64,000 nt of DNA from a virus: the UHGV virus genome UHGV-0306641; one strand, 5' to 3'. A program made the position numbers and the translations under genes. Under the pieces are notes generated by a model. It had not been told where the DNA came from. It saw only the letters and a list, made by a program, of their open reading frames with translations, and searched no databases. Shown in pieces: positions 1-64,000 of the stretch (positions within the stretch are counted from its first letter, which is position 1; each line of letters starts with the position of its first letter).

Positions 1-9
1 CCAGCTCTT

Positions 10-297
10 GTGCCACAACAATCTTCAAGCTTATCCATTCCCAAGTCTATGCCAACCGTTCAGGACCTGGCGAGCAGTGGAATCCGTCCTTCATTAAGCA
101 CTGACACTGCAAATCACGATGTAGATATCCTGAAAGAGTTAAGAGGCATGGGGTCTACGTTGGAGCAACTTTTAGGCGTTTCAAAACAGAAAGATGGCGC
201 ACCAGAAAAGGTTGTTCATACCGCGCAACCAGCACCGCGTAGAGCTGCATCATTCTCAATCAGAGATGCGGCGCTCGATGGTCTATTGAAGGATTAA
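10..297 (+). CDS. Hypothetical protein; may continue upstream of the window. Sits at the start of the baseplate/tail cluster.
   Basis: ORF with GTG start at 10; frame is open back to position 1. No recognisable motif. Confidence 0.3.
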   Translation: MPQQSSSLSIPKSMPTVQDLASSGIRPSLSTDTANHDVDILKELRGMGSTLEQLLGVSKQKDGAPEKVVHTAQPAPRRAASFSIRDAALDGLLKD

Positions 298-301
298 GTT
301 C

Positions 302-682
302 GTGATATATGAAATTGACGGGTTACTGAGAGTTGATGCTGGTGGTGTGATCGTGATGGAGGGGGCTGATAAGGCAGATCAGGCCCGTCTGGATGAGTGG
401 CTTAGAACACCTATCGGCAGTATTTACGGATTGCCATCATGGGGTAATCCGTTAGTGAATTTCAAACATGAACCGCTGGGATCGGAAAAAAGCGTTTTTG
501 TGGAGGTTGCCATAGAAAACGCATTGATTAAGAAGCTGCGGATTGATTTGCCCTCACTCAGAGTTTTTCAGGTGCGGTGCGCGGCTCTTTCAGTAGATAT
601 GTTGGAAATCATCTTTGCGATGCCGAGCGGCACATTCTCTACAACTTTCCGCATGAAAAACACCGATGGGAGAACATCTTGA
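302..682 (+). CDS. Baseplate wedge protein, gpW/gp25-like
   Basis: 126 aa, roughly the size of gpW. Lies directly upstream of the J-like gene with a TTGA stop/start overlap. Hydrophobic/Gly-Pro pattern (PIGSIYGLPSWGNPL) resembles the GPW_gp25 family. Confidence 0.4.
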   Translation: MIYEIDGLLRVDAGGVIVMEGADKADQARLDEWLRTPIGSIYGLPSWGNPLVNFKHEPLGSEKSVFVEVAIENALIKKLRIDLPSLRVFQVRCAALSVDMLEIIFAMPSGTFSTTFRMKNTDGRTS

Positions 683-2118
683 GCATTCAGGAGTTATTGG
701 AAAAATTTAATGGGTTGCTGCAAGACAAACCATGGTGGGCGCGTTTTGCGAATAGCCAGTTTATTCAGATGATGAGCATCTTTGGTGCCCAGGTTATCTA
801 TATGGCGCAAACCCATGCAAGGAGGGCGCTGGGGGAGGGGTTTATTTCTACGGCAACAAAGCGCTCAAGCATTCTCGCTGCAGCGGAAGATAGGGGGTAC
901 GTCGGGCCACTTATCACGCCATCATCTGGCGCAATAAGTATCAAGAATAAAACTAAGCAAGAACTACAGTTGCCGATTTATTCGGAATTTCTGTCATCAA
1001 TGGAATTACCCTATGTTCTTTCCGACGCTGTTACGATCCCTGCAGGTGAAGCCGTCGAAATCAGTAGTGTCAAACAAATGGAGCTGGTCCACATCCAGGC
1101 GAATATTGAGAAAGAAAGTGCGTTTTACACACTGCTTTTGCCGAAAGATATAACCTCTGAAACGGCCTCTATCGACGTGTTTGTCGTGGTGAACGGTGAG
1201 CGTAGGAAGTGGAAATACAATCCGATGTTCAGGCTGTCACGCGCCACCAGTGAGCATTACGTACTGGTGTATAGACCATCTGAACAGTTGGGCGTTCGAT
1301 TTGGTAATGGTTCGACTGGCGCAATGCCCCCTGCTGGGAGCCGGGTCGAGATCGAAGCCTGGTGTAGTCAGGGTGAAACAACGCTGGCCCAGGGCCAAAA
1401 GTTGACGCCTGCAGGTAATATCGCGTCAATGGTAGAAATGCTGGAAGTGGTTACAACCTCTCCGATCACCGGCGGTAGTGGCTTTGAATCAACGGAGGAT
1501 ACGCGCTATCGCGCGCAGTATTACGTACCGTTTGATGAACAAGTCGTTTGGGGTGGCGATTATAGTTATTTTATCCGGCGACACGTTCCCGGCTTGAGCT
1601 GGCTGGCGGTGTGGGGTGAGCAGCAACAAGAAGCAGCCACAGGCAAAAAAGACCTTCTCAACATCAATACGATTTTCTTCAGTGGGCATAAGCCCGGAGT
1701 AAGTCAGGAGCACCTGTCAGAGCTAATCTATAGCGCTCTAAAAGGCGTACCGAATTATCTGAATAAAAATTTCCGCTGGGTGCCTGTTAACCCGAAGCCC
1801 TTTACTATTTCGCTGACCGGTAGCGCAAATAAGAACGTGGTAATTAACGACGCGATCAAGGAGATACGGGACACGCTTGAAGCCCGCTTCGGCTATGACT
1901 CCACAAGCTTTGGGGATGAGTTAGAAGGTAACGACGTGCAATTTGTGCAGGTTAAAGTGAAAGACATGTGGGCGTGCGTCAATGACATGAAGTTGCTTAG
2001 TACGTTCGAAATAGTTGTTAACGGAATGCTGCCTTCTGAAAACCTGAATGACTTTATCTACCTCAACACGAAAGACTCTGTATTTGATATCCGCCTTCCT
2101 GGGGGGGTTATCCGATGA
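679..2118 (+). CDS. Baseplate J-like protein (gpJ/gp47 family)
   Basis: ~480 aa. Likely TTG start at 679 overlapping the upstream stop (the track ORF starts at 577). Position between the gpW-like and gpI-like genes. ATGA overlap with the next gene. Confidence 0.45.
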   Translation: MSIQELLEKFNGLLQDKPWWARFANSQFIQMMSIFGAQVIYMAQTHARRALGEGFISTATKRSSILAAAEDRGYVGPLITPSSGAISIKNKTKQELQLPIYSEFLSSMELPYVLSDAVTIPAGEAVEISSVKQMELVHIQANIEKESAFYTLLLPKDITSETASIDVFVVVNGERRKWKYNPMFRLSRATSEHYVLVYRPSEQLGVRFGNGSTGAMPPAGSRVEIEAWCSQGETTLAQGQKLTPAGNIASMVEMLEVVTTSPITGGSGFESTEDTRYRAQYYVPFDEQVVWGGDYSYFIRRHVPGLSWLAVWGEQQQEAATGKKDLLNINTIFFSGHKPGVSQEHLSELIYSALKGVPNYLNKNFRWVPVNPKPFTISLTGSANKNVVINDAIKEIRDTLEARFGYDSTSFGDELEGNDVQFVQVKVKDMWACVNDMKLLSTFEIVVNGMLPSENLNDFIYLNTKDSVFDIRLPGGVIR

Positions 2119-2960
2119 TCAAAGACTGGTTGAAAAAACAGTTAATACCAGAAAAGCAGGAAACAGGGCTATGGCCCGATTTTGCTGATGCTGTTCAGGT
2201 TGTTTACGAGGAACAGGTAAAGCCGCTACTGTCCCGATTAAGCGATCGTAAATCATTTTTCACTATGCACCCTGAAGATATGGATACCCGTATCAGTGAA
2301 TACGGGCGATTTTTCGTCATGGGTGAAACCGATAAGGCGAGCAGGCCTATTTTGCTGGCTCAGCGTCTGGATGAGGTCCATTTCAAAGGGACGGATCGTC
2401 CCATTGTTTCGACGTTCTGGCGTGAGTTCGGCAACCTGCCGGTGAACTGGGAACCTCTGTATGCACCACTTGATCAGGATCGCTTCCCATACGGTACGTT
2501 TTTTACAACCGAAAACGGTGTCAAAATCGCACAGGAGAGCTACGGGGAATTCTTTCTTACCTCTCGTGGCACAATCAACGTCGATCTAAACAAACTGTAT
2601 GAAATATACGGATATGAGGAACAGGACAAACTGATCAAACGCCTGATAAAAGACGTTGACCGAATTGTTGCCCCTTTACTTCCATTGGAAACTGTTTTTG
2701 ACGGTATTTCACTCAGGCTTGATTTCTGGTTGGAAGAGGCTGAAGAGGTAATGAAGTATGCCTCTGCAACGGTCGGGAGTAGCCGCGCATTTCTGTTTCA
2801 GCCGTTTCGCGAGTCTATAGAGCTGCAGCATGTGGAGGTAAGCTATGATGCTGGTGAAATTACGCCGCAAACGTGCTCGCAAGATCCTATTTATCTCAGA
2901 CTGGACACTATGCCGGTTGACGCTTGGCCCCTCGACTTGCACATCCTCAATCGTGGGTAG
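2115..2960 (+). CDS. Tail/baseplate protein (gpI-like by position)
   Basis: 281 aa, translationally coupled to the J-like gene (ATGA overlap) and upstream of the tail fibre. Confidence 0.3.
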   Translation: MIKDWLKKQLIPEKQETGLWPDFADAVQVVYEEQVKPLLSRLSDRKSFFTMHPEDMDTRISEYGRFFVMGETDKASRPILLAQRLDEVHFKGTDRPIVSTFWREFGNLPVNWEPLYAPLDQDRFPYGTFFTTENGVKIAQESYGEFFLTSRGTINVDLNKLYEIYGYEEQDKLIKRLIKDVDRIVAPLLPLETVFDGISLRLDFWLEEAEEVMKYASATVGSSRAFLFQPFRESIELQHVEVSYDAGEITPQTCSQDPIYLRLDTMPVDAWPLDLHILNRG

Positions 2961-3032
2961 GGGAGTTATGCGCCTGGTACAAAGTACAGACTGATTATTA
3001 TCCCGTCATAGTTCTAGTGACGGGGTTTTCAT

Positions 3033-3491
3033 ATGTCAGATGGCATCAATTTATCTTCGCCAATCGGCGGGAAGTACAAGGCAAAACTGCTTGATTATTA
3101 CTACACCCGTCGTGCGGAATCAGCGATCGGGATAGGTAGCCGCTTTAAGCTTACGAAAGCTTACTGGGGGCGCTCTGATCTGGTAACAAAAAATCCTGAC
3201 AGTGGCTGGGACATTGCCGAAATTCCAGCTGATTTCACCAACGATCAGCTAATCGGAAAATTTGCTGAGAGCGAACTGATTTGCACTTTGCAGGGAACAA
3301 CCATAACGGTAAGTATTGTCCTGCCTGAAGCGGCCCTGCCGGAAAATGATGTATTCGATTTTAATACTCTTGCGCTGATCGACGATCAGGGCAAAGTCTT
3401 TGCTGTGCTTTGCGCCCAGCAGGACAGTTTGTATAAGGGCAAAAGATACAACATCTTGCTCACGATTGAGCAGAAAGGAAACTCAAGATGA
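3033..3491 (+). CDS. Hypothetical tail-fibre-associated protein
   Basis: 152 aa; ATGA overlap with the tail fibre gene start at 3488. Confidence 0.3.
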   Translation: MSDGINLSSPIGGKYKAKLLDYYYTRRAESAIGIGSRFKLTKAYWGRSDLVTKNPDSGWDIAEIPADFTNDQLIGKFAESELICTLQGTTITVSIVLPEAALPENDVFDFNTLALIDDQGKVFAVLCAQQDSLYKGKRYNILLTIEQKGNSR

Positions 3492-5695
3492 GCGAGACTG
3501 TTAACAAGGTTGCCGTCCTGAGTTCAGCAGTTAAGCATGCTCTCGTGGCAGATGTTCAATATCTTGAGTACCACGCTTCCTCTGCTTTTAACCGCAAGAT
3601 GAAGGGGATTATTACTCCGGGTTTCTACGGTGGGTTTGAGCCTGCTCTTGCTGGTGGTTTAAACCTTAAAATTACATCATCGCAGGGGCCTGGCGGTCAT
3701 GGTGTGGCCTCGGTAGATGTAAATAACCATCAGATAACCGTTCAACAAATTGAAGACGTGACGCTGGCGATCCCGGTAAATGGTATTACACGCGTAATAC
3801 TGGAAGCTAACTACCAGTACGGAGTCAAAACCAGTCAAGTTGACGATAGTTCTGATATCGATGCAGCGCGGATTTTTACTGCAAATATTAGTGTGCCGCT
3901 GGCAGGTAATCATCTGGAAATATGCCGTGTAACGGTACCGGCTGATGCGACAGAATTGACGCTGGATATGATCGATTATTCACACCGGCAAAACAAGGCT
4001 CTTGGCATTACGTTAAGCAGTGAGATAGACAGCGACGCAGAACATATTGGCGCATCATCTCACGCGGTAAAAAAAGCAGTAAAAGCAGCTCGTGATGAAA
4101 CAGAAAAACAGATTGAAGAACTGGTAGATAATGCGCCAGCGAGTCTCGATACGTTGAAGAAAATTGCGGATGCCATTAACAACGATCCTGATTTCTTCAA
4201 CACTCTAAACGCGGTTTTGGCGCTGAAGGCTCCACTGAATGATCCTGCATTTACAGGAATTGTCACAGTACCTACGCCACCATTAAGCGTAATCAACCAG
4301 CAGGTTGCTAATACCGAATTTGTTCACGCAGCCGTTGCAGCGTTAGTTGGTTCATCTCCTGAAGCTCTGGACACCCTGGCTGAGTTAGCGCAGGCATTAG
4401 GCAATGATCCCAACTTTGCCACCACGATGCTCAATGCATTAGCTGGTAAGCAGCCTTTACATGATGTATTAACATCTCTTTCAGGCCTCAATTCTGCAGC
4501 TAACAAACTCGCATATTTTAATGGCCGTAATAGCATGTCCTTGGCAAATTTAACTGCCGTCGGACGTGTCTTGATTGGTCAAGAGTCTGTAGTGAAGGTT
4601 ATCGAATATCTTGGTTTACTCGAAACGATAAGTCTCGCTGCCGGATCACTGCAAAAAGAGCAGAACGGTGCTGATGTACCGCAGAAGGATTCGTTTGTAC
4701 GCAATATTGGGGCTGCGCGGGCTTTCAGTAGCTCTGTAAGCATTGGCGGCGGAGGTGACTGGACGACAGCAGAGTTTATCGTCTGGCTTGAATCTCAGGG
4801 GGCATTTAATCATCCGAACTGGATGTGTAAAGGTTCATGGTCATACGGTGATAACAGGGTTATTACTGATACAGGGTGCGGGAATATCCAGTTAGCCGGG
4901 GCGGTTGTTGAGGTAATGGGCGAGCGTGGTGCGATGACTATTCGTGTCACAACACCAACAACCGCAACAAGTGGAATTCCCAGTGCTCAGTTTACCTACA
5001 TCAATCATGGTGATGGATATTTACCGGGGTGGCGCAGGGATTACAATACCGTGAATCCACCCTCTGAAGCCTATCCTGTCGGCGCGCCTATTCCATGGCC
5101 TTCAGATACGCCACCAGCTAACCACGCTATTATGCAGGGACAAGCGTTCAATAAAGCTGCCTATCCATTACTTGCTGTGGCGTATCCATCCGGCGTTATC
5201 CCTGACATGCGAAGCCAGACGATAAAAGGCAAGCCCGATGGTCGTGCGGTCTTGTCTCAGGAGCTTGATGGTATTAAGTCACACGACCACGGCGCAACGG
5301 TCGCAGCTACCGACCTCGGAAACCTGAATACAACCGGATTCGATTACGGTAATAAATCTGTTACGGCTTTTGACTATGGCACGAAATCAACAAGCAGCGG
5401 AGGCGAACACGCCCACTCGTTAGATGTTTATTATCTCAACACTTCCCAGCAGGCAGCGAAAGTCGGTGCCGGTGGTCAGTGGGCTGGCGGGGTGGGAACT
5501 CAGGGAACTTATGCAGGTGGGGCGCATGCTCATTCTGTTGGTATTGGTGCGCACGATCACGTTGTTGGTATCGGAGCACATGCCCACTCTGTCTACATTG
5601 GTGCGCACAGTCACGGCGTGACCGTTTCGCCGTCTGGTCATGCAGAAAACACCGTAAAAAATACCGCATTTAATTATTTAGTGAGGCTTGCATGA
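3488..5695 (+). CDS. Tail fibre protein with C-terminal His-x-His repeat tip
   Basis: 735 aa, Gly/Ser/Thr-rich. C-terminus carries repeated GAHxHSVxIGAH motifs (5500-5650), as in the metal-binding HxH tip of T4 gp37-type fibres. Followed by a Tfa-type chaperone gene. Confidence 0.6.
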   Translation: MSETVNKVAVLSSAVKHALVADVQYLEYHASSAFNRKMKGIITPGFYGGFEPALAGGLNLKITSSQGPGGHGVASVDVNNHQITVQQIEDVTLAIPVNGITRVILEANYQYGVKTSQVDDSSDIDAARIFTANISVPLAGNHLEICRVTVPADATELTLDMIDYSHRQNKALGITLSSEIDSDAEHIGASSHAVKKAVKAARDETEKQIEELVDNAPASLDTLKKIADAINNDPDFFNTLNAVLALKAPLNDPAFTGIVTVPTPPLSVINQQVANTEFVHAAVAALVGSSPEALDTLAELAQALGNDPNFATTMLNALAGKQPLHDVLTSLSGLNSAANKLAYFNGRNSMSLANLTAVGRVLIGQESVVKVIEYLGLLETISLAAGSLQKEQNGADVPQKDSFVRNIGAARAFSSSVSIGGGGDWTTAEFIVWLESQGAFNHPNWMCKGSWSYGDNRVITDTGCGNIQLAGAVVEVMGERGAMTIRVTTPTTATSGIPSAQFTYINHGDGYLPGWRRDYNTVNPPSEAYPVGAPIPWPSDTPPANHAIMQGQAFNKAAYPLLAVAYPSGVIPDMRSQTIKGKPDGRAVLSQELDGIKSHDHGATVAATDLGNLNTTGFDYGNKSVTAFDYGTKSTSSGGEHAHSLDVYYLNTSQQAAKVGAGGQWAGGVGTQGTYAGGAHAHSVGIGAHDHVVGIGAHAHSVYIGAHSHGVTVSPSGHAENTVKNTAFNYLVRLA

Positions 5696-6303
5696 TTAAA
5701 TTAATTCTTTCAGCACCTGTTCCTGAAATCGCGAAAGCATTTGAGCGAAATTTTTCCGATGATGAAAATGTAGAAATTATCAGAAAGCCGTTTCAAGCAA
5801 TTCCAGATTTTGATTGTATGGTCAGTGCCGCTAACTCTTTTGGTCTAATGGATGGAGGTGTTGATGCTGCTATTACAGCTTTTTTTGGCACGCAACTAAT
5901 GACCAGAGTTCAGCAGAAAATTGTTGATGAATATTTGGGTGAGCAACCCGTTGGTTCTGCTTTTGTTATAGGTAGTGGAGATTATAAACATCCTTGGCTA
6001 GTACATGCCCCAACGATGCGTGTGCCTTTAATTATCGACGGTACTGACGCTGTTTATCTTGCTACGCGGGCAGCATTGCTTGCTGTATATCACCACAACA
6101 AGACACATCCAGAACACAGTAAAATTTGGCGTGTTGTTTTTCCTGCTATGGGGGCTGGATGTGGGCAGGTATCACCCGAAAGTGTAGCTGCACAAATGAA
6201 ATTGGCGTGGCGGAGCGTTATAACCCCGCCGTCCTACATTAATTGGCAGCATGCTATTGGAAGACAGCGTGCAGTTCATTCATCCTGTAGTGGAGCTTTA
6301 TAA
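5692..6303 (+). CDS. Macro domain protein (ADP-ribose binding/hydrolase fold)
   Basis: 'DCMVSAANSFGLMDGGVDAAITAFFG' matches the macrodomain signature 'DAIVNAAN..L.GGGGVDGAI..AAG'. A later 'GSAFVIGSG..HPWLVHAPT' matches 'G.A.iT.aG.L.akyVIHaVGP'. ATGA and TAATG overlaps with both neighbours. Lower GC than flanking genes. Confidence 0.7.
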   Translation: MIKLILSAPVPEIAKAFERNFSDDENVEIIRKPFQAIPDFDCMVSAANSFGLMDGGVDAAITAFFGTQLMTRVQQKIVDEYLGEQPVGSAFVIGSGDYKHPWLVHAPTMRVPLIIDGTDAVYLATRAALLAVYHHNKTHPEHSKIWRVVFPAMGAGCGQVSPESVAAQMKLAWRSVITPPSYINWQHAIGRQRAVHSSCSGAL

Positions 6304-6881
6304 TGACTTTTAAAATGACCAATACTAACCGCACTATTACTATTTACAACTTGTCGTCTTCTACTAACGAATTTATCGGTCAAGGCGATGGATATATCCC
6401 GGCAAATACTGGATTACCTGCTTACAGTACTGATATTGCACCGCCAGCAGAGAAGGATGGATTTGTCGCTGTGTTTGATTTTGAATCGGGCAAATGGTCA
6501 CTTGTAGAAGACCATCGTGGGAAAGTTGTCTACGACATCAACACGGGAGAGTCCATCACAATTAACCAGTTAGGCGCACTACCGGATGACGTTGTTTCCA
6601 TTGCTCCCGAAAGCCATTTTGCGAAATGGGACGGGGAAAAATGGGTGCATGATACTGACGCAGAAAAAACAGCGCAGATTACGCAGGCGACACAGCAAAA
6701 AGAAAGCCTTTTTGCTCTGGCTACATCAAAAATTGGACCATTGCTAGATGCTGTTGATGAGAAAATGGCGACGCCAGAAGAAACCGTGTTACTGTCAGAG
6801 TGGAAAAAATACCGCGTTTTACTTAATCGCATCAATCCAAATGATGCGCCAGATATTAACTGGCCTGAATTGCCGAATTAA
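6303..6881 (+). CDS. Tail fibre assembly chaperone (Tfa / P1 U-like)
   Basis: 192 aa. N-terminal 'TIYNLSS...FIGQGDGYIPANTGLP' and 'WDGEKWVHDTDAE' are typical of Tfa-family proteins. Immediately downstream of the fibre gene. Confidence 0.55.
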   Translation: MTFKMTNTNRTITIYNLSSSTNEFIGQGDGYIPANTGLPAYSTDIAPPAEKDGFVAVFDFESGKWSLVEDHRGKVVYDINTGESITINQLGALPDDVVSIAPESHFAKWDGEKWVHDTDAEKTAQITQATQQKESLFALATSKIGPLLDAVDEKMATPEETVLLSEWKKYRVLLNRINPNDAPDINWPELPN

Positions 6882-6930
6882 TTAAGTATACATACTTAAC
6901 TACTTCACTTGCTCTTTAGTTCTTTTGTTA

Positions 6931-6974
6931 ATAGACTCTCTAACTTTTAATTAGAGTTTGAGAGTCTATTTAAT
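6931..6974. terminator. Bidirectional hairpin between convergent tfa and the GT8 gene
   Basis: AATAGACTCTC...GAGAGTCTATT perfect 11-bp inverted arms around an AT-rich loop, in an AT-rich convergent intergenic region. Confidence 0.4.
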
Positions 6975-7002
6975 GAAGATTGTGATATTGATATAATTAA
7001 AA

Positions 7003-7950
7003 TTATTTTCTTTTAAGTTTGCTTTTAAGATATTTTAAATACCATTTTAAAAAAGAAAAATACTTCCCTTTTTTAGCAAACTGGCGAGCATAAACTCTGT
7101 AATCAGTAGGCCTCATACGCGATGAGTATGAACGAAGAGGTGTGCTACGCCATGGAGTAAGGTTGTGATAGAGGAAATAAATGTGTTGGGCTAAACCAGT
7201 ATGTTCTTTATACCATGGTTTTCTGCTTCCGGTGAAATGAATGATTTTAGGGATAGAATTAGGAGAGTAGAAAAACTTTTCTTTTTCTTCATCCGTATAC
7301 CAAGTAAATAAAAAATTCCAGCGATTATCTATGAACTTGACGCGACCATTTATTGCTATATTTAAGGCGTCTTGATCTGGAAAACGCAATGAATTTCCTT
7401 TTTCAAGTAACACTATGTTAGCTTTGTTCTCGATATCATGCTTTATCCAGTTTTCGACATTGATATAGAGAAAGCCAGAATTAAAATAGTTACCGCTATT
7501 TAAACCGAGGCGATGTGCATTTTTGTTATCATCTGTTTTTATTGAGTCATGACAGACTGCGCAAACTACATCACTAATGTCTATATCATTAATGCTAGTA
7601 ATTTCATCAAAGCACAAGGTGTCTGCATCCAGATAGATAAACCTCTCTACTTTTCCATTAAGTAATCTGGGGGCAAGAAGCCTCATGTAAATAGAGCGGT
7701 TTAGATGCTTGATAGTGAAATCGTCATCATACTTGTCTATTTCTTCATTTTCTATTTTTATAACATTAATAAATTTACTGGTTAGTTTTAACTTTGCAAT
7801 GTCTTCATCGCTTACATCATAAACAAAAACGTAAAATGATAATGACTGGTGAGGATTATTCGTTAGGACAGAAATTATTGATGTGGAGACATATTCCAAA
7901 TAGTTAGCATCTGTACAATAGGCTATGTTTATGACGGAGTTATTTTCCAT
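7003..7950 (-). CDS. Family 8 glycosyltransferase (LPS 1,2/1,3-glycosyltransferase RfaJ/WaaI-like); probable lysogenic-conversion moron
   Basis: 315 aa. 'IAYCTDANYLEY' N-terminus and the 'YLDADTLCFDEI' DxD motif are typical of GT8 (Glyco_transf_8). About 30% GC versus about 50% elsewhere. Opposite strand, flanked by AT-rich spacers. Confidence 0.7.
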   Translation of the reverse strand: MENNSVINIAYCTDANYLEYVSTSIISVLTNNPHQSLSFYVFVYDVSDEDIAKLKLTSKFINVIKIENEEIDKYDDDFTIKHLNRSIYMRLLAPRLLNGKVERFIYLDADTLCFDEITSINDIDISDVVCAVCHDSIKTDDNKNAHRLGLNSGNYFNSGFLYINVENWIKHDIENKANIVLLEKGNSLRFPDQDALNIAINGRVKFIDNRWNFLFTWYTDEEKEKFFYSPNSIPKIIHFTGSRKPWYKEHTGLAQHIYFLYHNLTPWRSTPLRSYSSRMRPTDYRVYARQFAKKGKYFSFLKWYLKYLKSKLKRK

Positions 7951-8425
7951 ATTGTTTATTTTTCCTAAGAAATTATTTTTCGATAATTGATAGTCTTCCC
8001 TGGGGTACGCCTACACCAGAATCGAGAGATTTCCGTCCCGTGATGCTTACATATCTTTTTGAACTTCACTAATAAAAGCTCCAGTCGTTTCGGATACTCC
8101 GCATTATTATAACCATGTTTTGTATGGGTGATCTACGTTCATGCTGACTATTACGGGCTGTTGACATAGTGGCGCGCAAAAAACAGCCAGGATCTGCAAA
8201 AGTTGAAAAAGAGGAGCCGTGATGTAACGCCTCAATGCTTGCTTGTAACTCAACTTCAACTTTTTATCGTAAAAAATTAGCCATTCAACAAGTGACCTAT
8301 CGAAAGTAAGCTTGGGAGAAGGCTTACTCGGTACAAAATCCCACATCTACACTCAACGCTTTTCAACTGCAATACACATACTCACTACTCTGCACCTTTC
8401 AAATCAGCAGTTTTACGGAGGGTTT

Positions 8426-8740
8426 GTGGCAGAAGTAGAAGCGAATCTCATACAGGCGCTTTTCCTGTCGCTACTCAGCGGCATTGGCGTTTTCCTGCAT
8501 GGGGTGCGCGAGGAAAGGATAAAAGCGTCATCCCTTAACTTGCTCACCGAATTGGTGTTAGCGGTACTAGCAGGATTGACCGCTTATTACATCGCCAGAC
8601 ATAAGGCCTGGGACGATAGCTTGCTATATCTCGCCGTGCTCGTTGTTAGCAACAACGGTCGCGAGGTGTCTACAGCTCTCAAAAACCGACTTATCGACAC
8701 AATCCAATATTTATTTGGGCCAAAAGGGGGCCGGGGCTAA
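8426..8740 (+). CDS. Holin-like membrane protein (P1 LydA-like by size and position)
   Basis: Likely GTG start at 8426 after a GGAGGG RBS, giving ~104 aa with two hydrophobic helices. First gene of the darA-operon-like block. Confidence 0.35.
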   Translation: MAEVEANLIQALFLSLLSGIGVFLHGVREERIKASSLNLLTELVLAVLAGLTAYYIARHKAWDDSLLYLAVLVVSNNGREVSTALKNRLIDTIQYLFGPKGGRG

Positions 8741-9189
8741 TGAACGATATTCAACAATATTTCCTTGTGGGAATGGCTGCGATAGCGGTGCTCGATCGCT
8801 TTTTGTGTAAAAGAAAGCAGGTCGTGTTGCTGGGGGCCGGTGAAGGCGTCGTTAAGGACAATGCGATAGCTTTCCCGGTTAAGTTTAAGGTCAATTGCGA
8901 GAAGCTAACCGGCGCGCATATCGAATATTGGTTGCGCGACTCCAGTAACCCCACGGCGGTAATTACAGGCAAGACCAGAACACTGGATTTAACGCCCAAG
9001 GGCTTAAACCAGGAGTATTTACTTATTGATACTCGCTATCTGGATACGGGGACCTGGGAACTAACGATCCGTGTAACACACGGCAATAGTCGAATGAATC
9101 CGCTGTATCGCATTTTCCCGCTTCAGGAATCGACTTCCCGTAATTACCTCATCAAAAAGGAGAAAGGGGGATACAGTGTCATCAACTAA
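8740..9189 (+). CDS. Antiholin-like protein (P1 LydB-like by size and position)
   Basis: 149 aa (P1 LydB is ~147 aa). TAATG coupling to the upstream gene. Confidence 0.3.
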   Translation: MNDIQQYFLVGMAAIAVLDRFLCKRKQVVLLGAGEGVVKDNAIAFPVKFKVNCEKLTGAHIEYWLRDSSNPTAVITGKTRTLDLTPKGLNQEYLLIDTRYLDTGTWELTIRVTHGNSRMNPLYRIFPLQESTSRNYLIKKEKGGYSVIN

Positions 9190-9808
9190 AGATAAGGGCT
9201 ATATCACGCTTAACTTTGACGAGTTGAACGAGAAAGGCCTGGATAAGCTGAAGAAGGCTATTTCTAAATCAGGGTATGAGGTTGTCAAAATCATACCTGC
9301 AGGCACAGCCCGTCGAAAAGATGGTATCCCAGTAAAAACTTTCGAGCTGAAAGGGATTGATGAGCAGGCCATGGTTGTTCAGGTCAACAACACTGGTGAT
9401 ATCTCTGGCATTAAGCTGAACGGCAAGAACGCACCATACACTCCCGTCAAAACTATGGCTGAGCTGGGTAAATCATTGGCTGATTTATTCCGTAAAGGCT
9501 CCACCGCATTTCAGAAAGCGTTAGCCAGAAAGCTCGCGCGGGCTGCGAAAAAAGATGAGGCTGGCAGTAAGCCAAAAACGACTAAAGGCGTTAAATCCAG
9601 TGTGCAGATCCTCAGCGATGCGCGCGCACGTCGTGAGGAACTGAAGGGTGGTATTACCGCGACTCAAAAGAAAATTGAGTCCTTATCCTCTGATTCCGAC
9701 ATGACGCAAAAGTCGCGTGAAAACATCCAGGCCGAGCTAAACCTAGAGCTGGCAAAAACCAGTCAGTTAGAGAAAGAGATCGCACAACTGCAGAAGGGGG
9801 AAAAATGA
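9176..9808 (+). CDS. Coiled-coil protein, Hdf-like by position in a darA-type operon
   Basis: 210 aa, Lys-rich, C-terminal heptad coiled coil. Overlaps the next gene (ATGA). Confidence 0.3.
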   Translation: MSSTKDKGYITLNFDELNEKGLDKLKKAISKSGYEVVKIIPAGTARRKDGIPVKTFELKGIDEQAMVVQVNNTGDISGIKLNGKNAPYTPVKTMAELGKSLADLFRKGSTAFQKALARKLARAAKKDEAGSKPKTTKGVKSSVQILSDARARREELKGGITATQKKIESLSSDSDMTQKSRENIQAELNLELAKTSQLEKEIAQLQKGEK

Positions 9809-11712
9809 CCGTTACACTGACTGACAAAATTCTTCTGAAAGACGTGCCTGGCTATATAGCGCCTGCAGTTTCTGATGATATTTACAACGAACTGATGAAA
9901 GGCCAGAGCGCCGATTTGATGCTGGAAAGCGCCACTATTGAAGAAGTGGACCAGTCTTATCTTGGCGATGAGCTGGTCTATGTCTCTCATGCCGCAATGT
10001 TTGAAGCGATTAGCACTGAACGTATGCGTTTGTCGCAGACCATGCGCGCGTTTGTCAGAGCTTTAAATCGCGGTTTGAACGGAACCGACATTAAAGCTGG
10101 TACGGATGATGCTGGCCTGGACGATAGCGGCGAAAAAACGATTGGAGGGGCTATAATCGGTAAGGTTCGCCGGGTGAACAGTATTCCAATCATGACGGCG
10201 CTGATTCCATTATCAGATGGGCAGTCAATTTCCCTTGTTTTCCACTCTCCGACTGCAGATAACGGGCGCGTAAAGAACAATGATTTGCTGGTGGCTTTCC
10301 GTTTCTTGCTGAACAAGCGCGATGTAACACACATTGTGGCCCCTATTGGCGGTCGCGATGTGTCTCTGCAGCAAGTAACGCAAGCTCTTGCAAACTTGGC
10401 AGAGCGTAACAGCGCAAAATTCACGAAACAGCAAGATGCCCAAGTTAAATTACGCGGTGATATTGACGCGCTGAACGCTGAAAACGATCAGTTAAGCGAA
10501 CAACAATCCTCGTTGCTAACTCAGGTCGAATCACTACAGACCAAGTTAATCGCACATCAGAACGATGAGCGGGACGTGCGGGAGAAGCTCGCTAACCAGC
10601 GTCGAATTAATGCCGAACTGGAGGCTCAAATTGTAGCTTTGCAGGGAGTATCTCAGGCCGGTACCACTGATACCGGTTCATCTTTCACGGATACAACGCG
10701 TAAAGTGAAAGACCGTATGGGTATTGATGGTAAGGCTACTCTGAGTAATGGGGCCATAATCCGTTACAACTCATATGATCAGGACGGCGAGCTGCAAGGT
10801 AGCGTAATTATTACCGATCCATCTGGTAAGGTTTATGAAATGCCATCCCCATCATCCCAGGGTGGGGCTATGGGGGTTACAGCAACTAAATTACTGAAAG
10901 CCTATAGAGAGAATCGCGCTGATCGTTACGTTGTCACGACACCGCCGCCGGAGCCGCCGCCAGAACTCCCCCCGGAGCAACCGCTAGAACAACCGCCGGA
11001 GTTGCCGCCAGAACAGCCGCCGGAACCAACAGCTAAATACCGGTATGCTCTTACAAGTCGCCCTGCGAGTATCGGCGCTGTCCCTGCAGATCACACTGCA
11101 ATTTTGGATGTGCCGGAACAGAGCGATAAATATGGTCGTTTGGCACGTCATGGTTTCATTGAATACGATCGTAAGCTGACAGAGCAGGAAGTCTCTAATT
11201 TTGAGTTGAAGCTGATTCCGACCCTGGCGGATCTCGATGTACTGGCGAAAACGGTCATTAGTGAATCAATGGCTAATTACGCACAGCAATATGTTGAAAT
11301 GGCTGAGACTGACCCGGCAACGTTCGGTTCTCAGGTGAAGCTGAATACGAAGAAAGCTGCGCCGAACATTGCTTACCCGGAAGGCGACGATCTCGATTAC
11401 TTTATGGAGAAAGTTAAAGCCGAGTTAGTAAGCCAAACACCTCCCGCGCCGCCGCAGACTAATGAGGAAACTCCCGTGGTATCTGAAGCCGATAAAGCTG
11501 CAAATGAGGCGTTAGGCTATCTGGATGTTGTTATGCAGCTGCAGTCAAAAGACATAGCGGAAATCCGTGATGCCCGTAGCAAGGTTCGCGGGGCTATTGC
11601 CGCACTGCAGAACGCTGGTCGTTTTGACGAAAATGAAGACAAAGTGAATGCCGCTGCGCAACACCTGTCAGATTTGCTTGTGGCAATTCAAAGAGAGGGG
11701 GCTGGAGCATGA
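9805..11712 (+). CDS. DarA-like internal head / antirestriction-associated protein
   Basis: 635 aa (P1 DarA is ~639 aa). Gene order lydA-lydB-hdf-darA-ddrA-ddrB is matched. Contains a central coiled coil and a tandem PPEQPPEL proline-rich repeat (10930-11030). Confidence 0.4.
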   Translation: MTVTLTDKILLKDVPGYIAPAVSDDIYNELMKGQSADLMLESATIEEVDQSYLGDELVYVSHAAMFEAISTERMRLSQTMRAFVRALNRGLNGTDIKAGTDDAGLDDSGEKTIGGAIIGKVRRVNSIPIMTALIPLSDGQSISLVFHSPTADNGRVKNNDLLVAFRFLLNKRDVTHIVAPIGGRDVSLQQVTQALANLAERNSAKFTKQQDAQVKLRGDIDALNAENDQLSEQQSSLLTQVESLQTKLIAHQNDERDVREKLANQRRINAELEAQIVALQGVSQAGTTDTGSSFTDTTRKVKDRMGIDGKATLSNGAIIRYNSYDQDGELQGSVIITDPSGKVYEMPSPSSQGGAMGVTATKLLKAYRENRADRYVVTTPPPEPPPELPPEQPLEQPPELPPEQPPEPTAKYRYALTSRPASIGAVPADHTAILDVPEQSDKYGRLARHGFIEYDRKLTEQEVSNFELKLIPTLADLDVLAKTVISESMANYAQQYVEMAETDPATFGSQVKLNTKKAAPNIAYPEGDDLDYFMEKVKAELVSQTPPAPPQTNEETPVVSEADKAANEALGYLDVVMQLQSKDIAEIRDARSKVRGAIAALQNAGRFDENEDKVNAAAQHLSDLLVAIQREGAGA

Positions 11713-12047
11713 ATTTAAGCGCACTTGAGCGCCTTGACCTGAATGACCGCTTGGATGAGCTGATGGTTCAGGCCACAACAGCTAAAGGGCTGGATTTGCT
11801 GGATTTGAATGACGAAATCGACGCTATTTTGGTGAAACTGGGTTACGGTACTGAATCAATCCCAGCTGAAGATAATACACCGTCTATCGTTAAAGACTTT
11901 CTCTCCGGAAAGTTTGCAAAACAGGCCCAAATGGATTTTGTGGATACGCTGCGCCAGGTCGGTGAGTACCTTAACGAATTTCTGTCACTGGACGATATGA
12001 AGGGCCAGGCCAATGCGTGGGTTGCTCAGAATGACTACTCCATCTGA
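11709..12047 (+). CDS. Small acidic protein (DdrA-like by position)
   Basis: 112 aa; ATGA overlap with the darA-like gene. Confidence 0.3.
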   Translation: MNLSALERLDLNDRLDELMVQATTAKGLDLLDLNDEIDAILVKLGYGTESIPAEDNTPSIVKDFLSGKFAKQAQMDFVDTLRQVGEYLNEFLSLDDMKGQANAWVAQNDYSI

Positions 12048-12061
12048 TCTATGATAACCGG

Positions 12062-12092
12062 CCCCGTTAATCGGGGCTTTTTCTTCTGCCCT
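12062..12092 (+). terminator. Rho-independent terminator
   Basis: CCCCG-TTAAT-CGGGG hairpin followed by CTTTTTCTTC. Confidence 0.4.
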
Positions 12093-12148
12093 CTGAATAA
12101 CACACACTCCTTATCCTTCACGAAACATAAAACGTGGAGGTATGACCG

Positions 12149-15100
12149 TTGGAAACAGCACAACAGGCCATTAGCAACACACCAGGTCTGGATAGCCTTA
12201 TTGCGTTGGTGGCGTCACTGCAGTTGAGACAAACCCCCATAGGGCGAACCTCGTTTGTTGTGACGAGCAAAGGGGATGAGGTCAAAACCGGCTTTAAAGT
12301 TGTTAATGCCAGTAGCCTGATTATTTCGAATAACCTGGATGGGACGATAAACCCTGCATTCCCGACGGAGCTGCAGCCGAGGGATCGTACCCGAATGTCG
12401 AGTAAGATTCAGGTGAGCAAGATCGCCGGAAACTTACGTCCAGCACAATTAACTGATTCAGGGTTAAGTAGCCACGGTGCGCCTATTGTCGGTCCTGACA
12501 ACGTTGTTGAGTCGGGGAATGGTCGCTCAATGGGAATACTACGAGCCTATGAGCAAGGGCAGGCTGACAGCTATCGCCAGTATCTGATCGACCATGCAGC
12601 CGACTATGGGGTTAAGGCTGAAGATATTGCCCGGATGGATATGCCGGTGCTGGTGAGGGAGCGTGTAACCGACGTCGATCGTGCTCAGTTTGCCAGAGAT
12701 TCAAACCTATCAGATCTGCAGGAAATGGCAGCGAGCGAAAAAGCGTTCGTAGATGCCGAAATGCTCGATGAGCGGCTTATGGCGATGTTTTCCCCTTCCG
12801 AAGACGGAAATCTACTTGCCCGGTCTAATGATGGCTTCATTCAGTCGTTTATGCGCGAAATTGGGGATACTGCAACTGCAGGTCTGGTAACGACTGACGG
12901 CAGGCCGACCAAGCAGCTGATTGATCGCATTCAGAACGCTATTTTTGCAAAAGCGTACAAAGACGAACGACTTGTAAAAATGGTCGCAGAAGAACCCGAT
13001 CCCGAGATGCGTAATATCCTGACTGCACTCAACACCGCAGCCAGTGATTTTGCACAAATGCAGATGCTGTCTGGTGACGTTCACAAAGAGGCTGTGAATG
13101 GGCTGGTGGGTGGTATTGAGGAAGTGGACGGTCTTGATAAACAGGCCATTGCCGCGCTACAGGAGGCCATTAACCTTGTGCGTCAGGCCAAAGACTCAGG
13201 TCAGGCAATCGAAGAGGTGATCGCACAGCAAGGCCTGTTTGAAGACACCAGCAAAGAGGCTGAGGCACTAGCGCTATTTATCGTTGCCAATAGCCGCAGT
13301 TCTAAGCGTATAGGCGCTGCATTTAAGAAGATGGCGCAAAAAATAAATGATGAGCTAATCCACCAGCAGCAGGCGCTGGGGGATATGTTTGGCGGCGGTA
13401 GCCTGTCGCTTGTTGATGTGTTGTCTGCAGTCTCAACCGAAATAGAAGACGAGTTTGGTGAGGGGAAAGGGCTTAACTTTGCGATGTTCGAATCAGCGCC
13501 GGGTGATAACAGCGCCTACATATCGCAAATGATCGCGAGTGCAACCAGCGTAGACGAGCTGGTAAACGCCATCAAAATGACAGGGAAGCTTGCTAAGGCC
13601 AATCCGAACACTGAAGAAAATCTCGCGCGGCTGAGGGATTCAGTGGGTAGAAATATGCTCTATTCGCAGCGACCTCTCATTCAGCAGTGGGTGGAAGCTC
13701 ACGGTTATAGCGGCAACCTGCTTGGCGAAATGGCAACTTCTTCAGAAAATAGCCTCTTCTACTACAAGGCGTTGCAGGAAGCCATTAAAAATAATGAGCC
13801 AGCGCCGTCACTGGCTGATGCCAGAAATATTGATTACCGGGTGAAGTTATTTTTGGAAGCCTCGGAGAGTGGTGCCAGCCCTGATCGATTGTTCATGTTT
13901 ATGCACCGGCTTGAAGACCTAATGCAATCAGACTTGAGTTGGCAGGAGCTGCGAAAGGCCTGCAGAACTTGGCTGGACAATTTCATGAAAATGCCGCATG
14001 CCATCTATGCGAAAGTAACGAGCAAGTTTGATAAAAAACTGGCTGATGCAAAAGGTATTTCTGAAACGATAGCCGCTCTGCAGTGGGCGATCGCTGCAGG
14101 TAAAAAAGCACTCACGGACATTAGCGATGTAATGGAAAGCGGAAAGGCTGCGCTCGATGCTGTAGGGCTGTCGAAAGACTTTAGCAGCGACGAGCTGGCT
14201 GATGCTTACATCGATGTTTTACGCCGCTTGAAAGCACTTGCCGAAGCGAATGATAAGGATGGTCGTCTCAAGCTACCTGAAGAGGCCGATTTTTATATAG
14301 AGCAGATTAATAAAGTTCGTGACCGGCCTGAAAAATTGAAGCCATACCTGAAAGATGTTTTCACGCCACATGGCGGGATAGGTCTGGAGGTAGAGCGGCT
14401 TAAATGGTTTATAGATCGTGAGTCAGATGAAGTCGGTCAGCTATATGAACTTGAGAGGTTATTCAAGGATAAAACTACATATCCACCTCTAATTGTTGAG
14501 AAAATACACAGTAAAGTTAAAGCGGCTATGGATGCCGTAATGCAGTCCTCACCAGTGTCAAAAGAAGATGTCGAAGCGTGGGGTAATACGATTGTATTGG
14601 ATAGCGACGTTAGTGCGAAAACCACTATTACAGCAGGATGGCGTACAGGATATGATGCGCGCGATGTTGCGGAAAAGGTCTTTACTTTGACCGGTGGCAA
14701 GCTGGATACGCTGAAAAAGATAGAGCACCAGGCGAAGGTTAGAGCGAGTGCATGCCGGATTCGCCAAGCTGTGACGATCGACGCGGATACGGACGCCGAG
14801 CATGTTATGTGGCACGAACTTGGACACCATGTGGAATTTTCTAACCCTCATTTGCTGGAGCGCGCAAAAGGCTTTATTAAATCAAAGACAGAAGGTCGGT
14901 TGGTATACAGTAATTTTGGCGGGTACGGTAGTGCGGAGTACAAAGTCAAAACTTCATTAAGTCACTACTACATGTCCAAAATCTACATGGATAACAAGGT
15001 GAGTTTGGCGAGTGGCAAGGTATTATCGAAAGCACCATCTTTGAACAATTGCCGCTCTACTGAAGTGTTTTCAATGGCGCTGCAGTGTTACGCTGATCCT

Positions 15101-15187
15101 GAATTGACCGCAACTTCATACTTAAACGGTGATGGGATTATAGAGTTTTTACTGGGATGCTTTAAGGAGCTGCAGAATGCGCATTAA
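12149..15187 (+). CDS. Large DdrB-like protein with a C-terminal HExxH zinc-metallopeptidase motif
   Basis: 1012 aa. TTG start after a GGAGGT RBS. 'VMWHELGHHVEF' HExxH motif near 14810. Last and largest gene of the darA-like block. Confidence 0.4.
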   Translation: METAQQAISNTPGLDSLIALVASLQLRQTPIGRTSFVVTSKGDEVKTGFKVVNASSLIISNNLDGTINPAFPTELQPRDRTRMSSKIQVSKIAGNLRPAQLTDSGLSSHGAPIVGPDNVVESGNGRSMGILRAYEQGQADSYRQYLIDHAADYGVKAEDIARMDMPVLVRERVTDVDRAQFARDSNLSDLQEMAASEKAFVDAEMLDERLMAMFSPSEDGNLLARSNDGFIQSFMREIGDTATAGLVTTDGRPTKQLIDRIQNAIFAKAYKDERLVKMVAEEPDPEMRNILTALNTAASDFAQMQMLSGDVHKEAVNGLVGGIEEVDGLDKQAIAALQEAINLVRQAKDSGQAIEEVIAQQGLFEDTSKEAEALALFIVANSRSSKRIGAAFKKMAQKINDELIHQQQALGDMFGGGSLSLVDVLSAVSTEIEDEFGEGKGLNFAMFESAPGDNSAYISQMIASATSVDELVNAIKMTGKLAKANPNTEENLARLRDSVGRNMLYSQRPLIQQWVEAHGYSGNLLGEMATSSENSLFYYKALQEAIKNNEPAPSLADARNIDYRVKLFLEASESGASPDRLFMFMHRLEDLMQSDLSWQELRKACRTWLDNFMKMPHAIYAKVTSKFDKKLADAKGISETIAALQWAIAAGKKALTDISDVMESGKAALDAVGLSKDFSSDELADAYIDVLRRLKALAEANDKDGRLKLPEEADFYIEQINKVRDRPEKLKPYLKDVFTPHGGIGLEVERLKWFIDRESDEVGQLYELERLFKDKTTYPPLIVEKIHSKVKAAMDAVMQSSPVSKEDVEAWGNTIVLDSDVSAKTTITAGWRTGYDARDVAEKVFTLTGGKLDTLKKIEHQAKVRASACRIRQAVTIDADTDAEHVMWHELGHHVEFSNPHLLERAKGFIKSKTEGRLVYSNFGGYGSAEYKVKTSLSHYYMSKIYMDNKVSLASGKVLSKAPSLNNCRSTEVFSMALQCYADPELTATSYLNGDGIIEFLLGCFKELQNAH

Positions 15188-15470
15188 GGTAACAATGCCC
15201 GGAGGAAAAGCCGGGGTGGTTGAATGCAATAATGCCGGTACGCTGGTGATCGTTGATGGGGATATCACCCATGATGATATGCGCAACGGTCTTTACGGTG
15301 TACGGCCTAATTCTGCTGTAGGAGAGGTGAACTCTTTAAATGCTGACGCACATTTGGTCTTACGTAGTCTTGAAAGCGCTGGCTGGCAGGTGGACTGGCC
15401 TGAAGTTGATGCTGGCGATGACGATCCGAATGATGACGATATCCCGAATATAGTCAGCCCAATCCACTAA
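15177..15470 (+). CDS. Small protein with a poly-acidic tail
   Basis: 97 aa; C-terminus DAGDDDPNDDDIPNIV. Overlaps the ddrB-like stop; followed by a terminator. Confidence 0.35.
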   Translation: MRIKVTMPGGKAGVVECNNAGTLVIVDGDITHDDMRNGLYGVRPNSAVGEVNSLNADAHLVLRSLESAGWQVDWPEVDAGDDDPNDDDIPNIVSPIH

Positions 15471-15485
15471 GAAACGCCCACTTCG

Positions 15486-15515
15486 TGTGGGCTTCTTTTT
15501 GCCCATAACGTATGT
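15486..15515 (+). terminator. Rho-independent terminator
   Basis: GCCCAC-TTCG-TGTGGGC stem followed by TTCTTTTTG. Confidence 0.5.
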
Positions 15516-15557
15516 GCTGCCGGTTGCAAAGTACAGAGCGGTTACTGTTTCGGCTCA

Positions 15558-16070
15558 TTGCTAACAGAGGAAAAAAGCATGAGTCAGCCCAATGAACCCC
15601 GTTGGATAGTTGAGGCCCGTAAACACATCGGGTTACGTGAAATCAAAGGTGCGGAACATAACCCCGAGATCCTGCAGATGTGGAAGGACATTAAACGTGG
15701 TGGCATCAAAGACGATGAAACTCCGTGGTGTGCTGCATTTGTCGGGGCGATGCTTGAGCGTGTAGGCATCCAGTCTTCTCGATTTGAGTCGGCAAAAAGC
15801 TACACCCCTTGGGGAACCGCGCTGCACGATCCGGCATATGGTTGTATTGTGACGTTTACCCGTGACGGTGGCGGTCATGTCGGCTTTGTTGTTGGTCAGG
15901 ATGCAAACCGTAATTTGTTAGTGCTGGGGGGCAACCAGGGCGATGCTGTAAACATTCGTGCATTCCCGCGTAGCCGTGTAACCAGTTATCGCTGGCCTGC
16001 CGGTGAGCCGGGACCGGAGTCTTACAAGCTACCACTGCAGAATGCGCAGACGTCCACCAGCGAAGCGTGA
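15558..16070 (+). CDS. CHAP/NlpC-P60-like cysteine peptidase (TIGR02594-type phage protein); putative peptidoglycan hydrolase
   Basis: 170 aa with a conserved Cys (ETPWCAAFVG) and His (GGGHVGFVVG) arrangement typical of CHAP-like amidases. Confidence 0.45.
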   Translation: MLTEEKSMSQPNEPRWIVEARKHIGLREIKGAEHNPEILQMWKDIKRGGIKDDETPWCAAFVGAMLERVGIQSSRFESAKSYTPWGTALHDPAYGCIVTFTRDGGGHVGFVVGQDANRNLLVLGGNQGDAVNIRAFPRSRVTSYRWPAGEPGPESYKLPLQNAQTSTSEA

Positions 16071-16988
16071 TTACCGAAAACCATCCGGTTTTTTGCTGTA
16101 ATCCACGTCTTTAAAGCTGGTACGGAATATACCGTCATCACGCTGGTGGATAGATTTTTTCAGGGTATCCATCAGCTTGATGAACATGTGTTTGTAACGT
16201 TTCTCGTTAGCACCGAGTGCAGACTGTCGTTCGTGGTAATTGCGTTCTGCCATATTGAGTTGCCCCTGAATCCGTGTCTTGTTAATACGCTCATTCCACT
16301 GCTGCAGCGTTTTGCCTTTCACTCCTTCTTGCTTATCCACAGGATAACTTTCACCGGTCCCAATATTTGTCTTTTCTTTCTGGCTTTTAGAAGGGGTTAA
16401 TATCTTCTTTTGTGACGCATTTTGCGCCCCCTTTTCGGGTTTCGTTTTGCGCCCCCCTGATTTGTTGAAAAGCACAGCTGACGCGGCTTTCAAAGCGAAG
16501 GCCATTACTTTTTGTTTCACTCTGCTGGTGGTTTTACGAAACAGTGCGATCGCAAGGCAAAACAGCATGGCACCGCGCGTTAGTGTGCGTCTGGCGGTTT
16601 CAATGCCAATTTTATCTTGGGGTATTTCAGAAGTAAAAATAGCGCGCCCGGTAGCGCCTACAGTGAAGCGGTCAAGTGTGGCTATGGATACTTCGGCATC
16701 GAGCGCGAGAGTCTTACGGCTGGCATAGCAAACGCCGGTGTGGGATGGGTTTACTTTGTTGGCGATGCTGGCTGCAATCAGTTTCCCTGTGCGGCTGATA
16801 AGTGCAGCTGGCAGGAAAAGAAAGGCGTGACTGAGTTTGTATCCCGTTGGGTAGTTCTTCTGTACTTCGAGCCAAAGAGCTTCATTATCCAGGTGGTGAT
16901 AGTGTTCAAAATCTGGCAGGTCAGCGCTAATGACACAGTTCGTGATAGACGACGGCATGTCATTTCGTAGTTCCTTTGCGTTATCCAT
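16071..16988 (-). CDS. Hypothetical protein with a Lys-rich C-terminal coiled coil
   Basis: 305 aa. Weak HUH-like 'EHYHH' near the N-terminus, not sufficient for a Rep call. Confidence 0.4.
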   Translation of the reverse strand: MDNAKELRNDMPSSITNCVISADLPDFEHYHHLDNEALWLEVQKNYPTGYKLSHAFLFLPAALISRTGKLIAASIANKVNPSHTGVCYASRKTLALDAEVSIATLDRFTVGATGRAIFTSEIPQDKIGIETARRTLTRGAMLFCLAIALFRKTTSRVKQKVMAFALKAASAVLFNKSGGRKTKPEKGAQNASQKKILTPSKSQKEKTNIGTGESYPVDKQEGVKGKTLQQWNERINKTRIQGQLNMAERNYHERQSALGANEKRYKHMFIKLMDTLKKSIHQRDDGIFRTSFKDVDYSKKPDGFR

Positions 16989-17542
16989 TCTGCTTCTTTT
17001 CCATAGTTATATTGATTTAGAAAACCTCAAGACACGGGGCTTCCTGTCACTGAGTAACATTTGGGCAAAGATGGTCACGGGTGAGCAAAAAAAAGACTTG
17101 AGTGCCGAGATCGGCGCTAGTAAACTGGACGCTAGTCTAGTAACCAGACAACAAAAGGCCTCCGCTCAGTAAAGAACGTTTTCATCTTTGTGGGCTGGGA
17201 AAAGCGGATCGGGTTAATTCATATTTGCCTCCTTTAACGTTTTCTTTTTGTTTTGGCTTGGTTGTTGGCTTATCACATTGAATTTCAGGGGTTTAACCCC
17301 CGGCAAGAACCACCTGGCAGGGTGGTTTTTTGCTTTCAGCGGGTAATATCACCCACAGATTCCCTAAAAGCACGATCTTTTTAGCCGCTACGATCCTGAT
17401 CGTCGGGTACTGGATACTATTCTGATCTCTTGTTTTTGACAATGCTGTGTTTATTTACACCTTAGAATTAAAGTTATTAATGTATTGCGGCAATGGCATA
17501 AAAAACCGCCAGTTAAGGCGGTTCGAGGGGGTTACTTCGAAG

Positions 17543-18571
17543 TTATTTATTCGGACGTAACCAGAGCACATCCTCATCACCGGCGGTAGTGGTTTGTTTC
17601 GCCGGATCGCGCTGGCGGGTAGGACGATCACCGATTGGTAGGCTGGAAGACATATTTCCTGCAGCTGACTCCAGCATCGCAGATAGCACCTGAATATCTT
17701 CTTCAGATTCCATACGAAGCAGCGCCTGGCGTTGCTCTTTGCTGATAAAAACAGGTAGGCTGTTTAATGTTTCCCGCATAATACGGCGGCGGGTTTTCGC
17801 CAGCTCACCGGCGCTTTCCAGCATGGCGTTTTGCTCACTAACCCGCGCCTGCATTTCTGCCAGTTGGCCCTGCAGCATCCACATCTGGCTTTCAAGATGG
17901 CCTGCATGCTGCACTGCTTCAAACATGGCCTGATCTTCTCGTAAGGCTTCAAAGTGATGACAAAGGTCTGTTGCCGCGTTCGCACTGAAACCTGACTCCA
18001 TCAACCCTGCAATCATTACCTCTGAACGTGTTCCGGCAGATTCCAGCATCAATGATGTTCTATCCAGGCTGATATAATTTGGTGTGGTCACATAGTCAAA
18101 ACCATAAAATCCAGTGACAACCGAACGCGCTGGTTTATCGTCGCCACCAGTAACCCAACTCCAGCCTCCTGCTCTCGACGACTCCATTCCCGTCACAATT
18201 TGTCCCGGATCTGTATCGAGAATTTCCTGTGTGTGCGTAACCACGCCATTATCATCAATGGATACTGAAAGGGTGCGGTTTGACGGGACATTTGTCAGCG
18301 TTACAGGTTTACCATCCACCATAACTACGGATACTTCGGGGAGAGTTAGATCTCCTGTTTTGGCGTAATGCATGGCACGACGTCCATGACCATAATAGCC
18401 GTACATTTGACCGAGTGAGATACATTCCTGAACTTGGGGGTCATTAAACGTATCATTGACTGATTTCAGAATATATTTGCGCATATTTTGTGGCGTGTAG
18501 CGACGAATGGTGTCCACCACAGAAAAGCGATCAGTAACTGTTTTGAGTGTTTTATAGGTACGTGGTTTCAA
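17543..18571 (-). CDS. Putative prohead protease/scaffold (Pro-like by position)
   Basis: 342 aa with a C-terminal coiled coil typical of scaffold domains. Translationally adjacent to the putative portal gene. Confidence 0.25.
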   Translation of the reverse strand: MKPRTYKTLKTVTDRFSVVDTIRRYTPQNMRKYILKSVNDTFNDPQVQECISLGQMYGYYGHGRRAMHYAKTGDLTLPEVSVVMVDGKPVTLTNVPSNRTLSVSIDDNGVVTHTQEILDTDPGQIVTGMESSRAGGWSWVTGGDDKPARSVVTGFYGFDYVTTPNYISLDRTSLMLESAGTRSEVMIAGLMESGFSANAATDLCHHFEALREDQAMFEAVQHAGHLESQMWMLQGQLAEMQARVSEQNAMLESAGELAKTRRRIMRETLNSLPVFISKEQRQALLRMESEEDIQVLSAMLESAAGNMSSSLPIGDRPTRQRDPAKQTTTAGDEDVLWLRPNK

Positions 18572-18584
18572 AGTGTGCTCCGTA

Positions 18585-20276
18585 TTACTGTTGTGTCATA
18601 ACGAATTTGGCGAAGTTAAGCAGCTGTTCCCGGCTCCATGTCTCCGGGTTACTGTCATCACCTCTACCTGGGGCGGATTCGTACATCATGTCGTCGTGTT
18701 CTCCTGCGTCTTTGGTCGCATTGAACTCTTTGATCATGGACTGCAGCATCTGCTCATCCATCTTGAGTTGGTCGCAAAACAGGTAACGCATAAACGTTTC
18801 ACTACCCGCCAATTTGGGGCTTTGCTGGATCTGGTCGAGAATCTGCGTGATAACAGCGATGAAGTTGGCGCGTGAATCTTGATCTCTTGCTTCTTCCTGC
18901 ATCAATGCCGTGTTCATTGAGTTGAACTGGACGGAGTAGGGGCGCTGGTTAGACAGGTAGGCTTTACCGTGTTTGTATGCCAGATGAATATCAGCGAGCC
19001 GGTAAATTACATCGGTTGCAGCCTGGCGGAGCCATTGAGCACGGATCGCGGCTTGAATAGCTGTTTGCGCCCAACCTCCTTCACCTAATCCCCCGGACAT
19101 TTGGTCTGCCCAGCCGAGCATGGTCGAATCTATGCCCAGGCTTGAGCACAGCTGGCGAAGATGAAACATGACGTCTTCAATGCCGGTGATATCAGCTGGA
19201 ATGTACTGGGTATCAATAGTGATGTTGTTCTTGCCATCCCCCATAACAGGTATCAGATGGTTAAGCACCGTCGGCATGGTATTCGCCTGCAGAGAACGGC
19301 GTGACATAGCTTCGCTGTTACGCTTCAGGGATTGGCTGACCGTGCGCGTGTAGTTCGCAGCGTTTACCGGATCGAGAGTACCGGTCGTCAGTGCGATCAG
19401 CCGGTCAATTTTTGCCGCGTTGTAACGCGTGGCCTTCAGTGCATTCAGTGCGCCGCAAAGGTTCATAAACGCTTCATACGAGTTTTCCAGAAAGCTGGTC
19501 CCGTAGTTCTGCGTTTCGGTGATAGGGTGCTGGCTTTGTTCAGTTAATAGGGAATATCCACGCGTACCGGTTGTGACCGGAATAATTTTCCCTGATGGCG
19601 TCCAAAACGGATTTTTCATTGCCACGATCTCCCACGGGTCAGCCAGCATGCGCTGCATTGTTTCCGGTGAAAGAAGGTAATCCCCTGAGAATCCCGCGAG
19701 AGTCCCGCCTTTGTTAAATTCCTGAATGAAGTACGGAAGGGTGTAGTAAGACGATTCGATATTTACGATCCCGCGACCTGGCTCACCGTAAGGGCGCATA
19801 TATCCGACGCCAAAAATCGCCATGAGTAACCCCCACGACGGCAGGCCGGTATCAATCATTTCCCCCAGGTCATTCATTAGCTCACTGCAGCGCGCCACTG
19901 TTTCTTTATCCCCAGGGTCTTTAGCAACGATGGAGAACGCCATGCCCGTCCGTTTACTGGGAGATAAGGCTTGCGCGAGGTGGATATTTAACGCCTGGGA
20001 AACCGTGGCGCTTTTTGCCATTTCCTCCAGCACTGTATACCGCGACAACCTTTCCAGAGGCAGCTCAAGGTTGATACCTATCTGATCCGCCTGTGTTGTC
20101 AGTTCTCCAGGTGCGTCTTGCCGGTTGCCGGTCAGAAATGACAGCCCCGACCGTGAAACCACATTGTGACCACTGCTGATGGGGAGTTGTGCCAGTGGCG
20201 CAGTTGGCGCGGCACCGGTGAACAATTTTTTCAGGGCTGCAAGTGGCCCGGAGCTTGTCGTCTTTCTGTTAGCCAT
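18585..20276 (-). CDS. Putative portal protein (Prt-like by position)
   Basis: 563 aa, divergent from the darB-like gene. Size and context fit a portal; no diagnostic motif visible. Confidence 0.3.
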   Translation of the reverse strand: MANRKTTSSGPLAALKKLFTGAAPTAPLAQLPISSGHNVVSRSGLSFLTGNRQDAPGELTTQADQIGINLELPLERLSRYTVLEEMAKSATVSQALNIHLAQALSPSKRTGMAFSIVAKDPGDKETVARCSELMNDLGEMIDTGLPSWGLLMAIFGVGYMRPYGEPGRGIVNIESSYYTLPYFIQEFNKGGTLAGFSGDYLLSPETMQRMLADPWEIVAMKNPFWTPSGKIIPVTTGTRGYSLLTEQSQHPITETQNYGTSFLENSYEAFMNLCGALNALKATRYNAAKIDRLIALTTGTLDPVNAANYTRTVSQSLKRNSEAMSRRSLQANTMPTVLNHLIPVMGDGKNNITIDTQYIPADITGIEDVMFHLRQLCSSLGIDSTMLGWADQMSGGLGEGGWAQTAIQAAIRAQWLRQAATDVIYRLADIHLAYKHGKAYLSNQRPYSVQFNSMNTALMQEEARDQDSRANFIAVITQILDQIQQSPKLAGSETFMRYLFCDQLKMDEQMLQSMIKEFNATKDAGEHDDMMYESAPGRGDDSNPETWSREQLLNFAKFVMTQQ

Positions 20277-20364
20277 GTTTTGACCAGTACCTTTGTTAAA
20301 TACAGACCGCTTAGATTTACGTGGATTTTATTGGGTCTATGTTTTACGGACATAAGGTTAAAAA

Positions 20365-23300
20365 ATGACAAACCAGCTTTCAGAGGCAATTGGTGGGGCA
20401 TCAACGCTAAGTGAGTTGATAACAGCCATACTTCGCGCGCGTAAGGTGCGATCGGTTGTGCAATTCGGCATTGAAAAGGAGAGCGGCGTAAGTATCCAGC
20501 GAGCCAGGCGACAAGCGAACAATGACGCTATGCGATTGCTGAATGAGCTACCTCAAAATTTTAATGGGAACAACCTGAGCGCTGAACAGCGTGAAATTCT
20601 TGCGGGTTACACCGGCGAAGGTGGCCTGACCGATGGTGGAAGCCAGTACGAATACTACACGCCGCAATTTATGGCTGAAGGTGTGTGGGATCTTCTGGCT
20701 GATTATGGCGTAACGTCTGGTCACGTTCTTGAGCCGTCTGCAGGTACCGGTATTTTCCAGGAAACGAAGCCTGCAGGTGCCATTATGACTGCAGCGGAGA
20801 TCTCGTTAGTTTCCGGTCGTATTAACCAGCTGCTGCACCCTGAAGACAGCGTACAGCTGGGGGCGTTTGAGACTTTAGCGGCTAAAGTACCGGATGACAC
20901 CTACGACCATGCAGTCGGAAACGTCCCATTTGGCGAAAGCCGAACTGGTTACGCTGAGCTTGATCCTGCTTACAAAAACGAAACGAACGTCGGGCATTAC
21001 TTCATCCTACGAACCATCGACAAGGTGAAGCCTGGTGGCCTAATTGTGCTGGTGGTACCGAACGGTATGACCGACGGCGGAGGGACGAATAAGAAGCTGC
21101 GCGACCGCGTATCCCGTAAAGCGGAGTTTTTGGGTGCTCACCGTATGCCGTCCGGTACCTTTGCCGAGAGCGGAACATCAACGGTGGTCGATGTATGGGT
21201 GTTACGTAAGCACACGAAACCCCTTGCGGAGATCGTCAATGATGCCACTGACAAAATGCTTACCAGCGCGAATGTGCTGTGGCCTGTATTCATTAAGGGC
21301 AAATGGTTCCTTAGCCCCGAAGGGAAACGCTTTGTTCACGGAGAAACAGAGCGCTCATCATTCAATAATATTCTGACGGTCAAGAAGGATGGCCAACTTA
21401 CCAATGCGGCAATGAAACAGGCGCTGTCACGTCGCTTTGATAGCCGGATTGACTGGTCCATGCTCACCATTGAACAGGATTTGTATCAGGGTGCCGTCGA
21501 AGGTGACAAGCGGCTGGTGGGGGATATCTGGCATACGTTCGACGGCGACAAGTGGATACGAGACACAACGACTAACCATACCGCCATTGATGCTGCCAGA
21601 TTCGGTGTAGCAACGTTTGGGGATTTACAAACGAGATGCCGATCTCTGCAGGGGCTGCTATCGCTGACCGCTAACCAGATCGCCGCCGTCATGGATGTTT
21701 ACCCATCCCTTCTTTCCGATCGTCAAAAAAGCATTGTTTCATTTGCTCTAAAGCAGAAAGCCAGCCAGCGTGAACGGGTAATGCGTGGTGGCTTGATTGG
21801 CCTGACGATTAACGATGCACAGGACATGATCGCCCAGGGGCGTGACGCGGGTTCTTTGCTGGTGGACGCGGCAAGGATTACCGCCGAAGAGGTGGCGCGA
21901 AACGGTTCACCTAATGGTTTGCGGTTATCCGGGTTGTCCGATAGCACCGCCAAGGCCTGGCTCACCTTCCAGGCGAACGTAACCAGAGAAGGCCAACTGT
22001 CGGATTTGTTGACCGGTAATATGAATGAGACTGAACTGAAAACACTGGATACCGCTAATCCAGAGCAAGTTGTCAGTCATTTATTTAGCCAGATTGACCT
22101 GATTCCCGTCACGCTGGAGCAATTCAGAGATGTCTGTACTGCAAAGCTTCCTGAAAGTGATGACGCATTACTGGCTTATCTTGCTGGGTTCCCTGAAATT
22201 GCGCTCGATGGCTATGGAAACATGCTGCCAATGTCCCGCGCTACCAGCGGAAATGTACGCGGCAAAATCAACCACCTTGCAGGGCTGGTAAATGAGTACC
22301 CGGACGGCCCCGAAAAGCAAAACTTTGTTCGCCAGATGGAGCTGATTAATGCCCGTCGAAAAGCGGCCCCAATCGACAAAATTAAAGTCAACCTCAACGC
22401 CCGTTGGCTTGACCGTCGCCTGATTAAAGAATTTCTCGCCGAACAGGGTTATGACGCCTTCCGCTATACAAAGGATCTGGAAGTTGAGAATGGCTACCTG
22501 GTGTCGGCGGATGATTACGAGGGTAAAGACGGTATTTTTACCGGATATCAGCTGCGAACCGTCACCAGCAATAGCGGTGTAACTGAGTTTAAAAAGGCCA
22601 ATAACAGCGATGGTTTCCTCAACCAGCTGGAGAACTACCTTAACGGCGTGAAACCGCGCGGCCCGAAGGCGGGGGAATACCTTTCTCGCATAGCCAAGCT
22701 GGAAGGTAGCTTCAACGATTGGTTGCGATCACATCCTGACGTTGAGGGTGTTGTGAACGACTACAACGATGCTTTTAACAACTACATCCCGTTCGAACAT
22801 TCCAGTGAGTCACTTCACCTGGAAGGACTGTCTGGCAAGCGTATCCCATTAAGTTATCAGAACTCTGAGGTTCGCCGCCTTTCGGAAGATGGGCGCGGGA
22901 TTATGGGCTTTGGTACCGGCCTGGGTAAAACGACGACGGCGCTTGCCCTTGAAGCATTCAACTACCAACACGGACGTTCAAAACGCACTGTTTTTGTTGT
23001 TCCAAAGGCGGTCTACCACAACTGGTACCACGAGGCGCGGGACTTCTACAGCCCGGAGGTCTTTGCGCAAATGTTGTTTGTCGGCATTGACGAGGTCCGT
23101 GGGGAAGATGGCGAGATTCAGACATCCCAGGTTCGCAACGAAAACAACGAGCCGATGACTGATCGTGACGGCAATCCGGTAATGCGTAATGTCATTAAGG
23201 ATGCCGATAGCGCCACGATTCTGGAGCGAATGAACCGCATACCGGCGTCGAATTTCCGTAGCGTCATTATGACCAAAGAGCAGTTTGGCATGATCCCGCT

Positions 23301-26300
23301 GCGTGAAGAAACCATAGAAGAGAACTCGGCACAGGCGCTCTATAACGCTATTGATATGGGGCGTACCGATCTTCTGAAAAGTAGTCATCGTGCTGAGCTG
23401 GCGAAGAACAAAATTAAGGACAAGGCCGCTGACACCGGCACAGCGAAAAAGCACCAGGTTCCTTACTTTGAGGACATGAATTTTGACAATGTGATCGCTG
23501 ATGAAGGTCACAATTACCGAAATTCACTGGCTGCTGGTCGAGAAACCGCGCAGCTGGCCTATTTGCCGAATCCTGCAGTCTCGCAAATCGCGCGCGACAT
23601 GGCTGTAAAAAGCGCCTACCTGATGAAGAAATTCAACGGTCGCGGCGTAACCCTGTTAACAGCTACCCCACTGGTAAACAGCCCGTTAGATGCCTTCAAC
23701 ATGCTATCTCACGTCGTGCCGGTTGAAGAGTGGAAAGCCATGGGGATATTAACCCCTGATGACTTTGTTCGCGTATTTGGCGAAACCGCTAACGTGGTGG
23801 TGCAGAAGATATCCGGCGAGGTGGTTGATAAGCAGGGGCTGGTGGGCTTTAAGAACCTGGACGGCTTACGCGGTATTTTCCATCGCTGGACCACTCTCAA
23901 GACCGCTCAGGACGTCAAGGAAAGCGTCAAAATCCCCGACCTGAACGAAATCAACGTAGACGTGCCGCTAACGCAAGAGCAGGTCGATATCTACGAGGAA
24001 TTGCGCCAGCGCGCGGCGAAGATCGGACAGAAAGACGTCATTGAACGCAATGAGGATGGCACGATTTCCATCACGCCGAACAATAACGATGACTTTATTT
24101 TCTCGGTGATCCGCGACATGGATAAGCTGGTCATTGACCCTGATTTATATCGGTCGTCAATGACGTTTATCTTTCCCGAAGACCAACGCGAAAAGGTTAT
24201 GGCTATTGCCGCCGGTCTTCCCGCTGCAGCTGGTGGGGTAGAGGCGGATGACGATGAGTCTGACACGGGCCTGGTGAGTACATTATCCAGTAAGGTGGTC
24301 GAAACCAAAGTTGGTACCCGTGGGGATGCGGTCGAGCTGGTGGTTAGCGTAGACCTGGAAGCTGCAGTGCTTCAGGCCATCGCGAAGGAAGGGATCGACA
24401 TGAAGACGGTCACACACCCGATCCCGCCGAAATATGCCGCTCTGATTGCCAACCTTAAAGCCGGACTGGTTAACGGTAAGCAAATCATCTTCATGGATGA
24501 GAAAAGCCAGCACGGTAAGCTACGCCGTATTTTGTCGCATGCGCTGGGTATGGATGAGAGTCAGATCGGGATCATCAATGCCACCAGCGTACAGCAAGCC
24601 ACCGGCGTGAAGCTGAAAAAGGTTAAAAAGCCGGTCGAACCGACGGAAAAAGCCGACGGTACATACAAAGACGGTGCCTGGGAGAAGTATTACAGCGAGC
24701 TGGCAAAATATGAGGACTACATTTCCGCGCTGAATGATATGTCGCTCACCGGCATGGAAGGGATCGCCGCTGATTATAACGAAGGGCGAACGCCGATCGT
24801 CATCTGCAACAAAAAGGCGGAAGTAGGGATTAACCTTCACAAAGGTACCACGGACATTCATCACCTGACGCTACCGTGGACCCCTGCCAGTATCAACCAG
24901 CGTAACGGGCGCGGCGCGCGCGTAGGTTCATCACAGGATAGCGTTAACGTCCATTACTACTGTGGCATAGGTTCATTTGACGAGTTCCGGTTAGGTACGC
25001 TGAAACGCAAGGGTAATTGGATCGGCGAAATCATGACGTCTGATGCCTCAACGCTCAAGAACGGCGACATGGACGAAAATGACGATATTCAGCTGCTGCT
25101 GGCGGCGAACCAGGATGAGCGTAAAGCGCGTCTTGAAGCGCAGCTTGCAGCTCGACGCGAAGCGGAACGCCGTAAAGCCGAAAAAGAAGCTGAGGTAGCG
25201 CTGGATGTATACCTGCGTTCGTCCATTGCGGCAAACGAAGATCCGACCGCGCTGGCTGACAATCTCAACGACCTGACCGCACAGCTCAGCACCCAGGAGG
25301 AAGCGGTAGAAGAGGCGCGCAACGAAGTTACGAAGGAGGAATCCGAATATAACAGCTGGGCGGAGAAACACGGTAAGAAAAGCGCTGATGTTTATCACGG
25401 TTCGTCACGACGCAATGCCCGGACCATGCTGAAATATCAGATTGAGAAACTAACCGATCTGAAAGGCCAGGTTAAAACAGCTCGTAATACCCTGACGCGC
25501 AATAAAAACGCCGCCACGATGTTGAAGCGCGCCAAAGGTGATCTGGAGCGTAGTATTGCTGCTGGTGTGATCGACATTGACCCGGATGTGTTGCTGAATC
25601 CGTCAAACTACATGAAAACGAATAGCGGTCGAGTGTTAAAAACCGACGCTTATTACACCATCAATACTGATACCTCACAGCAAGTGATTGTGCGCATTAC
25701 TCGACTGTTACCGGAAAAACAGACGGTAGAAACTGAAATCACTTACACCTCAGTTTATCCGTACTCTACGTATCGCATCGGATCGAAGAGAGAAATGCCG
25801 GTGAGCGATATTATCAACCAGGTTGATGTTTCACTGGATACGGTAGAGGCAAGACGTCGGGCTGCTGAAGGCCTTACACCAGACAAGGTTGCCAGCATCC
25901 TTACCCGCGCGCAGTTTTACGATGCAGTGACGGAGAACGTCTTACGCGTGAGGGACGATTACTGGATGGCATACAATGACGGCAAGCTTGAGCTGGTCTA
26001 TATCTTGCGTGGAGCGTTGCCGGATGATATCGCGCCAACGTCTTATGTTTACCCGGACAGTAGTGATGATGGCCTAAAACGTGCGCTGTTTGCATATAGC
26101 CGCAGCGGTTCGAATATGTATTCAGCAAGGCTCTTTTTCATTGCCGTGTTTGGTGAAAACTACACCGCTGAGCTGGAGGCCTTTGGCGAGCAGGGGACCG
26201 TAGAGGATGTATTGCCGGTGCTCAATGAATCAATCGCTAAGGCTGAGGCCATGTACAACGATTCACTGGCTGGAGCGTCTGATAGCGACATTCGCGCCCA

Positions 26301-27207
26301 GTTTAACGGCAACCATGAGTCTGTCAGGGCTATGTGGAAACACCGAGTTTCAACGTCATCCCTATCTCAGCTACATGAGAAATTCTCAAATAAGAGTCAG
26401 CTGCAAAACATGTTCCTTCAACTGCGTGATGAGCGCCTGGTGGCAAAGCTGCAGGTCATGAAAGAGGGCAATGCAAAGTTAGCGCAAAAACTGTATGAGC
26501 AATTCTCTCGCCTGAGTGGTGCGCGGTCGCTGAAAGTAATCCGTGATCTGGCTGACTCATCCGTAGCCGACTTAATTAAACAGGTGAATAGCCATGATTC
26601 ACTTCTGACGTCATCCCTCGCTGATTACCTTATGGCTGGGGTGCTGGTGGGGGCGTACTCCGAAAGCCGTATATCGGTAGAGGATTTCCTTAACGTTGAT
26701 GTGGTACGCCGCCACATTGAAGGAATTAAATATAAATTACAGGAGATTAAATCCGGGCAATTTGAGCAATTTGCTTCATCATGGGAGGGCTATCTCTCTA
26801 TGATGGCAGGAGAAAAAACCGTTGAAGAGATCGAAGCCGAAAAGCAGGAGCGGGAGGCAAAACAGGCGGAAGCAATTGAGTTTACCCAAGAGCAAACGGA
26901 CGAGAAAGACTTCGGTTACAGCATTCAACAAAACTCTTTAAATCTGGAAGGAAAGCGCGTCTGGCGTCGTAGAACGTTCAAACTCAGCTATCCGGCTGGT
27001 GGCGCGCACGTTCTGTGTGATACGTCGGGACGGGCCACGCTCAAGAAAAAATCCGTGCGGGAAATGCTAAAAGAGAAATACGGTGCGACGTTCTGGAACT
27101 TTGAAGACGATCCGGTTGAAGGTAACGAGTTTACCCAGCCAGCATGGGTAGTCTCAAGCCGGTACGACAAAGCCGAAATCCAAGCCAGCATACAGGCCAT
27201 CATTTAA
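20365..27207 (+). CDS. darB: DarB-like giant antirestriction protein (N6-adenine methyltransferase plus DExH helicase)
   Basis: 2280 aa (P1 DarB is ~2255 aa). MTase motif I 'EPSAGTGIF' and motif IV 'GNVPFGES'. Helicase Walker A 'GFGTGLGKTTTAL' and DExH 'IADEGHNYRN'. Long C-terminal coiled-coil region. Confidence 0.7.
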   Translation: MTNQLSEAIGGASTLSELITAILRARKVRSVVQFGIEKESGVSIQRARRQANNDAMRLLNELPQNFNGNNLSAEQREILAGYTGEGGLTDGGSQYEYYTPQFMAEGVWDLLADYGVTSGHVLEPSAGTGIFQETKPAGAIMTAAEISLVSGRINQLLHPEDSVQLGAFETLAAKVPDDTYDHAVGNVPFGESRTGYAELDPAYKNETNVGHYFILRTIDKVKPGGLIVLVVPNGMTDGGGTNKKLRDRVSRKAEFLGAHRMPSGTFAESGTSTVVDVWVLRKHTKPLAEIVNDATDKMLTSANVLWPVFIKGKWFLSPEGKRFVHGETERSSFNNILTVKKDGQLTNAAMKQALSRRFDSRIDWSMLTIEQDLYQGAVEGDKRLVGDIWHTFDGDKWIRDTTTNHTAIDAARFGVATFGDLQTRCRSLQGLLSLTANQIAAVMDVYPSLLSDRQKSIVSFALKQKASQRERVMRGGLIGLTINDAQDMIAQGRDAGSLLVDAARITAEEVARNGSPNGLRLSGLSDSTAKAWLTFQANVTREGQLSDLLTGNMNETELKTLDTANPEQVVSHLFSQIDLIPVTLEQFRDVCTAKLPESDDALLAYLAGFPEIALDGYGNMLPMSRATSGNVRGKINHLAGLVNEYPDGPEKQNFVRQMELINARRKAAPIDKIKVNLNARWLDRRLIKEFLAEQGYDAFRYTKDLEVENGYLVSADDYEGKDGIFTGYQLRTVTSNSGVTEFKKANNSDGFLNQLENYLNGVKPRGPKAGEYLSRIAKLEGSFNDWLRSHPDVEGVVNDYNDAFNNYIPFEHSSESLHLEGLSGKRIPLSYQNSEVRRLSEDGRGIMGFGTGLGKTTTALALEAFNYQHGRSKRTVFVVPKAVYHNWYHEARDFYSPEVFAQMLFVGIDEVRGEDGEIQTSQVRNENNEPMTDRDGNPVMRNVIKDADSATILERMNRIPASNFRSVIMTKEQFGMIPLREETIEENSAQALYNAIDMGRTDLLKSSHRAELAKNKIKDKAADTGTAKKHQVPYFEDMNFDNVIADEGHNYRNSLAAGRETAQLAYLPNPAVSQIARDMAVKSAYLMKKFNGRGVTLLTATPLVNSPLDAFNMLSHVVPVEEWKAMGILTPDDFVRVFGETANVVVQKISGEVVDKQGLVGFKNLDGLRGIFHRWTTLKTAQDVKESVKIPDLNEINVDVPLTQEQVDIYEELRQRAAKIGQKDVIERNEDGTISITPNNNDDFIFSVIRDMDKLVIDPDLYRSSMTFIFPEDQREKVMAIAAGLPAAAGGVEADDDESDTGLVSTLSSKVVETKVGTRGDAVELVVSVDLEAAVLQAIAKEGIDMKTVTHPIPPKYAALIANLKAGLVNGKQIIFMDEKSQHGKLRRILSHALGMDESQIGIINATSVQQATGVKLKKVKKPVEPTEKADGTYKDGAWEKYYSELAKYEDYISALNDMSLTGMEGIAADYNEGRTPIVICNKKAEVGINLHKGTTDIHHLTLPWTPASINQRNGRGARVGSSQDSVNVHYYCGIGSFDEFRLGTLKRKGNWIGEIMTSDASTLKNGDMDENDDIQLLLAANQDERKARLEAQLAARREAERRKAEKEAEVALDVYLRSSIAANEDPTALADNLNDLTAQLSTQEEAVEEARNEVTKEESEYNSWAEKHGKKSADVYHGSSRRNARTMLKYQIEKLTDLKGQVKTARNTLTRNKNAATMLKRAKGDLERSIAAGVIDIDPDVLLNPSNYMKTNSGRVLKTDAYYTINTDTSQQVIVRITRLLPEKQTVETEITYTSVYPYSTYRIGSKREMPVSDIINQVDVSLDTVEARRRAAEGLTPDKVASILTRAQFYDAVTENVLRVRDDYWMAYNDGKLELVYILRGALPDDIAPTSYVYPDSSDDGLKRALFAYSRSGSNMYSARLFFIAVFGENYTAELEAFGEQGTVEDVLPVLNESIAKAEAMYNDSLAGASDSDIRAQFNGNHESVRAMWKHRVSTSSLSQLHEKFSNKSQLQNMFLQLRDERLVAKLQVMKEGNAKLAQKLYEQFSRLSGARSLKVIRDLADSSVADLIKQVNSHDSLLTSSLADYLMAGVLVGAYSESRISVEDFLNVDVVRRHIEGIKYKLQEIKSGQFEQFASSWEGYLSMMAGEKTVEEIEAEKQEREAKQAEAIEFTQEQTDEKDFGYSIQQNSLNLEGKRVWRRRTFKLSYPAGGAHVLCDTSGRATLKKKSVREMLKEKYGATFWNFEDDPVEGNEFTQPAWVVSSRYDKAEIQASIQAII

Positions 27208-27245
27208 TTTTTATGGAGAGGCCCAGGTGACTGGGCCAAAAAGAA

Positions 27246-27683
27246 ATGACGACATTAATCGACACCATTAAGCCGACAGAAGAGTACATAGAGTCAGTAT
27301 TGCAGGAGCATGCGCTGTCAGGCCGCAGCGAAGAAGAGTTTACCGCAACATATCTGAAGGGGCTGGTTGAGCGCCTGAAAGCAGATGTTAAAACATACCG
27401 ATCGTTCGGCCCATGGTGGCCCTCGCTCAAGGTCTTGCTATTGAAAGATGGTCATACTGACTTTGGGCAAATCGTTGATGGGGATGTGGCGGCGATTTAC
27501 GCCATGAGCCGCCCCGCTCTGACGCTGGTGGCTGCGCACCTTTGTGCTGACGAAGTACTGGAGTCTGGTAATATTCACAGTGCTGTTCATTTTCTCAGTG
27601 TTATGCCGTCGGCGGATGATACTGAGCCATACCAATACACCAGCTACGACGAGTCCATCGAAAAATTCAAACTGACCAGATAA
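27246..27683 (+). CDS. Hypothetical protein
   Basis: 145-aa ORF with an upstream GAGG RBS. Confidence 0.35.
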   Translation: MTTLIDTIKPTEEYIESVLQEHALSGRSEEEFTATYLKGLVERLKADVKTYRSFGPWWPSLKVLLLKDGHTDFGQIVDGDVAAIYAMSRPALTLVAAHLCADEVLESGNIHSAVHFLSVMPSADDTEPYQYTSYDESIEKFKLTR

Positions 27684-27693
27684 AGGAGCATAC

Positions 27694-27963
27694 ATGTCAA
27701 AAGTCAGACCCCAAACTGAGCGCCGGTTTTACACCTCGGACCAGTTGCGGGAAAAGGCTGCAGCTATGGGTTGTTGCTTGCGATTTGCACGGTCACAGGG
27801 GGTTTTCGAGTTGACGATTGATAATCAGCAGGAAAAAAACTGGACGTGGGTAATGCGCCCAGGAAGCAATGAGCGGGTACGTCTGGTGCGAGAGTTGACG
27901 CGGGATGAGTGGGATCTTGCGCTCGCGAACGCACGGGAAACACTTCTTAGTTTTTCAATCTGA
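27694..27963 (+). CDS. Hypothetical protein
   Basis: 89-aa ORF closely spaced after the previous gene. Confidence 0.3.
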   Translation: MSKVRPQTERRFYTSDQLREKAAAMGCCLRFARSQGVFELTIDNQQEKNWTWVMRPGSNERVRLVRELTRDEWDLALANARETLLSFSI

Positions 27964-28357
27964 AGTTTTCTAACAGAAAAATACCTTGCTTTAAATATAT
28001 TAAAGCCTTAGATTTTAATGGAGCAAAAGAAAGGCCCGGCTATGCCGGGCCTCACATTCACCTGTAGGTTTTCGCCGTCAAACTTAGGCCTACAGAGAAC
28101 AACAGGACTATATCATGAAAACATACGCGCAACGCGATTTTGTAAACCATCCTCAGCTTTCTGCGAAAAAAAACGATGTTTCCTCTCTGGAAAAGACCCT
28201 CATCGTATGGGGATCTCTGCTTCTTTCAACCTTCGGCGCGGCTTGGATTCTGAGTCTTATCTACCAATTCGCGATCCGTTGAACAACCTCACCTAAGCCC
28301 ACACAAAAACCGAATAATATCATCGGGTTTTGTATTCTATTCGGCGTTTACATAGCT

Positions 28358-28395
28358 AACAGCCATAAGCTTGGCTGTTGCTATTGTGTTTTTTT
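28358..28395 (+). terminator. Rho-independent terminator
   Basis: AACAGCCA-TAAGCTT-GGCTGTT hairpin followed by GTTTTTTTTG. Confidence 0.5.
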
Positions 28396-28491
28396 TGAAA
28401 CGCCGTGAGAATAAATGTAATCATTCATTATCTCTTAGATAGATTGATATCTTTCGGGGTGTGATACTTCATTAAGCTTCATGGAAAGGGT

Positions 28492-29049
28492 ATGCGATTT
28501 TCATCGGAATGGCTTGAAGGATACAAAAAGAAGCGTCCAGTTCGCGCCGCCTCTTCTAACTCAGACTGGTTAAAAACAGTCGTTAAGGTTTCAGTTCATG
28601 CAGCGGCACTCGCGGCCCTGATAAAAAAACCAGAACTGCTTAAAGGCAACCAGGAACACTACGACCAAGTACAGATTTTTGATCGCATAGAACGGAAACA
28701 CCCCGATCTCTACTCACTTCTTCACGCGACCCCGAACGGCGGATATCGCACCAAAAAAAGCGCGGCGCAAATGCCAGCTGAAGGACAGAAAAAAGGCTAT
28801 CCAGATATGTCTCTTGATAAGCCAGCCGGTATTTATCATGGGATGCGAGTAGAGCTTAAACATGGGAAGAAAAAGCCAACCAAAGAGCAGATTGAATGGC
28901 TCAATTTGCTGACAGATCAAGGCTACTACTGCATCCTGGCATTTACACCGGATGAAGCCGTTGCAGAGTTGGTGGCTTACTCACAGCTTGCTGCCGGTGA
29001 GTCGATGCCAGAGCACCAAAATAACAGCTACTGGAGGGCGGCGGCTTAA
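28492..29049 (+). CDS. VRR-NUC domain nuclease (PD-(D/E)xK fold)
   Basis: 'HATPNGGYRT', 'KGYPDMSL', 'RVELKHGKKKPTKEQIEWL' match the VRR-NUC arrangement (h.PNGG.R ... G.PD ... E.K ... Q). Confidence 0.5.
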   Translation: MRFSSEWLEGYKKKRPVRAASSNSDWLKTVVKVSVHAAALAALIKKPELLKGNQEHYDQVQIFDRIERKHPDLYSLLHATPNGGYRTKKSAAQMPAEGQKKGYPDMSLDKPAGIYHGMRVELKHGKKKPTKEQIEWLNLLTDQGYYCILAFTPDEAVAELVAYSQLAAGESMPEHQNNSYWRAAA

Positions 29050-29059
29050 ACGTAAGGCG

Positions 29060-29347
29060 ATGATAGTGAAGTCAGAAGTTGTGCTGGTGGCTTGTTGCCA
29101 GCGGTGTTTATTACATAGCATGGTAGAGGATCGGGGTTACATGGACATTAATGACGTATACAACACACTCGAAAATAACCCCGAAATGATAGGCCAACGG
29201 GAAGGATCTGCCGATTTTGTAACGTTTGAGCCAAGTGAAGCTGGGGAAGGGGGAATGTTTGTAGTCAATGATATGAATGGGGGGATGGCTCCTTTTGAAC
29301 CATCTTTAGATGACCTACTTGCTGATAACTGGATGTGTCATGCGTAA
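29060..29347 (+). CDS. Hypothetical acidic protein
   Basis: ATG at 29060 after AAGG, in frame with the track ORF 28952-29347. Confidence 0.3.
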   Translation: MIVKSEVVLVACCQRCLLHSMVEDRGYMDINDVYNTLENNPEMIGQREGSADFVTFEPSEAGEGGMFVVNDMNGGMAPFEPSLDDLLADNWMCHA

Positions 29348-29633
29348 ACACTACTACAACCTGTCATTTGTCGGAGAAAAGGGGCATTTCAGGAGCGCGG
29401 TGCTCGCATTGGATCATAATACTGTGACCATACCTGATATCAGTTTAGCCAAACAGTCGTTGGACATGGACGATTCGACCGGACTGATATCAGTTAGCTA
29501 TCTTGGCCTCATGACAGAGCATGAATACTTCCATGGGCTGGGGAAATCGAAGGTATGGCGTCGGTGGCTAAACGTCGCGGCATGGTTTGTACCGTTCCTG
29601 GTATTGGCACTGGTGCTATTACAACAGCGATAA
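29340..29633 (+). CDS. Small membrane-anchored protein
   Basis: ATGCGTAA overlap with the upstream stop. C-terminal hydrophobic helix WFVPFLVLALVLL. Confidence 0.3.
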   Translation: MRKHYYNLSFVGEKGHFRSAVLALDHNTVTIPDISLAKQSLDMDDSTGLISVSYLGLMTEHEYFHGLGKSKVWRRWLNVAAWFVPFLVLALVLLQQR

Positions 29634-29745
29634 GCGCATTAAGGGCTGCAGTGCGGCCCTTTTTTGTGTTCGTTATTAATAGACTATTAGGAAATTACAG
29701 ATTATTATTTGCCTTGTTAATACCATAAAATCTAACAAGGAATAT

Positions 29746-31056
29746 TTGAATATAATGTCTAATGCCGCAGAACAACTCACCACTCCTACCCGCATCACCG
29801 ATGAGGTACTTCACCTGTCCTTTGTCGGCGTCTATAACCAGCTGAATCTGACATTACGCCGTATCAGCGGCGACGACCTCGACCGGCGCGCGTTGGAAAC
29901 CAGCATCAGCATGATCGAGCAGTTGCAGAGTGACGTTAACACGCGTCTGGATGATGAAACCAACGACTGTAACGCCCTTATTGAACAGCTTGAGGCAACG
30001 AAAAACCAGCTACTGGGGATGAACCTGTACAAAGTAGAGGTACAGGAAGAGGCGCTGGCTAAAGAAGACGAGCTGGAGGGGTTACGTCATGACGCCAAAA
30101 TGAAGGCGCTTGAGCTGGAAAACGCAATTATTAATTTAAAGAGCCAGATTGAGTCATCAGCACAGGAATTAACAACGATGCAGCTGGCCTACAATTCATT
30201 GAAAGCGTCCTTTGATACCTATAAGCGCTTACATCCAGAATCCATTCTCCGTGAGCGTGACGATCTGACAAAGCAAGTCTCCAGGTTGCGAGCAGAGCGC
30301 AAAGAAACAAATAAGAGACTTCAAACCATGCAGAGTAAGCTGAATATTGCCGACAAGGAAGTTGCTGCAGCCCGTTCTAGCCTGATCACCAAGCGTCAGG
30401 ATATGGACCGGCTTCATGCTTTGCATGAGAACCTGAAAAAGCGGGTGGATTTTCACGACGGTCGCGAACAAGTGAAGCTGCATACAGTTGTTACTGAGCA
30501 AGGGACTGAGCTTAACCTGTATATCTACAACTTCCACTTTGGCCTTTTGGCGCGCAATAGCTACATAAAGGGGCATGTTATTGAACTGGCTGATTTTCAT
30601 TTCCAGATCCGTACAGCCATGATGGTTGCGATGGACGTGGTGCCTGGTGTGTGGGGAAACCCTATCTACGAACGTCTGAGCGTATTTAAAAATGCTTGGG
30701 ATTCTGCGATAGACGAAGAATTACATCAGCGGATCATGGTCCGGTTAGAAATGGACTTCCCGAAAATCCACAAGCGCGCACTGGATGCCATCGCAGCTGG
30801 CATTGACGAACTGACATTACCGGCAAAGGTGCTCTCAATCCTGAAAGGTGCTGGATTTAAGAACGTGCAGGCCATAGCGTCCGTACTACCGTTTGAGCTG
30901 GTGGATATTAAGGGGATTGGAGAACAGACAGCGACGGAAATCACTAACGCGATAAATAGCTGGGCTATTCGCTGGTCGCGCGAGAATTGCGACATTGAGG
31001 CATACAAATCGAATGTGATCAGCAGCGCTAAACCAGCAAAAAGTAAGAGAAAATAA
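29746..31056 (+). CDS. Coiled-coil protein with a C-terminal helix-hairpin-helix DNA-binding motif
   Basis: 436 aa. Heptad repeats at residues 50-230. 'LPFELVDIKGIGEQTATEI' HhH motif near the C-terminus. Confidence 0.4.
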   Translation: MNIMSNAAEQLTTPTRITDEVLHLSFVGVYNQLNLTLRRISGDDLDRRALETSISMIEQLQSDVNTRLDDETNDCNALIEQLEATKNQLLGMNLYKVEVQEEALAKEDELEGLRHDAKMKALELENAIINLKSQIESSAQELTTMQLAYNSLKASFDTYKRLHPESILRERDDLTKQVSRLRAERKETNKRLQTMQSKLNIADKEVAAARSSLITKRQDMDRLHALHENLKKRVDFHDGREQVKLHTVVTEQGTELNLYIYNFHFGLLARNSYIKGHVIELADFHFQIRTAMMVAMDVVPGVWGNPIYERLSVFKNAWDSAIDEELHQRIMVRLEMDFPKIHKRALDAIAAGIDELTLPAKVLSILKGAGFKNVQAIASVLPFELVDIKGIGEQTATEITNAINSWAIRWSRENCDIEAYKSNVISSAKPAKSKRK

Positions 31057-31149
31057 ATTAAAACCTTAGAATTACATTGATAAAGATTGGAGCAGTACGT
31101 AAAGTACGAGCGCGACATTACGACATTTAACTAATTCCTTTTGCATGCA

Positions 31150-31186
31150 GGGCTGACCTTTTAATCAGCCCTTTTTTTTATTCTTT
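31150..31186 (+). terminator. Strong rho-independent terminator
   Basis: GGGCTGA-CCTTTTAA-TCAGCCC followed by T8. Confidence 0.6.
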
Positions 31187-31289
31187 TTTCTCCAAAACGT
31201 ATCAGGCGCGCTCAAAATTTGAGGTGACGTGATTACCTATACTTATATTTTCCTTAGAATTATGGGTAATGTTAAGCGGAGGAAATGGA

Positions 31290-31700
31290 ATGTCTGAACG
31301 TATAACCAGTGTCGAAGTTGCTGCAGTTATGCTGAAGTGCGGTCGTTACATGACGATTTCTGAAATCATGGCGGCACTCACCGAAGCCTATCCCGATCTT
31401 GAGAACGGGCATACATCAGTCACGAACATCGTGCGCACCTTCATGAAATCACCGTCTGCCAGCTGCTTCTCTTTCCCCGGCGCGTATCCTCGCATGTATC
31501 TGCTTACTTCGGTTTCAGGCTATCTATTCAAGATCAGAGGTAACAGGCATGTATGCTACGACGATTTGCCGTTTCATAGCGGGAGTAAAAAGGATCAGGA
31601 AATAGAGAATAAAAAAAGCCAGGAGGTTTCCCGGCTGGCCTTTAATTTATTTAACAGCATTTGTCGTGAGCGGATCGCATCAGGTATTACTATCGTCTGA
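31290..31700 (+). CDS. Hypothetical protein
   Basis: ATG at 31290, 6 nt after GGAGGA; 136 aa. Confidence 0.35.
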   Translation: MSERITSVEVAAVMLKCGRYMTISEIMAALTEAYPDLENGHTSVTNIVRTFMKSPSASCFSFPGAYPRMYLLTSVSGYLFKIRGNRHVCYDDLPFHSGSKKDQEIENKKSQEVSRLAFNLFNSICRERIASGITIV

Positions 31701-32171
31701 AGGGCGGCTAAGCCTTGCGATTGCGCGTGGCGCACGTTCACTCTCCACCTGATAGGGCTTAGTTCCCGGTGTGCTGCTTTCCACTGGTTTAACAGGCGCA
31801 GCATCATTCGGTAGTGGGGCTGGCTCAGACGCCTTGCCCGGTACCAAAGCCTCAGACTCAACTGGGGCAACTCGGCTGTTTTGTTTCTTTGGCTGGTGGT
31901 CTGCCGCAACCATTCCCATCAATGACATAGCCATGCTGATAAAGCGCTCAGCGCGTTCGTTTTCCGGCAATGCCATCAGATCCTGACGTTCCATTAGTGC
32001 AACCAGAGCGCCCAGCCCCATTTTCTCCAGTGCATAACCGTAACGCAGACAATCCAGCATTAGCCGACGTTTAGCGGCGTTACTCTGCAGGCCATTGTAT
32101 TCGTGTGCCAGCGCGTCAGTTAAGGGGCTGTACTCAGCCAGCCCGGTAATCTTGATGGTTTGTTTTGTCAT
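31680..32171 (-). CDS. ParR-like adaptor (by position downstream of parM-like); Pro/Ala-rich C-terminus
   Basis: 163 aa. ATGA coupling to the upstream actin-like gene. Confidence 0.3.
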   Translation of the reverse strand: MTKQTIKITGLAEYSPLTDALAHEYNGLQSNAAKRRLMLDCLRYGYALEKMGLGALVALMERQDLMALPENERAERFISMAMSLMGMVAADHQPKKQNSRVAPVESEALVPGKASEPAPLPNDAAPVKPVESSTPGTKPYQVESERAPRAIARLSRPSDDSNT

Positions 32172-33346
32172 TAATTCCGCTCGCTAAGTTCAGCCAGTAT
32201 CTCGTCACGCACTGGGTCAAGTGCGAAGTAAACGCCGCGTACAATACTTGTTTCCGGGTATTCAGGGATGAATACCAAATCATGCCAATCGGCAGTGTAA
32301 TCAGGCATGCCATGTAGACGACCACCAATATAGTTTGCACCACCACCTACCAGCAATAGTGCATCAATATCCAGCATGTTTCTGTGAACCTTGCGAATAT
32401 CAGCACGGATAATCTCAGCCAGTTCGCTGGCGGCCTGACTGATAACGCCAGATACATCAATTCGCTTGCTGCGAGCTGATTCCAGGCGCGAACCAATGAA
32501 CCCCTGACGAATTATCGTATCAATGCTCTCGATGTTAAGGCTCTTGGCGTTAATGTTTTTCCCGCTGGTGGCCTCAAACTCCTGCAGTAGAGCATAAACG
32601 CGTTCAATCATACGATGAATGCCGTTCTCAGTCGTTCGACGGCTAATAACCTGCAGATCTTTATCCACCACAGCCATATCACATGTGAAGCGCCCTAAAT
32701 CAACAACCAGAATGCTTTCTGCCTGCAGCAATTCAGAAAAGTCAGCCTGAGCAGAAATAACGGCAGGAACAGCTTCAGGAAATACCTCAACGTGTGCAAT
32801 ACGGGGAGGTTGAATGTCGGCATTGTAATTGCGAACGGGTATCAAAAGGTTGTCAGCTTTCGCCTTGGTACGGACACGATCGATCTTGCCAATGTCAGAG
32901 TAGAACTGGTTCACCGGCAGTGTTTCCGCAAGTATCACGTCAGCACCGTCAAGGCCTGCACGAACAAGAGCTTCATTAACTAATACGCGGTGTGCTGCGC
33001 TTACCTGATAATCAGGGTCGCAGGTATCAACCAGGTCAGTCCCTTTATTAACGACTACATAGCTGCGCTCACGACCGTTATCGGTGGTTAACCATGAGGA
33101 TGATGTTTCACTGGCTAACGTTTGCTGGCTACCTGAGCGAACCAGGGACGGCGTTACATAAGTCTCCATCTTGCCATCGCGTTCAAAGGTCAGGGCCACA
33201 TTACCGGAGCCTGCATCCACTGCAACAAAAACGTAGTTTTTCTTACTCATATCCAAATTCCTATTAGCTAATTTCAAAGTAATAAATCGCAACTGGAATG
33301 TACCATAAAGCCTCAAAAAGTCCATATTAAAGGAACTATTTAGCAA
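32171..33346 (-). CDS. Actin-like ATPase (ParM/StbA family) plasmid segregation protein
   Basis: 391 aa. Phosphate-1 'VFVAVDAGSGNV', phosphate-2 'LVVDLGRFTCDMAVV' and adenosine 'LLLVGGGANY' motifs of the actin/Hsp70 fold, in ParM-like order. Confidence 0.55.
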   Translation of the reverse strand: MLNSSFNMDFLRLYGTFQLRFITLKLANRNLDMSKKNYVFVAVDAGSGNVALTFERDGKMETYVTPSLVRSGSQQTLASETSSSWLTTDNGRERSYVVVNKGTDLVDTCDPDYQVSAAHRVLVNEALVRAGLDGADVILAETLPVNQFYSDIGKIDRVRTKAKADNLLIPVRNYNADIQPPRIAHVEVFPEAVPAVISAQADFSELLQAESILVVDLGRFTCDMAVVDKDLQVISRRTTENGIHRMIERVYALLQEFEATSGKNINAKSLNIESIDTIIRQGFIGSRLESARSKRIDVSGVISQAASELAEIIRADIRKVHRNMLDIDALLLVGGGANYIGGRLHGMPDYTADWHDLVFIPEYPETSIVRGVYFALDPVRDEILAELSERN

Positions 33347-33386
33347 TCATATGGGCAATAAATGTCCTTATTAAAAGGACATAAAA

Positions 33387-33456
33387 TGATCAGTAAGCAG
33401 GGAGAAACCTACATGATCAAATGAGTGATCAAAAAAAGTGATCATTTGCGTGATCA
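33387..33456. repeat. Cluster of five TGATCA (Dam-site) hexamers at the pacA 5' end; pac-like site, possibly also parC-like
   Basis: TGATCA at 33387, 33414, 33426, 33439 and 33451 with ~12-13 bp spacing; includes TGATCACTCTAA. The P1 pac site is built from TGATCA/G hexamers regulated by Dam methylation. Confidence 0.45.
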
Positions 33457-33512
33457 CTCTAAAAACCAGACCGCCTATCCTCGCGGCAGAGTGGTTTTGG
33501 GCGGTAGGCGTA

Positions 33513-34742
33513 ATGGCAAAGATTGACTGGGATTGGCACAGGGAAAATTATAAAAAACATAAACTTGAGTCAGGTGTGACTTACAAGGAGTATGCCGAAT
33601 ACCATTCCTTAAACCCGAATACCGCACGCCGCGAACTGAGTAAAAAGGTGGGTGATGAGGGGCAGGCACCCACGGTCCCGTCGCGTGATCAGGATGATGA
33701 TCTAACCATCAGGAGAAAGGGGAGAAAACTCAAGCATAGCAGTGCCTTAGAGGAAATTACCGGGCAGGGTGAACCCGGCGAAACACGCGCAGGCACGAAA
33801 AATAAAAAAAATAATTCCAAAGGCACACGCGCCAAAATGATCAAACCAGTGCATGAGGGGGAAGTGATCCCACATGTACCGAAACAACGAGGTAAGGGTA
33901 AGCAATTCGAAACCGGCAACGAGGTGAATGTTGTCGCGAATACCAGAGGAAAGCCACGCGAGGTTGATCGTGATGCTGCTGTCTCATTGTTGGAAGCTGG
34001 CCTGGAAGAATGCGAGGCATCCACAGTTAAAACAGCTGTCGAGCATATGCAGCTGTTGTCGCGAACCACAGCCAGGGCAGTAGAGCTATTCGAAACTGAA
34101 ATAGCCAATATGAATATCCCACGAGAAAAGGGTGACAAGGATGGTGATGACGATGCTCCGTCCGGGCCACACCCGCTGTTAAAGCTGACAAAACTCCTGA
34201 TTGAAGTCGGCTACAGGATGGATGACCACGCTACCCGTATCAGTTCTATCCGTTCCTCACGAGAAAAGCTCAAGATTGACCGTGAAAAGCTGGGCGCAAA
34301 AGCGACCGAAGCACAGGTTATTGCCACCGCCTACCAGCTGCGTGATGAAAACGACTGGGATATAGCAGAAACCGCTGAGTACATCGAGCGTCATGGGGTA
34401 AAACTGCCGGATTCAATCGCCTTGAGGCTGGCTAAGGAGATCAAGGAAGCAGAACCGCCAGTTAGTGACGTCAACGCTGTAGATGATGACCAACTGGAAG
34501 AAGAGGCCCGTAAATATCGTGAAGCGCAGGCCGGTAAAGAAGCCTTCCTGAAAGAGCGCCGGGAAACTATCGCCAGGATTGTAGACGAGGGCGGGTATGG
34601 CGATACGAACCATGACGGTATCAGGCGCGAAGGGGAGCTAGACCCGGATGAAGAGGGCTTAGATCTCGATTACGAAGCGACCCGCGAGTTATACGGCGAA
34701 GGCGATGAGATCGCGATAGCGCCCCCGGATGAGGACGAATAA
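33513..34742 (+). CDS. pacA: Terminase small subunit, PacA-like
   Basis: Probable ATG at 33513 after AGGCG (track ORF starts 33438). TAATG coupling to the large subunit. Acidic C-terminus. Lies beside the TGATCA cluster. Confidence 0.45.
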   Translation: MAKIDWDWHRENYKKHKLESGVTYKEYAEYHSLNPNTARRELSKKVGDEGQAPTVPSRDQDDDLTIRRKGRKLKHSSALEEITGQGEPGETRAGTKNKKNNSKGTRAKMIKPVHEGEVIPHVPKQRGKGKQFETGNEVNVVANTRGKPREVDRDAAVSLLEAGLEECEASTVKTAVEHMQLLSRTTARAVELFETEIANMNIPREKGDKDGDDDAPSGPHPLLKLTKLLIEVGYRMDDHATRISSIRSSREKLKIDREKLGAKATEAQVIATAYQLRDENDWDIAETAEYIERHGVKLPDSIALRLAKEIKEAEPPVSDVNAVDDDQLEEEARKYREAQAGKEAFLKERRETIARIVDEGGYGDTNHDGIRREGELDPDEEGLDLDYEATRELYGEGDEIAIAPPDEDE

Positions 34743-36253
34743 TGGCATCCGGGAAGAAGAAAATTAAATGTGTAACCTCTGATCCGCGCTGGCGTGAAAT
34801 GGCTATCCGCTATCGCCATGACTGGGGGTTAGCGGTCGTTGAATTGTTCGGAATGCAACCGAGCTGGCAGCAGGATGAAATACTGCAGTCTGTCCAGCAG
34901 ATAAAGAGCATGACAACCGTTACTTCGGGGCATGGTACTGGTAAGTCATCCCTGACAGCCATGATGCTGATGATTTACATGATCCTGTACCCGGATGCGC
35001 GCGTCGTCATCATCGCGAACAAGATTGCGCAGGTAAAATCCGGCGTATTCAAGTACGTGAAAACCTTTTGGGCCAACGCCGTAAAACGTCATCCGTGGCT
35101 GCAGAACCACTTTGTTTTAACCGACACCATGTTTTATGAGAGAAGCCGGAAAGGGGTGTGGGAAGTTCTCTGTAAAGGCTATCGTCTGGGTAATGAGGAA
35201 GGGCTGGCAGGGGAACACTCCAAACACTTACTGATCATCTTGGATGAGGCGTCCGGTATCTCTGATAAGGCGATCGGCATCCTGACCGGTGCGCTGACGG
35301 AAGCTGATAACCGCATGCTTATGCTGTCCCAGCCAACGCGCCCGTCTGGTTACTTCTACGACTCTCACCACAGCCTGGCGAAGACTGAACATAACCCTAA
35401 AGGGATCTGGACGTCGATTGTCCTCAACTCTGAGGAATCACCGTTTGTAACAGACGACTTTATTGTCATGAAGCTGGCGGAATATGGCGGTCGTGACAGC
35501 ATGGAATACAAAATCAAGGTACTGGGCCAGTTCCCGTCCGTGATTGATGGCTTCCTGTTGGGCCGCGATGCCTGTGAGCGCGCCCAGCGTCGTAAAGTGT
35601 ACCTTGAGAAAAACTGGGGCTGGGTGGCGCTGGCTGACGTTGGGAACGGTCGTGACAAATCCGTCCTGAACATTATGAAGGTAAGCGGCTATCGTGAGAA
35701 ACGTCGGTTCGTTCCGTTCGTTGTGCTTGAAATGCCGGGTACCATGAACCCTACAGAGTTCGGTGACTTTATTGCGAACGAATGTACTCAGGAGCGGTTC
35801 CCCAATATCACTATAGGCGTGGATAGTGACGGCGTAGGCTCAGCTACTGCCGATCAGCTGGAGCGCAGGGGGGTTAACGTTGTCCGTATCCGCTGGGGTA
35901 AACCTATGTTCGCCAAAACAGATAAGGACCGATTCGTAAGCCAGAGAGCCTATGCCAACATCGCAGCTCGTGACGCCATACAGACGGGACGTATGAGGCT
36001 GGACTCATCGCCAAAGACAGCAGAACAGGCTTCAAAGATACCTTGGAAGATAAACGAAGATGGGCGTGTGGCGATGATGAAAAAGGATTACATGCGGCAG
36101 AAGATGAATATCAAGTCGCCAGACCGTTGGGATACGTACTGTTTTTCAACGCTTATATCGTATCGCCCTGCAAATGATGACCTGGGTGGAGACATGGAAG
36201 AAACCCGCGCAGATGCACTGGCAGAACTGTCGAAATATGACGATGTGATTTAA
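34742..36253 (+). CDS. pacB: Terminase large subunit, PacB-like (ATPase plus nuclease)
   Basis: 503 aa. Walker A 'TSGHGTGKSS'; Walker B 'LLIILDEASGI'; C-terminal acidic nuclease-domain residues. Confidence 0.65.
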   Translation: MASGKKKIKCVTSDPRWREMAIRYRHDWGLAVVELFGMQPSWQQDEILQSVQQIKSMTTVTSGHGTGKSSLTAMMLMIYMILYPDARVVIIANKIAQVKSGVFKYVKTFWANAVKRHPWLQNHFVLTDTMFYERSRKGVWEVLCKGYRLGNEEGLAGEHSKHLLIILDEASGISDKAIGILTGALTEADNRMLMLSQPTRPSGYFYDSHHSLAKTEHNPKGIWTSIVLNSEESPFVTDDFIVMKLAEYGGRDSMEYKIKVLGQFPSVIDGFLLGRDACERAQRRKVYLEKNWGWVALADVGNGRDKSVLNIMKVSGYREKRRFVPFVVLEMPGTMNPTEFGDFIANECTQERFPNITIGVDSDGVGSATADQLERRGVNVVRIRWGKPMFAKTDKDRFVSQRAYANIAARDAIQTGRMRLDSSPKTAEQASKIPWKINEDGRVAMMKKDYMRQKMNIKSPDRWDTYCFSTLISYRPANDDLGGDMEETRADALAELSKYDDVI

Positions 36254-36283
36254 TGGCTGGGGGCTGGTGGCCCCCTGCCACTT

Positions 36284-37318
36284 TCAATCTTTCTTAGTCA
36301 GGATGTTAAAATTCTTACCGCGACGGCTGCGTGTATCTCCAAACATAGAACGCAGCTCTGAGATAGTAAGAATATTGTTATTGTCGGTCGCAAACTTCCT
36401 TTCAAGTAATTTACGGTCCTCTTCTGTAAGCAATTCAAGCTTACGCCTACCCGCCTCTATTGAGCGGTTAGCTTTTTCTATTTCAGCCTCTGTTTTTGCC
36501 TTTGCCAGCTTAGTTTTAGCCCGTCTTTCAAAGTGGGTAATACGGCTTAAAATTGATTGCTCAACGATAGTTTTTTGCGCAGCTTTGGCCTCTGCAATCT
36601 CTATTTGGTCAATGCCGTAAATATCCCCAACCGTAAATATTGAGCACTTCAATGGTTTTATAAGACTATACTTATTGAAATATTCTGTTTTAGGCTCAGT
36701 TGATATTTTAATGTCGTCCTTTGTCCATTGCGGGTGATAAATCATGACGCCATGAGTCCCGCAACGTGCGCGCGTACTCTCATTTTCACCTTTAAAAACA
36801 ACATCTAAGACAGTATCCTGATACCCACTGACACGGTATCGGAACTTGTGTCCTTCGGGGTATGCTTCAAATGTTTCCATTTCCTCAGTGAGCGCTTTAA
36901 CGGCTTCATTTGTATGAGGAAACTTTCTAAGTTTCTTTATTTGCTTTTCATATCTATTAAGCAAATCCTCGCGTGTATGAGTGCATGTTGTTGCAGCATT
37001 AAAAAAACCAATAGCTACGGACACTGGTTCAATTATTAACATTGGAACCGGTGAATATATAGCTGTCGATATGGCTATGCTTTTGTTTTTCTTCATCTCA
37101 GTAGCAAGTTCAGCAAACTTTTTCCACCGAATTTGTAAATCAACAGCTTTATTAAAAATAGCCTCATCGTTTGAAAATGCGATAGGACGAATCTTCTCGT
37201 CTTTGGCATTTCTGCTGTGACAGATGGCGAGTGAATCAACCAGTTGCATCCAGTCTTTTTTGGTCTGCAAAAACAACTTGTACTGCTGCTCAAACATCAC
37301 GTCATTAAACGCTGGCAT
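36284..37318 (-). CDS. Hypothetical protein in a low-GC island (possible defence/accessory moron); Lys/Glu-rich coiled coil in the transcript 3' part
   Basis: 344 aa on the opposite strand, between pacB and lox-cre. Lower GC (~37%) than the neighbours. Confidence 0.45.
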   Translation of the reverse strand: MPAFNDVMFEQQYKLFLQTKKDWMQLVDSLAICHSRNAKDEKIRPIAFSNDEAIFNKAVDLQIRWKKFAELATEMKKNKSIAISTAIYSPVPMLIIEPVSVAIGFFNAATTCTHTREDLLNRYEKQIKKLRKFPHTNEAVKALTEEMETFEAYPEGHKFRYRVSGYQDTVLDVVFKGENESTRARCGTHGVMIYHPQWTKDDIKISTEPKTEYFNKYSLIKPLKCSIFTVGDIYGIDQIEIAEAKAAQKTIVEQSILSRITHFERRAKTKLAKAKTEAEIEKANRSIEAGRRKLELLTEEDRKLLERKFATDNNNILTISELRSMFGDTRSRRGKNFNILTKKD

Positions 37319-37664
37319 TGTGTGATTGTCCTTTTGGTTGTACTAACACGTTCTTACCCACTTGCTACCCACATTGAAAGTAATCAACGAACACGATAAA
37401 GCCTTAGAAAGACAGCGATCTCAATAAAGCCATGCTTCCAGCACCTTATGCGTCACGTCGTCTGGCAGGTGATCACGCAAAATGATCACCAATCTGAGGT
37501 AACGACGACCAGGTAACACAATGACCGACCTGAATCCCATCGCCCTCATCCTGAGTTAGCTCATTCATGTGGCCTGTCATGAGTACATACTAAAGCAAAC
37601 CTTTCCCTTTATATATACTTTTGATTCTAAGCTCACTCACGTTTCAACCAAAATAGGCAAAAAA

Positions 37665-37698
37665 ATAACTATAGATAATGGGGGTTATATAAAGTTAC
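37665..37698. other. lox-like recombination site (13-bp inverted arms, 8-bp spacer)
   Basis: ATAACTATAGATA-ATGGGGGT-TATATAAAGTTAC, against loxP ATAACTTCGTATA-ATGTATGC-TATACGAAGTTAT. Outer ATAACT/AAGTTA and the spacer ATG are conserved. Lies ~180 bp upstream of the cre homolog. Confidence 0.5.
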
Positions 37699-37874
37699 GT
37701 GCTATGATCAGCTCAACGGGTTATCTTGGTGATCATTTTAGAGGCCTGTGAAAGATTGGGACCATTGGCGTTGCTGGTGGCCTTATTTTTTACGTAGCAC
37801 GTCGTTTCTTAGAAAGTATGTATTTTGAATGAGGACGTTTTACACGGTTCTCGCGTTATCAAGGAGGTCATAAC

Positions 37875-38900
37875 TTGAACTATCCGAATATTATCAACAT
37901 GAATTCGAGTTTTCCCGAGCTTACGGGGATCACTCCAGAGGAAGTTGCACAGAATCTACGCAAATTCATGGCGGATAAAGAGGCATATTCTGAAAATACG
38001 TTCAAAAAACTAACATCGGTTGTCCGGGCGTGGGCTGTGTGGTGCCAGAAAAATCAGATCGCACCGCTGCCGATTATGCCCGATTGCGCCAGAGCTTATT
38101 TTCTGGAACTACATGAAGCCGGTGTTGCATCCACCAGCATCACCAATCATTTTGCGATGCTTAACATGTTGGCCCGAATTTGTGGGCTTCCTGATCTGAA
38201 AAACTGTACAGAAGTGCAGCTGGCGATGAAGAAAATTCGCCGCCAGTCCGTTCTTGGCGGAGAAAAGACCGGGCAGGCCGTCCCGTTCCGGCTCGCCGAC
38301 CTGCAGTTAGCCAGCCATATTTTGTCCCAGTCCGACCGGCTTGCCGATTTGCGCAACCTCGCTTTTCTGTACGTAGCCTATAACTCCCTTCTTCGAATAC
38401 AGGAGATCGCCCGAATCCGGGTAAAAGACTTATCCGTTAACGATGAGCGGATAATCATGGATATTTCTCACACGAAAACAGTCGTGACCGCCGCAGGCGT
38501 CATCAAACATCTGAGTGTTCCAGCCAGTAATATGTTGAAAAAATGGCTAAATACTTCAGAGCTGATCAGCCATCCCGACGCGGTTGTGTTTTGTCGTGTA
38601 TTTAAAAATGATCGGGTACAGATATCCGAAACACCGATGACGACACCTTCACTGGAAAAAATATTCCAAGATACCTGGCGGCTGCTGGGCAGACCATCAC
38701 AAACCACCAACAAAGGAAGGTATGAAATGTGGTCTGGACATAGCGCCCGAGTCGGAGCTGCACAAGATATGGCTGAGCGCGGAGTGAGTATGGCGCAGAT
38801 AATGCACGAAGGAACATGGTCAAAACCGGAGACAGTAATGCGCTATTTACGACGCCTGAAGAACGAAAACAGCGCCATGAGTGACATAATGGAAAGGTAG
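37875..38900 (+). CDS. cre: Cre-family tyrosine recombinase
   Basis: 341 aa, TTG start after AAGGAGGT. Long colinear matches to P1 Cre: 'IRNLAFLGIAYNTLLRIAEIARIRVKD' vs 'LRNLAFLYVAYNSLLRIQEIARIRVKD'; 'WSGHSARVGAARDMA' vs 'WSGHSARVGAAQDMA'; catalytic R..H-R-W and a Tyr in 'VMRYL'. Confidence 0.85.
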   Translation: MNYPNIINMNSSFPELTGITPEEVAQNLRKFMADKEAYSENTFKKLTSVVRAWAVWCQKNQIAPLPIMPDCARAYFLELHEAGVASTSITNHFAMLNMLARICGLPDLKNCTEVQLAMKKIRRQSVLGGEKTGQAVPFRLADLQLASHILSQSDRLADLRNLAFLYVAYNSLLRIQEIARIRVKDLSVNDERIIMDISHTKTVVTAAGVIKHLSVPASNMLKKWLNTSELISHPDAVVFCRVFKNDRVQISETPMTTPSLEKIFQDTWRLLGRPSQTTNKGRYEMWSGHSARVGAAQDMAERGVSMAQIMHEGTWSKPETVMRYLRRLKNENSAMSDIMER

Positions 38901-38981
38901 ATACGCATCATTCTAAGGCTTTAATTTGTTGTAACGTGACTATTATTAGGACAAAATCGGACACGCGCCAAAGGAGGTGTT

Positions 38982-39302
38982 ATGTCGGATCTTGTCCTGC
39001 TTCACAGGCACTTTGTCATTGACCATTGCAAGCTTAGTTTTACTGCAGGCATCAAACATGGTCGTGCCGTGGTAGTTTTTGGCATAGCCACTCAATCCGA
39101 AGTAACCCCCCTCCTGACGCTTGAAAAAGAGTACCCGGACCGTAACGCCGCTTGTCAGTACGTACAGCGAGTGACAGAAACGGCAGCGCGCAAGTTGCTG
39201 GTTTACTACCAGAACGAGCACCAACCATTAGTTGACCGCATCAATAACGTGTTTTCCGGGCCAATCCGACTGGAATATTCCAGCCGCCACAAACCAGCGT
39301 AA
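38982..39302 (+). CDS. Hypothetical protein
   Basis: 106 aa with a GGAGGT RBS upstream; an ATTCTAAGG motif lies 60 bp upstream. Confidence 0.4.
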   Translation: MSDLVLLHRHFVIDHCKLSFTAGIKHGRAVVVFGIATQSEVTPLLTLEKEYPDRNAACQYVQRVTETAARKLLVYYQNEHQPLVDRINNVFSGPIRLEYSSRHKPA

Positions 39303-39305
39303 GAG

Positions 39306-39764
39306 ATGTGTATGTCCGTATCGTCAAACGTTGTGCGCCTGTTCGTCGCCGTCGCAAGCGCCCATGACATAAATGATCCAGTCGGCAACTTCAGCAATGG
39401 GTCTTATGTGGATTCATACAGTGGATATTACTTCGGTCCTGACATTTTCCAGCACCCCAAGACATTAGCAACCTTGGTTAAGAACGGGGTGATCGAGTTT
39501 TGCCGCGACCAGGAGCATGGCGAGGTGATCCGGTTCGACGACCGGCGTGACGTTCTTGACGAGTTCCAGCGCGGGATATTAGACGCCGAGGCCGGTAATC
39601 CTGATGACGCGGAGGACTCCACCAGCCCTTACGCCTACCTTGCCGGTAGAAAGTTCTTCAATCAGCGCCAGCGCTACGGAGGAATGGCGTACAGAGAGGA
39701 CCAGGGACGCGTCTGTCATGGAATGGTGTGCGCTGACACTGGGGAACGATGGGAACAAGGGTGA
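39306..39764 (+). CDS. Hypothetical protein
   Basis: 152-aa ORF. Confidence 0.35.
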   Translation: MCMSVSSNVVRLFVAVASAHDINDPVGNFSNGSYVDSYSGYYFGPDIFQHPKTLATLVKNGVIEFCRDQEHGEVIRFDDRRDVLDEFQRGILDAEAGNPDDAEDSTSPYAYLAGRKFFNQRQRYGGMAYREDQGRVCHGMVCADTGERWEQG

Positions 39765-39846
39765 TAGACAGAAAAAAGGGGGCCATTACAGCCCCCCTTC
39801 TTCATTGCGATTTAGCCTTTGAAAAAGCCACTGACAGGATAGCAAA

Positions 39847-40329
39847 TTGAACAACGCCTTCCCACAATTACAGATCTTTTCTTCTCCATACCCGGACGTT
39901 GCCGCCGCCATTATTGCGATCTATTGCGGTGAAAAGCGCGGCCTGACGCTTTCCCGACGGGATTTTACCGCCCTTCTGCCTGGCGTCAGCACCGATCACA
40001 TTCGCAAAACGCTACGCGACTTTCTTGAAAACAAGACGCTGGCCCGGAGCGGATGCCGGTACCGGCTCGCAGTTACTCCCGCCAGAATTATTGGCATGAA
40101 GCCGTACCGCCTTTATCGCGTGGATTTACAGATTCTACGGCTCATACAGTCAAGAGGTGTCATCACGGCAAGCGACATGCTGCGGGTACACGGCGTGTCA
40201 CGAACAATATTTCTGAGATCCGCCGCAAGGCTGAAAAAGCTGGGACTGATTGAGTCCTATCAAGACAAACCACTCCCGGCAGCATGCCGGTACTACAAAT
40301 TTAAAACACAGGAAAATATCCATGAGTAA
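39847..40329 (+). CDS. Putative winged-helix DNA-binding protein
   Basis: 160 aa. 'ITASDMLRVHGVSRTIFLRSAARLKKLGLIE' looks like a wHTH. Confidence 0.3.
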   Translation: MNNAFPQLQIFSSPYPDVAAAIIAIYCGEKRGLTLSRRDFTALLPGVSTDHIRKTLRDFLENKTLARSGCRYRLAVTPARIIGMKPYRLYRVDLQILRLIQSRGVITASDMLRVHGVSRTIFLRSAARLKKLGLIESYQDKPLPAACRYYKFKTQENIHE

Positions 40330-40792
40330 ATTACAGATTTGCAAGATTGATGAAGGCGCAACGGTGCCAATGCTGGCTGGTGGCTCTACTTTCCCTATTG
40401 AGGCTACAGATATTCGCTTTGAGGCCGTCATCCGCAATGCCGGTAATCACGCAAAGGCGTACTGGCTGAAAACAGGGCTGGCGTTTAACGTCCCTGAAGG
40501 CCACGTTCTGAAGGTTTACTCTGCACCTGATATAGCAAGGGCTAACCATGCCAGACTTGCCGAATGCGTAGCGCTGGTGGAGCCTGGCGACCATTCAGAA
40601 TTGACTCTGCGAATGGTGATCGACGATGGCGGTAAATCATTTGAGCCTAAGCCGGGGATGATTGTCGCCCGTGCCATGCTGGAAAAAATTGTCTGCCTGG
40701 AGCTGGAAGAAGTAGACAGCTTTGATGCGCCAAAATCAGTAAAAAACACCAGCCAGCCCAAAGGGGATGTAACCGCAAAGGCTGGTAAATAA
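40322..40792 (+). CDS. dUTPase-fold protein (possibly non-catalytic)
   Basis: ATG at 40322 (ATGAGTAA overlap). All-beta pattern with 'ATVPMLAGGSTF' and 'LRMVIDDGG' reminiscent of dUTPase motifs I and III. Confidence 0.3.
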   Translation: MSKLQICKIDEGATVPMLAGGSTFPIEATDIRFEAVIRNAGNHAKAYWLKTGLAFNVPEGHVLKVYSAPDIARANHARLAECVALVEPGDHSELTLRMVIDDGGKSFEPKPGMIVARAMLEKIVCLELEEVDSFDAPKSVKNTSQPKGDVTAKAGK

Positions 40793-40793
40793 C

Positions 40794-41468
40794 ATGGAAT
40801 ACATCATCGGCAAGGGGGTGAGTGTCTTCACCCTCGATGGCAACGAAATCGACCAGAGAAGTATCGACCTAGCCTTGTTTACCCTTACCGGCTTCACGCC
40901 CATTAATACCAATGGTGTTACGGTATGGGAGCGCGGTAGCGAGCGCTACTGGACGCCACCAGACACGCAGGTAGAGGACGCGGATAGCATATCTGATCAT
41001 CTGAATGCGAAGGTAATGGTACCGTCACAGGATGCCGGTTTCGCGCAACGGCTATTGCGCCTGGTGCCGATGGTGGTCAATCCGATCGTGTTTATTGAAG
41101 GTCGTTTGGTTGGTGGCTGGCAGGTCGAGAATAACCCGGAGCCAAGCACCGGCGACATTATGACAAACGGTCATCAATCCCATTCTTACCAGGACACAGT
41201 TTTACCCATGGCTATTGCAATGGTGTTTCTGCAGGTACAGGGGTTGGGCCAACAAGCCTGGGTCTATATCGGGGAGCACGATGGCGCGCAGCCGGAGCTG
41301 CATTACGTGGTCCCTCACCCGCGCACCCTGGCATTGTTGGAAAGCACACCTTCATTCATCCGCGCGCCGGAACTTGATAAGTTCGCGGTAGTCGGTCCGT
41401 CGCCAGACTTTATACAAGAAGCGTTTACGACCGCTAAGCTAAAGCAGGCCGCTCGCGTTCCTGAATAA
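40794..41468 (+). CDS. Hypothetical protein
   Basis: 224 aa; TAACATGG coupling to the previous gene. Confidence 0.35.
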   Translation: MEYIIGKGVSVFTLDGNEIDQRSIDLALFTLTGFTPINTNGVTVWERGSERYWTPPDTQVEDADSISDHLNAKVMVPSQDAGFAQRLLRLVPMVVNPIVFIEGRLVGGWQVENNPEPSTGDIMTNGHQSHSYQDTVLPMAIAMVFLQVQGLGQQAWVYIGEHDGAQPELHYVVPHPRTLALLESTPSFIRAPELDKFAVVGPSPDFIQEAFTTAKLKQAARVPE

Positions 41469-41500
41469 TCTCCGACCGGCCCCCGTCAGGGGGCTGTTAT

Positions 41501-41932
41501 TCACCCTTCGGCATCTTCCGCTAACAATTCAAGCATTGACGGTTTAGGGTTATCAGCCACGATCTGAGTTGGTGAGCTGCAGGCGTCTACTTCCGCCTCT
41601 TTTCGAGGCTTGCTGTCAGCATTCAACCACTGATGGATTAGCGCTGGCATCTGGCCCTTCGTTAAGTCGGGTTTAAACCATAAGCTGTAAGCCGTCCGGG
41701 AGCCACCAGCAGCTGCATATTCTGCGAAATTGACAATGTAGCCCTCTACCCCCTTCTTAAACTCAACGTCATCCATTTTATTACCATTTAACGCAACCAT
41801 GCCTGAGTCCTGATAAATGATAACTTTGCGTGTGCCGCAATCGAAATTAAGCGCGCGTAAGCTGGTGGGTTGTCCTACTGTCGGGACAAAAATTAGTAAT
41901 GCAGAAATTAAAAGCCATTTTATATTTTTCAT
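41501..41932 (-). CDS. Secreted/periplasmic protein with an N-terminal signal peptide
   Basis: N-terminus MKNIKWLLISALLIFVPTVGQ; 143 aa; followed by a 440-bp AT-rich noncoding stretch. Confidence 0.4.
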   Translation of the reverse strand: MKNIKWLLISALLIFVPTVGQPTSLRALNFDCGTRKVIIYQDSGMVALNGNKMDDVEFKKGVEGYIVNFAEYAAAGGSRTAYSLWFKPDLTKGQMPALIHQWLNADSKPRKEAEVDACSSPTQIVADNPKPSMLELLAEDAEG

Positions 41933-42374
41933 ATTTCCCTACCAGATCAAATAGCAATAAATATGCTTGCCCTCATATCTGGCGAGATAGGTTATAGGAC
42001 TTTCCGCAATAACAGTAATTTTTTACGCAATAATCTTTAACGCAACAGCACCTGCCGAGCGCCATGTGACTATCTAATCCGCTCTACGACTTGTCGCACC
42101 CTGATTTGACATTGAATTCTAAGGATTTACTTTATGTTTACTTGCTAATAACTGAGGGCAGTAAGCATGTTAGGGTAAAAACTCATTTGCTCACCTGCCC
42201 CCATGGAAAATAAAATAGCAGCACGGTAACAATTACAAACGAGAGGAATATATGAAAATTAAAATCAAGCTTATTATCTTTACTTTCAAAATAAACTTAC
42301 ATATTGAGAGATTATGCAATTAAATAAAAATGGGGGATTCGACCAGATGTGTCCTCCCCTATAGTTTCCGTATC

Positions 42375-42872
42375 CTACTTGTAGTAGTAGGCTATATTCA
42401 TTGCCTTATAGAGTTCCTTAAATCTTTCTTCTCTATATAACGAAAGCCATTCCGTCCAATTACTTATTACGATCTTCCAGAGTGGTGAATCAAACAATGC
42501 AGATTGAGCCGGTAATTGCTCTCCTGGTTGGAGGTATACCGCCTCAATCATTCTTACACAGCGTCCAAAATCATCAGGGTCAAGAGGGTAGGCAAATTCC
42601 GCCTCACAGCCTCCTGTCAATATGGATGCCATATATAGACTGCTAGCCCCAACATCATCACTGGCAAGCCATGCCTCCAGCCCTATTCCCTCCTTGCCTA
42701 CTCCCTTCAGGACTACAGCTGGCTTACGAGCGTACTCCGCCACAATTAAGTTCGCCGCTCCTATTATCGTGCTGTAACGGTTATCTGCAGTGAGGCCTGG
42801 AATCTGGCGGCACAGCTCCGTAGAAATGGCATTTATCAAAGCAATCTGATCTATCTGGTAGGTTTCGCTCAT
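42375..42872 (-). CDS. Hypothetical protein
   Basis: Probable start at the Met of 'MSETYQ' (42872) after AGGAAG; 165 aa. Confidence 0.35.
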   Translation of the reverse strand: MSETYQIDQIALINAISTELCRQIPGLTADNRYSTIIGAANLIVAEYARKPAVVLKGVGKEGIGLEAWLASDDVGASSLYMASILTGGCEAEFAYPLDPDDFGRCVRMIEAVYLQPGEQLPAQSALFDSPLWKIVISNWTEWLSLYREERFKELYKAMNIAYYYK

Positions 42873-42894
42873 TGCTGTCTTCCTTGTAATGGAT

Positions 42895-43335
42895 TCAGGC
42901 GACCTGGTGGCAGGTAACGCCCATAGAACGGATAGCGGCGCACACGTCCGGGTTATCATCGAACGCGCACAAAATGTTTTCGGTGCCGATGTTCCTGATC
43001 CAGTCACGCTTAATTTCAGCTGGTGGGCGGTGCTCTTTCTCCCCACGCATAATCAGGCGGTCATAAGGGATCTGGTATCGTGATAACCAAGCAGCTGTTT
43101 CCGCATAGGCCACCTCTCCCCGGCTTGTAAGAATGAAAATCCTGTAATGTCTGCTCAGTGCCACCAGCAACGCGATATTCGCCATGATGGGAGTATCTTT
43201 CTCACACGCCAGGCTAAAACGGTCCCAGTTCGGCGCGTGGCTCATCATGTCCAGGCGAGGAATGAGATCCTCACGGTGGCGGTGGTCAGCCAACGTATTG
43301 TCCAGGTCAAACACCACGATATCTGCAGTGGTCAC
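42895..43335 (-). CDS. HAD-superfamily phosphatase (5'-nucleotidase / polynucleotide 3'-phosphatase-like)
   Basis: HAD motif I 'VVFDLDNTLAD' at the N-terminus; downstream 'FILTSRG' (motif II) and 'AFDDNPD' (motif IV). Confidence 0.5.
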   Translation of the reverse strand: MTTADIVVFDLDNTLADHRHREDLIPRLDMMSHAPNWDRFSLACEKDTPIMANIALLVALSRHYRIFILTSRGEVAYAETAAWLSRYQIPYDRLIMRGEKEHRPPAEIKRDWIRNIGTENILCAFDDNPDVCAAIRSMGVTCHQVA

Positions 43336-43473
43336 AAAAACACTCCTGTCATTCGTAAGTGAACAATAATAATCAATATGATTCTAAGGTATTTGTATTT
43401 ATCGAATGGATAAATTACAGCATTCCGTTTTATACTCTGAGAATACCATTAAATCTAAGGGTTTTTAAAAGGG

Positions 43474-44148
43474 TTGTTCATGCTTAGTACAGAGGATCGG
43501 GATGCACTCTACGAAAAACAGCGAATCGCAGCGCAACGGCAGCGCGAACGTCAGAAGACCAAGCTGGCTGACCCAGCTTATCGGCAACATCAACAGGAAA
43601 AACGGCAGGCGGCAGCACAACGATCCGCCGAAAAACGATTAGCCCGTATCCGTTCACCGGAGTATCAGGAAGCGCAGCGTGAAAAACAGCGCATTAAGCG
43701 ACAGGAAACAGCACAGAAACCACGTACAGCACTTACCGTTACCAAAACCCGTAAAACCTCAACGCGAGGACTGAAAGGCAGAACCCCGACCGCAGACGAA
43801 CGGCGCGTAATGAATGCGTTAGCCAAACTCCCCTGCACCGCTTGCTGGCTGCATAAACACCACCAGCCAATTGTCAGCCTGCATCATGTAAATGGGCGCA
43901 CTGCAGCTGGCGCGCATATGGATGTTTTACCGTTGTGCCGGTGGCATCACCAGGACGCGGCCCCAAAAGCAGATCGCGAGCAATACCCGTGGCTGGTGCC
44001 GGTTCATGCCAGCGGCAATGTTGGCGGAAAGGCCGAATTTACGCGCCTGAACGCCTCCGAAGAAGATTTGCTACTCATGGCCTACGAACAGGCTGGAATA
44101 ATCAGAGAGGTACATGGTGTGCCACTCGTAAAAAGGAACGAACAATAA
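43474..44148 (+). CDS. HNH endonuclease with a basic disordered N-terminus (P1 Ref-like architecture)
   Basis: 224 aa. N-terminal ~100 aa Arg/Lys/Gln-rich coiled region; C-terminal 'CTACWLHKHH...HHVNG...CRWHH' Cys/His HNH-type metal site. TAATG coupling to the next gene. Confidence 0.5.
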   Translation: MFMLSTEDRDALYEKQRIAAQRQRERQKTKLADPAYRQHQQEKRQAAAQRSAEKRLARIRSPEYQEAQREKQRIKRQETAQKPRTALTVTKTRKTSTRGLKGRTPTADERRVMNALAKLPCTACWLHKHHQPIVSLHHVNGRTAAGAHMDVLPLCRWHHQDAAPKADREQYPWLVPVHASGNVGGKAEFTRLNASEEDLLLMAYEQAGIIREVHGVPLVKRNEQ

Positions 44149-44936
44149 TGAGAATAAAACATTGCGCCACATCTGATCCACGTTGGGTGGAGCTGGTAGA
44201 GAAATATCAGAGTAACTGGAATCAAGCGATGATAGACATCTTTGGTATGACACCTACAGATCAGCAAAAACTGGTGATAGAAAGAGCAAGCAAACCGGGT
44301 TCACATACAACGGTAACAACCCCTAGTGGAATTGGTTGTAAACACCTCATAAGTGCTATTGCCATTCTCCTCGTAATTCTTTATCCCAATGGGCGAGTTA
44401 TCATCCCATCAATGGACGTTGCCGCCACCAAAAGCCAAATAATGAAGTACATGAAGCAACATTGGTATAAAGCGATTCAAAATCATCCATGGCTTGATAT
44501 TTACTTTGACCTAACGAGCAACGGAATCCATGAACGAAGCACCGACCGCCTTTGGTTTAGCAGTTTTAAAAGCGTCAGAAAGTATCCAGAAAGCATAGCT
44601 GGTGAATATGCCAAACATCTGTTTTTCATTTGCCCTAATGCCAATAGCTTATCCGAAAAGATAATGGGAATTATCAATGCCTCATTGGTTGAAAGGGACA
44701 ATGGAATACTGCTCACAGGAATACCATCAGAACACCGTACTTACTTTTATCATAGCCACCATAGGCTATCAGGGGATCTATATTCAGCGATTCAATTGAG
44801 TGCCGAAGATTCTCCACTCGTAACGCCGGAATACATAGAGATGAAAAGACGTGAACTTGGAGGACGCGACACAAACGCTTATCGGATGCAGGTCCTGGGC
44901 CTTTTCCCAAACGAATCATCCACCAGCGATATATAG
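44148..44936 (+). CDS. Truncated paralog of the terminase large subunit ATPase domain, with degenerate Walker A/B
   Basis: Colinear with the PacB N-terminus: 'CATSDPRWVELVEKYQSNW' vs 'CVTSDPRWREMAIRYRHDW'; 'IFGMTPTDQQ' vs 'LFGMQPSWQQ'; 'YFYHSHHRL' vs 'YFYDSHHSL'; 'QVLGLFP' vs 'KVLGQFP'. Walker A is 'SGIGCKH' instead of 'GHGTGKS'; Walker B 'LLIILDEASG' is replaced by 'LFFICPNANS'. No nuclease domain (262 aa). Confidence 0.6.
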   Translation: MRIKHCATSDPRWVELVEKYQSNWNQAMIDIFGMTPTDQQKLVIERASKPGSHTTVTTPSGIGCKHLISAIAILLVILYPNGRVIIPSMDVAATKSQIMKYMKQHWYKAIQNHPWLDIYFDLTSNGIHERSTDRLWFSSFKSVRKYPESIAGEYAKHLFFICPNANSLSEKIMGIINASLVERDNGILLTGIPSEHRTYFYHSHHRLSGDLYSAIQLSAEDSPLVTPEYIEMKRRELGGRDTNAYRMQVLGLFPNESSTSDI

Positions 44937-44944
44937 GTGTAACA

Positions 44945-45175
44945 GTGACAAGAACAGCAACGGAACGGGCCTTAAATCCCCACGGACACGTATATATACT
45001 GGATGGATTAACCAAACTCCATATTTGTAAGATTTGCGGAACCTGTGAGCGCCGGAACGGACAATATTGGTGGGCTGGTAAGTGGAGTAAGACAGAGCCG
45101 CCGTGCGGCCTCAACACAGATGGACAACGGGACTGGCATAACAATGCAAACCCTGACAACGAAGACGAACCATGA
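44945..45175 (+). CDS. Small Cys-rich (zinc-ribbon-like) protein
   Basis: 76 aa with 'CKICGTCERR...C' in the sequence. Confidence 0.2.
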   Translation: MTRTATERALNPHGHVYILDGLTKLHICKICGTCERRNGQYWWAGKWSKTEPPCGLNTDGQRDWHNNANPDNEDEP

Positions 45176-45369
45176 CCGGCTGCAGGACGATAAATAATTC
45201 CTTGACGCAAAAAAAACACAAAGTACAAACCGCATAAAATCCTCGCAGCTTTTGTGTTCCCTTGAGGGTACTTTTGACAATTTAACTTCCTGCTTTAGCG
45301 CGGTTGGGAACATCAATAGCCAGTAAGGGGCCGCAATCGCGGCCTTTTTGCTTTCTGGAGGATAGAAAA

Positions 45370-46029
45370 TTGAGTCAAAAAATAGCTGTTTTCAGTCTCT
45401 CAACATCAACCCCGCTCTATGTCACCGCCATCTATAACGATGACAACAACCTGATAATGAGCACCCCGAAATCACTTCCCAACTCATTAAAACAACAACG
45501 AGTAAAGGTGATCCCCGCCGTCGAGAAGTTACTTAAAGCTGACTTTAAGGTGCTGGTGGATGAAACCAGTGGGACCATTGCGAGCGAAAGTGGCGCTCAC
45601 CATGTTTCACTGAAGACGCGACATACAGACTCGCGCGCTGCAGTTTTGGTCGGCATCGAGCGTTACAACGAATTGCGCCTCCAGAAAGCCATTTCTCTTC
45701 CAGAGAAAAACCCCGGCGCATATGAGATCCCGTCTTCTATCGTGGACATTGATTACAACGCCGCCGGTGACGAGGTATATCACATCAACTGGCAGGATAT
45801 TCGACCCGAGCACCTGCTTACGATCATGTGCTGTTTTGCCACGGTATACCATCCTGTTACTTCTGCTGCGTATATCAAAGCCATGACCGGCTGCAGCGAA
45901 GAACGCGAGCAGCACCCGCTATTACGCGTTTTCGGGAATCTCATTAAGCATCAGGAAGTGACCAGTGCAAACGCCGTACCGCCATCGCTAACCGGGAAGC
46001 GAATCAGTGATAACGAGGTCATTCTATGA
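45370..46029 (+). CDS. Hypothetical protein (first of a 3-gene overlapping operon)
   Basis: Probable TTG start at 45370 after GGAGGA (track ORF starts 45304). Confidence 0.35.
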   Translation: MSQKIAVFSLSTSTPLYVTAIYNDDNNLIMSTPKSLPNSLKQQRVKVIPAVEKLLKADFKVLVDETSGTIASESGAHHVSLKTRHTDSRAAVLVGIERYNELRLQKAISLPEKNPGAYEIPSSIVDIDYNAAGDEVYHINWQDIRPEHLLTIMCCFATVYHPVTSAAYIKAMTGCSEEREQHPLLRVFGNLIKHQEVTSANAVPPSLTGKRISDNEVIL

Positions 46030-46355
46030 GTTACAACCGCCTGGATGACCGCACAATTGACGATCCTATCCTGCTGGCATTGTTTCATCAGGAAGTCATT
46101 GCACGGGCCACCAGCTACAGCGCCGACAACATCTCTTACACCATCAAGCCCGATGAGGTTTACCGTTCTGATTTGTCGGCGTTTCGCTGTTACGGCAATG
46201 AAGAATTACGCTGGGTATTCCGCCTGCTGGTGGGGCATGAATCTGAAACTGAAGCCATGCCGGTTGGCACAACGTTAACCGTGCCGCCGGTGGCCTGGAT
46301 ACGTGACCGGATGCGCGACTATGCGTCGGGAACGGTGGAGTTAATCAGTGGCTGA
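46026..46355 (+). CDS. Hypothetical protein
   Basis: 109 aa; ATGA overlaps with both neighbours. Confidence 0.35.
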   Translation: MSYNRLDDRTIDDPILLALFHQEVIARATSYSADNISYTIKPDEVYRSDLSAFRCYGNEELRWVFRLLVGHESETEAMPVGTTLTVPPVAWIRDRMRDYASGTVELISG

Positions 46356-47550
46356 TTTTCCCCGCGCCAGTAACGGTCGATATCAAACAGAAGGCCTAAG
46401 CGCTCGCGAGTTCGAACGCCTATTCAACCAGATTGAGAAGGATAAGCGAAGCAAGCGCCGCGCCGCTCGCCGCACTCTGACGCCGTTTTCACTGAAGAAC
46501 AAAACAGCCGAAGATATCCTCTCGCTTGGCAAGAAGAAAAAAGGCGGTACGTTCTTCACGGTCGAAGACCTGAAGGCATTTGAAAGTCGCCGCAAGGATA
46601 TCCGACAGACGTTCAATTCAGGCGTCGCCGGGATTACCTATGCCCAGCTCATAGCCGGAAGTGAAGCGATTGACGTTAAACGTGCTAACAACGCCGTAGA
46701 CGACGGTTCCGGCATTAAGCGCGCCGTGCCTTCATCATTGAAGCATAACGTCGTCACAGTCAGCGTGGAGGCTTCAGATCGATCCGAAGACCAGCATCAC
46801 CGCGTAAAAGTACGCTTTGAGGAATGGGATTCACTGATTGATGAGCTGGGGGATGAGACTAGCGCGGTAAAAGTGACGAAAAAGCTGTGTGCCGGTCGCG
46901 TATCCTTCGATTGTGATTGTGGTCGTCATCAATACTGGTATCGCTACATCGCGACCGCTGGTAACTTTGCCCTGGCACCACCAAAGGAATATGCCTTCCC
47001 CAAAATCCGTAACCCTAATCTCAAAGGGATCGCCTGTAAGCACGTGATCCACGCAATGACCCGACTCCAGTCGGCAAGCTGGCAATTGCGGATCGGTCAG
47101 GCCATGCTGCAGGCCGCTAAGCGTGTAGGGTTCGGTGACGACAAGCGGAGAACTACCAAACATTTCACTGAGGAAGACCGGAAAAGATTCAACAAGAACC
47201 GTAACTCACAGACTAACCAGGGGGCGATGCGTCAGGAGTGGGATAAATACCAGCGCCGCCAGAAAGCGCTGGGTAATCAGATTGCGCGAGACAGTACAAA
47301 GCTACGTTCCCTCAGCGACAAACTACTAAAAGCCCGGAAAATGACGCAAAAACAACGGGCAAAGGCAGAAGAAAGTCAGCAAAAGCTTAAAGCCGAGCAG
47401 GATAAAAACAAGGTGCTGCAGCAGCAGCTCGCCGATCGTTTCAAGGTGGAACGCCAGGCGTTTATTGATGCGATGATAATGACTGGTGTATCACGTCAGG
47501 ACGCCGAGAAGCGCTTCCTGGACTACGTGAAAAACAAAGGCAGGGGTTAA
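46348..47550 (+). CDS. SWIM zinc-finger protein with a C-terminal coiled coil
   Basis: 400 aa. 'FDCDCGRHQYW...GIACKHVIHAM' is a CxCx(n)CxH SWIM motif. The last ~150 aa are Lys/Gln-rich heptads. Confidence 0.4.
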   Translation: MADFPRASNGRYQTEGLSAREFERLFNQIEKDKRSKRRAARRTLTPFSLKNKTAEDILSLGKKKKGGTFFTVEDLKAFESRRKDIRQTFNSGVAGITYAQLIAGSEAIDVKRANNAVDDGSGIKRAVPSSLKHNVVTVSVEASDRSEDQHHRVKVRFEEWDSLIDELGDETSAVKVTKKLCAGRVSFDCDCGRHQYWYRYIATAGNFALAPPKEYAFPKIRNPNLKGIACKHVIHAMTRLQSASWQLRIGQAMLQAAKRVGFGDDKRRTTKHFTEEDRKRFNKNRNSQTNQGAMRQEWDKYQRRQKALGNQIARDSTKLRSLSDKLLKARKMTQKQRAKAEESQQKLKAEQDKNKVLQQQLADRFKVERQAFIDAMIMTGVSRQDAEKRFLDYVKNKGRG

Positions 47551-47586
47551 TACAAAAGCCCCCAACCTTTCGGTCAGGGGGCTATT

Positions 47587-48006
47587 TTACGCGTCCATGA
47601 ATGAGCTTGCCGGAATGTTAAAGCGCCGCGCAAGTGCTTTCATGTGATCCAGTGTTAATGAGCGAGTCCCGTTAAGGATACGGCTCACAAGCGATTTCTT
47701 ACCAATCTCTTCCTCAAAATCACTCTGAGTCAGTTTGTGCTGGTCCATCAGGACACGCAGCAGGGCCACGCCGCTTGGTAACGCTGCAATACGCTCGTTG
47801 AACTCAGCCAACTCTTCCGCCTCATCTTCATACTGGGAAATTTTCGCAACCAGCATGTCCACCAGCGGATGATCTGGCTCGTGTTCAATCAGGTATTCAA
47901 CCAGCGTCAGCGCGTCTTCATAGTCCTTACGAGAGGCATTGCCCCCCAGGAGGGGGACAATGCTAACCAGGCTGTTTGCCGCCTGGAGAGCATCGGTATA
48001 CATCAT
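47587..48006 (-). CDS. higA: HigA-like antitoxin (HTH, Xre-type)
   Basis: 139 aa, downstream of and overlapping the toxin gene. C-terminal HTH 'LTQSDFEEEIGKKSLVSRILNGTRSLTLDHMKALARRFNI'. Confidence 0.5.
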   Translation of the reverse strand: MMYTDALQAANSLVSIVPLLGGNASRKDYEDALTLVEYLIEHEPDHPLVDMLVAKISQYEDEAEELAEFNERIAALPSGVALLRVLMDQHKLTQSDFEEEIGKKSLVSRILNGTRSLTLDHMKALARRFNIPASSFMDA

Positions 48007-48347
48007 TCTTTCGTTCTCCGGTAAAAATCTGTCAGCTTGTCGTATTCGGCATGTGTGGTTATGTGCTTTATGAAGATTTTCCCACGTTCAAAATCAGCAA
48101 AAAACATCACTCTCAAATTCCCGCCGCCTACATCGATCACCCACCACTTCTCCCGATATTTCATTCTGTCCAGCGAGGCAAATCGCTTCTTCATGTCGTC
48201 CGGTGAAGTGTAATTATCTTTCTTCAAAGTCCGGTATACGCTTTCAAGTGCCGCTGCCTGATTGGGAAATTGCCTGGTGGCTGTATCGAAGGGAATCCTC
48301 GATACAACGTGCATCCTTATCTCCTTTCGTTTCCATCTTGGAAACAT
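48003..48347 (-). CDS. higB: HigB-like toxin (RelE/ParE superfamily)
   Basis: 114 aa, toxin-first gene order. Basic, with 'WWVIDVGGGNLRVMF...IKHITTHAEYD' resembling HigB. Confidence 0.5.
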   Translation of the reverse strand: MFPRWKRKEIRMHVVSRIPFDTATRQFPNQAAALESVYRTLKKDNYTSPDDMKKRFASLDRMKYREKWWVIDVGGGNLRVMFFADFERGKIFIKHITTHAEYDKLTDFYRRTKE

Positions 48348-48463
48348 AGTATCTCACTATCCGAATGTTGACAAGATGGATACTAAAATAATTTATGCAT
48401 CTGCAATTCACAATCTCCATACAGTGCTCACATCCGCAAATTAACCCGTCAGTGAGGCACAGA

Positions 48464-49225
48464 ATGGGCCGTTTTGATGAATGGCTTAACGACACAAAGC
48501 CGGTAACAGTCACACCGGTTAGCTCTGCCGTTATCCAGCCAGAGGAAACAACCGAAGTCACCCCACCAGCAATTACCGATATGGATGAGCTGGTGGAGGT
48601 GGATATTGCTGCCCCGCAGCAGCCAGAAGAAACGCTTTTTGATGAGATAGGCTCAACAGAAAGCGCGCCGGTCGCAGCATTGCCAGGTGAACTGGCGACA
48701 CGCGATCAGGACATAAGTCTGAAGCCGCGTTTTAAAGGTCACTCCCCGCTCAATTCGATGGTTCGCCTGGACTGGATGAAACTCATTGAACTGCACCCGG
48801 ATAACTTTGACGCCCTGCTCTTTCGGCCTGACCCCGAGGATGTGGGCGAAGTTGACGAAGAAAGCGGCATTGAAGGCCCATCCTACACCGAACTGAACAA
48901 CAATCAGCGTGACCTACGCTATCTCGATCCGGTCCCGGTCAAAGTGCTGGATTGTCCTGATGAACGGGACTCATTTCAGGTCGTGGATTCTGACGGCGAA
49001 CAGGATGGACTGAGTGACGAGCTTCAGTTACTACGTATAGCCGCAGAAAACGTGTCTATCGGCTCAATACTCACCTGGAATGAGGAAATGGCATCCGGGA
49101 AGCTGGCCCAGCGCTGGTGGTATGTACACCGCATTTACAGCTTTGGTACGCAGCACGTCGGATCGCTGTATTACTGCATTCCTGCACGAAACATGGATAC
49201 AACTGAGGGAGGGATCGTTAAATGA
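48464..49225 (+). CDS. Highly acidic protein (possible scaffold or DNA mimic)
   Basis: Start at the Met of MGRFDEW after GTGAGG; 253 aa. Very Asp/Glu-rich N-terminal two-thirds. Confidence 0.4.
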   Translation: MGRFDEWLNDTKPVTVTPVSSAVIQPEETTEVTPPAITDMDELVEVDIAAPQQPEETLFDEIGSTESAPVAALPGELATRDQDISLKPRFKGHSPLNSMVRLDWMKLIELHPDNFDALLFRPDPEDVGEVDEESGIEGPSYTELNNNQRDLRYLDPVPVKVLDCPDERDSFQVVDSDGEQDGLSDELQLLRIAAENVSIGSILTWNEEMASGKLAQRWWYVHRIYSFGTQHVGSLYYCIPARNMDTTEGGIVK

Positions 49226-49986
49226 GTAGAGAACTTTTAGCCAAAACGCGCCAGTGGAAAAAAACACGTACAGGAAAGTTCGAAATAACCGGATTTTCCG
49301 CGATCGATGAAGCTGTGGCGCGTGAAATTAATATAATTTTCAGCGACGTCGTAGTGACTCACCCCAGCAGGGGCCGTGAGCGGTTTGCAGAGTTCCTGAA
49401 GCGTAAGCCGGAAGACCGCGTATTCGTGGGCAATTTTGATAACGTGGTTGAGTTTTTGGGCGCGGTTCGTCGCGCAGCTGCCGGACGCCGTAGCATTCCA
49501 TCCGATAAAATCATTAACCGCGACGCCATGCCGTTTATCAACATTTCACGGACCTTTGACGCTGACTACGAAAATAACGACAACCAACGTCATCGGCGCG
49601 AGGTAGGAGACTTAATGGCTGATGATGGCGAAACACCTATCGCTGAGGTGGACGCAATGCAGGTATTGCTAACCTACAACGTTACGTTGATTGCTGCCGA
49701 AAAATCTACTCTCAGCCTGATGTGTAACACCTTAGCGTCATCATTACGCTGGCGCGAATCCACCAGCTTTACGGCTATCGACTATCTGGTTAACGCAAAA
49801 ACGGAAATTGATTGCTCCTTCCAGGATGCAAAGGCTATCGGTTACAGCGATTTATCTACGCCGATCACCGAAAACCGGATATTTGCAGCCCAGGCGACGT
49901 TAACGGTTATGGCAGACATGCTAACCGCGTTCGAAGTTGATGCGAGCGAGGTTCGTATTCATACGTACAGCAGCACTCAGGGTTAG
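49222..49986 (+). CDS. Hypothetical virion protein
   Basis: 254 aa; ATGA coupling. Confidence 0.35.
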   Translation: MSRELLAKTRQWKKTRTGKFEITGFSAIDEAVAREINIIFSDVVVTHPSRGRERFAEFLKRKPEDRVFVGNFDNVVEFLGAVRRAAAGRRSIPSDKIINRDAMPFINISRTFDADYENNDNQRHRREVGDLMADDGETPIAEVDAMQVLLTYNVTLIAAEKSTLSLMCNTLASSLRWRESTSFTAIDYLVNAKTEIDCSFQDAKAIGYSDLSTPITENRIFAAQATLTVMADMLTAFEVDASEVRIHTYSSTQG

Positions 49987-49988
49987 TT

Positions 49989-50969
49989 ATGGCTCAGTTA
50001 CAGCAATACTTTCTTCAGTCGGCAACGCTTAACGATCAGGTCATCCCCCGAGAATGGATAAATTCGGTTCTCTACATTGAGAAAACAGCGCTTACCGGCC
50101 CCCTTCTACGCCTGGAAGTGAGGGATGCCACGGGTTCTATTGTTGACGAATACAAAGCGGCCTACGGCGCTAAGCTGGTGGTCGAAACGGGCGATCCCAC
50201 CGGCGACCGCAAGACGGTAAAAGAAACCTTTTTCGTTACGTCAGCACCAGCACAGGGTGATGTGGTCCAGATAACGGCGATCCTTGACGCTCTGAAGACA
50301 ATCAAGACGCCCACCAGCGCGGCAAAACTGTTTTCAAACAGACAGCCAAGAGACATTCTCAAAGACTTTGCAGGTTCTTTAACCGTTGAGGCTGATACGT
50401 TTAAAAAGGCAGGTACGTATCACCTAAATATGGGGGAAAAGCCGTCGCTGGTGCTCAGCCAAATAGCTGCCGATCATGGTGCTCTGGTGTGGATAGCGCG
50501 CGGTAAGTTTTACGTGAAAGAAATGGCGCGCTTAATCAAGACAAAAGCGGTGATGGTGTATGAGTCCAATAACCCCTCAGCTCAATACACGATCAGCCGT
50601 TCCGAGCATATCAATCAGGATTTTGCCGCCACACAGGATAGCCAGTATCGCTTTGTGGGTTACTCAGAAACTGATGGGTATGTCGAAACTGGGGACGCCT
50701 CCCTGCCCGTTCGATACGTTTCTGATGCAGATATGTCCACGCTGAAGAACATGCAGCAGGTACTGGTACCGAAATTAGACATTGAGGTATCAGGTAACAC
50801 AGATATCACTGCAGGCATGGTGATCGGTATCCAGATCCATCGCTACGACCAGAAAAACCAGGTAGATGAATCCCTCCCGAAAAACTTCATTGTCGAGCGA
50901 GTGGCGCATTACGAAGACCGCATATCGTATATCACGCGCATGATATTAGGAGTGCCATATATTGAGTAA
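49989..50969 (+). CDS. Putative baseplate hub / gpD-like tail protein (by position upstream of the gpV-like spike)
   Basis: 326 aa. Overlaps the gpV-like gene start. Confidence 0.3.
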   Translation: MAQLQQYFLQSATLNDQVIPREWINSVLYIEKTALTGPLLRLEVRDATGSIVDEYKAAYGAKLVVETGDPTGDRKTVKETFFVTSAPAQGDVVQITAILDALKTIKTPTSAAKLFSNRQPRDILKDFAGSLTVEADTFKKAGTYHLNMGEKPSLVLSQIAADHGALVWIARGKFYVKEMARLIKTKAVMVYESNNPSAQYTISRSEHINQDFAATQDSQYRFVGYSETDGYVETGDASLPVRYVSDADMSTLKNMQQVLVPKLDIEVSGNTDITAGMVIGIQIHRYDQKNQVDESLPKNFIVERVAHYEDRISYITRMILGVPYIE

Positions 50970-51618
50970 GAAAAGAGCTGTCATTGTGGGAACCAAACAC
51001 CCAGGCGGATTAATGCGCGCGCAAGTAAGGGTGTTGCCGGATTGGGTTGGCGTACCGGATGAATCGTTACCGTGGGCGGAATACATGATGCCCATAGGCA
51101 ATGCTTTTACACCAACTGTTACCGGCGATCTGGTATGGGTAGAGTTTCCATATACCGATGTACGAGGAAAGCCTGATACGCGACGACCATTGATTGTAGG
51201 CGCGGCCTCCGATTCGCCTGGCGGGGTTCCTAACGTTGCGCCTGAAGCGTCCGGGCAAGGTGCCGCGTGGGAGCCGCCGCCGGTTGATGGTGCGCCAGCG
51301 CGCCCACAATTCACACCAAGTGAAGATTTTGTTGTGCATCGCAATAACGTTTTTGAGGTTCGTACAGCTGGTGGCGGGTATGAGATAGCCAATACCGCAG
51401 CTGGTACGCGCATAGGCATGAATGAGGCCGGTAAAGCCTACATTATCGGGCCTGGTGATATGGTCTTTGATGCTGGTGGAGACTTCATTGTAAAAGCTGG
51501 TGGAAAGATCAGCATGGAATCTAAGGATAAAACAGAAATTAAGTCAGGCGCAGCAATGGACCTTACTGCATCTGGCAAGCTGAGCGGCAAAGCTTCTCAA
51601 GTTGATTTTTCAAAATAA
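50962..51618 (+). CDS. Baseplate spike, gpV/Mu gp45-like
   Basis: 218 aa. N-terminal OB-fold-like 'GTKHPGGLMRAQVRVLPDW...MPIGNAF...GDLVWVEFPYTD' resembles the gpV family ('V.V.lPG.....WLPv......G.gf.ffPevGdeVlV.F'). Confidence 0.45.
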   Translation: MSKKRAVIVGTKHPGGLMRAQVRVLPDWVGVPDESLPWAEYMMPIGNAFTPTVTGDLVWVEFPYTDVRGKPDTRRPLIVGAASDSPGGVPNVAPEASGQGAAWEPPPVDGAPARPQFTPSEDFVVHRNNVFEVRTAGGGYEIANTAAGTRIGMNEAGKAYIIGPGDMVFDAGGDFIVKAGGKISMESKDKTEIKSGAAMDLTASGKLSGKASQVDFSK

Positions 51619-51684
51619 ATAACATTAATTCTAAGGAACAATGTGATTTAATCTACCTGTCTTTATCAGGTAGGTAATCACAGG

Positions 51685-52593
51685 ATGAAATCTCCTTTCT
51701 TAAAAAACGTCTGTATCTATCGCCTTTCGCGTGATTTTTCCCTGTCACGCGAGGCGTTTCACGAGCAATTAGCCCAGTTCGCTTTCACGCCTTGTGCAGC
51801 TCAGGATATGGCTACGTCTGGTTGGGTAAACGTTACCCCGGAGACAATGGTTATTGAGCATGAAGGCTCTTACCTGATCTGCTATTGCAATGAAAGCAAG
51901 ATACTCCCCACGCATGTAGTCAACGAGGAAGTGGCGAAGCGTGTAAGCAAGGTAGAAACCACTCAAGGCCGTAAAGTTCGCCGCGCCGAACGTCTGGCCC
52001 TCAAAGATGAAGCACTGATGGCTCTCATTCCGCGCGCATTCACCAAGCCTTCTATGCATTACGTCTGGATAGACCTGAACCTACAACGTGTGATCGTCGA
52101 AGCCGGTAGCGCCAGAACTGCAGAAAACATACTGGCCCTGTTACGTAAAACCATCGGTTCTCTGCCCGTTGTGCCGTTGATGATGGAAAACCCCATTGAG
52201 CTGACGATGACCGATTGGCTCAAATCAAATCAGATGCCCGCAGGTTTCACTATCGGCTCTGATGCCGTGTTTAAAGCCATTCTGGAGGATGGCGGCGCAC
52301 TCCGTGTCAGCAAGCAAGATCTGTTTAGCGATGAGATATCCACGCACCTGGAAGCCGGTAAGCTGGCGACCGCTGCAGGGCTGCACTGGCAGGACCGTAT
52401 GTCGTTTCGACTGATGGACGATATGACGATTAAAGCCATTAACTTCGCCGACGAGCTACGCGACCAAAATGACGATATCGATCGTGAAGACGCTCATTCC
52501 CGGCTGGTGGCTGATTTCATACTTTTCTCAGGCGAGTTCAACGCCATGATGAGCGCTCTCACCGTTGCGCTGGGTGGCGTCTGTGAACGCTAA
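51685..52593 (+). CDS. rdgC: Recombination-associated protein RdgC homolog
   Basis: 302 aa, colinear with E. coli RdgC (303 aa): '[16 protein letters not shown]...[15 protein letters not shown]...[30 protein letters not shown]' vs 'WFKNLMVYRLSREISL...FTPCGSQDMAKMGWV...[30 protein letters not shown]'. Confidence 0.8.
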   Translation: [302 protein letters not shown]

Positions 52594-54916
52594 CCACGTA
52601 ATACGCCACCAGCTGACCTATGGCTCAGTGTGTAGCGGCGTAGAGGCGGCAAGTCTGGCATGGGAACCGCTGGGCTTACGTCCTCTCTGGTTCGCTGAGA
52701 TTGAAGAATTCCCTTCTATGGTACTGGCTGAGCGCTGGCCCCATGTCCCGAACCTGGGCGATATGACAACTATCGCCGATCGTATCCGCGCGGGTGAAGT
52801 TCCCGCTCCTGATGTGCTGGTGGGCGGTACCCCCTGCCAGGACTTTTCTCTTGCTGGCTTACGCGCTGGGATGAAGGGAAAGCGCGGTCAATTAACCCTC
52901 GCATTTGTTGAGTTAGCTAATGTCATTGACGATAAACGCGCCGAAGAAGGCAAGCCGCCTGTCATCATCGTCTGGGAAAACGTCCCTGGCGTCTACAGCG
53001 ATAACAACAACGCTTTCGGAAACTTCCTCGCTGCACTGGCTGGAGAATTTGAAGCGTTTGAACCTGGCCCAAGACCTGCCCACGGAAAAACCTCTGACTA
53101 CTGGGGCTGGAACAAAAAAACCAGCATACAGTTTCCAAAGTGGTCAAAGCACGGTTGTGTTATTGGAAGAAGTCGCCGCCTGGGATGGACAACCAAAGAC
53201 GCTCAATATTTCGGAGTGGCACAACGACGCCGCCGTTGTTTCCTTGTGGCAAGTGCTCGAACGGACTTCGATCCCACGTCGGTATTTCTTGAGTCCGGCA
53301 GCGTGTGCAGGGATTCTGCACCGAGCCGCGAAGCGTGGTCGGTCGCTTCCTCCCTTACTCGAAATGGGGTTGGTGTCCGTGGCGCAGACGACAACCAAGC
53401 CCAAGCCCAGCACCTGATATGTATGGCGCATGGGCAAGCTGGCGCAGAAATCAACGATAACCTGTCACCTACCCTGACGTGTAACCATGAGCAGCCGATC
53501 ATCTTCAGTGAGCAGTCTGTGAAGACATTCCGCATGGAGGCATTAGGCCAGTATTCAGAGTGCGACTTCGCCTCAACGATTAAAGCCCGCGACTTCAAAG
53601 AAGCGACTGATCTCGTGTTGAGCTTTCCGGCACAAATGACTAGCACACAATACGCCAGCGCAGATCCAGACGTCAGTCAGACTATTCAGGCACTAAACCC
53701 GACCGCCGTTTGCTATCCCACCAGCGATAAGACAATCAGAATCGTGGTGCGTCGCATTACCCCCGTAGAAGCCGAGCGCTTACAGGGAATGCCTGACAAT
53801 CACACCCTGATCCCCGTTCACAAGATGAAACGCCTTGTTGATGATGAAATCGCCTATCTGAAACACCATTGCCCGGACATTACGGACGATATGATTTTCA
53901 AGATGGCGAAGGATGGCCCGCGCCATAAAGCCATCGGCAACAGCATGGCGGTTCCAGTTATGCGCTGGCTGATGACGCGCATTCTTACTGAATTGCCGGT
54001 TAATGCACCACAGCAATCCCCCTCTCCTGCAGCTAAAACCGTTGAAAAAATGACAAAGAAAAAACGCAAAACCTCTAAGGCGGTGAATACGTCGTCTTTT
54101 GTACGCCCGTTCCTCAAATGGCCCGGAGGGAAATATGCCCAGCTGGACCAGATCATACCGTTTATTGGAACGGGTAAGCGCCTCATTGAGCCGTTCGTCG
54201 GCGCTGGTTCGGTATTCCTCAATGCTCAAGGATTTGAGCGGTACATTGGCGGGGATACCAGTGCAGACCTTATTGGCCTTTACCATGCACTGCAGCAAAC
54301 CCCCGGCGCGCTGGTGGATAAAGCCAGGGCAATGTTTGATGGGTATAACTCCGAAAAGGGTTACTTCGACATTCGCGAGAAGTTCAATCGTATTCACTAC
54401 ACACCACTGGAGCGCGCTGCGGCGCTTCTTTACCTCAACCGCCATTCCTACAATGGCCTGATGCGTTACAACCTAAAGGGCGGGTTCAACTCATCCTACG
54501 GCAAGTATAAAGCCCCCTATTTCCCTGCAGATGAAATGGAGGCCTTTAGCAAGCTCTCCCCTTCATGCGAATTTCACTGCCAGTCCTTCGTTGACACTAT
54601 TCGCCAGGCCGGTGAAGGCGATGTGCTGTTTTGCGATCCGCCTTATATGCCGTTACCGGGTAAGGAAGGTTTCACGACATACACCGGCACTACGTTCACA
54701 GACGAACACCAATGGCAGTTGCTCAATGAAATGGTTGCGGCCCACCAGCGAGGCGCGCGCGTAGTCGCTACGAACTCCAGCAACGAAAAACTGGTTGAGG
54801 CATACCGCAAAGCTGGCTTTAACGTGCGCGACCTGTTTGCGCGCCGCTCTATGTCTTGCAAAGGCGACTCTCGTGAAATCGCTATTGATATCGTGGCGAC
54901 ACTCGGCATTTCTTAA
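52565..54916 (+). CDS. dmt: Bifunctional DNA methyltransferase: N-terminal C5-cytosine MTase fused to C-terminal Dam-like N6-adenine MTase (P1 Dmt-like)
   Basis: 783 aa (P1 Dmt is 754 aa). C5 motifs: 'SVCSGVEAASLAW' (I), 'GGTPCQDFSLAG' (IV PCQ), 'VWENV' (VI ENV). Dam motifs: 'KWPGGKYAQL' N-terminus of the second half, and 'FCDPPY' (DPPY). Confidence 0.75.
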   Translation: MRWVASVNANHVIRHQLTYGSVCSGVEAASLAWEPLGLRPLWFAEIEEFPSMVLAERWPHVPNLGDMTTIADRIRAGEVPAPDVLVGGTPCQDFSLAGLRAGMKGKRGQLTLAFVELANVIDDKRAEEGKPPVIIVWENVPGVYSDNNNAFGNFLAALAGEFEAFEPGPRPAHGKTSDYWGWNKKTSIQFPKWSKHGCVIGRSRRLGWTTKDAQYFGVAQRRRRCFLVASARTDFDPTSVFLESGSVCRDSAPSREAWSVASSLTRNGVGVRGADDNQAQAQHLICMAHGQAGAEINDNLSPTLTCNHEQPIIFSEQSVKTFRMEALGQYSECDFASTIKARDFKEATDLVLSFPAQMTSTQYASADPDVSQTIQALNPTAVCYPTSDKTIRIVVRRITPVEAERLQGMPDNHTLIPVHKMKRLVDDEIAYLKHHCPDITDDMIFKMAKDGPRHKAIGNSMAVPVMRWLMTRILTELPVNAPQQSPSPAAKTVEKMTKKKRKTSKAVNTSSFVRPFLKWPGGKYAQLDQIIPFIGTGKRLIEPFVGAGSVFLNAQGFERYIGGDTSADLIGLYHALQQTPGALVDKARAMFDGYNSEKGYFDIREKFNRIHYTPLERAAALLYLNRHSYNGLMRYNLKGGFNSSYGKYKAPYFPADEMEAFSKLSPSCEFHCQSFVDTIRQAGEGDVLFCDPPYMPLPGKEGFTTYTGTTFTDEHQWQLLNEMVAAHQRGARVVATNSSNEKLVEAYRKAGFNVRDLFARRSMSCKGDSREIAIDIVATLGIS

Positions 54917-54957
54917 AAGCATCTAATTTTCAACAAACTGTAGTTAAGGACTTTGAA

Positions 54958-55371
54958 ATGGATAAACAAGCTTTCGCAAGCAACTTAATCGTCAACGCAA
55001 CGCCTATGACACGGCAGGCATACAATGACTTGCGTGGATGGAAACTCCCTGAAAATGGTGAGGATGAAGGCTATTTAGTGGAACAAATAGATTTTGGCCC
55101 TGTAGATAGTCATCTTACGTGGGTGCCCAAAGATGCGTTTGAACGTCATCATTTGCCAATGGGTGTTAATGCTGAGAATACGTTACCGTGGAAACTGCGA
55201 GTGCTGGCAGAAAAAACGCAGCTGGAGCAACGATTAGCGGGACTGACAAAGTATCGCGAATCTGAACATTTCAGTTCTCTATCGTTCGCTCAACGATTAT
55301 TGCTCATTGAGCAACACAGGTTGATGACTGAATATTCGAACGTGCTGCAAGTTCGACTTGATTCAAATTAA
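54958..55371 (+). CDS. Hypothetical protein
   Basis: 137 aa, abutting the next gene. Confidence 0.35.
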   Translation: MDKQAFASNLIVNATPMTRQAYNDLRGWKLPENGEDEGYLVEQIDFGPVDSHLTWVPKDAFERHHLPMGVNAENTLPWKLRVLAEKTQLEQRLAGLTKYRESEHFSSLSFAQRLLLIEQHRLMTEYSNVLQVRLDSN

Positions 55372-56061
55372 GTGTTTGTCATGACGCACGACGAACTAAA
55401 CCAAATAGCCAAGCGTTGGCTGCTCAGGGCTGAAAGTGCAAAGGGACCGGGTTGTAAGGTCGCTTTCGTGGAAGTTGGAGCTGTAGGCGATACAGAGCGC
55501 GCTGACGCATGGGGTTATCGCTGGGGATGGCGCGGTGGTAGCGTGCTGGTGGAGGTTAAAGTATCCCGTTCTGACTTTTTACGGGATAAGCATAAGCCAC
55601 ACAGGAAAAGCGGTGGCATGGGAGATTACCGCTATTACATGTGTCCTGAAGGGATAATCAACATTAGTGACTTGCCGGACCGCTGGGGGCTTTTATGGGT
55701 TAACAAGCGGGGACACGTCAAACTGATGGCTGGTCATATCTGCTGTCTCGTGGGTAACAGTTGGGGTGGAAACCGTGATCTCGCCTTCTTCTGGCAGCAC
55801 GAGACGGATATGGAAGTTGAGCGCGGTCTTCTGGCCTACATGGTGTCCCGCGTGGGTGATCCTGATGCACTTCTGCAGGAGCAGCGAGGTTATTTGCGGC
55901 TTAATCAGAAACAGGCATCCCACATCATTGAATTGGAGAAAGGAGAGCGTCGTTATAGAAACGAGATTGCCAGGCTACGGCATACGCTGGAAAGAAACGG
56001 TTGGGAAGACCCTAGGACAAATACTACCGCAATCCCCCGTAAACTTGATCCCATACTCTGA
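55372..56061 (+). CDS. PD-(D/E)xK nuclease-fold protein (MmcB-like)
   Basis: 'ADAWGY...GGSVLVEVKVSRSDF' has the D...E.K arrangement of PD-(D/E)xK enzymes. Confidence 0.4.
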   Translation: MFVMTHDELNQIAKRWLLRAESAKGPGCKVAFVEVGAVGDTERADAWGYRWGWRGGSVLVEVKVSRSDFLRDKHKPHRKSGGMGDYRYYMCPEGIINISDLPDRWGLLWVNKRGHVKLMAGHICCLVGNSWGGNRDLAFFWQHETDMEVERGLLAYMVSRVGDPDALLQEQRGYLRLNQKQASHIIELEKGERRYRNEIARLRHTLERNGWEDPRTNTTAIPRKLDPIL

Positions 56062-56132
56062 AAAAGCAAAAAGGCCGCGTTAGTAACGGCCTCTTTCACA
56101 CAACATGCACATACATTGGCAATGCTACGTAA

Positions 56133-56411
56133 TTACATTTTTGGAAACTCAAGCAACCAGTGATTTCTCTCGTTCTCAGGCATTTTCGAGTAAGCACACA
56201 ATGCCGCTTTCAAAACATCCGTATTTCCAAATCCTGTACGCAGAGCTTCTGCTTCCATAATATCAATGAACACCGGATTCAGGCGATACGTGCGCTGCAC
56301 CGTTTTAGTGGTGTTGGGGCGCTTGTCACCTTCATTGATAAATCTGGAGACTTCGTAGTTTGAAGGTGCTTCCGTTGATTTTAAATCAACGCTTGGTGGT
56401 TTTAGCTTCAT
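56133..56411 (-). CDS. ParG-like ribbon-helix-helix centromere-binding protein
   Basis: 92 aa. Disordered basic N-terminus, then an RHH fold: strand 'TYRLNPVFI', helices 'DIMEAEALRTG' and 'TDVLKAALCAYSKM'. Confidence 0.5.
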   Translation of the reverse strand: MKLKPPSVDLKSTEAPSNYEVSRFINEGDKRPNTTKTVQRTYRLNPVFIDIMEAEALRTGFGNTDVLKAALCAYSKMPENERNHWLLEFPKM

Positions 56412-56419
56412 GAGTACCT

Positions 56420-56500
56420 ACCGTATATTCACTATGTACATACAACGCAATTACATTAAGGTAAATACATTGTATTGTCCATTTGTATTTACATCGTATT
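56420..56500. repeat. Centromere/operator-like repeats (GTAAATACA / TGTATTTAC) between parF- and parG-like genes
   Basis: GGTAAATACATTGTATT and TTTGTATTTACATCGTATT, inverted copies of the same 9-mer. Confidence 0.45.
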
Positions 56501-56501
56501 A

Positions 56502-57164
56502 CTAGAGAATGCCAATTTCTTGAGCCACCAGCTCGATTTGTGCCTTTGCTTTTCCAAGGCTATTACCGCGCGCTACATCATGAACACCGGCCCCTTCATT
56601 ACATGCGCTTTCAAAAATATCGAGAGCCGCGAGGCGGTTTTTTAACGGTTGAATCCATACAGGATCTGAACGCAGGTACTTATCCAGCTCGATGGCATCT
56701 TTAACTTTGCTTGGCTTATTGGTTTCTATCCTGGTAAGAAGAACCCACGGGGATAATTTAGGGTTGGCGTTTTGAGCTTTACGCACTTTCTCGGTTACAG
56801 CTGTAAGCGTATTACGTTCAAATTTAGATGATGGCTTAACCAGAGTGATAAGGATATCCGCAACGGTTAACGCACTACGGAACTCCTTGCTATCGTGACC
56901 GGCACAGTCAACAAGGACGTATTCAAACATAGCCGTCAGCTTTACGATCTCTTTACTGATCTCGCCATACGCCTCATAAACAGGAACAACGGGTAAGCCA
57001 TTGCTTCTGCGGTCCTCTCCCCAGTTGACCATGTCCTGGTTTTTATCGGACTTCAGAATGCAGCACGTCTTTCCCTTGTTAACGAGCATTGACGCCGTAT
57101 TAGCTGCAGTAGTGGACTTCCCCACGCCGCCTTTATCCGACACATAAACAATCGACTTACCCAT
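56502..57164 (-). CDS. ParA-family partition ATPase, small type Ib (ParF-like)
   Basis: 220 aa. Deviant Walker A 'SDKGGVGKSTTA'. Confidence 0.65.
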   Translation of the reverse strand: MGKSIVYVSDKGGVGKSTTAANTASMLVNKGKTCCILKSDKNQDMVNWGEDRRSNGLPVVPVYEAYGEISKEIVKLTAMFEYVLVDCAGHDSKEFRSALTVADILITLVKPSSKFERNTLTAVTEKVRKAQNANPKLSPWVLLTRIETNKPSKVKDAIELDKYLRSDPVWIQPLKNRLAALDIFESACNEGAGVHDVARGNSLGKAKAQIELVAQEIGIL

Positions 57165-57180
57165 ATATCATCCCCATAGC

Positions 57181-57370
57181 GCACATAGTATTATCAATGT
57201 AATTACACTGTACATGCGTGTAATGTTTGGCATATCCGCATGAAGTGTAATGCGTAACCAGCTCATGTCAATACTTTGTATTTACATTACTGACACCACA
57301 ATGTAAATACATAGGCAATACACAACAGTAAATACACCAGACATACAACGCATTTACAACCAATCTAAGA
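57181..57370. repeat. Centromere-like repeat array upstream of parF-like (parC/parH analog)
   Basis: At least 6 copies of GTAAATACA/TGTATTTAC and TGTAATG units in both orientations within 190 bp. Confidence 0.5.
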
Positions 57371-57430
57371 CGTAAAACCAAATCACAGACTCCCTATCCT
57401 CACCCCTGCGTAACCAACACAGGAGGCGTT

Positions 57431-57715
57431 ATGAGCGCAGCAGGAACTATTGATTCTGTTTGTTCTGGTCATGGTGGATTTCCAGCCCGGAAAACTGCAG
57501 AAGCAGAGCCATTCCTAACCATCAACGGAAAGCCGGTGCTGGTGGATGGAAACCTCTTCCCCGACCACTCAGACGGCAATTCCACTCACAGCGGCGTAGC
57601 GGTATCTACACGCCCATGGTTCACCATAAACGGGAAACCTATCGCATGCGTTTCCGACCCCGTGTCGTGTGGCTCAGTGGTAGCAACCGGCGATGATTTC
57701 TTTCAGGTGGCATGA
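57431..57715 (+). CDS. PAAR-motif protein (spike-tip-like)
   Basis: 94 aa. 'CSGHGGFP', two 'INGKPV/I' elements, and conserved His/Cys spacing as in PAAR repeats. Confidence 0.4.
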   Translation: MSAAGTIDSVCSGHGGFPARKTAEAEPFLTINGKPVLVDGNLFPDHSDGNSTHSGVAVSTRPWFTINGKPIACVSDPVSCGSVVATGDDFFQVA

Positions 57716-58494
57716 TGTTAGATAACGATAAACAAATTGATGCTTTCGGCATCCTGACGGCACAAGGCTCAGCAACCCCAGCGCCCATTATTAGTTACCG
57801 CAAAGCGACAGGCCTGTCTGACAGCCTAAAGAGTGCAGTTACCGCTCTTTACCTGGCTGACGTCACCTACCCTCCATCAATATCCGGGTACACGGATATG
57901 CTACCCAAATACATCAATACACTGGCTGCAGCAGCTGCGGAGGCCAGCCGGTTTATTGCAGCGATTCAGGGGTACACCACTCCATCGGATCTTCTGCAGA
58001 TGAAAATCGGCTGGGAATGCCATGCAAAAGGCAACCGCTTAACGCCGGTACCGCCATTTGCGCTGGTGGAAGGGTTATGTGACACCGCCACCAGTGAAAG
58101 CATGAACGACGCACTGAATCATATTGAGCTAACGGCACTGTCCGATGCGATGACCATCATTAACGAAAAAATGCTTGCCGCCGCCGTTCCGCCCGGAGGC
58201 GAAGGAGAAGCAACTCCCCCGCCGGTACCGCCCAGCTTTACACCAGCTGAAATTGAAGCGCTGAAAGTTGCAACTGAAACGCTTTCCCCGCTGTTTTCGG
58301 TACTTGATGCCACCAGCACAGTAACCAGCGATTACACAGACCGGGTAAATAACTCTACGGCTGTAGCCACAAAATCACTGGCTAATGCCGTAGCCATAAC
58401 ACTGACGGTAGGGCTAACCGCCGATCCTGTTATGTCACAAGCCATAGCGTCAATCATGCCCCCCGGCGTTATAGACGCACTCAAAGAGGAATGA
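57712..58494 (+). CDS. Hypothetical Ala/Pro-rich protein
   Basis: 260 aa; ATGA overlaps with both neighbours. Confidence 0.35.
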   Translation: MMLDNDKQIDAFGILTAQGSATPAPIISYRKATGLSDSLKSAVTALYLADVTYPPSISGYTDMLPKYINTLAAAAAEASRFIAAIQGYTTPSDLLQMKIGWECHAKGNRLTPVPPFALVEGLCDTATSESMNDALNHIELTALSDAMTIINEKMLAAAVPPGGEGEATPPPVPPSFTPAEIEALKVATETLSPLFSVLDATSTVTSDYTDRVNNSTAVATKSLANAVAITLTVGLTADPVMSQAIASIMPPGVIDALKEE

Positions 58495-59003
58495 ACATGT
58501 TAAGTGCCTGGCGAACGCCGGTTATAGCAGTCACGCTGGCCCTATTCAGTTACGTATTGATTAAGGGATATAACGCCTATTCAGATCACGTTAAGTACGT
58601 AAAAGGTCTGGAAACCGACAACAAAACGCTGCAGGAAGACAACGACAACCTTGATGCCCAAAAACGCGGCCTGAGTGTCGCTCTCCAGCAACAGCAATCG
58701 CAAAACGAAGAGTTGCGGCTTGAACTGCAAAGGCGCGCCGACCTTCAGGCTGAAAGCGATAAGAAAGAGAGTGATCTGGAAGAACAGCTAAGCAAACAGA
58801 AACAGGAAACAGCAGATGCAATTTCAAACCTTACTAAGCAGCTCCAGAAGGCGGGTCTTCGCAATTTGCGTCTTCCTGACAGTGTTATCAGGATGCAACG
58901 GGAACGCGCCGAGGAAGTCAACCGCAGAGCCAATAGTCGTTACAAAGGTAGTGAGCCTACCAAAGCAGGAAGCCAAAACGTACCTACCGTGCCTGATTCC
59001 TGA
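58491..59003 (+). CDS. i-spanin, Rz-like (N-terminal TM plus periplasmic coiled coil)
   Basis: 170 aa. TM helix 'VIAVTLALFSYVLI', then an Asp/Glu/Gln-rich coiled coil. Confidence 0.55.
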   Translation: MNMLSAWRTPVIAVTLALFSYVLIKGYNAYSDHVKYVKGLETDNKTLQEDNDNLDAQKRGLSVALQQQQSQNEELRLELQRRADLQAESDKKESDLEEQLSKQKQETADAISNLTKQLQKAGLRNLRLPDSVIRMQRERAEEVNRRANSRYKGSEPTKAGSQNVPTVPDS

Positions 59004-59118
59004 AGATACTCCCGAATACCTGGAACTATACCCGGTGTATACGAGAGTGCTTTTTGATGCAATTGAGGAATGCAATTCGCGTAACGCAATCCGGTCCGAT
59101 TACAACATGAAGCTATGA
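58816..59118 (+). CDS. o-spanin, Rz1-like lipoprotein, embedded out of frame in the Rz-like gene's 3' end
   Basis: Lipobox 'FLTVLSGC'; Pro-rich mature region. The +1-frame overlap extending past the Rz stop is the classic Rz/Rz1 arrangement. Confidence 0.5.
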   Translation: MQFQTLLSSSRRRVFAICVFLTVLSGCNGNAPRKSTAEPIVVTKVVSLPKQEAKTYLPCLIPEDTPEYLELYPVYTRVLFDAIEECNSRNAIRSDYNMKL

Positions 59119-59209
59119 TGGTGTGATGATGGGTATTGGAAAGGCTGCGTTTGCGGCCTTTTTTTCTACCCGAGGTTTAACAAACATACAGCTAACCTTA
59201 GTGCTACAC

Positions 59210-59277
59210 CATGAGATCAACGCTGGCGGGTAATATCAACGCTAGCGGGTAAAAACCATCAACGCTGGCGGGTGCTC
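59210..59277. repeat. Copy-control iterons (incA-like) downstream of repA
   Basis: Three ATCAACGCT(G/A)GCGGGT repeats at 22-bp spacing, inverted relative to the origin iterons. Confidence 0.55.
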
Positions 59278-60178
59278 AGGTTATTTTCTTATCGCGGCTA
59301 AGAATGTTCAGGACAAAATCACCACGAACTTTTTCAATACTGTATTTGAGAAATCCGGCTTCAGATAATTGCTCAAGCGCCTTTTTAATGGTCGCATTTT
59401 GCGCCCCTTTATGGGATGTAAGCTGTAAGCGATCACGCAATCTATCGAAACCAATACGATAAAAATTATCAGGCAATTCAACGAGGTAAAGGTATAGAGC
59501 CTGTGCTGACTCTTTTCTTGATAAGGTCTTCAGTACCTTCAGGTATAAGCGAGTCTTCCCGTCAACCTGATAGAGTGTATTCAGGTCGGGGTTTGGGCGA
59601 ATAATGACCTCGTCCGTACCTTCGTCATAGTAAGAAGTCGTAACAAGGCCCATGTTGATATTGACCTTTTTACCCTCTACCGATGATGGTTTCACAAACT
59701 TAAAGCTGGTACGCTGAATACGGGTTAATGAATCGTTGAATCTCTTTCTAAGCTTTGAGTCAACGCGCTTAGTAGCAAGCCCACAACTCATTGCAAAGTC
59801 TATGAAATTCATGCGAACCGTGCCGTTTGCATCCAGGTGCTGATGTGCCAAAGTATCAACGATCCCCAGCCACACTTTGAAGTCGGTATCCATATCGAGC
59901 CTCGGACCATAAATACTGACGCTTTCATAGCCTTCACCCGCCAGCGTTGATAGGCGGCAAAGTTCTTCAGTAGCATCAACGGTATGGCTACGTTTCATAG
60001 GATCAACACCGTCTTTCACCGTCGGAACAAACACACCCAGGCGCAGTAAAGACTTAGGCTGAATACTTTGTTTTGAGTTAGGAATCAGGTGGATAACTTC
60101 ACCAGAAGTTTTGTCAACTTCCGTGATCAAAAGAGCTAAGCCATTGTTTTCTTTTTCCATTCCATCTTCCGCAATCAA
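59276..60178 (-). CDS. repA: Iteron-binding replication initiator RepA (P1 R-replicon type)
   Basis: 300 aa, flanked on both sides by iterons. Basic C-terminus. Confidence 0.6.
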   Translation of the reverse strand: MIAEDGMEKENNGLALLITEVDKTSGEVIHLIPNSKQSIQPKSLLRLGVFVPTVKDGVDPMKRSHTVDATEELCRLSTLAGEGYESVSIYGPRLDMDTDFKVWLGIVDTLAHQHLDANGTVRMNFIDFAMSCGLATKRVDSKLRKRFNDSLTRIQRTSFKFVKPSSVEGKKVNINMGLVTTSYYDEGTDEVIIRPNPDLNTLYQVDGKTRLYLKVLKTLSRKESAQALYLYLVELPDNFYRIGFDRLRDRLQLTSHKGAQNATIKKALEQLSEAGFLKYSIEKVRGDFVLNILSRDKKIT

Positions 60179-60194
60179 TGTGGACTTTTTTAAG

Positions 60195-60420
60195 AGAATA
60201 CCCGCTAGCGTTGATGATTTCTACCCGCTAGCGTTGATAGTTTACCCTCTAACGCTGATGCGTAACCCGCCAGCGTTGACAATCTACCCGCTAGCGTTGA
60301 TCCGATCAACCTGAGAGCCGCGATATACAAGGGCTGCGAGAGATCCTATTCTTTTATTAAACTTAGTTTGATCCTCTGTTGATCTTTTTATTTGATCTAA
60401 TCAGTGAATAACTTAAGGAA
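60195..60420. repeat. Plasmid origin (oriR-like): 5 iterons plus an AT-rich segment with 5 GATC sites
   Basis: ACCCGCTAGCGTTGAT x5 (one degenerate) at ~22-bp spacing, 60199-60303. GATC at about 60303, 60341, 60369, 60381 and 60394 in AT-rich DNA, as in the Dam-dependent P1 oriR. Confidence 0.55.
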
Positions 60421-60475
60421 TTAGATAGTGACAGGGTGAATAAGTCCGAAATGCTTAGCGCCAAAAAAAGCCCCA

Positions 60476-60748
60476 TTAAGGGGCTAGATCTTCATCGGAT
60501 AAATGCGCTTTACACGCTGCCTTAAAGGTCAGGCAAGAACGGCTGCGTAACGCCGGTGCAAACGCCTTTAGCAATTCCTCTCTGTTAAAACCATCTGCAG
60601 CAAACAAAGATATCTTCTTCTCAATGCGTTCTTTGGCTTCAGAGAGCTTCACATCTTTGTTATTCCGTAAAAAGCGTAAGATGTAGTCGGCAATAATTCG
60701 AACCGGTTTAGTGATATCACACTCAGCGTGGAGGGACTGTGTATTCAC
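60476..60748 (-). CDS. Hypothetical small protein
   Basis: 90 aa; overlaps the upstream gene's stop. Confidence 0.3.
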   Translation of the reverse strand: MNTQSLHAECDITKPVRIIADYILRFLRNNKDVKLSEAKERIEKKISLFAADGFNREELLKAFAPALRSRSCLTFKAACKAHLSDEDLAP

Positions 60749-61872
60749 TTTCTTACCTCCCAGCGACGAACGATTTCAATCCAGTTGGCACCCAGTGCGA
60801 ACATCATGGTTTCAGCAACTGCATCGCCGATACTCATTACGGTGTCTCCTTCCTGCATGAACTGACGCATTTTGCTGCGAATCTCCCTTTCGTTATCTGC
60901 ATCTGCGCGGCCTGTTAGACTTGGTTTAACTTCCCAAAATGAAGCGGCTAAAGGGTTAAATGTTACCTGTGGAGCAACGTCAGATACCCGGACAGCATAT
61001 CCACCATCACGACGCTTAATGATCAGGTGAAGCATAAAACGCGGTACGTCAGCCCCAAGAGAAACCAGTTCATTGATTTCCAGTGCCTTAGCATGCTCAG
61101 AATTCAGATCATCCTGTTCCATTTTATCCATTGCTGAATGCAGCATGCCGTGCAACAGCCCCATATTTTCTGCGTTCTCTTTGTTGAACTGGGCATTGAT
61201 TTCTTTAACGTGAAAACCAACGTCCATTGCCAAAGCTTCGGTGTGAGCTGCTGCCACCAGCTGAAGTTGATTATGGCCTCCGCTGCTCAGGTAATCGAAA
61301 CGGGCAGCGTTGCCATAGGCCTCGTTAATTTTGTAGGCCTCACCTTGTGCTTTTTGAAGGATCTTTGTCTTCAATGTCTCTGGATGCCCTTGCCAACAAT
61401 CAGCCATTTCAGGTGAGGCTAGGAACAACAAGTTCGCCTCTATGGTTTCATCCATCGCAAGTGCTTCATCATGGGCATATTCGAGTTCAATTAAACGACC
61501 TATTTCGTCGGCGTTATCCCATGCGTCCTGCATCATTTGCGCATCCAACTTTATCGCCGCTACGTGCGCTCCTTCAATTTCTGCCGCGCGCCCTACTGCG
61601 TTCATCTGGTAGAAAAAATCCAACTGGTAGATATATGCCGCATTCTGCTCTCGCGTTAACAGAGGCGTTATTTTCTTGGCGTTCATTTCCAGCGCTTCGG
61701 CGTGGGCGTCCTCGTAGTCCTGAATCGCTGCATCAATACGGGTATGCACGTTCTTGCCATGGTGTACGCGCCAGAATGGGTATGAGCCGTTGTGACTGTT
61801 CTTAACACGAATAAAATACTGGTTTCCACAGCGGGTATATTCTTTACCTTCCAGAGTAATGTGGTATTCCAT
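60745..61872 (-). CDS. Internally repetitive protein (about five 'AH.EAL.MD'-containing ~45-aa repeats)
   Basis: 375 aa. 'DAHAEALEMN', 'GAHVAAIKLD', 'AHDEALAMDE', 'AHTEALAMDV', 'EHAKALEINE' recur at regular spacing. Confidence 0.4.
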   Translation of the reverse strand: MEYHITLEGKEYTRCGNQYFIRVKNSHNGSYPFWRVHHGKNVHTRIDAAIQDYEDAHAEALEMNAKKITPLLTREQNAAYIYQLDFFYQMNAVGRAAEIEGAHVAAIKLDAQMMQDAWDNADEIGRLIELEYAHDEALAMDETIEANLLFLASPEMADCWQGHPETLKTKILQKAQGEAYKINEAYGNAARFDYLSSGGHNQLQLVAAAHTEALAMDVGFHVKEINAQFNKENAENMGLLHGMLHSAMDKMEQDDLNSEHAKALEINELVSLGADVPRFMLHLIIKRRDGGYAVRVSDVAPQVTFNPLAASFWEVKPSLTGRADADNEREIRSKMRQFMQEGDTVMSIGDAVAETMMFALGANWIEIVRRWEVRK

Positions 61873-61997
61873 ATCGTCGCCAATGACACGGAGTAACTTA
61901 ACCCCACGACCACGCAGATCAGAGTGATGCTTTGGAAGTCTGTTTCATAATCTGTTCCTGATTTCTCATCGTCGGCCGCGCCATGCCACCGACTCAA

Positions 61998-62057
61998 TGA
62001 GTAAATATTTACTCAATTGTAATCAGTAGTCAATGGCAAAGAGTAAATATTTACTCA
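61998..62057. promoter_or_regulatory. Pair of 17/18-bp perfect palindromes (TGAGTAAATATTTACTCA) 43 bp apart in a divergent promoter region
   Basis: 61998-62015 and 62041-62057, between the minus gene ending at 61872 and the plus gene starting at 62079. Confidence 0.5.
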
Positions 62058-62078
62058 TAGCCATTCGGCAGATATGAT

Positions 62079-62522
62079 GTGATTAACCTAATTAGCCAGG
62101 ACATGAGTATGAAAGTAAATTATGTGAGGAAAGGTACCGGCACACGCACGACGATAGTTATACCCGATCATCTATGCCAGCTATGGTTAGCAACCACGCC
62201 TTCTGATGCAGTAAAACGCGATACGCAGCGCATTAAAGAGCGCCTGGAGCAACTGGATGTACCCAGCGAAGGCGAACCATTCCAGCGCTTAGCAGAGTCT
62301 GCGCTGGTGGCTGATATTGAGGCATACCAGGCCCGTTTGCTTGCCTCCGGCGAGCAGATGAAGGTCCGTGTTATTGATGCCCTGTTAGCGTGGCTGCAGG
62401 GAGCTGTAGAGCCGACCGCCAGCGTTAATGATGTGTTCAAAGCGATCGAGCAATTTAAGTCTATTCCGTGGGAAATTGAGGAATCATTCGAAAGCCTGGA
62501 GAAACAGCGCTATCCGGGTTGA
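62079..62522 (+). CDS. Hypothetical protein
   Basis: 147-aa ORF immediately downstream of the palindromic operators. Confidence 0.35.
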   Translation: MINLISQDMSMKVNYVRKGTGTRTTIVIPDHLCQLWLATTPSDAVKRDTQRIKERLEQLDVPSEGEPFQRLAESALVADIEAYQARLLASGEQMKVRVIDALLAWLQGAVEPTASVNDVFKAIEQFKSIPWEIEESFESLEKQRYPG

Positions 62523-62608
62523 CCTTCGTCATTAAATAACGATGCATACAGTGACAATTAACGTAATGCGTTGCTATAAAAAACAAACGCTTCGTAACAG
62601 GATGAAAA

Positions 62609-63178
62609 ATGGCTAACTGTATTCCGCTGGACCCAAAATTGCCCGCCAATTTTGACATTACTCCAAACGACAAACGATCTAAGAACCAGCTCGACACCTG
62701 GTGGGATCATCCTTACTGCATCACCCATGACGGTGCATTCCTGGTGTACTGTCTGAATGGTGGAGCATGGGACCGCCCTACACTGTTTGGAAAAGCTGAC
62801 ACTTATGATGAGGCTTGCGAGCTGGCAGAAAAAAAACAGGCCGAGTGGGTAAAAACACGCGCACAACCGACGTTCTTGTACTCGACAGAACCACCGTTTG
62901 TCCTCATCCGACAGCCACAACGTCCAGACCACCAGCAGGTCATTGTGGGGGAGTTCGCCACAATGGAAGAAATGAATACGTTCTCGCTGGCGCAGGAAAA
63001 TAACGAGACTGTAGAGGTTGTACCTACCCTCAACCATAATCACATGAGCCTGCCTCAACTTGCCTGGTACAGCAATGAGCTTGAGCTGTCTATCTCTAAG
63101 CTGGGTAATGAAGCAAACGCGCTACGTGAAGTACGGGAAATTGTGATTAAACGCATCCGCGAAGTGCAGAACGGATAA
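62609..63178 (+). CDS. Hypothetical protein
   Basis: 189-aa ORF. Confidence 0.35.
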   Translation: MANCIPLDPKLPANFDITPNDKRSKNQLDTWWDHPYCITHDGAFLVYCLNGGAWDRPTLFGKADTYDEACELAEKKQAEWVKTRAQPTFLYSTEPPFVLIRQPQRPDHQQVIVGEFATMEEMNTFSLAQENNETVEVVPTLNHNHMSLPQLAWYSNELELSISKLGNEANALREVREIVIKRIREVQNG

Positions 63179-63192
63179 AAGGGAATAAGAGA

Positions 63193-63534
63193 ATGGCAAA
63201 AATTCAATACCACCGTGACTGGGGTAATTACCTGGAAGTGTACGATCACGACTCAGTTGCAGAAATGAACGATCAGCTACTTCAGCACTGTGAAGAGACA
63301 ATGGGGGCTAACTCTCCAGATATCGTCGTTGAATATCCGGTATATCTCCGTGATATCTATTCTGTGAAAGAACCAGGGAAATTAACTCGCATCGGCTACG
63401 TGAGCCTGGTTTTTGAAGACGCAGCCGACGGTTATGTTGTCCACCATTACACGCTCGACAAGAAAGAGCTTCCTAATGAATGGAGCGCCTTTAGTTTTTA
63501 TGGCGGGGAATACGGACTAAAACAAGCTCAGTAA
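63193..63534 (+). CDS. Hypothetical protein
   Basis: 113 aa; GAGAATGG RBS-like context. Confidence 0.35.
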   Translation: MAKIQYHRDWGNYLEVYDHDSVAEMNDQLLQHCEETMGANSPDIVVEYPVYLRDIYSVKEPGKLTRIGYVSLVFEDAADGYVVHHYTLDKKELPNEWSAFSFYGGEYGLKQAQ

Positions 63535-63545
63535 AATTAGACGGA

Positions 63546-63836
63546 GTGATGGCATCAATGGCGGTAAGGCTATATTACAACTCAGCTGATATGCGAACGA
63601 GGGCCAGTGATGCCTGGCATACTGAATGGATCAGTAAAAGCGGTTTGAAAGCGCGACTTTGGACTGATAAGGCCATCTCAGATTTTCTCGGAAAACCTCA
63701 GAAAGCTGGTCCCATTATGGCGTGGAAGCAAAAAGAAGTGCAGCAGGTTGAAAATACCACGGCGTTTCAAAACTGGATGGTGAAACGCCGTGCATGGTTA
63801 ACCGCGCGAGGGAAATTACCCGCAGATGATAGTTGA
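63546..63836 (+). CDS. Hypothetical protein
   Basis: 96-aa ORF. Confidence 0.3.
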   Translation: MMASMAVRLYYNSADMRTRASDAWHTEWISKSGLKARLWTDKAISDFLGKPQKAGPIMAWKQKEVQQVENTTAFQNWMVKRRAWLTARGKLPADDS

Positions 63837-64000
63837 CTGGCTACCGTCTTGTTTACGGCATTTTGGGCACCGGTTGTCGCAGAAATACGGAAAGCTGTTA
63901 TCCAGCTCGTCCACCCAGCGCTTGTGATCGTAACAGTAGAAAACCTCCCACGGCAGGCCATACTCAAACATCCATTCCTGGACCTGCGCTGTCATAGGTA

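Follow-up and report, generated by a model that had tools for sequence, protein, structure and literature searches.

The window, i.e., the whole stretch of 64,000 nucleotides of virus genome UHGV-0306641 that was analysed, carries an intact large terminase gene (pacB) and a shortened paralog of it, here called pacB', which lies between an ortholog of the P1 gene ref and the small gene orf76. The genes and features considered are the following:

33438..34742, plus strand: pacA, encoding the subunit that works with PacB in the functional pacase of the element, assigned from its TAATG coupling to pacB and from synteny with P1-like loci.
34742..36253, plus strand: pacB, the functional large terminase and the reference for pacB', with intact Walker A (GHGTGKS) and Walker B (LDEASG) motifs and a C-terminal nuclease domain.
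40794..41468, plus strand: a distant IsaA homolog (PHROG 2326), not adjacent to pacB'.
43346..43389, plus strand: promoter-like site CTGTCA-16-AATAAT, after which comes an exact copy of the operator-like motif ATTCTAAGG (43381-43389).
43407..43460, plus strand: second promoter-like site TGGATA-18-TATACT, followed by AATCTAAGG (43452-43460).
43480..44148, plus strand: ref, ortholog of the P1 recombination-enhancement gene for a RecA-dependent HNH nuclease, 222 aa; an alternative TTG start lies at 43474.
44111..44953, plus strand: replacement cassette of 843 bp, made up of a new 3' end of ref, pacB' and a new start of orf76; close relatives have 17 bp here.
44148..44936, plus strand: pacB', a paralog of the PacB (TerL) ATPase domain that is catalytically dead and lacks the nuclease domain, 262 aa, assigned from homology, motif loss, fold and dN/dS.
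44945..45175, plus strand: orf76, encoding a small Cys-rich protein (PHROG 7369), TAATG-coupled to ref in cassette-free relatives.
45325..45348, plus strand: terminator-like hairpin with a T-run, a pattern match that likely marks the end of the ref-pacB'-orf76 transcription unit.
45370..46029, plus strand: mat ortholog (P1 "maturation control"), the gene normally found downstream of ref, with 35% identity to P1 Mat (E = 9e-42) and so annotated in relatives.

Both open reading frames reported in the first-pass annotation are present as described, apart from the start of the upstream one (ref), which was corrected: the ATG at 43480, chosen by PGAP in a 96%-identical plasmid, is likelier than the TTG at 43474. 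The ref product matches the Pfam family RecA_dep_nuc (PF16786) at 2.1e-34 with 118.2 bits (cut-off 26.9), PHROG 2321 at 2e-66, and the P1 Ref structure 3PLW at 9e-50, with the C-x2-C, HH and C-x-W-HH motifs aligned. It is 49-53% identical to P1 Ref, and its Lys/Arg/Gln-rich N-terminal 100 aa align with the N-terminus of that protein, although the basic region is about 36 aa longer in the element's Ref. The HNH core and the basic N-terminus proposed earlier for this protein were therefore confirmed. By these matches, the gene is an ordinary ortholog of ref, and it precedes mat just as ref does in P1. As in the c8-ref-mat region of P1, promoter-like and operator-like sites precede it; however, the gap between ref and mat in P1 is only 79 bp, whereas here it holds orf76 (in the lineage) and pacB' (in this element). 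The idea that the pair could be an ordinary P1 pair, i.e., ref with a known neighbour, applies to ref but not to the paralog: pacB' is not P1 Mat, since no significant alignment was obtained (best E = 2.0) and the real Mat ortholog is the one at 45370-46029.

Pairwise alignment of 44148-44936 against 34742-36253 yielded 39% identity and 61% positives over 257 aa (PacB residues 10-266), with an E value of 2e-66, at which the similarity is far beyond a chance explanation. In an alignment of 25 sequences, the Walker A position reads PSGIGCKH in pacB', with Cys in the lysine column, against GHGTGKS in PacB, and the Walker B position reads FFICPNANS against LIILDEASG, the Mg-binding Asp and the catalytic Glu being missing. 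In the same alignment, G-K-[ST] and [DE]-E-A-S are kept in all 14 active PacB/TerL relatives, and G-K-[ST] and D-E are missing in all 11 dead sequences. The "SQPT-R" motif is altered or lost in pacB'. Given that the protein stops directly after the ATPase domain (its C-terminus, VLGLFPN, ends at residue 262 and is aligned to about residue 266 of the 503 of PacB), it has no RNase H-like nuclease domain. Hence, the earlier description of this gene as a truncated, ATPase-dead PacB paralog holds. The N-terminal segment DPRW..Y..W..ELFG and the segments YFYxSHH, SAEDSPLV and YGGRD..YR..LGxFP are equally conserved in dead and active proteins. The P-loop glycines and the upstream QQ motif are also conserved, and these may allow some residual nucleotide or phosphate binding.

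The AF2 model of pacB' has a pLDDT of 95.1 and a pTM of 0.92. When searched with Foldseek, its best PDB matches are the TerL ATPase domains of Sf6, P74-26, T4, D6E and HK97, with E values from 5e-11, and the Avs3-terminase complex 8DGC is also among the structural matches; those in BFVD are terminases without exception. The protein is thus predicted to keep the TerL-type ASCE P-loop ATPase fold. Searches of Pfam, NCBIfam and PADLOC returned no name for pacB', and a profile search of PDB sequences gave a sole match, to the nuclease part of Sf6 gp2. PHROG 5902 was considered as a family specific to dead paralogs and discarded, because functional PacB scores best against it.

Taken together, pacB' resembles the ATPase domain of P1 PacB/TerL in sequence, fold, N-terminal helical segment, QQ motif and lid-region motifs, and differs from it in the catalytic residues, the nuclease domain and "SQPT-R". 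Unlike P1 PacB, it can be dispensed with, its gene is not beside pacA, and an intact pacB is present as well: the gene immediately upstream is ref rather than a terminase partner subunit, and pacA is 9.4 kb away beside the real pacB. A recent duplication of the element's own pacB was ruled out. The identity is only 39%, the PacBs of this element, P1, P7 and D6 are about equidistant from pacB' (39-40% identical), GC and GC3 differ between the two genes, and in the tree pacB' groups with other dead paralogs and not with the element's own PacB.

A further question is whether the gene does anything, since it may be a foreign pacB fragment picked up by recombination and now decaying, with the catalytic losses reflecting relaxed constraint. 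The missing residues and nuclease domain would fit this, as would the rarity of the window's subfamily, which is a single 90% cluster of 15 sequences from Citrobacter and E. coli, and the fact that the gene is dispensable, because relatives without it exist. Nevertheless, dN/dS across three distinct alleles is 0.09-0.15, as low as that of ref (0.14) and mat, and the variable codons of these alleles comprise 22 with synonymous changes only against 10 with an amino-acid change. In all 15 sequence variants, spread over about 46 contigs, the open reading frame is unbroken, no frameshifts or stops occur within the clade despite mutual identities of 32-47%, nearly all members share an end at the domain boundary, model confidence is very high, a related subfamily is found in at least 120 plasmids, and the gene combines a good Shine-Dalgarno sequence with translational coupling. 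A pseudogene is ruled out by dN/dS and the integrity of the reading frame; by the same measures, pacB' is under purifying selection and a functional gene rather than debris, and decay of a useless relic is extremely improbable.

In close relatives of the element precisely 44111-44953 is missing, and ref is coupled by TAATG to orf76 instead. Within the cassette GC content is 42.7%, against 54% in ref and 51% in pacB; this low value suggests a foreign origin of the insert. Only two of the seven related Citrobacter plasmids in PLSDB carry pacB'. The element is a P1-like phage-plasmid of Citrobacter, and comparison with the cassette-free relatives shows that the cassette entered its early ref operon by recombination, precisely between ref and orf76. 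The 5' end of the cassette was also considered as a remnant of the 3' end of pacA, which was rejected, given that nothing convincing was found past the Shine-Dalgarno sequence and TAATG.

These results bear directly on the first-pass annotation's central proposal, in which Ref and pacB' together make up a machine on the pattern of pacA-pacB: the dead ATPase domain would serve as an adaptor or DNA clamp while Ref cuts in trans, its HNH domain replacing the lost nuclease. The TAATG overlap on which the analogy was built is indeed present at both the ref/pacB' and the pacA/pacB junctions, the two genes share an operon and are always together in the window's lineage, and both proteins are DNA-related. 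The mimicry itself fails at several points. The upstream gene is an ordinary ref, which is complete and conserved in near-identical relatives without the paralog; since those relatives have a TAATG between ref and orf76, the coupling belongs to the insertion site rather than to this pair of genes. Its GC content marks the cassette as foreign to ref, no similarity between Ref and PacA was found, and P1 Ref, which acts together with RecA filaments, is not known to require a partner resembling a terminase. Nor is the pairing a family trait: ref adjoins the paralog only in the window's own 90% cluster and in none of the eight other lineages with a readable neighbourhood, one of which (L014) has ref 7 kb away on the opposite strand. 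We therefore regard such a machine as highly improbable and infer that ref is a mere operon neighbour of pacB', not its functional partner.

The family to which pacB' belongs was defined as homologs of the PacB ATPase domain, about 250-270 aa long unless a C-terminal extension other than the nuclease is present, that lack the Walker A Lys and the Walker B D-E and are carried by a P1-like element with intact pacAB. Sequence features, co-resident pacAB and placement in clade A (bootstrap 99%) put pacB' in this family. Eight other lineages of clade A, and a second clade B (P0067 and P0121), show the same catalytic losses. In a tree built by neighbour-joining only, with Poisson distances, clade A is nested among the P1-like PacBs, and clade B lies elsewhere with 93.5% support, which points to a probably separate origin. 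All clade A reading frames are intact, although one member (P0151) stops before the C-terminal end of the domain. When the same pairs of elements are compared, the dead paralogs are 38% identical, against 63-77% for their PacBs. Intact pacAB is co-resident in all four elements with long enough sequence. The paralogs are located in accessory regions of P1-like elements, except that clade B, whose contexts were read from 2-3 kb contigs only, and P0024 lie on contigs too short to classify.

A common subfamily consists of a 364-aa protein of P1 variants (MH422554, AXF39147.1), annotated there as "hypothetical protein / terminase large subunit". Its gene follows ssb-isaA. Counting sequences with 80% identity or higher, it was found in at least 120 P1-like plasmids of E. 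coli and Salmonella, so that this subfamily alone is present in about 1/6 of the P1-like plasmids in PLSDB, where some 780 plasmids bear PacB; P1 itself has an IS1 at the site. Like pacB', to which it is 34% identical, it belongs to the dead clade and comes last in an early operon putatively under C1 control, overlapping the gene upstream. It differs in its ssb-isaA locus, in an extra C-terminal part of about 100 aa (PHROG 17928) and in being common where pacB' is rare. Genuine second copies were found in P1-like plasmids with a P0022-type query; not every additional tblastn locus in these plasmids is a paralog, since the two that were inspected are ordinary or split pacB genes.

The neighbourhoods of the family are diverse. 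Paralogs lie near a radical-SAM gene, isaA, ssb, a hot/umuC/Ead region, a dut/Tad2 region (Tad2-like and dUTPase genes, in L011), a gene for a secreted protein, or orf102; in L014, a homolog of orf76 (53%) is two genes upstream of the paralog P0016. No partner gene common to the whole family was found, IsaA preceding the paralog in two lineages only (the P1 variants, where the locus is beside the dar operon, and L012), and Pfam returned no matches for IsaA, orf76 or the C-terminal extensions. These contexts bear on a reading in which the inert TerL-like domain is an accessory factor of DNA metabolism, i.e., a DNA- or protein-binding module working with early SSB, Ref and IsaA functions and not in packaging. 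In two unrelated contexts the paralog ends a putatively C1-controlled early operon, headed either by ref or by ssb-isaA, and two members (P0016 and P0022) have additional C-terminal domains that bear no relation to the nuclease. However, the neighbours of other members, such as the radical-SAM gene, the secreted protein and orf102, are unrelated to such functions, and acquired genes of any kind tend to land at the ends of operons. Moreover, the family is restricted to elements that use PacB-type terminases, which indicates a packaging-linked target. We consider a role in DNA metabolism quite unlikely.

The timing of expression was examined through the sites upstream of ref. Both motifs reported earlier, at 43381 and 43452, are present. 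With one mismatch allowed, ATTCTAAGG is not enriched in the window (16 found against 13.2 expected), whereas there are 7 exact copies where uniform composition would predict about 0.5. Among the ten A[AT]TCTAAGG sites of the window, eight are intergenic and point at the downstream gene. The element encodes a C1 homolog at 36284-37318 on the minus strand. The P1 annotation places C1 operators at ref and at ssb, and in the P1 variant a one-mismatch C1 operator precedes ssb, isaA and the paralog. By analogy with P1 Oref, the motif upstream of ref would act as an operator, and pacB' would belong to an early, repressor-controlled operon, the repressor control being suggested by the position of the motif only.

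The best explanation for these observations, to which we assign a probability of roughly 45%, is that pacB' is a pseudo-terminase of accessory type, made early from an operon under repressor control, which acts by binding a partner of PacB (PacA, PacB or the portal). Because the protein is predicted neither to hydrolyse ATP nor to cut DNA, its action is probably stoichiometric. It would mimic the N-terminal domain of PacB and occupy a partner that normally binds that domain, most likely PacA, or else the portal or one of the positions in the PacB ring; complexes containing it would be unable to cleave pac or to translocate DNA. It appears to be made from early promoters, before PacB is produced in quantity late on. 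On this view, it would serve either to keep pac sites in the element's own replicating DNA from being cleaved too soon, or to disable the pacase of a rival, i.e., a co-resident or co-infecting P1-like element. Several points weigh against this binding model: packaging proteins may not be the target at all, the conserved P-loop glycines and QQ motif may allow residual nucleotide or phosphate binding, a protein that poisons PacB-type motors should impair packaging of the element itself too, repression in lysogens would make the exclusion of superinfecting rivals harder to explain, and neighbours such as Tad2-like genes, ssb, ref and hot suit a role in counter-defence or DNA metabolism equally well.

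A works-like analogy for the binding model is provided by SaPI Ppi and PICI Rpp, small non-enzymatic satellite proteins that bind a terminase subunit stoichiometrically and redirect or block packaging. They are unrelated to pacB' in sequence and fold, are borne by satellites and target the small subunit of the helper phage, whereas pacB' is a large-subunit homolog on a complete phage-plasmid and its interference role is putative.

The main rival to partner binding is an immune decoy or sponge, in which early pacB' would bind or mis-assemble the TerL-sensing STAND receptors Avs1-3, or other terminase-triggered defence, before PacB appears, leaving the element protected on induction or infection. 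Avs1-4 recognise large terminase and portal folds through direct binding (PMC13581612), and KpAvs2 responds not only to TerL but also to Ksap2, a small phage protein whose fold weakly resembles the TerL ATPase (PMC11564622). Ksap2 is, like pacB', an accessory phage protein with a resemblance to that domain; it is itself linked to terminase-sensing immunity. The structural match to 8DGC points the same way, as do the patchy distribution and fast divergence of the paralogs and their location in accessory hot spots by genes of counter-defence type, namely the Tad2-like and dUTPase genes of L011 and the ssb-isaA locus beside dar. The putative early, repressor-controlled expression would also suit a protein required ahead of PacB. 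However, a fold mimic is as likely to trigger such receptors as to block them. The Avs3 sensor reportedly touches the ATPase and nuclease active sites of TerL, and binding of pacB' may be weak because it has lost both. In PADLOC-DB v2, neither pacB', Ref and orf76 nor three other family members had a match, although this library consists of defence rather than anti-defence proteins. On balance, the decoy reading is itself rather unlikely.

For the family as a whole, nesting in the PacB radiation, lost catalysis, location in accessory hot spots and faster divergence than PacB make up a pattern typical of genes of conflict or regulation. It may tentatively be proposed, at less than even odds, that these widespread, fast-diverging pseudo-terminases, which evolved probably at least twice, are conflict genes, i.e., dominant-negative poisons or PacA traps against competing P1-like elements, or decoys for Avs1-3-type receptors. 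Among the hallmark proteins of tailed phages, large terminases are the best conserved, and we know of no catalytically dead terminase paralog described as being kept under selection. No published description of such paralogs or of this arrangement was found in the literature searched, in agreement with the earlier remark that no described system of this architecture was known, and the dead-paralog family of P1-like plasmids is apparently undescribed so far.

The annotation of these genes requires correction in any case, since those labelled "terminase large subunit" in some records cannot be such. If the conflict-gene reading is true, the family would represent a new mechanistic class of phage interference or counter-defence, derived from a mimic of the packaging motor; if its members are immune decoys, they would represent a new way to evade pattern-recognition receptors. 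Should the family modulate or sabotage headful packaging, it would bear on generalised transduction and on competition among the phage-plasmids that spread resistance in Enterobacteriaceae.

The pairwise alignment (BLASTP) of the 262-aa product of 44148-44936 with the element's own pacB (34742-36253) yielded 100 identities in 257 positions (39%), 61% positives and an E-value of 2e-66 over PacB residues 10-266, which bears out the first-pass annotation's reading of this product as a paralog of the PacB ATPase domain. In the aligned columns, PacB's GHGTGKS corresponds to PSGIGCK and its LDEASG to CPNANS, and the C-terminus lies directly past the ATPase domain; the Walker motifs are thus degenerate and the nuclease domain missing, as had been claimed. 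An AlphaFold2 model of the paralog, built on a 37-sequence alignment, presents a mean pLDDT of 95.1 and a pTM of 0.92. Among PDB structures it most closely matches the Sf6 gp2, P74-26 TerL, T4 gp17, D6E TerL and HK97 TerL ATPase domains (E from 5.5e-11), and all named top matches among predicted viral structures are terminases or terminase-type ATPases, many matches being unnamed. The paralog lacks four of the five features that define a functional large terminase, and the 'terminase large subunit' labels (MH422554; one metagenomic record) are wrong in the functional sense. PHROG 5902 groups it with PacB under 'unknown function', while Pfam, NCBIfam and PADLOC returned zero matches.

In a word-indexed search covering 5.8 billion proteins, the only cluster recovered for the paralog was one at 90%, whose 15 sequence variants lie on approximately 46 contigs, several of them of about 85 kb; the named members are Citrobacter freundii and one E. 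coli. The order ref-paralog-orf76-mat is present in every cluster member examined. Among three distinct alleles, the paralog presents a dN/dS of 0.09-0.15, with 22 variable codons being synonymous-only and 10 carrying an amino-acid change, a constraint equal to that on ref (0.14) and mat (0.13). That the paralog is a decaying relic is hardly credible, given this constraint and given that it belongs to a family that shares its motif losses and, in nearly all members, its domain boundary. The product is a homolog of the PacB N-terminal domain that has been stripped of catalysis, yet is folded and under selection.

The element belongs to the Citrobacter type of P1-like phage-plasmids, and two 85.6-kb Citrobacter freundii plasmids match region 43300-46100 at 96.4% identity over its full length. 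Its gene order is as follows.

Gene order of the element around the paralog
Before pacA: parM-like gene
33438-34742: pacA
34742-36253: pacB, in a TAATG overlap with pacA
36284-37318, minus strand: C1-type repressor, after pacB
After the repressor: Cre-like recombinase
Between the Cre-like recombinase and the phosphatase: several function-unassigned genes, including a distant isaA homolog (40794-41468)
42895-43335, minus strand: HAD phosphatase of the polynucleotide kinase-phosphatase (PNKP) type (Pfam PF25109, 6e-15), divergent from ref
43480-44148, plus strand: ref
44148-44936, plus strand: the paralog
44945-45175, plus strand: orf76, a 76-aa ORF
45370-46029, plus strand: mat, then genes for a baseplate wedge and a tail protein

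A HigB-family toxin and HTH antitoxin pair lies amid the tail genes (47587-48347, minus strand), and is annotated so in the 96%-identical plasmid. A terminator-like hairpin (45325-45348) falls within the TTG-extended mat ORF (region 45304-45370), so mat probably starts at ATG 45370, and the transcript of ref, the paralog and orf76 probably ends just before it.

The gene upstream of the paralog had been described as a Ref-like HNH protein, and its matches agree: Pfam RecA_dep_nuc (2.1e-34), PHROG 2321 'Ref-like RecA filament endonuclease' (2e-66) and the P1 Ref structure 3PLW (9e-50), with 49% identity to P1 Ref and the Cys/His core aligned. It probably starts at ATG 43480 instead of the TTG at 43474 first assigned. 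P1 has the order c8-ref-mat, with 79 bp separating ref from mat. Here the Mat ortholog (45370-46029; 35% identity, E = 9e-42) is the next-but-one gene after ref, and an identification of the paralog itself as Mat was rejected. Hence the reading of an ordinary ref plus a known neighbour holds for ref, which with its P1 position is ordinary and already known, but not for the paralog.

The claimed TAATG overlaps are present at both the ref/paralog and the pacA/pacB junctions. However, in five other Citrobacter phage-plasmids, and in an embedded fragment of the element found in more than 140 plasmids, the flanks are about 96% identical and exactly 44111-44953 is absent, replaced by 17 unrelated bases. 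In these paralog-less relatives ref ends in '...REGR*', its stop codon TAA overlapping the ATG with which the 76-aa gene begins (GCGCTAATGGCT), so the coupling belongs to the ref operon junction and is not the sign of a pacA/pacB-like pair. The 843-bp segment brings in 13 codons that make up a new ref tail, the paralog itself, and a GTG that serves as the new start of orf76. The segment has a GC content of 42.7%, where ref has 54%, orf76 50% and pacB 51%; its GC3 is 0.41, while that of pacB is 0.60. It is a foreign cassette swapped in by recombination, and the paralog is dispensable and horizontally acquired. Accordingly, the paralog was rejected both as a co-evolved partner of ref (cassette absent from relatives, GC-poor) and as a recent duplicate of the element's pacB (GC and GC3 differences). 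The interval between c8 and mat is a published insertion hot spot of P1-like plasmids (PMC6906374).

A different insertion of about 460 bp lies between orf76 and mat in some paralog-less relatives (NZ_CP099368.1, 4041-4501), which confirms the ref-mat interval as a hot spot for small cassettes. The embedded fragment, about 96% identical to the element, runs from a ref that lacks its first few codons and is split into two short called ORFs, through orf76, mat and the baseplate wedge and tail protein genes, to HigBA. In the more than 140 bearers, large plasmids of Klebsiella, Raoultella, E. coli and Salmonella that are mostly typed conjugative, the fragment adjoins an ars operon (for example NZ_CP023978.1, 5001-9002).

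Wider relatives were sought with HMMER, in an exhaustive scan that covered 1.84 billion cluster representatives. P0017, P0019, P0020 and P0024 (252-266 aa) end at the paralog's domain boundary, P0151 (228 aa) ends short of the domain's C-terminal limit, and P0022 (366 aa) and P0016 (444 aa) run on into unrelated C-terminal extensions; P0067 and P0121 are more distant. The Walker A lysine and Walker B Asp-Glu are missing in all 11 dead sequences, most of which also have altered 'SQPT-R' and 'AGEH' motifs, whereas GK[ST] and [DE]EAS are kept in 14 of 14 full-length relatives; other short matches with intact motifs are simply truncated terminases. Dead and active proteins conserve equally the N-terminal 'DPRW..Y..W..ELFG', the QQ motif and P-loop glycines, and 'YFYxSHH', 'SAEDSPLV' and 'YGGRD..YR..LGxFP'. 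The ATPase domain was used for a neighbour-joining tree (272 columns), in which eight dead sequences including the window's form one clade (99% bootstrap) nested among P1-like PacBs, P0067 and P0121 group together (93.5%) adjoining a different terminase set, and all ten form one clade in 0.5% of replicates. The tree suggests two origins, held as probable since it is distance-based. Pairwise identity within the eight-member clade is 32-47%, and element pairs whose PacBs are 77% and 63% identical carry dead paralogs that are 38% identical.

Positions of family members in other elements
L007: P0017, follows a radical-SAM gene
L008: P0019, upstream of parM-pacA-pacB-c1-cre
L011: P0020, follows pacA-pacB-c1-cre-...-dut-Tad2-like-isaA-like
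L012: P0024, follows an SSB-like gene
L013: 364-aa member of P1 variant MH422554, overlaps the isaA end, downstream of ssb, adjoins hxr-ddrB-ddrA-darA
L014: P0016, in a hot/umuC/Ead/DUF968 region, with an orf76 homolog two genes upstream

Every paralog-bearing element with enough sequence has an intact pacA-pacB. Ref adjoins the paralog exclusively in the window's own cluster; in L014 it lies 7 kb from P0016 on the opposite strand. The first-pass annotation had proposed a functional pacA/pacB-like cassette in which Ref supplies the lost nuclease. These neighbourhoods and the cassette-free relatives contradict that proposal, and a role of the paralog as a Ref adaptor is very improbable, close relatives keeping ref TAATG-coupled to orf76 without it. 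Overall, the homology, the Ref matches and the TAATG junctions confirm what was observed, with two small corrections (ref start and upstream motif), and the interpretation holds in part: both the dead PacB paralog and Ref are genuine, their functional pairing is not.

The orf76 gene, coupled to ref in paralog-less relatives, encodes a small conserved protein rich in Cys (C-x2-C ... C; PHROG 7369). The homolog near P0016, the paralog's closest relative, is 53% identical (L014, 7441-7701) and lies in an unrelated element, which may be due to chance or reflect a loose link to the pseudo-terminase. Neighbourhoods of P0067 and P0121 (clade B) were read from contigs of 2-3 kb; in one (L017, 1062-2168) P0121 overlaps a downstream 368-aa gene homologous to the window's tail protein gene two after mat (46555-47079; 36% identity, E = 3e-29), so P0121 adjoins tail genes in a distant element too.

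The 364-aa gene closes an ssb-isaA operon (MH422554.1, 3498-6065) whose isaA is 97% identical to P1 IsaA and whose ssb is immediately preceded by a one-mismatch P1 C1 operator, where Ossb is annotated in P1. In P1 itself (NC_005856.1, 2052-4394), IS1 lies immediately after isaA, at the variants' paralog position, so reference P1 may have lost the gene through IS1 insertion. By tblastn, at least 120 PLSDB plasmids carry this one subfamily at an identity of 80% or higher, and 162 of the 782 records with a match include a single one that spans 80% or more of the query; it is annotated 'hypothetical protein' in all examples seen in these records.

Upstream of ref, both motifs reported earlier are present, at 43381 and 43452, each preceded by a promoter-like hexamer pair, but ATTCTAAGG is significant solely as exact copies: 7 in the window (17460, 31064, 31252, 38910, 42116, 43381, 51628) against about 0.5 expected on uniform composition, and 16 against 13.2 with one mismatch allowed. 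AATCTAAGG occurs at 28006, 43452 and 51518. Eight of the ten A[AT]TCTAAGG sites are intergenic and directed at the next gene, frequently with a T-rich 3' flank (..GGnTTTAAT). Their probable role is as operators for the C1-type repressor that the element encodes at 36284-37318 (minus strand), and they would then differ from the P1 consensus ATTGCTCTAATAAATTT; P1 ref has the same promoter/operator arrangement, with its Oref operator.

Judging by its motifs, the paralog can presumably neither hydrolyse ATP nor cut DNA. Given the kept non-catalytic surfaces shared with PacB, its most likely mode of action is to bind a partner of PacB's ATPase domain. In lambda and T4 the docking site for the small (recognition) subunit lies in the N-terminal part of the large one, which makes PacA the prime candidate target; alternatively, the paralog might join the PacB ring or occupy the portal. 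Operator-like sites precede its operon, and C1 operators are annotated at P1's ref and ssb operons, an analogy that suggests early expression. If so, pac cleavage would be delayed until late PacB out-titrates the paralog, or a P1-like rival, whether co-resident or co-infecting, would have its pacase crippled. We give this packaging-competitor model a tentative probability of about 0.45. The main rival, a decoy for terminase-sensing immunity, is considered unlikely, although Avs1-4 recognise large terminase and portal folds through direct binding (PMC13581612), KpAvs2 also responds to Ksap2, an accessory protein whose fold weakly resembles that of a TerL ATPase (PMC11564622), and counter-defence-type genes adjoin several family members. 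A DNA-metabolism accessory factor is less probable still.

As the first-pass annotation supposed, no such system appears to be described: the open-access full-text literature yielded no account of terminase paralogs that have lost catalysis, whether in P1-like elements or outside them. The paralog is a pseudo-enzyme offshoot of the TerL family, and a role in conflict fits the patchy distribution and fast divergence better than housekeeping does. The object of interest is the pseudo-terminase family itself, and not the pairing with Ref.
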